NCBI GenBank assembly: GCA_965649765.1
Contig: OZ287750.1
Location: 7,068,001-7,132,000, forward strand
Reading direction: 5' to 3'
Origin: Bispira polyomma
Lineage: Eukaryota
Length of the DNA stretch: 64,000 bases
Part shown: in pieces, positions 1 to 64,000 of the stretch
Numbering within the stretch: position 1 is the stretch's first letter
Layout: the number at the start of each line of letters is the position of its first letter
The notes under the pieces: generated by a model
Seen by the model: the letters and a program-made list of their open reading frames with translations, nothing else
What the model was told of the DNA's origin: nothing
Databases searched by the model: none
Program-made: the position numbers and the translations under genes

Positions 1-159
1 TCATATAATTTTATAATACAGGTTCTACTGTACATGACAATTTTAAAATGGTAAATATAGTTCCTTTCATTTCAGAATGGTTATGTTGTGTTGTCAAATA
101 CCCTAGCTTTGTAACATTGTCCAGCCTATTAAAAACATTGGTGTTAGTCTTTTATATCA

Positions 160-500
160 TAAGTTTTAAAAACATTTCAGAGCACTTAATATTTTACATT
201 AAGAACATTTCAGAGCACTTAACATTCTATTAAAAACATTTCAGAGCACTTAACATTCTACGTTAAGAACATTTCAGAGCACTTAACATTCTATTAAAAA
301 CATTTCAGAGCACTTAACATTCTACATTAAGAACATTTCAGAGCACTTAACATTCTACATTAAAAACATTTCGGAGCACTTAACATTCTACATTAAGAAC
401 ATTTCAGAGCACTTAACATTCTACATTAAGAACATTTCAGAGCACTTAACATTTCTATATTAAGAATATTTCAGAGCATTTAACATTTCTACTTTGAGAA
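160..500. repeat. Intronic minisatellite, ~32-33 bp unit (AAGAACATTTCAGAGCACTTAACATTCTACATT), ~10 copies
   Basis: Directly visible tandem copies; explains the repeated KNISEHL in ORF 48..233. Confidence 0.95.
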
Positions 501-630
501 TTTCTAAAGCGTAAGAAAGCAGTTTCATCTGCGAAACATCTTAAATGTGATTATAAAGGTGAAACGTTTAGACAGGAAGTTGCAATGGTATATATTGACT
601 ATATATTACATATCTACCATGTTTCTGCAG

Positions 631-3600
631 GTATAAACCTCTTTCAAGTTGCTGCCCATGAGTTTGGCCATGCTCTTGGTTTGAGCCATTCTAACATCAA
701 TGCTGCTCTGATGGCCCCGTTCTACCGTGGCTACCAGCCAAACTTCATGCTCCATTCGGACGATGTCCTTGGTATCCAGGCTATCTATGGCAGACCTACC
801 ACCACAAGAAGCCCATTGACTACCACGACTACAACACCTAGAACTGAAGGGATGACACCAAGAGGGGCTATTACCACACCCAGACCAGCAGTCACCACTA
901 AAGGTCAGTGTTCATACGCAAATGGCTGTGTTTTTTTGTCATCAAATTGGTACACCTGGGCATACTGGCTTCAACACTAGCTATATCCCTGAAAACCTAC
1001 CTTTTCAGCAAGACCTCTTCACCTTGACCTACCTTACTCTTTCTGTCATCTCCTACAGTCATGACCCTTTTATGTTTAATGGCTACTTTGAAATCATGAC
1101 AAACAATTTTCCTGTTGTGTTCACAATACGTATTGCAATATATATTGGATAGTATTCCAGTAATGCATTTTCAAAAATAAAAGCGAGTGTCAAAATTAAA
1201 TGATAATATCTTTTAAATCTAAATGAAACACTTAAATGAAATGTTTACATTATACATGTTTACTGAAATTACCACCAGTAAATTTTTGAAATAATGGAGA
1301 CCAAATTTCAAATTTTTAAGGATTATGCGTATTTACTGACCAAATCAGTAACTTTTATTGTATGAAATAATTATGAATTTAAACAATCCTTCATAGAATA
1401 TGTACCGATTAGACAATCTATGTAAAAACTATTACCAACACCATTACACAGATTGACTGAAATTAAATTATACTGATTAGTCAATCTGTGTATAAATGAA
1501 CCATTAATTTCAGTCATTACGCGTAATGACTGGTGGTTTCAGTCAGTCATTACGTGAAATGACTGAACGTTTTAGTCATTATGCGTAATAACTGGTTTCA
1601 CAGATTGACTGTAAGATATACATGTATTGTTACAGTCTCCAACACCACCACTGATTAAACAATTTTCCAAATTTATATTGCAATACACTGTATAAAAAAC
1701 ATTCTATTGGGCCTTATTGATTTTTTGATATATATGTATATTGTTACAGTTGCCACCACCACCACTGAGTCAACCTCGAACACTGACCTGGTTGACTTGT
1801 GTGAATCTGGTAAGATGGACGCCATCACCCAGGTACAGCATGCTGACGGCAATGTGAAGCTGTACGCCTTCAGAAAAGACTACTATGCAGAGATCGGTAA
1901 CGGACAAGTGATGCCAGGATTCCCTAAGAAGATCAGCGAGGGCTGGCCAGGGCTTCCCAACGACATTGATGCTGCCATCTTTTGGGAAGCCACCTACAGC
2001 AGCTTCATAGACTGGAGTGACAGTGACAGTCCGACCATGGTGGATGAACTCCAGTCAGAGGCCAGGACCTACTTCTTCAAGGGGAACCAGTACTGGAGGT
2101 TTATAGGTGGCGTGATGGATCAAAATTACCCCAAGAACATTGGACAACAATGGGGACTCCCTAGCGATTTGGATGCCGCATTTGTCTGGTCAGGAAATGG
2201 AAGATCTTATTTCTTTAAAGGTAAACAGCTTTATTTGCTACAGATTTGGTACATTTGAATTTTCGTCTGATATATAGCTAATTTAGTTTAAGATTTTTAG
2301 CAAATTTTATTTTAGAATTTTTTCACCAAAAAAAAAAAAAGCGAGAAATAATTATAAAAACATAGAATATTTAAATAGAAAAAGTAGAAACTACCTCACA
2401 CATAGTAATAATGTATTTCTGATGGTCTAGTTAAATTACCTGTTTAGTATAATCTATATTTTGTGTCTATCACGTTTACAATATTTATAAAAACATCCAA
2501 ACCCCCCAAAAAAGATATTATGTACAGTGTATAAAAATATATAAATTATGATGTTACTTTCTCAAAAACATTTGATCAGTCATAAACTATTTATTATTCA
2601 CAGGACCACTTTTGAAATTAATGAACTTGATGAATAAAAAATACATGGAAAAATTTGTCTTTAACCAAATTAGGGCTGTTTTTCTTGCCTAAATCTACTT
2701 AAATCATGATGTCTGCTAGTGCTTTCTTACTTCCTCCAGCTAAAATCTTTGTACTTTTCCTTAATTACAAAAAAACAACGTTCACTTCTATTTCCCGGTA
2801 AATTTATTTGTATAAATTTTTGGGGTCATTTTGACTAATTAAAATTGTAGAGCTATGTTAAATCTACATAAATCGTGATGTCTGTTCGTGTTATCTTACT
2901 TCCTCCAGCTAAAATCTTCCTCCTTTCCCATAAAAGGTTTTTAATTAGAAAATAACATTCACTTTTATTTCCTGGTAAATGCCTAGTGTGAAAAACTCAT
3001 TTTATTTTAAATAATTAAAATTGTTGATCTGTTTTCATCTAGAGTAAGGAATCTAAAATTGGCCACTGTATCTAAAATTTGCAACCCCTAAAATTTAAGC
3101 TAAATCAATAAAACCTGATGAAATATAACTGGAATTTAGCTAACTGAGGCAAAATATTCACAAAAATCTCAATTTCAGCAAATATTACTCACAATTCTAC
3201 CAAAAACACAACATTTTCTTGGTGGCCAATTTCAGATACAGTGCCAATTTTAGATTCCTTACACTACATATGTCTGTGTTGTACTAAAATGCCTCTTCTG
3301 TTAAATCAACATTGTACATAAGTACATTATGCAAAATTTAAAAAATTATATGTTTTTGAATTTATTCCAAAGCAGATGAGACTCTTGTTATCTGAATATT
3401 CAACTTTACACCCTCAATCTCCCAATATGTTTTTCCGCCCTCTGTGCTGTACTAAAATACCTCCTCTGTTGAATCAACATTGTATATTGTCTGTTTGGGA
3501 GTCAAAAATTTGTTGGATAATAGAAGGTCCCTTAAATAGAAGTTCCATTTTTGGTATAAAACAACAACAAAAAATATATTTGGGAGAGTGAAATTGAGTT

Positions 3601-4784
3601 TGTAAACTTGAATGTTCAGATAACAGAGGTTCTACTGTAGATTTAAACCAGTACAGGTTCTCCTTCCTATTGGCCTCTTCCCTCTTGGGATCGAATCCCA
3701 CAGATTCTTTCTTCATGTGTGAAAGTTTGTCAGGCACTTTCCGTATGTCGGTGTTTTACACACTGCATGAGCACTGGTTTACCCAAATCCTTATCCTGGC
3801 CATCGCAATATGATCGTAGCTGTTAAAAAGAGACGCAAAAACCCAAATAAATTCAAATTCTTCTTTCTATTCTAACCAGGCAACACATACTACCGTTACA
3901 CCCGTGGCAGGAATAGGAGAGATCGTGGCTACCCACGCTCTGTCAACGTCTGGTCTAACGCATTTGTGGGAGGTGTGGACGGTGCTATTGGTGTTCAAGA
4001 CAACACTTACTTCATGAGGAATGGGGACTATTACCTCTACAACGACGCTAGTGTTGAAGTAAGTATATTTATGAAGAGAGAGATGGAAAAAACCCATTCA
4101 CCTGTACTATCTGTAGTAGACTGGTTGATAGAATGACCACAAATCACCCTGTTAAGAGATTTAGACATTGTATTGCGTACAAATTTTTACTCTTGACTGT
4201 CTAAGTACCGCCAAACAGCGCCAGTAACTGTCATTCCCCATAACTGAAGAGAGATAGGCTAGAAGATGATCATTTATCATGTTCTTCAAGGTCCTTTATT
4301 CTGCTACTAGGTGTAGGACCGAATGACCGCCATTGGTCATCCATCTGTTTGTCTGTACCTGGTGACCTCAGCCTGGGATCAGACACAGGTGACGTACTAT
4401 GCCTTAATTGATCTGAAGCCTACAAGGTATTATACTAGTTGTGTTATACATTTTTGACAATATTATTTAGGTTAAAAAAATCAATACAGCTCTGTGGTTT
4501 TTCACTTCTCTTTGAAATTTCTCGTAGTTTTGCCAATAGATTAAAACTAAGATGCTTAAAAGCTTTGTTGCATAAACTTACATCTGTGTATCTTTGATTT
4601 TGTTTAGATTGCCGATGGTTACCCGCAAGACTCCCGCATCGGCATCCTTGGTTGCAATCGTCTGCAGATTGTGGGTTCTAACGATGAAGAGAACGACCTT
4701 ATCAATGGCGCCCCCTCACTGACACACCTTCAGTCAACACTCACTTCCTGTCTCATCCTTCTGCTCACAGCATTAGTCATGTGA
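631..4784 (+). CDS. Matrix metalloproteinase (M10A), 3' part: end of catalytic domain, Thr-rich hinge, hemopexin domain, hydrophobic C-terminal (GPI-type) tail; 5' exons lie outside the window
   Basis: Exons 631-903, 1750-2220, 3880-4058, 4608-4784, all GT-AG and phase-compatible. Zinc motif [11 protein letters not shown], Met-turn ALMAPFY, hemopexin motifs ([28 protein letters not shown]), flanking Cys (DLCES...ILGC). Ends [26 protein letters not shown]. Confidence 0.95.
1255..1612. repeat. Dispersed repeat built from short palindromes (perfect CAGTCATTACGCGTAATGACTG at 1511-1532)
   Basis: Three palindromic variants at 1511-1594. Related motifs (ATTTACTGACCAAATCAGTAA and others) recur near 34820-34990 and 61650-61735. 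Confidence 0.6.
3040..3266. mobile_element. MITE, ~227 bp, with ~33-bp terminal inverted repeats (TIRs) (TAGAGTAAGGAATCTAAAATTGGCCACTGTATCT)
   Basis: TIRs visible at both ends; second copy at 30710-30940. Confidence 0.85.
3670..3862 (+). mobile_element. 5'-truncated tRNA-derived SINE
   Basis: B-box-like GGATCGAATCCC; body and tail (TGTGTGAAAGTTTGT...TGTTAAAA) shared with 6500-6670. Confidence 0.65.
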
Positions 4785-4806
4785 TCACTAGTCTAATCAC
4801 TGGCAA

Positions 4807-4997
4807 ATACAGTAGAACCTCTATTATCCAAACTTCTCGTCTAAATAATCAGTTTTATTAACTCATTTTTATCCTTCTCAAATCACAAGTTTCCCTATTT
4901 TATTATTACATACAGAAATGTCTCTTATTATGAATCTTCTATTATCCCAACAGAATATTGTTCCCCTACACATTTGGATAATAGTGGTTTACTGTAC
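4807..4997. mobile_element. pogo/Tigger-type MITE (TA-CAGTAGAACCTCTATTATCC...GGATAATAGTGGTTTACTG-TA)
   Basis: CAGT...ACTG termini flanked by TA. Related copies or fragments near 3375-3640, 7052-7219, 9550-9735, 14255-14408, 26052-26237. Confidence 0.75.
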
Positions 4998-5631
4998 TCT
5001 AACAAAGATTAGCGGTGTTTCATAATACTCCATATTTTTGTGGACATACCGTAATTTCTAAAGCCAGGAGAAATTTGAAGAGTAACATCAATAAGGGTTA
5101 TGTAGTGTGCCTGAAACTTGTTTTGCCATATATTGTGATATTCCAGTCATATTTAATAAAAATTTGAGTAATAATTAATTTGGTGTAGACTGCATGCATT
5201 GCTTTATTTCTGATTTTGTTGCTGACAATTCTCTTGCATGCTCTCGCATGTTATTTTCTAGATTATTACATCAGATCTTTATCTCTTGATGAGGCAGATT
5301 TAATGATGCAACTGTCTCAACCATTACTCAGGTGTAATCACATAAAAGTATTATTTGTTCAGAGTTAGATAGATTGATAATAAATAATACCTGTAATGAA
5401 ATTTTTTTACAACAAATCAGGTGTTCAAAATGAAGATTTAATTTTTTAAAACTTATTTCTCACTATTTACCATTTTTATAGTTCTTTTTGCTAAACAATA
5501 AGAGCGTATTTTGCTAAACTAAAGCACATGTTATAAATAAACATGTTTAGTACATTTTTGTATGTGTAATATTATTAATAAAATATTTTGTTCACTGTAT
5601 ACATGAAAGAGTAAGTTTTATGACTTATAAG

Positions 5632-5853
5632 GTAGTGCCTCGCCAGATATTTTCGTCAAGTAGATATTTTCGTCATTGCCATTTCGTCAAGTGCCCTTCC
5701 ATGAATTGAACTTCCATGTGTTGGTATTATTCTTATAGATTGACCTCTGATTAAACAATTAATATGCTTAATTAATATGCTTTGATTAATGGTATGTTTA
5801 TATTTCCGATGAGAAAAATATCTACTTGACGAAAATATCTAGCGAGGTAGTAC
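5632..5853. mobile_element. MITE with ~35-bp TIRs (GTAGTGCCTCGCCAGATATTTTCGTCAAGTAGATA)
   Basis: Near-perfect inverted match between 5632-5666 and 5819-5853. Confidence 0.85.
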
Positions 5854-6499
5854 ACATGCTAACTTGGGACGGACATTGATAAACAACAATTCTTTTTCTT
5901 CGTAAAAAGAGGCTTGCGAGTGTTTAGACACGGAGTAACTTGTGTGACCAAGAATTGTACATACATGTTTTTATTTCTGTCATATAATATCTTGAACCTT
6001 AGATTTTCCTCTGATTATCTGCAGTGTTAAAAAGAAGAAAAACTGAATAATATTCACAAATGGCATTGTATGGTCTGGTAGATTTGGAAAATGGTTTGTA
6101 AATAGGATAATTATACTTTAATTAGTAATTACTTCAGTGATTTCCACAAGACTTCTTAAAATTATATATTTGTTACAAAGATACTCGGTAGAAGCAGTTT
6201 TTGTGTATATTGTTTTTTTGTGTTTACAATTATAAACAAAAGTACGTAGTTACAATATAATCATATTATTGTCCTACATTGTCTCACCCAGAAATTTTGT
6301 TATTACCAGAAACTTGTTCATTGTCCAGTCTTGTGTAACTGTTGATTCAGTGAGAAGTACAAGACTCAAGTTAAGTAATCAGCCACTGAACAAGTTATGG
6401 GATACCAAATATGAAACACACTGAATAATGTAACCGCATTTATGTTTTCTGATACCCCATAAAGAATTTTTGCAGATGAAAAAGGGGTAGCATTTCACA

Positions 6500-6670
6500 A
6501 GTGTGGGTTCGAATCCTGTCCGTTGATGCATGTGTGAAAGTTTGTGTCAAATACTTGCGGTATGTTGGTGGTTGTAGTGCTTCAGTACTGATTTCTTCCA
6601 CCATTAAATCTGGCCGTCGTGATGTGACATAAACTGTTAAAAGCGATGTAACATACAACTAAATTCAACT
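6500..6670 (+). mobile_element. 5'-truncated tRNA-derived SINE
   Basis: B box GGTTCGAATCC followed by GTCCGTTGATGCATGTGTGAAAG, also seen at 31173-31205; tail as at 3820. Confidence 0.65.
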
Positions 6671-9319
6671 ATAGATAATATTTCTGAATGTATGAAGTAA
6701 ATAATACAGGTTAACAAATCTGATTTTATAGACTTCATAGCTTTGTCAACTGTATGCTAATTTGATTAACAAATAATTTGATCTTAATTCACTGTTAATA
6801 TTAAGTATCATTATTTATGTATCATGTATATCTCGAATGCTATTATTTTTCTTTACGTCTTTTTTTTTATAAACAAGAGTAAAGAAAAATGTGTTAAAAA
6901 TGAGTAATTCACCACTTTGTATTTGAAAATAATCAGGTAATAATTATGTGTAGTCATGCAACCACATTATGTATTCTTGTATTTTATGATTCTATTATAC
7001 AAATATCTGTACTTTTTGGTGTGGGTTTATTATATGCTTGGATATATACTTATACAGTCACACCCCTATAAGTTCAACTCAATTTCCCTTTTACGTGGAT
7101 CAAAAAATTATGATCCAACGAAGGCATTTTCTTTTAAAATCTTCACCATTAGTGGAAATCCTGCTTAAAAAGTTTTTCTATTGGTCCCTCAAGGTTCTAG
7201 TTAAAGGGGTTTAACTGTATGTGTCTGCAATGGGCGCAGGCGCTCATTTGCTGGTTTTGTGCAGAATTGTATTGTATATGTAAATATTATTATATGCACG
7301 CAAAGTGTTTTCAAGAAAAATAAAAAATATTTAAAGTGAAAATCTTAGTATTACTAGCTATCTATCTTGTTATACAAACACTCTGGACTGATGCTACAGA
7401 TTGTGGAATAGAATCATCCTAATGTAGGGTTTCAATACACAGCCATCTGATCATGATTGGAGGCATAGGAATACTAAGGTTAACGCTTTCTATTTCTACA
7501 ACTCCAAAATAGTGGTAACATCGTTCCTATATGGGTTATTCTGACTCTAACATATGACAACCTAAAATTTGACCTAAATCTGATTTTACATAAAGTTATA
7601 TTGCTTTACTGTGGAGAACTACCTAACTAGACATTAGAAACATTATGGAGAAGAACAGTCTTGGCCGCTCTGAGTGGGAACTAGTCCTAGATTTGACCAT
7701 ACTTTAGAACCCATCAGAATTGACGTCACAAGCTGGTCATGTTAGAATGTTTAATTATGGACCGTTGTCTTTGACAAACAATAGTCTAAAACTTCCAGCC
7801 TGAACTAAGACTAGATTAAAACTTTAAAAAGAATATCTACAATCTACTATTGGCCGCAATACCAGATTTTTATAGAATAATACCAAAAGATTGCTAGAAA
7901 CTTGAAGCAATTGTTGTATTATGTAGGCTTGACATTCTTGTGAATTTAAAATCAGTTTCAGATGTAACCCCGTTGCAAAAACCTTGCCATAGAAACATCC
8001 CCCCCACAAAAATAACTAACAGAGCCATATATAGTTCAGGATCAGTTAAATTTAATAGTTTACTGCAACCCTCTACCATTCTTTAATATTCTTTTAATCC
8101 AAAGACTCTGGAATGTTTGCTGGCAACAAAACTGTCCTGTTTTAGAAAACAATTTCATAATATACTCCTAAAATTTGACCAATAAAGCATTGAAAAACTA
8201 AAGTCACAACAAGTGTATTTCTTTATTATTGCATAACAAATCCATCGCTATTAAAAAAAAAAAAAGAGTAATACAATTCTAAAACTTGTCAAGATATTGT
8301 ATGTCTTAAATGAACAAAATGTGGACCTTAACAGCATTACTACCTCAGATTTGATACGCTCAACTTGGCCAGCAATATCTTGTATACAAGTAGAAACAAA
8401 GCAATTTTAGGGGTCAACAAATTTTAACCAGAACCACATATTACATCAACAATTCACTGTTTCTTAACAATGGGATTGTCAAAACAAATCACTGTTTGTA
8501 AGTTATCCCTAAAAAAATAAACATGAAGCAACCTGTTACCAGTATATATATTATCAATATGGTTACTGATAACAGTAACAATATTTAGTACCCGGTACAA
8601 AAAAGATGTTGCACTATAAAAGGTATTATACAGTCCAAAAACATCACCACTTAGAACAACAATTTTCTAGCAACTACCAACAAAGTGCAGCAAGAGTAGT
8701 TCTATAACAATAAACAGCAATAAATTAAAAGCCAATTGACAACATCTCAACACTGTCTAAATACATATAAATATAAAGGCGATATACATATAGTTACTGA
8801 CATAGTATCACTATAATATACATCAGATTAATAAATACACATGTATAGTTTAACCATTTTAAAACATAAACTAAAGCTATTATTCGATGATCGTCCTAGT
8901 ACATGTATATAACGTTAACTAACAAACCATTGTCTTTAACCGGCAAGCTTTCTAGTACAAATATGTCATTCAGTCAGTACATTAATAGTACATAATATTA
9001 GTGAAGCAAAAAACCAAGGAATACACTGATTTACTGGCATAGTAATTTCAATGATTGTGCATAAATTACTGATTACACAGATTTAGCCTGACAATTATAA
9101 CAGATGTCACACAATAAAAATATAACCAATGTCTAGAGATATTGTTAACATTGTAAAAATGTAAATGTAAAAAACCTGGATATATGCTTCACTAGGTCAT
9201 CTGACCACAGAATTGATCATCCATGCTCTCTACACAGGAACTTGGTCAAGGTTAGAGATTGCAAACCTTAAAGCAACACATGTTTTGGAATAAATGAATG
9301 AGAATAATACTTCATTTTG

Positions 9320-9540
9320 GGGCAAAGGTGGTGTAGTGATAACATACTCACCTCCCACATCTGTGGTCACGGGCTCAAATCTTGGCCCTGGTGTGTGTAC
9401 GTGACTAACTACCCTGTTTCGATTTCCTCCACCAGAAAACTGGTCATCATAATAAGACACAAATGGGTTGAAAGTGACACTGAGCCGGAACTCATCTAAT
9501 CTACACTCCATTTCAGTGTTACAATACAAACTCACTCACT
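9320..9540 (+). mobile_element. tRNA-derived SINE
   Basis: A-box GGTGGTGTAGTGAT and a degenerate B-box; head similar to 39950-39995. Confidence 0.55.
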
Positions 9541-9923
9541 TCTACATATGCAGTAGAATCTCTACTATCCCGTTAGCTTGGAAGACGCCAGAAGGAGAAT
9601 TTGTTTTGATAGTAGAAAATTAATAAAATACAACTAGGGAATTTTGTGCATCGATGTAAAACAAACTGTAAATTGGGCCAAGCAGAAACAGAACAGGTTC
9701 CTATAATCAAATATTCGGATAATTAGAGTTCAAATAATGGAAAAACTATTGGCCATCAGTCTCCATATGGGACAAGTGTGAGCTTACATCTGTATTTTCC
9801 CAACCCAAAAGGTTAAGTGACCCAACTTGTAAAGACAATATGCTGTCGATTGCAGTCTAGTTGCACTTTGTCTAACTGTTTATATCATCCTCTGCGGATG
9901 TTTCTACTGTACACATATTTCTC

Positions 9924-12900
9924 TCAATGTCCAGCTGCAGTCCACTGCAGGAAACTAGTTTTGTCGCTTGCTGTATCAAACCTGGGCATAAAGTTGACTT
10001 TGATGATTTCTGAGAATCCCTCGGACTTGCTGGGTTCTGCAAAGTTCTTCTTGTACATGTTGTAGCCCACATCAGGTACTCTCCTCACCTCGCTCTGGGT
10101 GAGGTTCTGTCTCATCAGGTTCAGGTGGTGTGCCACCTCTAGTGGAGTCTGGAGGTACAGACATCTAGAGGGGACACCTGTAATACACAGAACTTAATTA
10201 CTGGAGGTACAGACATCTACAGGGGACATCTGTAATATATAGAACTTAATTACTGGAGGTACAGACATCTAGAGGGGACACCTGTAATACACAGAACTTA
10301 ATTACTGGAGGTACAGACATCTACAGGGGACACCTGTAATACACAGAACTTAATTACTGGAGGTATAAACATCTAGAGGGGACATCTGTAATATACAGAA
10401 CTTAATTACTGGAGGTACAGACATCTACAGGGGACACCTGTAATACACAGAACCTTATTACTAGAGGTACAGACATCTACAGGGGACATCTGTAATACAC
10501 TAAACTAACTAGAAAACGATTTTTGACAACAAAAATGAAGCGTCCGTAAAGTTAAAATAATAATGAAATTGTTTAGTGTACAAGGTTTGATATTGTTTAA
10601 AAGTTGACATATAAGCAGAATCAGCACTTTTGGTCGAATATAAGCTCGAAATCGCTCTATGTAGCACCATTTCCGAGATAACAGACGTTTTCTAAAAAGA
10701 CACAGAAATTGAAGATGGCCGCCAAAATCGAACATTCTTTTAAAGTTTACAAATAAGCAAAATCAACCCTGTGGATCGAAAATAAGCTTGAAATCGCTCT
10801 ATCTAGCACCGTTTCGGAGAAAATGGACATTTTCGAAAAAGACACAGAAATTCAAGATGGCCGCTAAAATTAAATTTTTTTTTGAAAGTTTACATATAAG
10901 CAAAATCAACCTTGTGGGTCAAAATGAGCTTGAAATCGCTCTATGTAGAACCGTTTCCAAGATAAAGGACATTTTCGAAAAAGACGCAGAAGATGGCCGC
11001 CAAAATCGAACATTCTTTCAAAGTTTACATATAAGCAAAATCAACCCTGTGGGTCGAAAATAAGTTCGAAATCGCTCTATCTAGCACCGTTTCTGCGATA
11101 ACAGACATTTTCGAAAAAGGCACAGAAATTCAAGATGGCGGCCAAAATTGAAAATTTTTTGAAAGTTTACATATAAGCAAAATCAACCCTGTGGGTCGAA
11201 AATGAGCTCGAAATCACTCTACTAGCACCGTTTCCGAGATATTTGACATTTTCGAAAAAGACGCAGAAATTCAAGATGGCCGCCAAAATTGAAAATTTTT
11301 TGAAAGTTTACATATAAGCAAAATCAACCCTGTGGGTCAAAAATGAGCTCAAATCGCTCTATCTAGGACCATTTCCGAGATAACATACATTTTCGAAAAA
11401 GACGCAGAAATTCAAGATGGCCGTCAAAATTGAACATTTTTCCAAAAGTTTACATAAAAGCTAAATCAACCCTGTGGGTTGAAAACAAGCTCAAAATCGC
11501 TCTATCAAGCACCGTTTCCGAGATATTTGACATTTATGAAAAAGACGCAGAAATTCAAGATGGCCGCCAAAATTGAAAATTTTTTGAAAGTTTACATAAA
11601 AGCTAAATCAACCCTGTGGGTCGAAAACAAGCTCAAAATCGCTCTATCAAGCACCGTTTCCGAGATATTTGACATTTATGAAAAAGACACCGAAATTCAA
11701 GATGGCCGCCAAAATTGAAAATTTTTTGAAAGTTTACATATAAGCAAAATCAACCCTGTGGGTCGAAAATGAGCTCGAAATCGCTCTATCTAGCACCGTT
11801 TCCGAGATAACGGACATTTTCGAAAAAGACGCAGAAATTCAAGATGGCTGCCAAAATTGAAAATTTTTTGAAAGTTTACATATATGCAAATTCAACCCTG
11901 TGGGTTGCAAATGAGCTCAAAATCGTTCTATCTAGCACCGTTTCCGAGATAATAGACGTTTTAAAAAAAAAACTTATTTTTTAAAATTTTTGAAATTGAA
12001 ATTGTTTTATCTCAGTAACGATCGCATACTTTTGGATGGGGTAAAATAAATAAAAATTCAGGCTATTCTTTAAAAGTTACGCGCTCCATGTACTGGTCTA
12101 AAATTAAAAATAAAAAAAATCCTCACATTCTCAAAAATGCACCCATCAACACATTTTTTTCCCCATTTTGTATGATTGATCGACCCTGTCAATCAGTCAA
12201 TTATCACCAGAATGATCTAAAAATTTACGGACATCTATGCTTTGGTATTTGCAATGTGCATGCTAAATTTCATTGAACTATGACAAGTATTTCAAAAGAA
12301 AAGTTGATAAAAGTGCAAGATAGAGCAAAATATTCATTTGAAGTACTCAGTACTCATTGAGTACTGGACTTAGAACTGTGAGATTTTTACATTATACATA
12401 AAATCAAAAAGTAGATGAATAACTTATACCAAGAAAAAGCCGAAATCCCAATAGTTTCCGAGATAGCAAAAAAGTACCGATTTTTCGCATTTCAATAAAA
12501 ATCAATCGGTTGGCAATCGGTCAATTATCATCCGATTAATCTCATCAGCGTCTCCCGTCCTGAAAATTGCCTTACCAAGGTACATAGCAAATTTCATTAA
12601 GCTATGTTAAATACTTTCTGAGAAAACCTAGTGACAAGCACTTTTACACCCCCAGGGTCACCTGAGATTTAAGTAGGCCAAAGTTCAAAGCCAAGAATAT
12701 GAAAAAAATTTCCCACTCCTGGTTAAGAGAACTGCCAAAAATAATTTTGATGCAGATAATATTGAAGGAGATATTCAAGGAAGACCATGCGGCGGCAGCG
12801 GCGGTGGCGAGGAACCCAGGGGTGAAACCAAATAAGCGCCCTTTTTAGCATCACTCATCAAAGCTAGTAACTCGAAAGAGAGAAATTGGGCTCTGATCCT

Positions 12901-15900
12901 CAAAGTACTGTCTCCAAGAGAAGGTTGGTAGTCGTTGTTTCACTTATGCAGCTCCTAGTGGAGGAAAACAATGTTCCTACTGATTATCCACAATCAGAAA
13001 AACCTGGTTTCAGTAGAAACCTAGAGTCTTCAGGGGAGTAGCCAGGATTTTTCATCTGGTACTCCCAAATTAAACCAATACATTAGCTTATTTTTTTTTG
13101 TCTTACCAAAAATTCAATTTGTGGAGGGGGGGGGGGGAGGGGGGGATCAACATAACATTTTGGTTTACTTGAGGAGCACTAAATGTTTGTTTTTTTTTAT
13201 TTAACAACAGGAATCTTATGATACTGCTAAATCAGTATAAAAAGAAGTTTAAATTTAGTTTTTTTTTTAATTTTTTTTTTTCAAAGTTTTTCTTTTTTTT
13301 TTTGTTCTTGTCATTAAATTGGTATGCCTGGGCGTACTGGCGTTAATGGTAGCTACGCCCCTGGTCTTACCTGGTCATACAGTATTGTACTATGGATTTT
13401 TAAGGCATCTTATTGATATTTTTTAAAGTGCAAAAACAGAATTAAACAACAGTAATATATACTTCTAACAATGCATAATGCAATGAACAACTGACGGACA
13501 AGGGTAAAACTATACACTCTTTAGTTATGAGGTAATAGCAATCTAGAATCAATTTACCATTGGCTTTGGCGATGCTGATATAGTCTGCCCGGACTGACTT
13601 GGAAGGGTTTGTGTTGTCTATGACGACACTCTTGCCCGATTTGAGGGCATTTTCGGCGGCATCCATGCACTTCTTGGCTGTACCCAGAGTATCTCGGTTC
13701 ACCTGTATGTACCCATGTGGCTTGAGGTACTTCTTGGTGAGGGTACTCTTTCCCGAGGCCGGGGGTCCAACCATGATGAGCATCTCTTTGGCCTTACTGT
13801 GGTAGGAAGGCTGCGTTGCACATTCAGAGCTCAAAAAGTCCTGTGGGTTTGGACAACCCCAGGTAAAAGGAGCTGTACCTTCATTCAAAAAGTATTGTTC
13901 TGGGGTCTGAAAATCTGTATGGGAAAGATAAAAGAAGACTGAATCCTATTGAATCTTGAAGCTATGAATATACATGGTACATTTATAATTTTATACATTT
14001 GCATTAACATTTTGTATATACCAAAGCAATGAAATATATAAGAACCATTGTGGAAACTTACTTTTCTCTTTACCTTCATATATACAATACATAATTGTAC
14101 ATAAATGTCAAGTTTAAAATGTCTCGACATCAGACAATATTAATTTTGCAATTAACCAATGCAAAACAAAATAGAGTCCTTTGTTTATAGGCGAGTAATG
14201 TTTAAAGGTTTAAAGACAGGTAAGGTTAAACAGATATGAAAAAATTAAAGAAGTACCTCTATTGACCAAACTTCTGTTATCCGAATATTAAATTTTATGA
14301 ACTCATTTTCCACTCTCTATAATGTGCACTTGCCTATTGTTTTGTACAGAAATGAATCTTCTATTTTGCTCTCTCTAAATGTTTAGATAATAGAGGTTAC
14401 CTTGTAATATATATCTCTAAAGGTGATCTCTGTTAGTGAATGTTTCTCATAGAAGTCTGATTGTAGCAAACCTTGTTCTAAATTGTATATATCTGTACTC
14501 TATTATACCCAATGCCACATGGATGGCACTTTCACCCAAGTGTTACTGCATGGCGCGGTGTTACTTGTACCCAATGCCACATGGATGGCACTTTCACCCA
14601 AGTGTTATTGCATGTTGCGGTGTTACTTGTGCCCAATGCCACGTGGATGGCACTTTTACCCAAGTGCTTTCGCATGATGCGGTGTTAATGTGCCTTGTTG
14701 ACAATAAGCACAACATCAGAATCAACAAACCATTAATTCTGATAATTAATCATAGCCAATAGTTCATCATTAGTAAGCTATAGGATGTTCAAATCTTGCG
14801 CAAGGAGTCGACCCGGGGACCTTCTGATCACCAGGCCAAATATCTAAGCAAGAATCGAACTGGGGACCTTCAGATCACCAGACCAACTCCTAACCACTGG
14901 GCCATGCAAGATCACGTTGCACCTTTGAATTCATTGGTACAAAGATTGAGCCCTCTTAAAAACTCCAATACAGGTATAATACAAAGCCAGACAACTAGAG
15001 GTGTATGTGTACTGACCAATCCCTATATTAGCAGCAAACATTCTGTCACTGCAGGAGAAATCCTTTGGTTTTCCTGGTGCCCAGTTTTTGGCCCTCCCAG
15101 CAGCATCCCCCACATAGACACACTGTGAGAGGTCAGGGGTCACACCACCATTACACTGGTCTACAAAATGGTCCCACATGGCTGTCCCCGGCTTACGATA
15201 GTGGTTCTGGCCTGTACTCACAAAGGCCTGCCAAAAACATGAGCCTTTCCTTTCAAAATACAGTCGAACAGATTGAGGAATAATAGAATCAGGGATGCTA
15301 AAAACCTGACATATTCTAGTTTTAATCAGACCATGACATTGTTATATTTCTGTGGGAGATAACAAGCACTGAATATAAAAATTTTCTCACAAAAACGATA
15401 ACTTTCTTATTTCTGGTCCGAGCTTTAACACTTGTCTACCATTATAATAAATAAACCTGCACAACTTGATACAAAATAACCTTATAAATCCCGCAAAGAA
15501 GCAGTATTTCTGGCATGAGAATGAGGTAAAATTTGTTCCATGATCAAAATTATTTACACCAGCCGTGAGCCACAAACTACACGGAAACAGCTCTCCTTTT
15601 TCCTTGAGGACCTATATTTATAACCACAAGTAGCAGCTACTATACACATACATAGAAACAAACCACCAACTCCCTTCAACTAGTTCAGATAAGTGAGTTG
15701 TTACTTACATAGACAGGGACATTGAGGTTATCCATGAGATCTGCTATCTTTGTCATGATCTCCTCAGGAGTAGCCTTAAGTTTTTCTATCCCTGCCTGGT
15801 TAGTAAAGAAGACCACTCTGTAGCCAGCCTCGTGTAGGTCACGTAGACGCTGGGGAACACAGTCATACAGCCACTTCCAGTCTTTAGCACCTGGGTAGGG

Positions 15901-16838
15901 ATAAATATTAACTCAAATCACATTGAGGTTTTGTATGTTTTTTGGTATTTGACCAGTGTGTGAAAAATGCAATTTCACAAACAAAGAAAGTTAAATTTTT
16001 GTATTTTTTTTATATCAAATTGCCCCCTTTCATATTAGAAAGTATTAATCATCTTGTGCTCTCTGAGTATGAATGGATAACAGAAGTTCTCTGGTACATT
16101 CAGTCCTGTGACTCTTCCTGAACATAATTTGCAGAATGGTAAAAATAGAACAACTATCATTCTGTGTGACCCTTGAACAGTATATAAAATCAATCAACTG
16201 ATATCAGTCTTTTTTGCACTTGTGTAGTATATTTACATTGACTTTGGCACCTGGACTTTGGCACCTGGGCAAATTAATGTGGCTCCCAGACGTCCTGAAA
16301 ACTTTCTCAAATGTTTACATGTAGTTAACTACTTTTATAAATATCCCCAGGGCAATCTTGTGAGAAAGTATATGTAATTCAAGCAAAGAAATGTCTTGGA
16401 CGGGTACATTATGTTTTTCTGGACAGGCAAAGTCCAGCTGCAGGATGTGCCAACTAACTTGGCAATATGTAAAATAAATAAGCTTATTGCAGTGTTTTGC
16501 ATTTGGATAAGAGATCGCGTCATGTTTTTTTTTTTTTTTTAAAAAATGGGTATATGTGTCTGCTGTAAATAAGCATGCAAAAATAAATAGTATAATATAC
16601 CTGTGGCGAACTTTCTTCCACTCTTTGTACCAATCAAAGTGAAGTCAATGTCAAATCCTGCCACTTTGGCTCTCCCTGCCATGTTTGCCGAGTGCAGTGT
16701 GATAAGTGGGGCGATGTAGGGAGCCCTACTGGCGTCACCCACCATGTTCCACTCCAAGCCCTCCCGAGTCACAACGTCCTCCTTCGCCTTCTTTTCTTGC
16801 ACTTCGGTTACCCGTCTAGACTTCCTCTTGGGCGGCAT
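9924..16838 (-). CDS. PNKP: Bifunctional polynucleotide phosphatase/kinase-like protein (HAD phosphatase + P-loop kinase), 413 aa, no FHA domain
   Basis: Exons 16838-16601, 15890-15709, 15227-15017, 13914-13558, 10177-9924 sum to 1242 nt in frame with GT-AG junctions. Motifs FDIDFTLI..KSGRKF, FTNQAGI, YRKP.T.MW, YVGDAAGR, KDFSCSDRMFAANIG, F.TPE.YF, Walker A GPPASGKST, VNRDTLG, VIDNTNP, EP...EGF. Orthology versus paralogy with vertebrate PNKP is not established. Confidence 0.93.
10149..10500. repeat. 52-bp tandem repeat (~6.8 copies) spanning the acceptor of the last PNKP-like exon
   Basis: Unit CTGGAGGTACAGACATCTAGAGGGGACACCTGTAATACACAGAACTTAATTA starts at 10149, 10201, 10253, 10305, 10357, 10409 and 10461. 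Confidence 0.95.
10508..12880 (-). mobile_element. Non-autonomous Helitron/Helentron-type element carrying an internal satellite array
   Basis: On the minus strand it ends in a hairpin (ATTTTTG-acaa-CAAAAAT, ~10519-10536) followed by CTAG. It holds a central tandem array and a (GCG)n microsatellite at ~12789-12810 near the other end. The far boundary is uncertain. Confidence 0.6.
10600..11970. repeat. ~140-bp satellite array, ~10 copies
   Basis: Recurrent AAATTCAAGATGGCCGCCAAAATTGAA...AAAATCAACCCTGTGGGTCGAAAA...ATCGCTCTATCTAGCACCGTTTCCGAGATA. Confidence 0.95.
13031..13363. mobile_element. Non-autonomous DNA transposon (hAT-like TIR CAGGGGMGTAGC) with 5-bp TSD GTCTT
   Basis: CAGGGGAGTAGCCA at 13031 and TAGCTACGCCCCTG ending at 13363; GTCTT lies directly on both sides. 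Confidence 0.75.
14505..14690. repeat. ~61-bp tandem repeat, 3 copies
   Basis: CCCAATGCCACATGGATGGCACTTTCACCCAAGTG... occurs three times. Confidence 0.9.
14800..14905 (-). mobile_element. tRNA-derived SINE head with a partial local duplicate
   Basis: Minus strand reads TGGCCCAGTGG (A box)...AGTTCGATTC (B box); GGGGACCTTC(T/A)GATCACCAG occurs twice. Confidence 0.55.
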
Positions 16839-17339
16839 GTTGGTGGACTTTCTGGTGGTTTATTAATGGGCCGGCTTGATAATGCAGGAGCCGATTAATT
16901 TATGCTATTGAGTGTGAAGTGTGAACTAGTCCAGTTATATATAAAGAGTCCTGTTTAATATTGACTTAAACATTGACAATATCCCTGTTAAAATCACGAG
17001 TGTGTATAATATATAGATCTGTGTATCAAGTTTTAAGCAGACAAAAACACATAATACTTTATAAGACAGAAGTTCACATATACTACACAAAAAACACAGG
17101 TGTTAAACTGAGATAAACGTTCCAATAATATTTTATGTTTATTGCCTTCTTAATTATGTTTTTTTGCAGTATCTTTATCCAGAAGTATTCTTGTTTGTTT
17201 TGAGTTTTATTCGATAGTATACACTGATCTCCTCTATAGCAACTGGATAATTAATGTATTAAACTCTGGCATTTATTATTGAGCTAGTCAGGAACTTGTG
17301 CAGAAATAATAAATCACTGTTTAGTTAGGCTTATATATA

Positions 17340-17870
17340 TATAAGGGGCGAGTGGTACGGAATGAAGAGAGGACATGTCTAAGCCTGAAAACTCCTTATC
17401 AGCAATAATATAGTTCTCAGCGAGGTCAGGATACTGAAACAATCTATTATGTGTGCGCAGGTCTAGGCACGTTATTACTGATGGCTCATGGTAAAAGACG
17501 TGTCGCTGGCTAAAAAGGGTGACCGAAATACCCGGTAATTCTCATATATTGGCGGTATGGGAGGCGGTACCAGAAGGATATTTTTTTGTCTTTCCGCCAA
17601 TTAAATCGGCTGTTCCATCTAGGGAAAGTGTACCCCTTAAACTTCGCCAGATTAGTTTTACAGACGTAAACGGAAGATTGCTGGCACAAAGTGATCCGGA
17701 AATACTCGATTACTGGATAGAAGACTTACAGTAGTGATAGGAAAATATTCGGAAACGGGCGGAAGGAATTTTCCACTTTGATGGGAATGGTCAAAACTTC
17801 CACTTCACACGACGGGCTGTAGAAGGTTTGGGTAGAAAGCTTAAGTTAGAGGAAGTAAAATATAGGGTTG
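17340..17870. promoter_or_regulatory. CpG-enriched candidate promoter between the divergent PNKP-like and ENOSF1 genes
   Basis: Locally high CpG density and several ETS-like CGGAA motifs (~17671, 17697, 17750, 17760). A candidate minus-strand donor GTAAGT at 17729-17724 and acceptor at 16985 would give a 5'UTR intron. Confidence 0.5.
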
Positions 17871-18746
17871 CTCACAATTCTTTACATTTGGTGAAACACT
17901 GTATGGCTGTTCGACTGGCTCACAAGTTTTTGTATTTTATCTTTAACCACCATGCATAAAGTCATTATGATTCCACTATGCGAATTGGACCAGTCTTCTC
18001 TATGCACCTGTGCATATTTACAAAGTCAAAGTGCTCTCATATAATGCTTGAGGCAAAATGATTGAAAAAAGGGGTCGGCACCAGTTCTTTTTATAACTGT
18101 TTCCTTCAATTGATCACATTCAGGGAGGGATTCAGTGTAAAATCATAATGCCCTCATGGAAGGACCTTGCACAAGGTCTGAACTACATTATAGATTTAAA
18201 TCGGATTCAGTTTGTTTTTGTTTACATTAATTTCTAACCAGGATATTTTTTATAACATTTATATTTAGACTGGGATTTATTTTCTAGGAAATACCTACAA
18301 AAACTTCAAAGCTTACAAAGATATATATATTGACATATTTTTTTCATACCCTCAGTTTTGTTTTATTGAGTGTGATGTTAAATGTCCAATTAAAATTCTA
18401 TAGAAGTACATGTAGAAATAACTCGAGCATTCAACTTTTTTACAAACATTGTACTGGTGTTGATATAATTCGTAAAACATATATCTTGCGTTGTGGAAAG
18501 GCTAGGACGTGTATTGACAACGTATACGGTTTACATTTGTGGCTGTCTACATTTTATACATAAGAAAAGCAAACCTTTGCAACTAATAAGATTAAAATTA
18601 CAGTTTATCACGTGAATCATGGGAAAGAAAGCAACTGCCAATTCGTGCAGATACAGGCTGTTCGGTAGTTTTAAACAGATAATAGCTGCGGTCTGTGTCG
18701 AACATGCTTCCTTGTTTATGTGGCAATTAAACGCCTTGTAAACAAT

Positions 18747-21700
18747 ATGGAAAATCAATCTAAAATCAAGGCATATACAGTGAAAGATATTAGGTTTCCA
18801 ACATCACTGGAAAAGGATGGTTCGGACGCCATAGTAAGTTTAGTTTTTATATATTATTGTACAATCTGGGTGCCTTAATTTTTCGTTGGGCTTTTACACG
18901 ATGAAAACGAGGTTCTGAATATAAACAAAACCATGAGTTGTAAATAATTACACGTGGTTTACGGCACTATGCATTGTCAAATAAAATAAATAATTTTTTT
19001 CGTCTTGTAAATGAAAGTAAAAGTACATGTACCATACTGAATCTGACTACAACATCGTTTTTACGAAATAACATATTTCAAAGGAGATGACATTATATTT
19101 TACAGCACATTTCCAAATAAATCCTCTAATTTCGCCCAACCATTGCAAATTTGAGATCATAATGTTGTCCGTTGCATTTTTAACGAACTTACAGACGGAA
19201 ACAAATATTAAACTTTTTGACATGTATAATATTAATGAAACTGTTTATTTAACGTTTAATAAGTATATATCTACTCAATGCATTGCTATAGCGTAGATAT
19301 ATTGTATAATCATTTATAAATGTTACTAAGTCCACAACAATTTTTACTTTTCCCCACAGATGAGTAGATCACATTAGTCACAAGTTGAACACTGAACTCC
19401 CACAATAATAATCAAAGTCACCCAACCCAAACACTAATTACAATCACTGATAGAGCATATCAGTGATAAAAAGGCCTCGGGAGTCAGTATTTGACAGGGA
19501 AGTGTGTATTTGGCTGCCAAATACAGAGTGTATATATTCTGCAGTAATTTTATGAAAAGTGTTATTATTTATTGGAGGTTTTGCTGTACTATACAAACTG
19601 ATTAAGAGGAATAGAGTTTTATCTATAATCATTGAGTAAGTGTTCTACTATGGATTTACATGTATAGTTATTATATTTCGGAAGTAGATTAAGAATTCTG
19701 TAATTTGTACGAAATCTGGCATTCACTAGGTTCTGAACCTGTATATAGCCCCCCCAAAAACGGACAAACTGAAGTCGAATTTATTTTAAATAGGTTTCAT
19801 ACAGTGAAAATGGAAATTTTGATAAAAAAGCAACGTATGGTCCAACTTTGTAAAAAAAACGGTTCTATGTTATATGATCTGTTCAACAACTGTTCATGAC
19901 AGTACACATATATACATAGCATACTTTTTGTAATAGTACTCTAATTGTAGTTCCACTGTTTCATGAGATGTTTTGCTTAGTAAATACCAAATATCTTAGG
20001 AAATCGGAAAATCTCTCCTTCGGGCAGTGTTGGCAAGTATACTGCTTGTGGTTATAATTCGGCCGCCTGTCATAAATCGGCCACCATACAATAAATGTGT
20101 CATAACTTCAAATTAATTGAATTTGTTGTCCTAACAATACTGTACTTCCTTGAATATTAGTATTGTAATTGTTTTACTTGAATCCTATGGTCCATTCTGT
20201 ACCTAGATTGTTGGTAATTACTATTTGAAATGTGACGGCCGATTTACAACTGGCGGCCGAATTATAACCACAGGCAGTAGGACTACATGTATATGATAAT
20301 CAACATGTACCTTTCATTCAGCTGAGGTTATTCAGCTTCAATTTTTAATGACAAAAACATGTAAAGGCTATAATACCAGGACTTCCACCCACTAATCAGT
20401 GTTATTTCTGATTTTTATGTTTGAATTCACTGTTTATGAAAATCATTTATAATTAGTTTATTTCGGTGATTTACGGTATTTTCAGTTATTCCTGTTATTA
20501 TAAACTTAACACTAAAAGTGAAATCAGTAGAGTGCATACTTCCACCATAATGTCCCAACAATTGAGCAGAGTTTCTCGATCCATTCTTTCACCCAAATTC
20601 TCTCCACCCAGCCAGATAATTGAGTGGATACATTGTTTTTTCGGGTGTAACTGTTTTTGATGTATTTCATATTTTTCGATAAATTCTTGAACCATATTTT
20701 CATCTACGTTTAGCTTTCTTTTTTATCTTATAAGGAATTAATCAGAGTAGTTTGACTTTTCCACTTAATAGTCTCTTGCACTTTAGAAGATACCTAGTAT
20801 CAATAAAGCACGTTAAAAATTCATAATAAGAATAAAATTATGTGTTATCTGTGCATGCGTGAATTTACCCTTGGCGTAATTGATGCAAGAAGCCAAACAA
20901 GCTCATTTAGCTTAGTAGATTTTTTTTGTATACCCCTGGTAACAAATAAACTAATGGACACAATGGGCAAAAACATGATTTTGTTGATGGAAGTATAAGA
21001 AAAAAATGCAGAAAGCGGAACATCAGATTAAACCAAGGTAATAAATAGGTTCAAACATGTAGCAACCGTATGAAGTAATTTTAACTTGATTTTGATGTGA
21101 GGCCTATTTTTAGTAGACAAGCTGGTACTTAAGGAAATCGACATTGAAACTACACTATTATCACACATACATCAATCGCGTACTGTCTTGAAACAAAATC
21201 CTGAATGATGTATGGCACAGGTTGCTGATGACCGATTTGATTTATCCTCTGAAAAAAACATATGTGCGAGTCTTGTTTGATTGATAGTCCATAAACCTCT
21301 TCTCCAAACTTCATAAACTTTACATGATTACTTTAGTGTGCCATAAAGTTCAGATGTATTGGAGTTAGTTCAGTAAACAAAATCAACATTGACAAGTTTA
21401 AAAGTGACATCGCATCCTCTGAACTTCTCAGAACCCCAATGACAAATGCCACAGATCTGTGTGATCAACACAAAACTGTCCTGGGAGATATCATAGACAG
21501 TCATGCCCCCCTCCGGGAAAAAAATGTTTCGTCTCACCCAGACTGCAGCTGAATCACCCCAGAAATCCTTACTGCCAAAAAATGGAAAAGGTTTCTGGAG
21601 AAAATATGGCGCCATACTAAATCCAGGGTTGATAGGCCACACTACAGAGCGGCTGTCAAACATCACAACAGGCTCCTGTCAAAAGCTAAGAAAGATCACT

Positions 21701-24700
21701 ACGACTCTCTCATTTCAAAAAGTTGCACAGACTCAAGAAAATTTTGGCAATCCGTGAAGAAGATACTTCATAAAGTTGCAGATCTGGTTCTACCGGACTG
21801 TAACAACTTCTCTGAAGCTGCAAATATATTTGGAAAATTTTCTCAGGCAAGATTGATAAAATTCGTTTGGCTTTCAAAGCATCGACCTCTCTTAACACCC
21901 CAACTCCACCATATAAACTAGCTGCCTTAAATAAGTTCAAAACACTCAACAAAGATGAAGTTCTCAAAATCATTACTTCATCCCCTTCCAAACAATGTGA
22001 GCTTGACCCTATCCCAACATCCTTACTAAAGGATTGTATAGATATCCTATTAACTCCAATCACAAACATTACAAATTACTCACTCAAAGAGGGTTGCTTC
22101 CCCAAATCGTTCAGAACTGCCAATGTAACCCCCATACTCAAAAAGCCAAACCTAGACAGAAATAACCTTAAAAATTACAGACCAGTATCAAATCTAAGCT
22201 TTGTCTCGAAATTGATTGAGAAAGCTGTTGCACTCCAAATAAATGAACACCTGTTCACCAACCATATGGGAAATACACACCAGTCAGTCTACAGAAAATT
22301 CCATTCAACTGAAACAGCACTTCTAAAAATTAGCAGTGACATCAATATGATCTTAGATAGGGGTGGTGTAGTTGCCCTTACCCTTCTCGATTTGTCTGCT
22401 GCATTTGACACAGTTGACCATAAGATACTTTCTGAATGCCTCAATTCTTGGTTCGAGCTATCTGACTCGGTTCTTCATTGGATTGAATCCTATCTTGAAT
22501 GCCGTAATCAAATCATCAGGGTTAACGGAGCTAAGTCATCTCCCTTTTTTGATCTCCCGTTCGGTGTCCCTCAAGGTTCTGTCCTAGGGCCCCTTATGTT
22601 TTCACTGTACACTACTCCCCTTGCAAGTATAGTATCCTCACACCACAATATCAACTATCACTTCTATGCAGATGACACACAGATCTACTGCTCACTCACT
22701 CCTAAAAATTGTTCCCAGATCCTGGAACAGCTTTCTAGCTGTCTGTCTTCAATTGAAACTTGGATGAGTAATTCAAAATTGAAACTCAATTCTGACAAAA
22801 CAGAATTCCTACTTATTGGCTCCAAACATCAGAGGGAAAAGGTTCTTGACTTCTTTCCTACTACTCTCCTTGGAAATAGTATTGTCCCTGCTGACAGTGC
22901 GAAGAACCTTAGAGTTACTTTTGACGCTGACTTCTTCAAAAAACATGTCTCTGATATCTGTTGTTCCTGCTACTGCAACATCCGTGACTTTCGCAGGATT
23001 CGACGGCATTTAACCCAAGAAAATGCCATCACAGTGGGAAATGCCCTGGTATCAAGTCGACTGGATTACTGTAACTCACTACTATATGGAATTGGACAGG
23101 GCAAATAAATAAGCTACAGAAAATTTAAAATAACCTGTGCAGAATAGTAAGCCATGCTGGCCCTCGCACTCACACAACTCCCCTGCTTAAAAAATTACAT
23201 TGGCTACCTATTGAGTTTCATATTAAATTTAAGGTTATTGTCCTCACTTTTAAGACAGTCCATGTACATCAACCTGCCTATTTATCATCTATGCTGTCTC
23301 TCAGCAATCTCACCAGAGGCAATCGTCTCTCCACTTCTGAGTTCTTACCCAAAAAATCAGCTGGTTCAAAATCATTCTTAGTCGCAGCACCTGCTGAGTG
23401 GAATAGCCTCCCTACCAGTCTTCGGACTGAAACAAGCATCACAGGTTTTAGAAAAAAGCTCAAAACACATCTGTATCAGCTCGCTTTCCCTTCCTAGCAT
23501 TCATTTCATGGTCACGACTGAAACTCTGATCACGAACCTTTTCCGTCTACGGGACCATTCTCTTGCACACCTACTAGGATATGCGCCACAGAGGATGCCT
23601 GGTCATCGATTGTGGCGCTATAGAAGTAAAAACATTAACATAACAGTATGAATAAAGCATGTTAAAAATGTATAATAATATCATGTCATTGACTTATTAT
23701 CATACCCACAAGAAGTACAAAGGGTTGAATTAGATTACAAAGGGTTAAATTAAAATATAAAGGGTTAACTTAGATCACAGTGGGTTGAATTAGAATACAA
23801 AGCATTGAATTAGATTAAAATAGGTTGAATAAGATTACAATGGGTTGAATTAGATTTTTTTTTGTCATAACAAATACCTGTTATGACACAGTATCACCTA
23901 GCAACCTTGCCTGACCCCTCCAGGTGACAAAGGTTTACCTTTGAAAGCTTGGTTAAGGAGCTCAACACCTAGGCAACCTATCCCATGACTCATTTCAAGT
24001 CTCATAATCACAGTCACGTATAGAGCACCAAATGTGAATCGGAGTTGTTGCAACATTATTCCCATGTTTACCACTTACTATGGGTTGAATTAGATTACAA
24101 CGGGTTGAATTAGATGCTAAAAGGTTGAATTAGATTACAATGGAGCGACAAGTGGTTGACAAGTGAAAGAATCCAGGCTTGGGTGTAAACTGTGAAGTCG
24201 GAGGAGACGTCAATAGGGATGCTGTCAGACTATAATCCTGCACACATTAACATTGATGCTCAAGCTTCTTGTTTGGTTTCAGCATAACTTTCAATTTATT
24301 TTCGATTTCTCATACCATTTTTAAACTGTATTTACTATTTAGTTCTACAGAAATTATTAAATATGGTCATTAATTTGCATGGTGACTTTATATTTTTTAA
24401 AAGCAGTGGATTTTTCCATAGAAAACAGATGTGTTTTATAACCTCGTGTTGCAACTTCAGAGTCAACTCTCCTCTTGTCTTTTTGGGATGCTGTTTAAAA
24501 GTACAAAAAATTATTTAGTTCAGTTTTAGCTTGTTTATTAGGACAGAGTAACCTTACAAGGCTTTAGTGAAGTCAGCGAAATTCTACAAAACATCTGTGC
24601 AATATTCAACAAAAGGCTTGTATATATGTATATTACATTGTAGAATAAAGACCCAGACTACTCCTGTGCCTATGTACAGCTTCAAACTGATACAGGCCTG

Positions 24701-27700
24701 TCTGGATTTGGGTTGACCTTTACCACTGGCAGAGGGACAGAACTTGGTGAGTGAATCCAGAGAGAGAGAGAGAATTTATTTTATTCAAGTGCCACCTGCA
24801 CAAATAACAACATCGCATTACAAAAATAAAATCAGTTGAACAATGTTATATAATTATTTCACACAGTAAAAAATTTAACCTGGACTTAACATTGCAGCCA
24901 GCCCATAGTGAATCTAGAAGCCCTGAGCCTGTATTCTCAACTCAAAGTGTACCTGAAAATAACCTATACTTGTGACCATTGATTTTAATGGAGTTTTCAG
25001 TGTTTGAATGAAATACACAGTCAGATTTGATTTTGCTTCACTCAACCCAGCGATATGTGGATTTCTGATTTGACCTTAAGTCTGAGTTGAGCTTAAATTT
25101 TTTGAAGACTATGATCACAGTTCATGCATACAATAATTAGATCTACAGAAAAGCACAAAATGAGATTTGTGGTGAACATTGAAAAATCTGCTTACTAATA
25201 ATAGATGAAACCTTGGATTCCAGGCTGGGGTGACCAGGTACAGGCATAGTGGCTTGGATGACCACTTTAAATGATGGTCCTCTGTTCTTGGGTCCTTAGA
25301 ATCCACACTTGCAGGCTAATATAGGAATAACCAATGACAAAACTCGGTAAATGGTAATTTTACCACGATTGGAGGCGTAGTAACACGAAGGCAAAGCCTG
25401 AGTGTTTCTACGCTCCAAGAGTGGTAAAAATAACCGTATACTGAGCTTTGGAATTGGTTATTCCTATTCTAACATGACAAATTAATTAAATTTTTCTGAT
25501 TCAAGCTGCTTTTACTGCAAAATTATGTTATTGAAGGAACTATATCTACTGGGGATCCAGTACGCTTTAAGTGAGCTTTGTCTATTTTTATGGGTATACG
25601 GTTGATTTTACCAAGGCTGTTGGCCAATCAGAATCGCCGACACTGCCGTGTCATGCTAGAATGGAACTTGGGGTGTAAATTGATAAAGGATCAGCATCAA
25701 GTGTCTCTCCTCAGTTAGAGGAATGACAGTTACTGGTGCTGGGTGGCTGTATGTGTGCATTGGATAAAACTAATTAGGGTTACGAATATCAGATAAAGGT
25801 AGATAAATGCTCCTATAAATTTCAATACTATACAATGACGTCACACCTGCACTAATATTTGGTTATTATTTGATAACGTGCTTGCCTTTATTTCAGTCTG
25901 TCAAGCAGTCAAGCTATATTCATCTTTGCTGGTTGGCAAGACATTATCGGACATATACAGCAAGTTTGGCAAGTTATGGAGTGAATTAACACAGGAGCCA
26001 CAGCTGAGATGGGTAAAGGCATTGCTGTATTTGATGTACTACTTAGCTTTATACAGTAAAACCTCTATCATTTAAGAACACGATTGTGTTCAATTAAAGA
26101 AGGAAAATAAGAAAAAAGAGGCTTTTGAGTACGAAACAATGGGGAAATCTAACTTTGAAAGAGTTCAATAATGTTCATAAAATTGAATATTTGGATAATA
26201 AAAGTTTAGATATTGGCTATTAGAGGTTCTACTGTATAGATTAGTACAATAGTCAGCTTTTACTTTAAAATAATATATCCTCATATTAAATGAACCAAAT
26301 AATATAATACCTGTGCTGGTATTTTTGTGTGAATGAGAAAATCTGATGATTTACTTCTTTGGAGAAAATTAGTAGTCCCACAAATTTAAAGCCTTCAATT
26401 TGGAATATCTACCCAAGGCTTGTGGGAATTATGCGTAAGTAAAGTCAATTCTCCTACTACCACTGAGTTTAACTTAAAGCATCTAAACCACATATACAGT
26501 AAAACCTCTTAATAGTGACTGCTCTTGGAACCAGGGACTGTAGTCACAAAAGGTCTTAACTTAGTCTTAAGGTTAACATGTATATCTGAAATATTTAAGA
26601 CTACTGTTAGTGTTATGTGCAAGGTTAACAGTGTCTTTTCTTACCTGTCAGTGGAACTAAATACAAAATCTCAACCCTTTCGACCAAAATCAAAAACCAA
26701 AATCTTAAGACTAAGTTAACAGTTAAAACCTTTTTTTTTTAATACGGCCGCAGGTAAAAATGTTCACTGTACAGAGGTGGCAACTTTGAACACCAAAAGT
26801 ACATGAAACACCTTATGCACCTTTAGTCTATATAGCTGGTGAATAAATAATGGACAAGCACCTGGTTTGTGATTCCAATAATTATGTACATGTCATCTAT
26901 CTACGGTCACTGTATAGAGGTAAATATATACTGTACTAATAAGGCTTCGGATCAGAAAATAAGTGTTCAGTGTTCACAGTAAAGAGGTGTTCACTATACA
27001 GAGGTAGTCTGTGTTGTAAATCTAATGGGAACAAAACAGGAAAAAAGTGTTTAGTGTTCACAGTAGAAAGGTGTTCACTATACAGAGGTAGACTGTGGTG
27101 TAAATCTAATGGGAACAAAACAGGGAAAAGTGTTTAGTTTTCACAGTAAAGAGGTGTTCACTATACAGAGGTAGACTGTGGTGTAAATCTAATGGGAAAA
27201 CGGGACAGGAAATAAGTATATATATAGAAGTTTTATTGGTTTTACTGTTTACAATAGAGAGGTTTTACTGTTTATATTTAGTTGTTTATGTGGTGTATGT
27301 TTGTACCATTAGTTAGGACCAGAGAAGGGAGTTACTCACATTGCACTGGCGGCCGTCATTAATGCCCTGTGGGATCTTTGGGCAAAAGTGGAAGGAAAGG
27401 TATAGAACTTTTACTGCTTCTTGTCCCTGATTCATAAAACTTGTATTGCTATCTACAACAAACTCTCTAGTAACTAGAACCAGTATAAGTCAAGTTTCCC
27501 TATGTTATGGAACCAATTCTTTTGTGCCCAACAGTCAAATTTGGTATTAATAGAAGTTAGCCATAAATACCACCGATCAGCCTCTTTACCTTTTTGCTCT
27601 AGCTCCCGGGAAACAGACTTTCTGTCACCTTTCTCCCACTAAAGCAGATTGGGAGACATAGTTGTCTGGCTGCTGCCCCAAAGGAAATGGAATAACCTAC

Positions 27701-30700
27701 CAGCTGATGTTAGATCACAAGATCAGCTCAGACAGTTCATAAGCAAGCTTAAAACTTATCTCTTTCAACTGACTTTCCCCCCTCCATAGTTCCTTAGGTT
27801 ATTCTGTGGTCGGATGCTTTTGGTGACGACTTCCTTTTCTCTCATTGGACATCATTTTTTGGATTATCTGTGTCTTAGAGGATTTGCATCAATTTGGCAT
27901 TATATATATTAATCCTTCAATAACAGTAAGTAGAAGCTGAACATTGTACTTCTAACGAGTCTACTTCATATGTGTATGCTGATCTTGTATTCTTGTATTT
28001 TTACAGCCTCTCTGGAAACTTCTCGTAGACTTGGTAAGTGTATTTTTTGGTGGTCACAACAACATCAATTTGTTGTCCACAATATCATTTGTGCCAGGCT
28101 TTCCTATTGTTTCTTTGAAATATTATATTGTTGTATTGCATTGTATTCAAGTTTATACTTATTTATCTGACTGTATTTAAAACCATAATTAATGTTTTAT
28201 TGAGTGCCCAAGAACAGCCAACCAGCACCATTAATTACCATTCCCCTAACTGAAGAGAGATGCTTATGAAATACCATTTATCAAAGTTCATTAACCTGTC
28301 TGTGATCTAATCTAATCTAGTCGTACTTTTATAGGACTTAATCTTCGTACAACAAATTCTAAGACACAACAAACCCAAAACATTAATCAAAGATCAAGCG
28401 CCGGCTAAGGTGGAAAAGCCTGTTAAAAAAGGTAGGCCTTCAGCTTACTTCTGAAAGAGGAGAAATTTTGAGCAAGGTGAACATGATCAAGTAGGCTGTC
28501 CCAAATGAGGGGGCCTTATGAGGTAGGCAGTGATTGAATTGTACTTTAGATTTGTGGATGCGAGGGTCGAAAGTGGGAATATGTAACTTGTCACCCCAGA
28601 TTTGAATCAAATGCAGGTCCTCTGTGTTCCTGAGCAAGCAGCCAAAGTGAAAGTTTAGGGTTTAACATCCCATTCAACAGCCAGGGTCATATTGGGACAG
28701 TCCCACAGCATTTGTCACTTGTGGGAGGCGAACCCACACAGAGGTGACAGCCTGTGATCAGATGCCAAACTTGCTAACAACTCAGCCACTGAGGACATAT
28801 ATTGCATAAATATGCTGTATAATAAGTTTAAAGTTGTATTTCTTATTCAGTCCATAATTTTCACAGAACGGAAATATTGGATAGGGATGTTAGCTTTTCT
28901 AAATACAAAAGAAAATTGTCTTGAATTCTAACATGACACAGCTGTGTCCGCGATTCTGATTGGCTGAAATACCCATAGACGGAAATAGACTAATTTTGTC
29001 TGTCATGTACTGGATGCCCAGTGGATATAGTTCCTTCAATGACATAATTTTGCATTAAAGAAATAATTTTACCACTCTCAGAGCATAAAAACACTCAGGC
29101 TTCACCTCTGTGTTACTACGCCTCCAATCATGGTAAAAATGACCCTATAATATGCTTTGTCATCGGTTATTCCTAAATTCATAAGATTGGATGTAGAAAT
29201 ACATGGTAATACTAGTGTATATGTAACATCATGTACAAAAGTTATAAGTACAGTGTATATATATATAGTGGATACTCTATTTATGAGAACCTAACCTTGT
29301 AATCTAAGGCCTCACATCAGTGTAATTGGTATCTATTTCAGGAACCAGAACAGCTGGTGTCTACAATATGTTTTACATATATGTAAGTATTGTTTCTACT
29401 TCAATTATCTTAACTTTCAGCTAAGGTTAAGATGCATTCAATATCAAAGCCAAACACATAGATAAAATCATTGTATCAGTGAGGCTATCAGTGGATGGTC
29501 TAGGTGTATTTTTGTGTGATGTAAATGACAATTAACAAATGGTAATATCTGTATTCCCAAAATAAATAGCCTTTTAAAAATATAAAGTGATTAATTATGC
29601 ATAAAATTGTTGTTTATATATCATGTCAATGTGTTATCTCTCTTTTGAAAATAAATTCTGAAGTCCCACGAAAGATGTTTCCTTAAAAATCTAACCAGTT
29701 TGTGAAATATGTCAAACTTCCTTCGCCATTGTTATTATTTTATTTTTATTTTATAGATTTTTAACACGCTTCATTGATGCTAGACATCTTCTAAAGCGCA
29801 ACAGCAGAATCTTTAGTCTAATCATTAAGTCCATGGAAATTGCAAAGTCGTAAGGAAGGAAGTGGGAGCGTGCACGAGGAAAGCTAAGGTGGGTAGGCAA
29901 GATTAAAAAGATAGGTTTTAAGCCTTTTCCTAAAACCGATAAGTGTGTCAACTGATCTGAGGTCAACTGGGAGACTGTTCCATAACTGCAGTGGAGAATG
30001 CTCTGAATCCCGCCTTTCTGATTGGTCTGACCAAAGTGACGGAGAGTCTGTTGCCTCTCTTGCGGTTACTGAAGGAAAGAAGGGAGGCAAGGTAGGGGGC
30101 TGTTGAGTGATTACAGCCTTAAAAGTGGTAACGTGAATCTTAAACAAAATTCGAGGTTTAATGGGCAACCAGTGTAATTTTTTGAGGTAAGGAGTAACGT
30201 CTGTGCGACAACCCAGGCGAAAAATGACCCTACATAGGTAGTTTTGGATGGACTGGAGCTTTTTAATGTGTGACTTATTTGCTCCGTACAAGAGAGAATT
30301 GCAGTAATCGAGGCGACTACTCACAAGGACATTGTCCACAAAAATAGTGAATTTGGGATATAACTATAAAACACATGGACAAGAATAAAGGCAAGAAAGG
30401 GAAAAAGAGCATCATAAGCATTTCATCAGTAACTTAATTTTTAGCAATGTATTTTTTTTTAAATATATTGATATTTCAAGAATTTTTTCACAGTATGTGA
30501 GCTTTAGATTGCCTGTATTAATACATTTTAAGGCCTGTATTTACCACTATAGAACAGACTTTATCACAGAAAAGGAAGCAATACAGATTCTCAGGAAAGC
30601 ACAGTCTGGGAAAGATCAAAGAGGTGTGTGTACATCATTGTTGTTGTTTTACTTCTTGGTAGCAAGCCATAAAATGATGGAACTGATGGCAAAAGAATGA

Positions 30701-33700
30701 TGTAATATGTAGAGTAAGGAATCTCAAATTTGCCACTGTGTCTGAAATTTGCTAGCCGCTAAAACTTAAGCAAAATCAATAAAAACTTTGTAAAAAAATA
30801 ACTGGAATTGAGGTAAGTAAGGCAAAATAATGACAAAAATTTCAATTTGAGCAGATAGTACCCACAATTCTACCAAAAACACAACATTTTCTAGGTGGCT
30901 ACTTTCAGATACAGTGGCGAATTTTAGATTCCTTACTATATGAAGTGACTTCTACATATATAATGATTTTACAAACGTTTGTGTGGAAATATATATTAAG
31001 TGTCAAATGTTTGACTGAAACTCTGATATTTCGATTCTAATTGATAAACCCATTTCTATCATCCCATAGGTATATTCACCTCCATCAAGGAGGTGGGGCC
31101 ACTGTGGCCTAGTGGTTAGCAAGCATTGTGCTTTACAATCACTGGCCTCTCACCTCTGGGATCAGCTGGCGTGGGTTCGACTCCTGTCGATGCCTATGTG
31201 GGAAAGGTGGTAGTTCCTTACTGTGGGCCGCTGGTTTCAGTGTAGAACCTTGATCAACTATATGTGTTGTTTCCTCCAGCGTTTCCAACTACCTGTCCCA
31301 ATGTAACCTTAAAAGGTACTAGAGCAGTGTGCGAAATTCCCGGTGGCCCTGTGGCCCGGGGCAACCGCTTTATGGGAAGGGCCACTTCCTTTCAAATTCC
31401 GGTGGCCCGTTTGTCCACCTTATTTCCGGGGCTTCGATTTTTTTTACTACACTCGCTAACAGTATAATTTGGGTACCAGACTGTTCCATTTTTCTTCGGC
31501 ACACATGCGCAGACGAAATTTTGCCGTAAAACTTTATTTTATTAAATAGCAAGGATATGGATGAAAACTCCTCTTATTGTTAAATAAAAAAAAGGTTTTA
31601 TGTATATGTAAGTAGTTTTGTATGTGATCTTTATATTTTCTAATTAAAAGCGAATTTTATACATATTTTACTGACTCCATCTATTATCGCTCAGTGCTCT
31701 CGCTGCTAACTGGCTAGCCTTGTCTTTGCTAGTGCTGTAATTTTCGAATTTTCACCCCATCTTGTGGCTCTTTCTTTGGAGTTAAATACATGGGCTTGCT
31801 TTAATATTAAATTTTAAATTTAGTGCAAAATCAGTGTTTCTTAGTCAACTCGGCCCCCCCTGGCCCCCCTATTCAAAATAAACAAGAGGGCTGACAAATT
31901 TTCAGCCCATCTAATAACCCTCTATTTGGGTTTAAATAACTGGGCTTGCTTTAATTTTAAATTTCGAATTCAGTACAAATTCAATGTTTCACAGTCAACT
32001 CAAGCCCTCTGGCTCCCTCATTCGAAATAAATATATATATAAATAAATATATTTTCGGCCCATCTTGTGGCCCTCACTTTAGGGTTAAATGACTGGGCTT
32101 GCTCAATTATTAATTTCAAATTTGTGGCTTACAGTTAACTCGACCCCTCTTGTCGAGGGGCTGATAAATTTTCGGGCAATTCTTTTTGAAATTACACTAT
32201 ATTTTTTATTATGCGTTAAACATTCTGTTCCAAGTCGTATTCTGAAAAAAAAAATTTTAGTTTAGTTTTTCATTACTAAGTATTGGGCAACCTGATTCTA
32301 ATTCGGGCCACAAAGCTATAAAATCTGGTGGGCCGAAGGCCACCACACTTTTTCCGCGAAGTTGACATACTGACAATGGCTCAGATGACCACTTACAATG
32401 GGTGTCCTCTGTCATTGTATCCTATTATCAAAGGTAGACCAAAGAAGAACCTTGGTGTTGCATGAAAATGAGCATCCTCTGTCTCTCAAGAAGCTATATA
32501 GACATATTATTAGATGCTGTATCTTTACTGTTTAGAAAAAGAGATCCTGAAGAGTGGATACCCTGCTTATACCACTTCTGCGGGTTGGCTTGGATACAGC
32601 GATGTTAAAATAAAGAAAGTAGGTATCAATAATAATGTCTGTGTATATCAACCCTTTCGATCCCAAGAGAAAACTACTATTATTATTAGCAGTTCTTATA
32701 CAGTGATGTTAAAATAAAGGAAGTAGGTATCAAAAATGTCTGTATATCAACCTTTTCGACCTCAAGAGAAAACTATCGCCAGGAACTGGAGGAAAACTTT
32801 CGATAATAGATTACAGATAGCTGGAGTCACTAAAACACACACTACAGACTACTTCCAGCATTCAATAATGACATCACTCAACAATTTCATATTGGAAGGA
32901 ACTGAAGCTGACACCAGGGGTCAAAGGGTTAAAATCAATATGTAGTTAATCTCTGCACTAAACCTGTAATATAAATTAGGTATAAATTAGAATTGCAAGA
33001 TAGTTTTAACAATTACAGTGTCATGCGTGTTATCATTTATTGCTGGTTCATGTGGTTTCTGTTATGTTTTGTAGCTTTGCAAAGAAGCCCTACAGCAAGG
33101 ATTTACAAGGTACGAGAAGAAATTTTGTAGTTTTATCCATTAATCCAGTAATTTAATCTTAATCACCAAATACTTAAGTACAAGTACTTAGTTTATACTG
33201 AAATCATCTGCAAAAGCGCCCACTGGGCGATAGGTCAAAATTGGAGGGAAATCGGGAGTGGGTGATAATGCGCAAGCATGGGACCTTACAAATCAAAATA
33301 AAATTAGAAACATCACTTACAATCGCCTTTTCTTCATTTTTAACGAGTGGGCGATGATGCGAGCATGGGCGCTTCGGCTTTTTTGGGGGGGATATATACT
33401 CCAATATGATTCTTGTTTCCTCTTGACGTGCCTTTTTGAATGTAAATTCTGCATTTGATGACTAATTCTTTAAAACTGCACAAATTTGAAAAAAGAAAGT
33501 AATATATTTTTGAGCCTCTGATGAGAACAGCCAGCCACTAGAATGATCGAAATATAAATAAACACAAAAATATTTTTCTGAGGCACTGTGGGTGATTATA
33601 CCCCAATCATTCACATCAAGCAACTTTATTCAATATATTTTTTCTGAAGAATAGAAGTATATCCAATATAAATATGAAGTAGTAACCTTTTAAATATGAT

Positions 33701-36700
33701 CAGAAATTGAAAATAAACACCTCTCTAAAATGAACATTTTGCTCGGGCCAATGAGCATTCACTATGTGGGTTTTTACTGTGACTCTCAAGTCTGAAAAAT
33801 TAGTTTGAAATTTGGTTCCTGCTGAAGCTTTCAATTGTTCTATTCTTTTCATTCGATGTTTCCATGTTTTCAGGTTTAAAGTCAAAGTAGGACTTGACCA
33901 AGAAGACGACATACGGAGAGTTGGATTAATCAGGAATGAAATTGGCAGTGAAAAAATGCTGGTAAAATCTGCTAAATACTGGATGCACTTCAGGGCTCTT
34001 ATTGTTGAATGTATACTCGAGTGCATCTAAAATCTGACTTCATATTTGAGTTTAGTATTGAAACCCCTATTAAAATGTACGGTCACAAGTAAAGGTTATT
34101 TCCATGCACAAGGAATTCCACATAGGCTATGTTTGAGCTGAGTGTAAGTTTAAGCATGAGATTATTTGGAGAATACCATCCATTGATTAATCATGATCCA
34201 CACTCTAAACTAATAGGCTACCACTGATGTAGTCATGTTTCTAAAGTGTTTTTTTTTCTTTCAAACAAACATTCAGTTATGTTGATTCTTAATATAATAA
34301 TCAGTACCATGGATTGCTCAATTAAAGACCAACTTAAAAAAAAAAAAAACTAAAAAAGAGAATTCAAAATTGCTAACCAACAGCCAAATTTCAAAACAAG
34401 ACATGAATACTACTGCCCTTTGATAAAGTAAGTGTTTTTAACTGGATTACAATAGTAAAATTCACATTTAAAGTTTGCATTTGCTTTTAAAAATTTGTAC
34501 ATTTACTTAAAATGTTACAATTTTGGAGATTATATTTTTAAATCCATTTTAAAAGTTTGACTTTGTACAAATTATTAAAATTTGGATCTTGTGTAATAAT
34601 GTTTGATATTATGATTACTTTTGTATAATTTGAATATTTTTTCTTTTTTTTTATTGAGAATATGAATTTAACCATACAATTGAAATTGATTCTTTATTTC
34701 AGATATAAACTATAATTTACATTAATTTGCATATATCTGTTGATTCAATATTGTTTCAATACAGTTTTAAACATTAAAATAACTTTGTTAAACTTAATTC
34801 AGGGAATTGGTGTATTCCCTGTAGCTGTATTTACTAAAATTTTTAGGGAATACACAGATTCCCTGATTACACATATTCACTGTAACATTTTTATGTTACG
34901 GCCAATCTGTGAAACCAGTCAAACCTAAAACTTTTAGTCATTTCGCATGATGACTAAAAATTATGGTACAGTCATTGTGCATAGTGATATATATATGTGT
35001 GTGTATTTAACAAAAATAAATATAGGAACAAAGTAAAACTGGAAATCTTAGAAACTATGTACATGTAGGTGACATTTTATAGCACTCTCTGAAGTCAATC
35101 TAACAGCTAGTTCTGTTGTTAACATAAGATATACCGGTACATGAAAAGGAGTTTCTTTCCAATTGTTACGGTCACGGGAGCAAGTGCGGTAGCAATTACC
35201 GGTTGCTTTGAGGTTGTAACAGGAAAAGACAAAAAGTTTCACTTAACAAATTTATTTAACAAATAAAATAACAATTACAGAATTACAGTCAACTGAGATA
35301 CCCTTAATAGTTCATACAATAATACAATAATGAAACCAATCTGACCTGACCACAGTTCTATCCACATAAATAACAATTAAACAAGTTTGTCCACTGTATC
35401 CAGCAATCTGTCCTGAGATCCGCTCAGTGTCCACACAATGCCTGTATCCTGTTATCCCTTTGGTGTCCTCGAACACAAAATATATATATCCAGAGAGTCT
35501 GCACAACTAAGCTATCCAATCCAGGATGCAAAAATATCCAATATGCAGTAAATCCAATCCCTGGTAGATCCACAACTCTAGATCTAGTTCACACCAATGA
35601 GTTCACCACAAAATGTATATAATGATCAGTTTATATCCACAGGAAAAGAAATAAAATGTTTCACAGTATAGCAGTTCATATAGCACAACAACTCAATAAA
35701 CTCTGGTCTGTGGCCAGGCTGTCAACCCTTATATATACAACTGCTAGAGAAGGCTCTAGAATATGTAAGCAATCGCTAGAACATTCCAGAGATGAGATAT
35801 ATATATATGAACACAACTTTAATAACAACAGAAACAAAATAGAATCAGCTTCTAGAAGCTTAGGGGTTTCCCCAATTCTATAAATAGATCACTCTAGCAG
35901 AGTGCTTTAACATACCACAATATCCTTATATGTAACACCAATGCAGTGTCTGCTACAAGAAAAGTGTCATCTTTAAAATCTATTTGCACATATATTATTA
36001 TGTCACTGTGTAAACTGTTATATATTTTAACACATTACTTATTTGTTGTCTGATAAAGCAAAACCTAAATGTCTATAGAATGTTCACACTTGAGTGGCCG
36101 TATTCTTCAAAAGATCCCAGGCTCCACCCAGACTCAAGCTCAAATCTAAAGTTTTCGTATCTCTGCCTGGATTGGAGTGACATTATATGTACTTTATATT
36201 TAAAATGTGCGTTGAAAGCTCTATTGAAATTAATGGTCACAAGTACAGTTTTACTCCATTTTACAAGGATTTTAAGCTGTAGTTTCATTAGAAAATACAG
36301 GCTCAGATCAGTGGCATATTCCACTGTGTACTTATAGATGATATCAGATCAGTTGCATATTTTACTGTGTATTTACAGATGATATCAGATCAGTGTCATA
36401 TTTTACTGTGTATTTACAGATGGTACCAGATCAGTGTCATATTTTACTGTGTATTTACAGATAGTATCAGACGAGTGGCATATTTTACTGTGTGTTTACA
36501 GATGGTTTCAGATCTGTGGCATATTCCACTATGTATATTACAGATGGTTTCAGATCAGTGGCATATTCCACTTTGTATATTACAGCTGGTATCAGATTAG
36601 TGGCATATTCCACTGTGTATATTACAGATGGTATCAGATGAGTGGCATATTTTATTGTGTACTTGTAGATGATATCAGATCAGTGTCATATTTCACTGTG

Positions 36701-39700
36701 TATTTACAGATGGTATCGGATTAGTGGCATATTTCACTGTGTATTTACAGATGGTATAAGAGTAGTGGCATATTCCACTGTGTATATTACAGATGGCATT
36801 AGATGAGTGGCATATTCCACTGTGTATATTACATACAGATGGCATCAGATTACTGGCATATTCCACTGTGTATATTACAGATGGTTTCAGATCAGTGGCA
36901 TATTTCACTGTGTATATTACAGATGGTATCAGAAGAGTGGCATATTTTACTGTGTATATTACAGATGGCATCAGATGAGTGGCATATTCCACTGTGTATA
37001 TTACAGCTGGTATCAGATTAGTGGCATATTTCACTGTCTATTTACAGATGGTATCAGATTAGTGGCATATTTCACTGTCTATTTACAGATGGTATCAGAT
37101 TAGTGGCATATTTCTCTGTGTATATTACAGATGGTTTCAGATCAGTGGCATATTTCACTGTGTATATTACAGATGGTATCAGATGAGTGGCATATTTTAC
37201 TGTGTATATTACAGATGGCATCAGATGAGTGGCATATTTCTCTGTTTTTTTTACAGATGACTGATGCCAATCAGAGATGGGAGGTAGAGCAGGCCATAGA
37301 GTGGATGAAGTCCTTGGCTCTGTACAAACCAGTGTGGATAGAAGAACCCACGTGTCCAGACGATATTCTGGGACATGCGACCATATCTGAGGTATATATA
37401 TATGTTACAGTTAATCTTTTAAAATCATACATTGAATAACTATCTTCATTCTGTATCTAAAATAAAAAACCTTATGGTATAGGAGTTACTATGGCAGAAG
37501 TCATAATACAACTTATACTATACTGTTGGGGTTGCAACTTCCAGATAGGTGGAGAATATATTTGTTTTTATGTCTGTCCAGGCACCAGAGATAAATAGCT
37601 ATACATATATCTTTAGGCACTAGAACCCTATGGTATAGGAGTGGCCACGGGTGAGGCCTGTCAAAACCGGGTGATGTTCAAGCAGTTCTTACAGGCCAAA
37701 GCCTTCCAGTTCTGTCAGATTGACAGCTGTCGTATGGCTGGACCCAATGAAATCCTGGCCGTCTACCTGATGGCATTCAAAGCGGGAGGTTTGTATAGAT
37801 AGACTACTTAAGTACATTTGCTATGTTGTAGGACTATCTCACTTTGACCTTGTTTAGGATGCTGCTTCCACAGTGGATGCATGGAAATCACATTATTACT
37901 GATTTTTATTAAAAAAATTAGTTGGATCTATTTAGTAGTAGAGATCTGCTCAGTCGTATGTCCTTTTACATAGAGGAAAATTTAACATTCTTATGTGGGA
38001 TATTTTTTTCAAATCCACACTGTGAACTCCATATGCTCTTTACGGAAAATCACTTCTGCTATTTCTTTAAGAGTTCAAGGCGTCAAGTCGCTTAAACTAA
38101 AAGATGTTTAACCTAAATATTGTGCAATGTAAGCGTTATATCAGCGATTATAAGCGATTTTATTGTAATATTAACACTATATTTATTGTAATATAAATCT
38201 GTTTACATATTATAAAGGGATGTATAGTCATGTACTGCCAAATAAATGTGTAACCGATCAAGAAGTCCTGCATTGTCCCATTTGCACTTGTAATACAGTT
38301 ACAGCTTAGTTTTTGGAAGGTTTATCAGTCTCAGTATAAAGGTCTACTAGAGAGTAATGCATGTTATCAATTGATAACAAAATGTTACTGCAGCTGTGAC
38401 ATCCTACCATTGTTTTAATTTGATGCAACTATAATTGCTTGTACATACACCACACCAACCTTTCAATGAACTTGGAAATGTATCCATTATTTTTAAAAAG
38501 TTGCCCAAATGATTTTGATAAAATACAATTTCATCTGTTTAATTCAACACATTTCATGATGTATTTAACCTTTGCCACAGCCTTCTTAAAACTATGAATT
38601 ATTGCACTGGTTTGGGTTATAAAATAAACGCAAATGATCTTGCAATAAATTTTTGAATAAAATGTCAGGGAAATTAATATATTCTCTGCCGTCTGAGCAT
38701 ACATGGATATAAATTTTTTTACTTTTTACCAATAAATATATTTTTTATCTACCTATTATTGAAGTGACTATTTTATATATAATTTGAATTCCTTTTCATT
38801 ATAGTGCCAGTTTGTCCCCACGCAGGAGGTGTCGGTCTGTGTGAATTGGTACAACATTTACAGATGTTTGATTACATTGCTTTATCTGGAACTAAAGAAA
38901 ATAGGTCAGTACATTTGTGTTCATTGATTGAACAATTTTCTATTGCAAGAAACTGAAGAAAAACAAGCTAATTTTTGGGGGGTGTCTACTGCTTGCCGAC
39001 AGACATAGGTTCTGGGAGTACTAAATCCCGTTAGATGCTAGCCAAAAACCTGGGGGTCGAACTAAAACCAACTTTCTGGTCCCAGAAACTTTCACATTCA
39101 AAATATGTAGTTTTAAATTAGATATAAGTAGTAGTTAGCCATATGTAGAAGCAAAACCTGTGGATATTTGACTTGTACACAGTGTCAACTGTATAAGTCA
39201 CATTCTGGGCGCAATTATTGTAATTATTTAATCTGGTGTTTTTTCAGGGTTGTGGAATACGTGGACCATCTCCATGAACATTTCAAATATCCTGTTGTAG
39301 TTCAGAAAGGGAGTTACATGGCTTCAACAGTATGTATCACAAGTAAAAGATTAATACCAATACAGAAAAACACCTATTTTTGTTCTGACTGATTCGGACA
39401 TTTGATTAAACTAAAGCATAGAAAGCACTACGAAGATAGTTTACTTTCAGTATTTACAATTTTATACTAATCTATCAGCGATAATATGTATTTACTAAAA
39501 AATTCTGCATTTACTGAGTTTGCACATTACAGATTCCAAATCAGATTTAATATTGCAATATATTGATTTTGCACAAAACTTTGAATTTTGGTAAGAATCA
39601 CGATCTTCCACTGTGGCCTAGTGGGTAACACACTCGCTCTAGAACCCACAGGACCTGGGTTCAATCCCAGTATGGGGCAGCCAGGTACAGCTAGATACCT

Positions 39701-40329
39701 AGAGGCTTGGATGACCACTTAAAATGGCAGTCATCTGCCATTGTGTCCTATCCTCAGTGGCAAGTTAAAGAACCTTAAGGATGTTAACAAAGGGTGTCAT
39801 CCTCAAGCCTCTCTCTCTCTTCAGTTAAGTGGAAGGACAATTACTGTTGCCAGTTGGCTGTTCTTGGCACTTTTGAATATCAGATAAAGGTAGATTAATG
39901 CACAGAGTATAAATTTGAATATACAATAAGATACACTATCTTTGACATTGGTGCCTCTGTGGTGTAGTGGTAACACTTGCCTCCCATCTCTGTTGTCATG
40001 GGAAAGGTGAGCAGTGGATTTACATAGCAGAAAACCTTGACCAACTGCGGTCTTCTGATTTCCACCACCAGTGAAGTGCCTATCACGCTAAGTAAGCGAA
40101 TATGCATTGAAAGCAATGTTAAACCAAAATTACAGTAAAAAAAACTAAGTCTTCTTTGAATACAATACACAATCCCTCATTAATAGGGTATTTTTTTGGC
40201 TGTATATTATCACAGAATCCAGGATATAGCACAGAGATGAAGGAAGCCTCCTTGAGTGCCTACGAATATCCTTGTGGTTCAGTCTGGCAGGATTTCTTTG
40301 ATAGAGGGGTGTTTCCAAGGCCAACATAG
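18747..40329 (+). CDS. ENOSF1: Mitochondrial enolase superfamily member 1 / L-fuconate dehydratase
   Basis: 15 GT-AG exons: 18747-18833, 24644-24746, 25897-26012, 27313-27399, 28007-28033, 29342-29382, 30553-30623, 32536-32618, 33075-33109, 33874-33961, 37257-37391, 37617-37788, 38805-38904, 39248-39329, 40216-40329. The spliced protein has [86 protein letters not shown] and PGYSTEMK. Confidence 0.96.
20040..20279. mobile_element. MITE with 28-bp TIRs (TACTGCYTGTGGTTATAATTCGGCCGCC)
   Basis: 27/28 inverted match between the termini, TA at both ends. Confidence 0.85.
21370..23645 (+). mobile_element. 5'-truncated L2/CR1-type LINE in ENOSF1 intron 1; RT ORF 21867-23108, frameshifted on both sides
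   Basis: RT motifs [71 protein letters not shown]; C-terminal LHWLP, WNSLP, LKTHL; short repeat tail. No endonuclease domain seen. Confidence 0.92.
23715..24142. repeat. 20-bp minisatellite (AAGGGTTGAATTAGATTACA) interrupted by a ~220-bp insertion
   Basis: About 7 copies at 23715-23855 and 3 more at 24080-24142. Confidence 0.85.
25320..25662. mobile_element. Non-autonomous element with a ~150-bp palindromic arm plus a second inverted-repeat pair, inserted into a SINE
   Basis: TAGGAATAACCAAT...ATTGGTTATTCCTA and ATTCTAACATGAC...GTCATGCTAGAAT. Reverse-oriented relatives at ~28925-29177 and ~56108-56430. The flanks (25205-25320, 25663-25830) match the SINE at 39607-39900. Confidence 0.7.
26960..27215. 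repeat. ~84-bp tandem repeat, 3 copies (related to Tigger-type MITE ends)
   Basis: GAGGTGTTCACTATACAGAGGTAG...GTAAATCTAATGGGAA occurs three times. Confidence 0.85.
27575..27930 (+). mobile_element. Decayed L2/CR1-type LINE 3' fragment
   Basis: Encodes remnants AAPKEWNNLP...KLKTYLF, like the end of the 21370-23645 element. Confidence 0.65.
28305..28640 (-). mobile_element. Decayed LINE 3' fragment
   Basis: Minus strand encodes an [10 protein letters not shown]-like end, followed by a short 3'UTR and a (GATTA)n tail. Confidence 0.55.
28647..28795 (-). mobile_element. Short tRNA-derived SINE
   Basis: Minus strand: TGGCTGAGTTG (A box), GGTTCGCCTCC (B-box-like), tail GATGTTAAACCCTAAACTTTCAC. 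Confidence 0.65.
29730..30342 (-). mobile_element. L2/CR1-type LINE 3' fragment with intact 3' tail
   Basis: ORF 29884..30339 has [26 protein letters not shown]. The tail GCGCTTTAGAAGATGTCTAGCATCAATGAAGCGTGTTAAAAATCTATAA also occurs alone at ~20776-20835, ~23645-23680 and ~60600-60662. Confidence 0.88.
30710..30940. mobile_element. MITE, second copy of the 3040-3266 family
   Basis: Same TIRs and internal sequence. Confidence 0.85.
31095..31320 (+). mobile_element. Near full-length tRNA-derived SINE
   Basis: A box TGGCCTAGTGG (31105) and B box GGTTCGACTCC (31174). Confidence 0.75.
31326..32372. mobile_element. Non-autonomous DNA transposon (hAT-like CAGT...ACTG ends) with three internal ~130-150-bp repeats
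   Basis: Imperfect TIR CAGTGTGCGAAATTC / GAAGTTGACATACTG, GC-rich subterminal GGCC motifs, repeats at ~31740-32180. No clear TSD. Confidence 0.55.
35164..35937 (-). mobile_element. Solo LTR (774 bp) with 5-bp TSD CCAAT
   Basis: Begins TGTTAC and ends GTAACA; CCAAT at 35159-35163 and 35938-35942. Minus-strand TATA-like (~35730) and AATAAA-like (~35250) signals suggest the orientation. Confidence 0.85.
36295..37259. repeat. ~40-41-bp minisatellite (~24 copies) whose last unit is the acceptor of ENOSF1 exon 11
   Basis: Unit TGTATATTACAGATGGTATCAGATGAGTGGCATATTTYACTG. Confidence 0.95.
39607..40145 (+). mobile_element. Two adjacent tRNA-derived SINEs (39607-39900 and 39950-40145)
   Basis: A box TGGCCTAGTGG and B box GGTTCAATCCC. 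The body GGCTTGGATGACCACTTAAAATGG is shared with 25250, 32378 and (minus) 62755-62780. Second head TGGTGTAGTGG at 39960. Confidence 0.7.
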
Positions 40330-41499
40330 GATGATGCATAACAAAACTGCATCATCTAGTTACAGCATTTTATCATTTGAAGGCAGGATAGGTGACAAAT
40401 TAGCTGTGAACATTATAAAGTAGTCTCTAAATACTGTATCTGATGTCATTGATGACTGACAGTGTATTGACAGTGTATTGTAACTTTTACATGTCAGAAA
40501 GACAGGCATCTCAGCAATTAACAAGAACTAGATATTTAGTGAAATAACTTCATTTGGGGTACAGCTGTTTGCGGTAATATGATCTGATGCTTTGGAGTGA
40601 GCAGTATTAATAAATGTCAATTGATGAAATTGCAATTAAGTACAGCGAGGGAACTAAGTGACAGATCTTCTTTGTACTATTATTTCATTACTCTTTTGGT
40701 CTTCTCCTGTATAGACTATTTAATTGTGATTCGTCGCTTTGATTTAGGTTTACTAGTCATGCCATATACTTCAATGGTTGTTTATTTGCAAATGATAACT
40801 AGGGTCTCTCGAGTGCCTAATGGTGGTCATTGGTCAGAATTTGTGAGTAGTCGTCTTGTAAGGTCAAATTGAATACTTAAAATAAAAGAGAAACTTTAGA
40901 ACAGTCGAAGCTTGTGAGTGGCTTTGTCTTTACAAATCTAGTTTTTTTCTACATATACGTAAAGAACTACCTTCTATACCCCCATTATATGTCAAGAACT
41001 GCTTGACAAAGGAAGAGCATTTCAGTACTGACATTCATACGAGAACACTGTGCACACTGATTCACAATACGACTATTTCACTTTCTGTGACTTTAGGATT
41101 TCAGCATCTCTACATGCTATTTTTATGTTTGATGTTAGCTGTGTAATTTGGAAATGATTTATCTGCATAATAAGCATTTAACCAAGTGGTAATTCAAGTC
41201 AGTAGAGAGTATTAGTTGTTAAAATTAATTGTTAATGTATAAAATATATTGTTTTGAACCAATAAATATGTAAATCAACTACTACATAAAACTTGTCTAG
41301 AAGCCATTTTTAGCCTACATCTATTAATGACTATCTTTTTTTTGGCATGCCATATCTACAACCAATGCTACAAATACTTGATACAAATACTAGATAATTT
41401 ATGGTTTCATCTTCAATTCAAATAGCTTATATCTGGTCCTTGTAGAGGTCTGATTTGGATGAACAATTTAGAAGCAGTTAAATTACTACCTCAAACTTC

Positions 41500-41885
41500 C
41501 ATTTGGACTTTTGAAATGGCACGGAATGTTTGACCAAATATAACTAATTGAAGATGCTTCGCTCATAGACTGTGGGCCATTATCTTTTGTAAAGAAACGT
41601 TATTGAACGCTAGGGTTGCACCAGATTTCCAGAACATGTGGAAACCGCGATATGCATCAATGTTTACGTGTTGAAGGACTTTCTTAGGAGCAGTTCTGAT
41701 GTGTGATGCCACTAAGAGCAGGTGTGTAGGTCAATCTCTGGATTTAAGGAAAGCCGTCAGTGCTTTAACTGGGCATAGATGTGGAATAGAAATGGTTGGT
41801 AAGTGGACAATATGAGTATTGGATCTATTTTGCATGTTCTTGGCCCATTTTGTGAAAACATGTGCCCCAGGAGTCCTGAAATAAA
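41500..41885 (-). pseudogene. Relic of a DIRS/Ngaro-type tyrosine recombinase
   Basis: Minus strand encodes KWAKNMQ...VHLP.....LCPVKAL and then RGFHMFWKSGATLAFNNVSLQKIMAHSL*, a decayed form of the HxxRxxGAT...HGxW recombinase motif. Confidence 0.7.
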
Positions 41886-42443
41886 ATCCTGTCGCAACAT
41901 ATCTCTTGTAGAACTTTAAATTTTCAGAATTCTCTAAAAAACAAACATTTGACCACTTTTTTACATATCTCTCTCTCTCTATATATATACATATATATTT
42001 ACAGGTATACACGCAGATGTACTATGTGTACTATAATTTTGTATATTGGTAAAAATTATGTGGATGTATTATGTCGGGCTTATATATACAATTTAATAAC
42101 ATGTTTGTTAAATATGTTTATCATAATTTTTCTGTGATGTCACCCTGTAAGGTGCAGTTTTGTGAGCTGTTTGCAACCTCTTCCCACTGCACAGGGTGTC
42201 TGAAAAATGATTTAACAGGAGGAATTAACCATATTTAATTAAAAAAAAAAAAAATATTTACTTCTGCTGTTAGGAGCAATATTCAACATCCTCAGGAAAC
42301 CATAAAATGCCAGAATATGGATCTAAATAAAAGAGGGTCCTTCAAAATGTGGCACGCTTGTGAAATAATCTACAGGTGGTTAACCTCAAATATCCCTTTT
42401 GGAAAAGCCTAAAAGAAGAGCTGTGAGCTACACTTCTAGTAAT

Positions 42444-42970
42444 GGTGTATTCACACTATCCGCATTCTCCACATGGTATAGCCGTTTACCCACGTTCTTC
42501 AGAACATGGACGAACTTGAGAGAATGTGTAAAAATGCTCATTTGCATATGATTAATATTGATGTAACGTCTTCTCAAGTTCTCTCAAGTTCCTGAGACGT
42601 TCTCACCAGTTTAAGTCCCGGCTAAGCCCCGGCAGAGCCAAGGTCTTGAGCGATCCTTAGAAGTTCTATACAAGTTCGCCCAAGTTTCCTAGGTGCTCTT
42701 GAGACATTCTCACAAGTTTGTCCAGGTTCAAGCCCCGGCTATGCCCCGACCATAGCAGTTTTCTCAAATTCTCAGACGTCCTCCCAAGTTCTCTCAGGTT
42801 CTCCCAGGTTTTATCACGACCACACAAGTTCAAGTTCCGACCAAGCTAGGTCCTCACAAGGTCATGCCCAGGTCTTGAGAGGTTCTCGCACATTCTACAG
42901 AATCGTACAAATAGCAAGCTCCAGGACGAGCTCATCCTCACAACGCATCTAGAAGTCAGAGTGAACACAT
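42444..42970. mobile_element. Probable Harbinger-type terminal region or MITE with many short subterminal repeats
   Basis: Imperfect inverted ends GGTGTATTCACACT / AGAGTGAACACATC (11/14). Repeated CAAGTTCTC and AAGCCCCGGC motifs. Lies just upstream of the transposase. Confidence 0.45.
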
Positions 42971-43117
42971 CTATGCAGATTCTCCACTGAGATTCTACAT
43001 GTTCATACTGTCCATTATATAGATAGAGATATAGATATAGATAGGTAGATAGAGATTCATTGAGATATTTTTGTAAACATTTGTTCAATCTGTTCTTGTA
43101 TTTTTAGCTCAAGATAA

Positions 43118-44352
43118 ATGGCCCAAATGACCAGCAACGCCAACTTCTGCGGGCACACCTGGCGATAAGGATTTGCCAAAACCAGGTGGTTCTCTATGTT
43201 CAAATGAGGCAGCTGCAGGAGTGAGGCGCCACAGGAGATTCTATATAAGACCATGGTTACTCAGAAGGCCCGTTTATGGCCACCATGATAGCCTACTGGC
43301 CGAGCTGTGCCTGGAAGTTCTTCAGGCTTTTAAGAACTACATCAGGATGGAGCCTGCTCTCTTCAATGAAGTGATGGCGAGGGTGACTCCACTGATAGAG
43401 AAGGAGACGACCTTCTTCCGCTCACCAAGCTCTCCTGGCTTGAAGCTTTCCCTGACCTTGAGGTATCTTGCCACTAGAGACTGCTATGCAAGCATGTAGT
43501 ATAACTTCCGTGTAGCCAAGAACAAGATCTGCTTGTTCATCTCGCTGGTGTGTGAGGCTATCTATTCCTCTTACAAGCAAGAAGTCCTGAAGTGTCCAGA
43601 CAATCCCCCAGGATTGGAAGCAGAAGGAGGAAGTCTTCCACCAGCGGTGGAACTTCCCACATGCAGTGGGGGCCTTGGATGGGAAGCATGTCTCGGTCAA
43701 GTGCCCCCCAACTCTGGCTCGTTCTATTACAATTACAGGGGGTTTTACTCCATAGTAATGCTTGCGTTAGTGGACGGAGACTACCAATTTCTCTGGGTGG
43801 ATGTGGGGTGCAATGGCAGCTGTTCTGACGCCCAGATTTTCAATGGGTCAGACCTCAAGGTAGCCATGGAGGGGGATACTCTTGGGTTACCACCGGCAGA
43901 CGAACTACCAGATCACGACAGGCCCACACCTTACTTCAAGCTGGCAGATGATGCCTATTCTTTGAAGACCTGGCTCATGAAGCCCTTCAGTGGCTGGCAT
44001 CTACATCGTGAAGAAAGCATCTCCAACTACAGATTGTCAAGGGCCAGGCGTGTGGTTGAGATTGCCTTTGGGATACTCGCCATTGGTTCAGATGTCTGTG
44101 GACCACCATGCCCCAGGTACCACCTAATGTCACCAGCATCGTGTTAGCCTGTGTGACACCCCACAACATCCTCAGGCGCAGATATAGAGAAGTACACCAG
44201 GAACTGCTCAACCACGAAGATGACCAGCACAGGCTTGTTCGTGGTGCATGGAGGAATGACCAAGAGTTGGTGAACATGAACCTAGCTAGAGGTGGGAATG
44301 CGGCCAGTCAGGCAGAAATGAGGCAAAGACTCTACCTACGGCACTACATGAC
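43118..44352 (+). pseudogene. Degenerate PIF/Harbinger DDE transposase (HARBI1-like)
   Basis: Motifs across three frames: IRPWL, F.NYIRM, KL.LTLRYLAT, GALDGKHV, YYNY.GFYSIV.LALVD, GSCSDAQIF, ADDAY.L..WLMKPF, NYRLSRARRVVE.AFGIL. Internal stop at 43497-43499 and frameshifts. Confidence 0.9.
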
Positions 44353-44629
44353 TCATGATCTCATAGGATTCAAACCCAAGACTTTAAAGATTGTCATTGT
44401 TGTCAGTCGGGGGTTTATAATTGGTTTCCTCCTCCAGTACAATTGGTTTCCTCCTCCAGTACAACTGGTTTCCTTCTCCAGTACAATTGATTTTCCATTG
44501 CAGTGCAACTGGTTAGTGAGAATCTCACCTAAGCATACAATACTCATACATACATACATACATTCATGCATACAACTCATTCAAAAGATAAATGCAATTT
44601 TTATGGCATTTATTAGTTTTCTTACATAA

Positions 44630-45590
44630 ACTGAAACAAACGGGCATTCAATGTGCCACGTCTTTGAATCTAACAGGCATTTATTGTGCCCCTACTTTGA
44701 AACCAACAGGCATTTATTGTGCCCCTACTTTGAAACCAACAGGCATTTAGTGTGCCACTGTCTTTGAAACCAACAGGCATTTATTGTGCCCCTACTTTGA
44801 AACCAACAGGCATTTATTGTGCCCTTACTTTGAAACCAACAGGCATTTAGTGTGCCACTGTCTTTGAAACCAACAGGCATTTATTGTGCCCCTACTTTGA
44901 AACCAACAGGCATTTAGTGTGCCACTGTCTTTGAAACCAACAGGCATTTATTGTGCCCCTACTTTGAAACCAACAGGCATTTAGTGTGCCACTGTCTATG
45001 AAACCAACAGGCATTTATTGTGCCCCTACTTTGAAACCAACAGGCATTTAGTGTGCCACTGTCTTTGAAACCAACAGGCATTTATTGTGCCCCTACTTTG
45101 AAACCAACAGGCATGCAGTGTGCCATTGTCTTTGAAACCAACAGGCATTTATTGTGCCACTGTCTTTAAAACCAACAGGCATTTAGTTTGCCACTGTCTT
45201 TGAAACCAACAGGCATTTATTGTGCCCCTACTTTGAAACCAACAGGCATTTAGTGTGCCACTGTCTTTGAAACCAACAGGTATTTATTGTGCCACTGTCT
45301 TTGAAACCAACAGGCATTTATTGTGCCCCTACTTTGAAACCCACAGACATTTAGTGTGCCACTGTCTTTGAAACCAACAGGCATTTATTGTCCCCCTACT
45401 TTGAAACCAACAGGTATTTATTGTGCCCCTACTTTAAAAACAACAGGCATTTAGTGTGCCCCTACTTTGAAACCAACAGGAATTTATTGTGACATTGTCT
45501 TTGAAACCAACAGGAATTTATTGTGACATTGTCTTTGAAACCAACAGGCATTTATTGTGCCCCTACTTTGAAACCAACTGACATTTACTC
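44630..45590. repeat. 33/34-bp minisatellite with two largely alternating variants, ~28 units
   Basis: TTGAAACCAACAGGCATTTATTGTGCCCCTACT and TTGAAACCAACAGGCATTTAGTGTGCCACTGTCT. Confidence 0.95.
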
Positions 45591-45604
45591 ACACACTTAC
45601 TCAC

Positions 45605-46075
45605 AGACTTATGACTACTAATGACTTATGAAGGAAAATTGACAGAGTTGACTGGCATCACAACGGGTGATGCGGACTGATACGGTCCTGGACATAATGC
45701 GTAACATCCACACTAGAAAGGTTGTACCTTTTTCCTGTGATAGAGAGGTTGCGAGAAGATTGCAAGATATGAAACGGTAAGTCTGAAACTTCAAGCATTT
45801 ACTTATGGTTCATCATTACTGATTACATATGACTACTAATGATTTATGATTGAGGAAAATTTATAGAGTTGACTGGCATCACAACGGGTGATGTGGACTG
45901 ACATGGTCCTGGACATCATGCGGAACATCCACACTAGAAAGGTGGTACCTTTTTCCTGTGATGGAGAGGTTGCAAGAAAATTGCAAGGTAAGTCTGAAAC
46001 TTCAACTTCGAAACTACCAAGCATTTACTTATGGTATATCATCACTGATTACTTAGGACTACTAATGACTTATGT
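45605..46075. repeat. ~220-240-bp tandem duplication
   Basis: GAGTTGACTGGCATCACAACGGGTGATG...CATCCACACTAGAAAGG...GTCTGAAACTTCAA occurs twice. Confidence 0.85.
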
Positions 46076-47205
46076 AAATACTTGTGACTTATGTATTATT
46101 TCTTATAAATTGATAAAAATTATGTATTAAAGATGATTTACAGCTTTACAGTGTTTGGAGGAACTTCAGTCTGAAAGGGGTCCATGCTTCAGACCGATGT
46201 GTAAAAAAAAAATCCAGTTGCCTGGAATCTGAGGTGCAGGTTGTGTCAAAATCGTTGACTGGAATGCAACTACGATGCAACCCACCACCTAGCATCCGGA
46301 GACAAGGGGCACAACTCCCTTTCACCTTTCACCCAACGAAGGGTGCTGTAGCCATTACGATATATGAAAGAAGTTGGATGGAATGACCAGCAGTCAATTA
46401 AAAGAGGCTGTAAAGGGGCCTACGCTGTAAAGGGGCCTACTGTCACTGTGAAAGCTATCTGTCAATTGGGTTGAAAGCATTTACACACACTAACTGTGAA
46501 TGGCACTATCTGTCTCATATCCCTAGAGAAACCACCATCACATATCACCAGAGAAACCACCATCACATATCACCAGAGAAACCACCATCATTAACTTTGA
46601 CACCATCAGTCATTTACATCCATCATCAACTTAAAACTATATCAACTTAAAAGATTACTTACTGAGTGGAAACTTTCTTACTTAAATTACTTAGTAATAA
46701 ATGACAACTATGTCAACTGAAACACTTATTAAGTAAAATATTTGCTCATTTAAAAGCATATAAACTATTGACACACATGTTGAAGCTTTGGCAGTAGGCA
46801 CTAGAGATAAATAATGAAATCACACACTTATAAGTGAGATGACACTAATTCGAGAAAATCAAAAGAAGTAGACTGAAACTATTGAAAAAATCAAAAGAGC
46901 CAGAAACTGTTATACAGTTACACAGCCAGAAATGACATAAAGGTACCTTTCGTTTGACCTTGGCAGTTTACACTATAAAACCAACTGAAACAATCAAGCT
47001 GTTGCACAGTTAGAAGTGTAAGTGCGGTAAACTTTACCAACTGAAACTATTACACAGTTACACAGCCAGAAGTGACATAAAGTTACCTAACCTATCACTA
47101 AAGCTTTTACATACTTATACTCATACTCAAACTCACTCTATAATAATACTACTTCAAATACCAATACCAAAATAATAAAATTACAATAAAAACAGTATCT
47201 GTATT

Positions 47206-48045
47206 TCACTTCTGCTGATCCTCTGTAGCACCAGGAGGGATGATGGTGAAGTTAAACGACACGTTGTTCAGCTCAGACATTAACTGGGTACCAGGAGTAG
47301 CATTCTGGCCAATAGAAAGCACTACTGGAGTTTCATTGCTCTCACCCGTAACCACACTAGAACTACAGCCAGCAACTGAACTTACAATCGACACATCGCC
47401 AGGGTCAACAACAGAAGCAGTGGAACGATTCGGTGAAGCAGTGTGGTGATAGTAATACTGCTGACCCTTCGGCGTGCAAAGCTGCCCAGTAGTGACTGTC
47501 AAATTCACGAAGTACGGTTTTAAGAGAATTTGCTGGTTCTGTTCCGCCTGGGCCTGGGCCAGTTCCGCCTGCTCCTTCTCTTTGTCCCTCAACGCCTTCG
47601 ACTTCCGTACGTACCTACTCATGAGTTGGAATGACTCATCTGTAAAGTCTGACCACAAGGAAGGGTGGACCTCCTTCGTACTGGTGGACATCCACAGTGC
47701 CCAGGAATCTTTTGGGCTGCTTTGGCTAGTCTTCTCCATGAGAACTTTTTCCAGTGACAGGAAGGCCTTGCAGGAAATGTCGTTACCCTCCTTAATGATC
47801 TGCGAGATAGAATCTCCGTCAGCAGTGTCAAAACTGCGCGACTTCTTAGAGCGCTTTGAAGGCATATAAGGTAGAGGCGAAGAAGTGGTTGTTCTAATCC
47901 CATCTTTAACGTCACCGGGTGTTGTTGGTGATGGTGGTTTCTCTGGTGATAACGCAGAATACGTGTCTTGGGAAAGGGAGGTGCCCTGACTTAAGGTGAT
48001 GTCTGGAAGAACGACTTCAGCGGCATTGACCGTACTGACCTTCAG
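47206..48045 (-). CDS. Last exon of a putative Harbinger accessory (ORF2) protein, 279 aa open; the upstream DNA-binding exon was not found
   Basis: The frame is open from acceptor TTTACAG|CTG at 48045 to TGA at 47206. It has a Ser/Thr/Pro-rich linker, a basic patch (PSKRSKKSR) and a helical motif (SWALWM...LWSDF.DESFQLM..Y). It is convergent with the transposase, as in two-ORF Harbingers. Identity is inferred from context. Confidence 0.55.
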   Translation of the reverse strand: MKVSTVNAAEVVLPDITLSQGTSLSQDTYSALSPEKPPSPTTPGDVKDGIRTTTSSPLPYMPSKRSKKSRSFDTADGDSISQIIKEGNDISCKAFLSLEKVLMEKTSQSSPKDSWALWMSTSTKEVHPSLWSDFTDESFQLMSRYVRKSKALRDKEKEQAELAQAQAEQNQQILLKPYFVNLTVTTGQLCTPKGQQYYYHHTASPNRSTASVVDPGDVSIVSSVAGCSSSVVTGESNETPVVLSIGQNATPGTQLMSELNNVSFNFTIIPPGATEDQQK

Positions 48046-48324
48046 CTGTAAATCAGATCAAAGAAGTGATTAGAACATATTAATCATTGGCATACATACA
48101 TACGTACATACATACATACATACATACATACAGACAATTATAGCTACATAGGGACATACCTAAATTGACACACACATATATATAAATAACTGCACAGGGA
48201 AATGGATACCTGAGGATATATACAGTGGCAGTCGAGAGATTCATACATGGGAAAATAAAGAAAATCATACATACATACGTACACACTGTATGTAACAAAA
48301 GGACCCACTTTTGTGTAACAAAAG

Positions 48325-51300
48325 GACCCTACTGTGACATGGTTGTAGGCCACAAAGGTATGCTTTCTAGGCTACGTAGACATAGTCTTAGGCTGCTGAA
48401 GCATGGTATTACGCTACTGAGAAATGATATTAAACTAGAGAGACATAGGCTATTGTGACATAGTATTCGACTACTGATACATGGCATTAGGCTACTGTCA
48501 CATGGTTTCAGGCCACCAAGACATTGACTTAGGTTTGTGTGTTATAGTCCTAGGCTATGACATGGTCGTAGACTACGGAGATGTGATTTAAGGCTATGTA
48601 AATATAGTTTTAGGCTAGTGTGGGATGGTGTCAGACTACTGATACATGGTACTAGGCAACTGTGACATAGTTTTAGGCGACAGTAACATGGTATTAGGCT
48701 GCTGAGGTATGGTTTTAGGCCACGTAGACATGGTCTTAGGCTAGTATAGCATGGTATCAGGCCACTGTGACATGTTTTTAGGCTCATGTGGTATGGTCTT
48801 AGGCTATTCTGACATGCTATTAGGCTACTGTGACATGGTCTTAGACTACTGAGAAAGGGTTTAGGCTGTGAAGATATAGTATTAGGCTAGTGTGGGATAC
48901 TGATGCATGATATAAGGCTACTGTGACAAGGTATTAGGCGACTGTAACATGGTCCAAGGCCACCTTGACATTGCTTTAGGTTACTGAAATATGATATTAG
49001 GCTACTGTGACATAGTCGTAGACTACGAAGATATGGTTTACGCTATGAAGATAGGGTATCAGGCTAGTTTGGCATGGTATCATGCTAATGATACATGGCA
49101 TTAGGCTACTGTTACATGGTGTCAGGCCATCGAGATATGGTTTCAGACTACTGACACATAATCTTAGGCCATAGAACATGGGTTACCAACATGATCTTCT
49201 GCTAGTGTGACACTGTCTTAGGTTACCGACACATAGAATAAGGCTACTGTGACATGGTTTTAGGCTACTGTGACATGGTATTACACTACTATGTCATGGT
49301 CTTAGGCTACTGATACATGGCATTAGGCTACTGTAACATGATACTAGGCTAGTGTGGTATGGTCCTAGGCTACTGTAATATGGTATTGGGCTCATGTGGT
49401 ATGGTCTTAGGCTGCTGAAGCATGATATTAGGCTACTGTGACATGGTCTTAGCCTACTGTGACATGGTATTAGGCTGTGACATGGCCTTTAAACTACCGT
49501 GACATGGCCTTAAGCTACTGTGACATGATCTTAATCTAGTGTGACATGGCAATAGGTTACTGAGACATAGTATTAGGCTACTGTGACATTACCTTAAGCA
49601 CATGGTATTAGGCTCACGTAGTATGGTCTAAAGCTAGTGTGACATGGTATCAGGCAACCGTGACATGGTCTTAGGCTTGTGTGGTATTGTCTTAGGCTAC
49701 TGCTATTGTATTAGGCTATAGGACATGGTCTTAGGCTACCATTATGATCTTATGCTAGTGTGACACCGTCTTAGGCTACTGACACATAGAATTTGGCTAT
49801 TGTAACATGGTCTTATCCTCATCAGACATTATATTAGGCTATTGTAACATTGCCTTAGGCTACTGTGACATGATACTAGGCTACTGATACATGGCATTAG
49901 GCTACTGTGGCATGGTATTATGCTAGTGTGGTTTGGTCTTAGGCTGCTGAGGCATGATATTAGGCTACTGTGACATGGTATCAGGCTATTGTGACATGGC
50001 CTTAAGCTACAGTGACATATGATCCTAATCTAGTGTCACATGGTCTAAGGCTACTATGGCATGCTATCAGGCTCCTGTGACATGGTCTTGGGCTACTGAC
50101 ATATGCTCTTAGGCTCGTATGGTATGGTATTAGGCTACTGTGACATGGTATTAGGCTATAGGACATGGTCACCAACATATTATGCCAGTGTGACACCATC
50201 TTAGGCAACCGAGACATAGAATTAGGCTACTGTGACATCCTCTTAGGCTACTGGGGCATGGTATTAGGCTACTGTGACATGGTAAGACACTACTATATCA
50301 TGGTCTTAGGTTACTGATACATGGTATTAGGCTACTAATACATGGAATTAGACTACTGCAACGTGGTAGTGGGCTAATGAGGTATGGTTTTAGGCTACGT
50401 AGACATAGTCTTAGGCTAGTGTGGCATGGTACCAGGCCAGCGTGACATGGTCTTAGGCTCATGTGGTATGGTCTTAGGCTACTGTGAAATGATATTAGGC
50501 TACTTTGGCATGGTATAAGGCTAGCGTGACATGGTCTTGGGCTAATGTAACATGGTCTTAGGCTGCTGAAGCATGATTCTAATCTTGTGTGACATGGTCT
50601 AAAGCTACTGTGGCATGCTATCAGGCTTCTGTGACATGGCCTTGGGCTACTGACATATGCTCTTAGGCTCGTATGGTATGGTCTTGGGTTACTGTGACAT
50701 GGTTTTGGACTATAGGACATTGTCTTAGGCTACCAACATGATATTATGCTAGTGTGACACCATCTTAGGCAACCGAGACATAGACTTAGGCTACTGTGAC
50801 ATATTGTTAGGCTACTGGGACAAGGTATTACGCTACTGTGACATGGTTAGACACTACTATATCATGGTCTTAAGTTACTGATACATGGTATTAGACTACT
50901 AATACATGGCATTAGGCTACTGTGACATAGCCTTAAACTATCGTGACATAGCCTTAAGCTACCGTGACATGATCTTAATCTAGTGTGACATGATAATAGG
51001 TTACTGAGGCATGGCCTTAAGCACATGGTATTAGGCTCATGTGGTATGGTCTTAGGCTAATGTGACATTGTATCAGGCAACCGTGACAGGGTCTTAGGCT
51101 TGTGTGGTATTGTCTTAGGCTACGTACACAGTTTTAGTCTAGTGTGGCATGGTATCACGCCAGCGTGACATTGTCTTAGGCTCGTGTAGTATGGTCTTAT
51201 ATTAGGCTATTACATATATTATATCAGGCTATTGTAACATGGCCTTAGGCTACTGTAACATGGCCTTAAGATACCGTGACATGGTATTACACTACTATGT

Positions 51301-52580
51301 CATGGCCTTAGGATACTGATACACGTTAGAAGGCTACTGTGACATGGTACTTGGCTACTGATACATGACATTAGGCTACTGTGGCATGGTATTAGGCTTG
51401 TGTGGTATGGTCTTAGTCTTAGGCCACTGTGATGTGGTGGCAGGCCACTGTGATGTGGTAGCAGGCCACTGTGACATGGTTTTAGGCTATAGGACATGGT
51501 CTTAGGTTACCAACATATTATACCAGTGTGACACCATCTTAGGCAACTGCGACATGGAATTAGGCTACTGTGACATCCTCTAAGGCTACTGGGGCATGGT
51601 CTTAGGTTACTGGGGCATGGTATCAGGCCACCGTGACATGGTCTTAGGTTCGTGTGGTATGGCCTTAGGCTACAATGACATGAAATTAGGCTATGGAGCA
51701 TGGTCTTAGGTTACCAACATGATCTTATGCTTGTGACACAATCTCAGGCTACCATGACATTGAATTAGGCTGCCTCGACATGCTCTTAGGCTGCTAGGGC
51801 ATGATATTAGGCTACTGTGACATGGTATCAGGCTACTGTGGCATGGCCTTAAGCTACCGTGACATGATCTTAATCTAGTGCGACATGGTCTTAGGCTACT
51901 GTGGCATAGCATCAGGCCACAGTGACATGGTATTAGAATACTAAGACATGGTATTAGGCTATTGTGGCATGGTACCAGAAAACTAAGATATGGTATCAGG
52001 CTACTGATATATGTTATCAGGCTACTGTGATGTGGTATCAGGCCACTGGTATCAGGCCACTGTGATGTGGTATCAGGCTACTGGGACATAATATCAGGCT
52101 ACTGAGACATGGTATTAGTCTACTGTGACATGGTATCAGGCTACTGTAATTATGGTCTTATGCTGCCGTGGCATGGTCTTAGGCTACTGTAACATGATCT
52201 AAGGCTGATGAGGCATGATATTAGGCAACTGTGACATGGTATCACGCTACTGTGACGTGGTATTAGGCTAACTGGACACCGTATCAGGCCACAGTGACAT
52301 GGTATAAGGCCACTATGATGTAGCATCAGTTCACTGATGCATGGTATCAGGCTACTGGGACATCGTGTCAGGCTACTGGGACATAGTATCAGGCTACTTT
52401 AATGTGGTATCTGGCCAATGTGGTATCAGACTGTTAGCTAAAATGACATTGTCTTAGGACACTGTGACATGATATTAGGTGACAGTTACATGGTATTAGG
52501 CCGCTGATGTAATTTCTTGGGATACTGTCACATGGCCTTATCCTAATCAGACATGGTCGATGTAGGAGACATGATCTTAC
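48325..52580. repeat. ~4.2-kb degenerate 21-bp minisatellite (TAGGCTACTGTGACATGGTAT), about 200 units, with higher-order blocks
   Basis: The unit is visible throughout and yields heptad SSLIPCH/SSLRPCH ORFs on the minus strand. Confidence 0.95.
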
Positions 52581-52639
52581 ATTTCTATGGATTAAAATAC
52601 TTCTGTTGTAAATATGCTTTATTTCTCTTGTAAAATATA

Positions 52640-52911
52640 TGCATGTAAACCCAAGAAACAAACAAAAATCTGTACAAAATATAAATTAGAAAACCAAATT
52701 CATCAATACAATAAGTTACAATAAGTGCAAAAAGTGTAAAAAGAAATATATACAATGCCAAACTTCATCCTAAAAATTTAAAAACCAAATACATGCATTT
52801 TTAAAATGTTAAGTAAACTAAAATGTAAACCCTGGAAACAAACAAAAATATGTACAAAATATGAATTAGAAAACCAAAAATTCATCAATATAATAAGTTA
52901 CAAAAAGTGCA

Positions 52912-52955
<44 letters not shown>

Positions 52956-52985
52956 CAAACTTCATCTTAACAAATACAAGTTTAC
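52640..52985. repeat. ~180-bp tandem duplication containing (TA)n
   Basis: GTAAACCC...AAACAAACAAAAAT...GTACAAAATAT...TTAGAAAACCAAA...ACAATGCCAAACTTCATC occurs twice. Confidence 0.85.
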
Positions 52986-54884
52986 AGAAAAAGATATCCA
53001 AAATAATTATAGCATGTACATTTGACAAAATATATAACATTTAGATATGTACTTGTTAACGTCACTGCCAAAGCCTATACAAAATACAATGACCAAGTAG
53101 AAACGAACAAGAGGAGAATGGCCTGGCAGCCATATCATGATAATGCCACTACAAAGCATGTTACTAACGAGTCCAAAAATAGTGACCAAGTCACTAGTTA
53201 GCGGTGAAAATTAACAAGGACACAGTCACTACATGGTTGGTCTTCAGTTGCCGATAATCCAAAAAATAGAAAGATCAGAGAATGCTGTTTAATTAATTTG
53301 TTTCTAAATCCCAAAATAAGAGATTTGCTAGCAGAACTGGTGTCCGTTAACAGGAAAAGTACGCCATCAGGACCTTTGACACTATATAACCAATCCTTTC
53401 CAAGTCCACATTTTAATTTTGACTCGTGACCGTGTTTATTTTTGTAGTAAAAAAGCTATACCTTTGCAAATGTGATTCTATATAATCCTTATAACAATGA
53501 AGATCATAGCTTCACATATTTTGGTATATTATTATATGGTGAATGTCATAGATATAAATAATTGTTTTGCAAAAGTTTAAATTTTTTTGGGATCGTTTGA
53601 AACACAGATTTCTCACGACAATAAAATACCAATGACTGCCACATACAATTAACAGTAAAATATGTATGCATAATATAAAGACTACTACCTCAGTCAATAT
53701 TTAATGAATTTTTATTCTGTAAAAAGGGTCAGAAAGTGTATTAATTTTTATTTCAAATCATGTAACTTTTGAAATTTTAACTTAAGTAATAAGAGGGAAA
53801 TCATAATATGATCAATGCATATTCATCTCCAAACTTTTAAGATTTTTACGATTTCTTCACAAAGCTAAACTAATAATCATAGGATCTGGAAACTGTTTGG
53901 ACTGTTCAGGTTAAATATTGATGAAGATAGAGCTATTCAATGCAGTAAAATATGAAGAAAACTACCGCCATATACCAGGATATTTTGGTGATACCAATTC
54001 ATCGGTTTCATTATGTCAGCTAACGTCATTTCATTGTCTGTCTTTCAAGGGCTGCGTTTTCGCTTCTGGGTTTAAAATGAATGACTATTCATTAGATTAA
54101 TGAGGCGAAACCCCAAATAGAAGCATATATATGTTTAATATTTGATTTTAATAAAAATATTTTATATTATTGGCACAGAAAACGTGAGCACATACTGCAA
54201 AGACAGCCACGTGAACATATCTACTCTTCATCCGGAACTGATTATACTGTCGTAAACAGGCTTGTGTCTAGACATAAGGCTATAAAATTCTGAGTTTTCG
54301 TGAGAATAAATTAGCAGCAGGATAGTGATCGGATGTTCGGCAGATCACTTGTTTTTACTCTGTACTCTACTTTCATTCAGAAATATATATAATGAAGACA
54401 TACACCCATCACACAAGATGCACAAAACAAAACATAAGACTAACCAACTAGTCATAACAAAGCAGTATACTTGGAAGACTCCAACTAACTGAAATAATCA
54501 GACAAATAACCAGTCTGACTTAACAACCAAATAGTCTCCTACGACCATCTCTTAATACAACAATGCAATCATGACTTAAAGACAGTTCTGTCCCCAAATT
54601 CAACATCTTCATATTACATATTTAATACACTATTTGTAAAAAATAAAAGTTTTAAAATTCAGAAAATAATTGCTTGGCCGTGCTATACAAGCTTTTCACA
54701 ATCTTCAGATGATTCTATCACAAAGTAGATCAACATAATAATCACATTATACATCCATAAATTGAACTTTTTGGAACACAAATACTTAAATTCAAGAATC
54801 TATGTATCACCCCTTGCTAACAAATCTCCACTCTATAAGTGGCCATAGTGAAGTTTTGTAACATTTTCAAGAAATAGGAAGTTT

Positions 54885-55076
54885 ACCATCTCCAACGAAA
54901 ACACTACTATAGTTGGAACCCGGGTCCTATGGCACATAGTCGCCTAGCAGTGAAGGTTCCCAGCTGCAGAGCTGAATTCCCTGGTAGCCCACACCAGGGG
55001 GTAGTTTACGGCTGGGAACCAGCACCACACGGACATAGGTTCAAACCCGTTAGTAGTGGCATGCGGGCTATCTAGG
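54885..55076 (+). other. Structured non-coding repeat element, copy 1 (rod-like fold with two candidate pseudoknots)
   Basis: Nested complementary segments (see findings); colinear homologue at 56935-57130. Confidence 0.6.
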
Positions 55077-56934
55077 TAGTATTTCCTTAGTTAATTTCTA
55101 AGCATAAATGTCACATGAATGTGAGTGTAACTTAGTTCACTCATGTCATAAACTGGCCCTAAATCTCTCTTAGTGACGACTTCAGAGTATATGTGGCAAC
55201 AATCGCCTAATAAAATTCTCAAAATTTCTTAACGCTGTAGTAAAGGGGAGGAGGTGAGAAAATGTACGTGTTAACAGTTCCAAAATGGGGGACCACACCT
55301 ATAAAGTAGGTTGTTTGGCAGATTTATTACTTTTATTTGCGATTCTACTGAGTGGAAACGTGTTTACTCCAGGAAAAAGGCTCATTCGATTGGGTAGATA
55401 CTAGAAACAAATAATTTTTGGTATCCCTGAATCAGAATGGTTTTGCATCAGTGGAATACCAACATACAAAAAGTGGTACCATCCCACCCCTGGCGAAAAG
55501 TAATGCATCCACAACTAATTGTGTAGAAAAGGAAAACATAGAAGCAATTATCAACTGTTTGTTTTAGATCTAGTAAACTTTTGAACTAAATTTGGGACAA
55601 TGTCTAGACTTAGCCCTTTTGTGAATACGGCACCAGCTCACAGAAATGTTAAACAAAATGTCAATATATAGCAAACATGTAACAAGAAGACAGTGACCTT
55701 GTGGTCACAAATCTCGGAGACATGTATCTATTTGTCAAACTGTCTACTTAAAAGTAAGCCAATATTATCTGTCTATTTGTCAACGTAAAAGTCAACAAAA
55801 GAAATATCTGTCTACCTAGAACAAAATGAGTAGAATCAATGATTTTGGTTGAAAGGTTCTGGTTATTGTATAGTCATGGGATACAATATTTTGGTCACAT
55901 TCAGTTGTCTTTATTAAAGCCAGTGGGTAAGTTTCAAGTTTAAGGCTGGTTTTAAAAGTGATAAGGCAAGGCAGTGATTTTATGGTTTGAGGTCTCTTTT
56001 TTTACTGTAGTTGTTAGTATAAAAGTATATATACAATTTAGGGTAAAATGTCAAAAGACAGATTTAAAAATAGATGAGATTTTTAAAAGCCCATCACAAC
56101 GTGTCATATTCTAACATGACACAACTGTGTCCACGTCCACGATTCTGATTGGCCTACAGCCTCGGTAAAAATACCCGTGTACACATAAACGGAAACAGAC
56201 CAATGACATCTGTGACATACTGGATGCCCCAAATGAATATAGTTCCTTCAATAACGCAATTATAAAGTAAAAAGAAGCTGGAACCAGGTAATAATTTTAA
56301 TTTGTCATATTATAATAGGAATAACCTATTCGAAAGCTTGGATCACAGTAATTTTTACCTTTGTGTTACTATGCCTCCAATCGTGGTAAAAATTACTGTA
56401 TACCGAGCTTTGTCATTGGTTATTCCTATGACAACAAACAGACAACTGAAACAACAGCAAAAAAGACTAGCCTATAACAAGCAGCGATTTGTATTTAAAT
56501 GCTGAGAATAATTAAAAAATAATGCTTATCAATTAAGCCATCACAATGTGTCATAAAACACAAAGAAACCCTAAAACTATAAAATACGTTCATATTATGC
56601 AGCGATTCAATACAACTGCTAACATATTAATGGAACACCAGTAATCTATTAAAGCCATGCTTAATCAGTAAGCGAAAGAATGCCCTCATGGCCAAAAGTA
56701 AGTACATTCATTCTAAGCAGTGATTCTATACTACTGCTAACATACTCATGCTAAGAAAATGTCAGTTATTTTAACAATGTTGCACCAGTAAGTAAAAGAA
56801 AGCTCCTATAGCCAAATAGGTACATTTATACTTTGCATCGATTTCATACACCTGCTGAAACTCTACAAGAACCCTTTATGGGTCCATAACGGACACATAC
56901 AAGCAAATTGTTGCACCAGATAACCTAAATACCC

Positions 56935-57130
56935 ACCATCTCCAACGAAATCCACCACCATGGTTAGAACCCAGGTCCTATGGCACCTAGTTGCCTAGCA
57001 GCAAAGGTTCCCAATTGCAGAGCTGAATTCGCCGGTAGCCCACACCAGGGGGTAGTTGCAAGCTGACAACCAGTACCACACGGACCAGGGTTCGGATCCA
57101 TTAGTGGTGGCATGCGAGCTATCTAGGCGA
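56935..57130 (+). other. Structured non-coding repeat element, copy 2
   Basis: Colinear with copy 1; followed by ~800 bp of hairpin-rich, GC-richer sequence. Confidence 0.6.
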
Positions 57131-58194
57131 GTACAGTGAGAGTGTAAATTTTGTTTATAACTACCATAAATGTGCCATAAGCTGATGTGTGGCATGTGTA
57201 CAAGCCAGTCATAAACTATACATACATATGTTTTGAAAATTACACAATAGTTGTGGAAAGGGAAGGTGGTTTGAAAAAGTATGCGTTTCCTTCACTGATC
57301 ATTATTCCAATATGGAGGGCCCTAACTTTTGGAGGGAAAATTGTTTACCAAGAAGCAACCTAATTGGTCAGTTTTGTGTAGATGGACAGATCGAATTATG
57401 GTCAGATCTGCTATCAGGGATTAAGGTTCTTAGCAACTTTAGTCTGTACAACTGAACTAGCAGACCCTTACTAGGTCGTGCTATGCCTAAAATTAGGTTC
57501 ATCATTTGATAATTGCTTATATCTAACAAACACCCAGAAACTAGACCTAGTGCATCGGAGAACCGATGCATATTTGCATCCACCAGAAAGACAAAGCACC
57601 CTAGGTAGCAAGCACCCTAGCTAGCATCCAAGGTAGGAGCCTATGATTTCCTATAGGGCATTTATGCTTAAGCCTTAAATCGCACAAGTGGGTTTCACAT
57701 TGCAAACATGTGGGAGATAGGCACTTTAAAGTTTGGCCTACCCGTTTGACCTTGCACGAGGGCGACCTTCCTGTTTCTAGAGGTCGGGGAATTAAGTTGG
57801 GGTACTTTTAAAAAATATTCAACATGTTGAATATCTTTGCCGACCTTCCCGACCACTCCGTTTTTGCCCCCGGACCAATATGGACACACCCTGGACCTCA
57901 AAATCAGGAAGCTCAGAGATCAAATCAGCATAGTGGAACCACCATTTTACCGATGGGTGGCAAAATATCTTCGTGTTTATTTTACCGACAATTGTTGTTA
58001 TAATAACCTCTTCGTTAATTATTATTATATCAATATCTTGTAAATGGGTACGTCATTTTAGTCTTTGCCGTTTAGCATCACCAATTTGTTTACTATTGTT
58101 TAAACTAGTTCTCTGTCAAAATATACTTTTACGGCATTGTTTAACCAGTCTCCAGTTCCATTACTAGCTTTTCTAAAGTGTAGGCAAGTGATTA

Positions 58195-59305
58195 AGTATA
58201 TGGGCCAACGTCATGACCTATGATTCAACATGTCATAGTGTACTCATACAAGTTATGATTCCTAAACAAAGAAGTTGGTGGAAGGAAAGACCAAGTGGCA
58301 AAACATATAATGAAAATAATGTAAAATATAGTTTGGGCAATTAATGCACTACTTTTAAAGATGTAACATAAATTGGTAATACTTTCTAGTAGAATTAGAG
58401 ACACATAATCTAAATTTTACAGCAGAGAATAAAAGGGGCTGACTCCCATTTTAAAATAATATATATATAACATTAAAATAACAGGGTTTAAAATAAATCA
58501 GGGCAGAGTGGGCGGGAATAAAAGCTGCACATTGGTAGAAATCTATCTATTTTAAACTGATTTGAAGTAACAAATTTATATGGAATTCTAGTGACCATGC
58601 GTCTGGCTCCCTAACCTCTGAGCTCAAATCATGTTGAACGTTCCTAAAAGGTGTAGAATCTACACACATTTTAATCAAAGCAGGCCACCCTAGTCTGAGT
58701 GATTTCTGTGTGAGTTATTTAACCCAGATATATCTATACGCCACACAAATGACCAGACAGTTCATGTCTTAATATATACCACATAAATGACCAGACAGTT
58801 CATCAAATGGTTATGTGCAATGAACTTTAGAATGTATTTCCATAGCAACATGGATACCATTTACAGTAGATTTACTACCAACTAACCTACAATAAATGAC
58901 CCTGCAAAAGCCATACTGTGTATATGATTTATGTACACATATCTAAACCAATGTATTAAAATTAATATACAATTAGTTTGAACCGTAAAAAACCCAGAGC
59001 TATTAATCACTACCTTGACTGAACCTGATTGTGACCACTCATGCCACAGTTTCGAGTTCCATTGCTAGCTGTACTATTAAGTGTCAGCAAGTGATGATGT
59101 ATAAGGCCAAGCATCATGACCTAAAGATGGAACTGGAAATGAAGCAAAGACCAAGTGGCAAAACATATAATTATTATAATGCAAAATATAGTTTGGACAA
59201 TTTATTCACTACTTTTAAACATCTAACATAAATTGTTAATACGTTCTATCAGAATTAGAGACACATAATCTTAATTTAACACAGAGAATAAAAAGGGGCG
59301 GACCC
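58195..59305. repeat. ~200-250-bp direct repeat pair (58195-58445 and 59098-59305)
   Basis: AAAGACCAAGTGGCAAAACATATAAT...AGAATTAGAGACACATAATCT...CAGAGAATAAAA occurs in both. Confidence 0.8.
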
Positions 59306-59723
59306 AAGTCTAACATAAATTATCTGTCCGCGAAAATGGAGCGTCCAAACCAAAGTCCACTCGTAAGCTGTTACGTCACAAAACATGTCTTGTCGTCTTG
59401 TTACGTCACACAGGATGCGTCCACGTCGAACTAAATATAATTGCGTCACTGTGTGACATTTTTACGTTGCCGTTGTCATCATAATAACACGGGACTTTTT
59501 AATGAAGGACCAATATAATAAACTGTTCAACAAGCATGTGTGTATGAAAGGTGATTTAGAAGAGTGGTATTCAAAATATAAATCCATTTATTTTTGTACC
59601 ACTAAGACGTCTAATGGTTTTGGGCCAGCATTATTTCACAAGTTTACTGGTGGTCATTTCAGTAAACATGTGTGATGTGAAAATTTCATTCAAGTGTTTT
59701 ATTTACATTTAAAGATAAATATC

Positions 59724-59962
59724 AGGGCCCGTATTCTCGAATGTATACTCAGCTTAAACTCATACTCAACTCAAATATAGACCGTGCGGAAATCATTGTA
59801 CATGGAAATAACCTATACTTGTGGCCATTTATTTTAATAGAGCTTTTAACCCTGAATTCAAATATCAAGTCAGATTTTAGATAAAATCACTGTATGCAGA
59901 GTTATAGAGAATCCAGATTTGAGTTGAGTATGAGTTTAAGCTGAGTATACGTTCGAGAATAT
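59724..59962. mobile_element. Palindromic MITE with ~45-bp inverted arms
   Basis: TATTCTCGAATGTATACTCAGCTTAAACTCATACTCAACTCAAAT and its reverse complement; decayed relatives at ~24925-25110 and ~33995-34185. Confidence 0.8.
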
Positions 59963-60934
59963 TCATCAGTCTTTCTTCTGCATATGATATCTATGTAGTA
60001 TTAATTGGTGGTTTGTGTTTTAACTTATTAAAGTATCTGGATTTAGTTAGGTTAATTTAAAGCATGCTACATCACATGTATTTTTTATTTACATTATTGT
60101 CTATTTACACAAATGTGGTCAAAATATTGGTTTACATATATTTTTCAAATTGAACACTCTTATTTGTTTTAAATTTAAAATTGAATAATTATAAAACTAT
60201 AATTAAACATAATTTTAAATTACTATTTTATTAACTTAAGACTAAAGGTTATAAGGTACTAGTTTGTAAACCTTTCTTTTGATATTATTGTAACCAGTTA
60301 ACTGGCTTTTATAGCATCTAAATATCATTAAAGACTCAATCACATGTCTGTACAGGCCACACTAGCTTTGAAGGTAATATGATAATCAGATGAAAAGAAC
60401 CCTTTTCAAACCCTTCTTTTGATGTACCTAAAACTGTATAATGTGGCTTCTGTGTAAGGTAAATCTCATGGAAGACTCACAATTGCCTATATTGGATGCT
60501 GATATATGTGATACTTGTTAAAATTGTTAACTTCAAATACAATTACAGGTAAGTTGAGACGTGGCTTCTCAGTTTGAGAAATCCATTGTGCCAGATTATT
60601 GTTGCGCTTTAGAAGATGCCTAGCATCAATAAAGCACGTTAAAAATCTATAATAATAATAATTAAGAAGGTTCATAATAATCACTCATTAAATTTAAAGT
60701 TAGCCATTAATTGTAGTTATCACACACTGTTGTCTACAAATAAAGGCTGCTTGTCTGCTATTAATTCATTTAAGATTTGTACATGTACAAAATGGCTGAG
60801 TCAGTTGAACATAGATTCAAGCAAGATTGATACACTAAATTTAAGGTAACTAAGAAAAATTTTATTCCAAAAGATGAATATTTTTAAATGACCAAAATAA
60901 TAGCAGACATCAGTACTACCTCTTATCATAGTAA

Positions 60935-61157
60935 GTATTTTACAGTAGGGGACACAGTGGCAATTCCTATTCCATCTGTAGATAGAGGAAGAGGTGACCC
61001 AAGAAATTTGCTTGGGCGAGTAGCGTCCTATGACCAGGAAAATGACCTTTTCAAAATTGCTGTGAAATCAGGTGTCCTGAAGGGCAATTATGCCAGCTCT
61101 CAGTTTGAGCTTTGCACCCAAACTCTACTAAGTGAAAGTGTTATAAATCTTAGCTAA
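60935..61157 (+). pseudogene. Fragment of the C-terminal region of a Ginger2/KRBA2-like integrase-type transposase
   Basis: VGDTVAIPIPSVDRGRGDPRNLLG...KSGVLKGNY...QFELC resembles the region after the integrase core in this family. Recognised from memory; no search was run. Confidence 0.6.
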
Positions 61158-64000
61158 AATGCAACAGCAGGTGCCACTCTAGTTTATCCTGTAAAAATAA
61201 AAAATGAACTTACTATTATCAACCACTTATACATGTATATATTTTCTGTAATAATGTAATCAATTAATTGGTGTCATTTACTGCATGAAATATACCACAT
61301 GACATGCAATGTAGAAGAAAATGTCATTTATATGAGCAAATCTATTTCGAAAGACATTTTCAGGTGTAAATATATATTTTGAAGACTACTTGTAACATAT
61401 TGGTGTAATAAATTTAACGATATGTATAACATACACTTAGGATAGACAACATAGTGTAAATGTAATGTGCCTAAATAGATTGACCTAAATAAAGATGGAC
61501 TCTTTAATAACTTGTAAAATCACCACTACCACATAATGATACATCATATGGATAAAAAAAATTTACTATGGCTAGTTAATCATCACTTGAAGAATAATGA
61601 GACAATTCAGTAAATACATGAACTTATTGGAGCTAAAAACTAGTAAATATGCGTAGTTACTAAAATTTTCAGGGATTTACACGTATTTACTGACCAAATC
61701 AGTAAATACACGTATTTACTGAAAATTTCACATATTTTTCGTAACATATACATACAAAAACTGGCTGTATACACATGTATGTGTGAGTTCCACTTTAAAC
61801 AAAACTATATTAAATTATTGGTCTATAGTTACTCTTCATTAGTAGAGTTAATCAATGTACATGTATTTGTATTTCATTTTTTGAAGCACATAAATATAGG
61901 GTCTAGATGTTCTGCATGTTTATGTAACACCAAATAGCTCACTCCTGTAAGTGGTCTGCATATCTGTGCCAAAAGTTAACATATACAATAGGACTTAATC
62001 TATTAGAATTTAGCTCTTGACCTTCTATTGAAATGAAGAGCCACAATTTATGTACGTAGTATTCTTTCTTTCCATCTATAACAGCATTAACGAGAGAGTC
62101 TTTATCAGATTTCCCCTAGGTTATTTTAAATAAACTTTGGTTAATGGTATTTGATATGGTCCAAGTTTAGAAGGTGGTATTTAAGAGACTTGTCAAGACT
62201 ATATGGATTGAAATGTCTTGTAAGAGAAAAGTAGTTCGAACACTATGATAGATAAACATTTATTAGTCATACATAGAACTATGCAACATCGTGGTGTGAC
62301 CTTGGTTTCACCTTGGAACAATGACATCCACAATTAACAATCTTACCAAATGCGACAACTCAGAAACCAAGCGATAAAATAAGTTATATTTCAAAGGAAT
62401 ATTCATTAAGGGTTGCAGGTCTGCTAGTGTCATGTTGTGACCTTCATTTGACCTTAGACTACTTTCTTTGAAGTAAACACTAATACTGTTTCCCAGACTC
62501 TATTTCATGAATTGCTTGTCAGAGGAACCTTGCCTTGATCTTTCACCTTAGTGTATTTGATATTTAGTGCATTATCCCTGCATTTTGGAAGTCAAAGCAC
62601 TATAGTTTACCTATTTACATGCACAACATCAACACCTCTTATATTCCCCTAATAAAAGACAGAGGCGTGAAAATGACCATTTAATAGCATTTATCAATGT
62701 CACAAAGGGTATTTAGCCTACAACTGTGAATAGGATCCAATGACAGAGGACTTTGCCATTTTAAGTGGTCATCCTAGCCACTATATATCTGCCTTAAGCT
62801 ATGACCTTGGCCTTATAGATTTCTATCCTAACTACATGTATATAATATTTCAAGAATTGCTTTTCCCTTGGTGAAATTCATATCAGCATAAAGATTTATT
62901 GCGGTTTTCAATAGCCACCTGGAATACTGCAATTTTCTTTTGTTTGTTGTTTATAAATGTCAGATCAAAAAGTTACAGTCCAATTTGACACTTATAAACC
63001 ACAGAGCTATCTGTATAGGCTAATCTTCTGTCTTGACATCAGAACTGATGTTACTTTTTGCCTCAATAAATTACAGTCTCCAACATCATTATAGAATTCT
63101 CTTCAAAATCCATGCCACAACCTTCGAGGCTGTGGTTCTTTACCATACTTACCCAGCTGCTCTTTTATCTTTCAGTAACCTTGAAAAGAGGTAATAGACT
63201 TTTCTTTCTTTTTTTTTAGACCAAAAGGCTTTTCAGTGGCCACCCCGTCCCCATGTTATGGACCAACCTTCTAGTTGGGCTTAGAACGCTCTTTGTTTTC
63301 ACGAGAAAAATTAAGTCCTATCTTTTTAAACTTGATTACCAACCCTAGATTGTTTCATGATCACATCACGCTGCATCATTCTTTACAACTTGGTCATGTT
63401 ATTTTTGGACTTTTGTGCTTTTGAAACTGTTTCATCATCATACCACTGCTCTAAGTTTCATACAATTTATAGCTTTATAGAAATGTTACCAACATTTAAA
63501 CCAACGTAAATCATAATGTCAGTTATCAATTACATGTTACTTATTTATTCAGTAAGAAGTTAACAAACTAACACAAAATCCTATATATATGTAGAACGTA
63601 TACACAGAATTTTTCACAAGGAATTCCATTAACTAAATAAAGCAAAAAGATTGGTTGAAAATTTAAATTTTGTATACTGGTATATTTTATATGTCAGATA
63701 GATGTCGGATAGTTCAAATAAATTTGAGCAAATTCCAGTTCTAGGAATTATAAAATAGTGAAATTTTCTTCCAGCCAAATTTTACAATGTTACATGTGAA
63801 ACATTATATATGTGGGTTTATATTTTACATATTATGACAGATGACATCATCAGTCCTCACTTTTTGTAGACGTATGTTCCTTCTTCTACAGATAAATTAC
63901 TGATTACATGTAGAATTTTTAAGTTTCTTTGTTTTGTGACACACTAATCTGAAACATGCCAAGAACCCTTGTATTTTTATGAGCTGTTTACCTTACTTTT

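Follow-up and report, generated by a model that had tools for sequence, protein, structure and literature searches.

A GC-rich module of about 195 nt, present twice in a 64,000-nt stretch of the Bispira polyomma genome (hereafter the window, C3:7068001-7132000 of a 1.04 Gb genome), is probably a conserved, cis-acting, rod-shaped domain of the non-coding end unit (A2-spacer-B2) of a Ngaro-like retrotransposon. The rod is a real hairpin structure that has been maintained through evolution, and its carrier is a Ngaro-like tyrosine-recombinase (YR) retrotransposon of the DIRS order, which we file as a variant because its A2 repeat is not directly followed by B2. An earlier note on this DNA, made by eye, took the repeated element for the structured RNA head of an undescribed mobile element family. 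The module is indeed a structured part of a mobile element, but it is neither the head nor the 5' end, and the carriers, being Ngaro-like, belong to a kind already described.

The twofold repetition reported in the note was confirmed, the window containing two direct copies of the module with 83% identity over 175 nt and a spacing of 2051 nt (Table 1). These are not the two ends of one element. They belong to two separate ORF-less units that lie 2 kb apart by chance, both of them solo or non-autonomous and from two different subfamilies (A and C). The unit around copy 1 matches positions 210-1073 of the 1290-nt unit of locus L028, as well as loci L002, L004, L011, and L019, and the sense strand of the element here is the minus strand of the window. 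The unit around copy 2 is homologous to loci L024 and L023 over module-relative positions -1033 to +551, and its terminal tail is common to all subfamilies and of the same kind as repeats A1 and A2 of the autonomous locus L091. The spacer of this second unit also contains a 50-nt inverted repeat (window 56310-56434; 80% complementary, 25-nt loop) upstream of the 118-nt tandem repeats. No YR or RT coding sequence was found by tblastn within 1.5 kb of the window modules.

Table 1. Features of the two end units in the window and of the full-length element at locus L091 (positions are relative to the sequence named in the second column).
Feature	Sequence	Position	Strand	Remarks
Truncated ORF-less Ngaro end unit, subfamily A, around copy 1	Window	54403..55279	-	Spacer fragment, both terminal repeats missing
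Module copy 1	Window	54885..55085	.	Rod core 54902-55058; folds on both strands; nhmmer E=6e-65 against the 66-copy profile
Purine-rich GGGGAGG-type motif, copy 1	Window	55242..55264	+	About 160 nt past the module; common to subfamilies
ORF-less Ngaro end unit, subfamily C, around copy 2	Window	~55903..57489	-	Right (A) end intact; left end undefined
118-nt repeat, three tandem copies, in subfamily C spacer	Window	56582..56868	.	Self-matches
Module copy 2	Window	56936..57134	.	Rod core 56952-57110; folds on both strands; nhmmer E=1.6e-61 against the 66-copy profile
Purine-rich motif, copy 2	Window	57255..57277	+	Position homologous to the copy 1 motif
Terminal part of repeat A, outer end of copy 2 unit	Window	57406..57489	-	Short palindrome, then GTGCTATG end
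Repeat B	L091	1-125 and 1151-1275		98% identical; B2 cut by locus end
Module	L091	497-632	+	Between A2 and B2
Repeat A	L091	870-1085 and 6629-6847		99% identical
Phage_int_SAM_4 (YR)	L091	1467-2177	-	E=2.6e-6
RVT_3 (RNase H)	L091	2223-2888	-	E=7.4e-6
RVT_1	L091	3030-3323	-	E=1.2e-7

The window region as a whole is a transposable-element mosaic beside a host gene. On its plus strand are ORFs with hemopexin repeats (1707-2258), with an RVT_1 reverse transcriptase domain (21867-23108), and with a DDE_Tnp_4 transposase domain (43533-44147). A tyrosine-recombinase gene fragment lies on the minus strand at 41566-42402 and is 49% identical to the YR of locus L032 over 118 amino acids. Because no third module is detectable near this fragment, even at E<=50, it probably represents a truncated Ngaro from a different family.

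Across the genome, we obtained 738 candidate matches to the module, distributed over all large contigs, the best of them at 81-90% identity. The 22-nt apical-hairpin motif occurs 578 times with two or fewer mismatches, as opposed to zero occurrences of the reversed control, and the copy number of the module is about 600. Eight exact matches to the apical motif lie on one strand, 50-120 kb apart, at C7:24444270-24985598, which suggests a segmentally duplicated block carrying one module copy. At about seven sites (e.g., C1:14129797 and C5:17258078), a 20-mer recurs that is similar to the middle helix (right arm) and the right loop but differs in its stem sequence; these sites may represent a further diverged module family.

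Homology between copies extends past the module once the flanks are included, and the module is always found within units of 0.95-1.6 kb, 500-680 nt inside its unit. The left end of a unit begins with a CAGTTC-type motif, a purine-rich motif is located shortly past the module, and the right end, common to the subfamilies, consists of a short palindrome and a GTGCT-type terminus without poly(A). Units end sharply, in two split direct repeats of 216 nt (A) and about 190 nt (B). Searching the genome with the tail revealed paired tails 5.2-5.8 kb apart around RT, RNase H, and YR genes. Our first working reading, a SINE with a LINE-derived tail, was abandoned once the tail was recognized as repeat A of YR elements. 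Repeat annotation of this genome is affected as well, many SINE-like sequences being ORF-less Ngaro end units.

Locus L091 provides one full-length element that can be read from end to end. Its ORF pieces lie on the strand opposite to the module in the order RVT_1, RVT_3 (RNase H), and phage-integrase SAM-like domain, and the coding strand reads A1-ORFs-B1-A2-spacer-B2, with B1 abutting A2 at position 1085 and the module inside an A2-B2 spacer of 745 nt; the corresponding spacer in solo units measures 0.55-1.1 kb. The RNase H and YR ORFs are adjacent with no room for a domain between them, and no methyltransferase match was obtained in Pfam for this decayed copy. Absence of a methyltransferase separates Ngaro from DIRS1 and PAT. 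Two further loci have recombinase or RNase H sequence behind the unit on the opposite strand, namely Phage_integrase in L032 (E=2.4e-6) and RVT_3 in L035. The apparent head-to-tail tandems in L032 and L035 (module-relative +450) and in L091 (1085) are the internal B1/A2 junction of full elements.

Using tblastn, we detected YR sequence at +555 to +1566 of the module in 23 of 90 loci (about 20 of them independent, from subfamilies D, E, and F), and in these 23 loci the YR is antisense to the module with one exception. YR-bearing copies account for 17 of approximately 42 in subfamilies D, E, and F versus none of 16 in subfamilies A, B, and C, and because of this absence of a recombinase from the sampled copies the latter three may be old solo remnants or non-autonomous lineages. 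ORF-less copies make up about 70% of the module copies sampled.

Because RT-RNase H-YR precede the unit on the coding strand, the genomic RNA of the element is the reverse complement of the plus-strand sequence on which the module was first noticed. A hexamer resembling a poly(A) signal is conserved in repeat B in the sense orientation of the element. All subfamilies conserve the GGGGAGG-type motif, and in L091 (844-871) it occupies the spacer edge of A2 precisely. Being purine-rich opposite the coding strand, it does not qualify as a classical polypurine tract of the sense RNA. In subfamily E, the flank before a unit terminates in CA, the unit itself terminates in ...AACA plus a variable base, and at the internal B1/A2 junction CA is present once, a dinucleotide common to both repeats.

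All of the nested pairings that had been listed by eye for copy 1 are present in its minimum-free-energy fold (-76.5 kcal/mol, z -3.8). Copy 2 was said to keep the architecture with an altered basal stem, and its fold agrees (plus strand -66.3, z -1.9; minus strand -84.1, z -3.5). Covariation was assessed in an alignment of 66 distinct genomic module copies from several subfamilies. Standard pairs form in 89.6% of cells at rod positions, and changes on both sides of a pair occur in 143 cells as compared with 50.3 +/- 5.7 in shuffled alignments, none of 500 shuffles reaching 143. The rod covariation score is 0.194 against 0.126 when shuffled and 0.04-0.07 with the partners slid. Double changes affect seven of the eight basal-stem pairs, and at pairs 38/182, 89/152, 92/150, and 94/148 the pair type switches among copies. 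Because its stems covary, we infer that the rod is maintained by selection.

The unpaired motifs are the most conserved parts of the module, at 97% in the apical loop and 94.5% and 91% in the right and left internal loops, against 73-76% in the basal stem. In the distant L091 module, these motifs are nearly unchanged while the stems have been rewritten and are still complementary (fold z -5.25). The rod is present in every sampled subfamily and is conserved more strongly than the terminal repeats of the elements themselves. Invariant unpaired nucleotides displayed on a covarying scaffold are the hallmark of a site that a protein or another nucleic acid reads.

Other parts of the proposed fold fared less well. 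The two candidate pseudoknots, which would have joined the 3' tail to regions left unpaired by the rod, show no covariation, with 65.0% of cells paired versus 65.5% after shuffling, and the complementarity is not kept in the family: subfamilies E and F, as well as L091, have an entirely different 3' partner, the 5' partners being more than 90% conserved. G-U pairs had also been thought to favor the plus strand. Mean fold energies over the 66 copies are -67.4 (plus) and -68.2 (minus), for copy 2 the minus strand gives the more stable fold, and fixed wobble positions are found for both strands, so that neither G-U counts nor fold energy favors one strand as the functional one. The module is non-coding, with no frame open in more than 17 of the 66 copies and no three-base periodicity in its variability, and no coding potential was found in its flanks.

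We propose that the rod acts in cis and that Gag/RT of the element itself, and possibly its YR, would recognize it through the invariant loops. The rod's site of action could be the sense RNA, the first-strand cDNA, whose sequence is that of the plus strand as displayed, or both, and its role may be in packaging or in initiating DNA synthesis. With 500-680 nt between the rod and the 3' end of the unit in the sense orientation, simple self-priming by fold-back of the RNA end is unlikely. ORF-less units that keep the rod would be either solo remnants of full copies, left by recombination between A1 and A2, or units copied in trans. Because CA is found at both unit ends and once at the B1/A2 junction, integration appears to proceed via a circular form joined across the CA core by the recombinase. 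As a structure of about 170 nt kept by compensatory changes and bearing invariant loops, the rod offers a concrete, testable candidate for a replication or packaging signal of these elements.

No primer has been determined for reverse transcription in this order (PMC7192593). A bolder version of the proposal, which we consider unlikely as matters stand, is that the rod supplies the cis-element so far missing for initiation of reverse transcription or of second-strand synthesis, or is part of a second transcription unit (A2-rod-B2) making a helper non-coding RNA to rebuild the ends. If true, it would constitute a replication device undescribed for any retroelement class and would explain the multiplication of ORF-less A-rod-B units. 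A tRNA primer-binding site in the conserved loops was considered and rejected; there is no multi-copy tRNA-like gene with the required 3' end, and counts were near those of the control.

It is also conceivable, although quite unlikely in our estimation, that the structure functions as DNA, either as a hairpin in the first-strand cDNA that aids second-strand synthesis or as a cruciform or junction for the tyrosine recombinase. The rod forms equally well on both strands, as such a role would have it, DIRS-1 is amplified via linear single-stranded cDNA (PMC7192593), and the first-strand cDNA, having the plus-strand sequence, would bear the fixed wobbles as G-T. Recombination maps to the B/A junction with its CA core and hence away from the module, however, and the rod is internal rather than at a cDNA end. 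Conserved mismatches on both strands are likewise unexpected in a pure palindrome.

Very unlikely, to our minds, is an independent small RNA gene running antisense to the retrotransposon, for example one transcribed by Pol III, whose product would be a plus-strand rod RNA of about 200 nt acting as primer or regulator. The A- and B-box-like motifs pointed out in the earlier note recur in the consensus, the conservation of the module is sharply bounded, three near-fixed G-U pairs lie on the plus strand, and the subfamily consensus sequences have an excess of G-U over A-C of 21 to 8. On closer inspection, the B-box-like motif is a palindrome within helix 2 that was lost in subfamily F, and the A box is a partial match only, from which a start about 20 nt upstream would cut the covarying basal stem. 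No conserved T-run terminator follows the module among the aligned copies, the two strands fold equally well, and no Rfam Pol III family was matched. ARAGORN identified no tRNA, nor was any similarity to tRNA, 5S, or 7SL found. The position of the module, 500-680 nt from the unit end, likewise speaks against a tRNA-derived SINE or Pol III gene.

A new self-cleaving ribozyme or IRES, as the note had suggested, seems highly improbable. Ribozymes are carried by other retroelement classes, and such a role would suit a structured domain that is large, conserved, equipped with invariant internal loops, and unmatched in Rfam, but the pseudoknots behind the idea lack conservation, the unit ends do not coincide with the module ends, and there is neither a conserved ORF in or past the module nor codon periodicity. 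The impression that the fold matches neither HDV-like nor hammerhead ribozymes, nor twister, was borne out: Rfam searches with cmscan at gathering and permissive settings (E<=10 over window 54500-57500, E<=1 over eight loci) returned nothing relevant to known self-cleaving ribozymes, the hairpin and VS types included, and the hammerhead, HDV-like, twister, pistol, and hatchet families were unmatched even at E<=10. A SINE that depends on a LINE and has a structured head, or a MITE (palindromic DNA transposon), for which the many copies, the common 3' tail without poly(A), and the few obvious target duplications might speak, deserves next to no credence given that this tail is the repeat A found in pairs around RT, RNase H, and YR genes, that the module and its palindrome are internal, and that the two ends of a unit lack the mutual complementarity of inverted repeats. 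Helitron ends were sought as well and were not found.

The reading that we prefer, a cis-acting rod within a Ngaro-like end unit, can be set against several known systems. Ngaro elements have the layout A1-ORFs-B1A2B2 with split direct repeats (PMC9210276, PMC4157794, PMC8547959), and elements of this kind have been reported in molluscs, cnidarians, fish, and fungi (PMC4157794). L091 agrees with them in its RT-RNase H-YR order and in the placement of the internal copies of repeats A and B downstream of YR. The present elements differ in that A2 and B2 are parted by a spacer of 0.75-1.1 kb containing a conserved, covarying rod, whereas A2 abuts B2 in the published descriptions found (PMC9210276, PMC8547959). 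We found no mention of a long A2-B2 spacer or of a rod in the Ngaro and DIRS literature that we searched, a provisional result as the founding papers of Goodwin and Poulter lay outside the search. The kind of carrier element and the solo AB repeats are already known, and the long A2-B2 spacer with its conserved rod is, provisionally, not described in the literature found.

The Ngaros of Cafeteria burkhardae are accompanied by dispersed ORF-less solo AB repeats that have been likened to solo LTRs (PMC8547959). The units described here are similarly ORF-less and bounded by A and B, and they form the greater part of the sampled module copies, but they are about 1 kb long with a structured spacer, and those of subfamilies A, B, and C may be non-autonomous. 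A YR retrotransposon whose ends are common to an abundant short non-coding repeat is also known from the VIPER/SIRE pair of trypanosomes (PMC7192593; PMC6681497). Here, too, full elements and ORF-less units have their ends in common, although superfamily and host are different and no conserved rod has been reported for SIRE.

In a tRNA-derived SINE, the 5' end is a tRNA-like head whose A and B boxes are separated by 30-60 nt, and a terminator or LINE-type tail is present. The module shares with such heads, and with vault-type Pol III RNAs, a closing stem with box-A- and box-B-like motifs. It is set apart from them by the negative ARAGORN and Rfam results, by boxes about 110 nt apart, by the lack of a terminator, and by its internal, antisense position.

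[quoted passage not shown]

More broadly, cis-acting structures are familiar from the packaging signals of retroviruses and from the 3' UTR stem-loops of stringent LINEs and R2, the latter being recognized by RT. The rod has no sequence or Rfam relationship to these RNAs, and the likeness is one of functional analogy only, yet it has the same combination of a covarying helix scaffold, invariant unpaired nucleotides, and conservation above that of the neighboring non-coding sequence.
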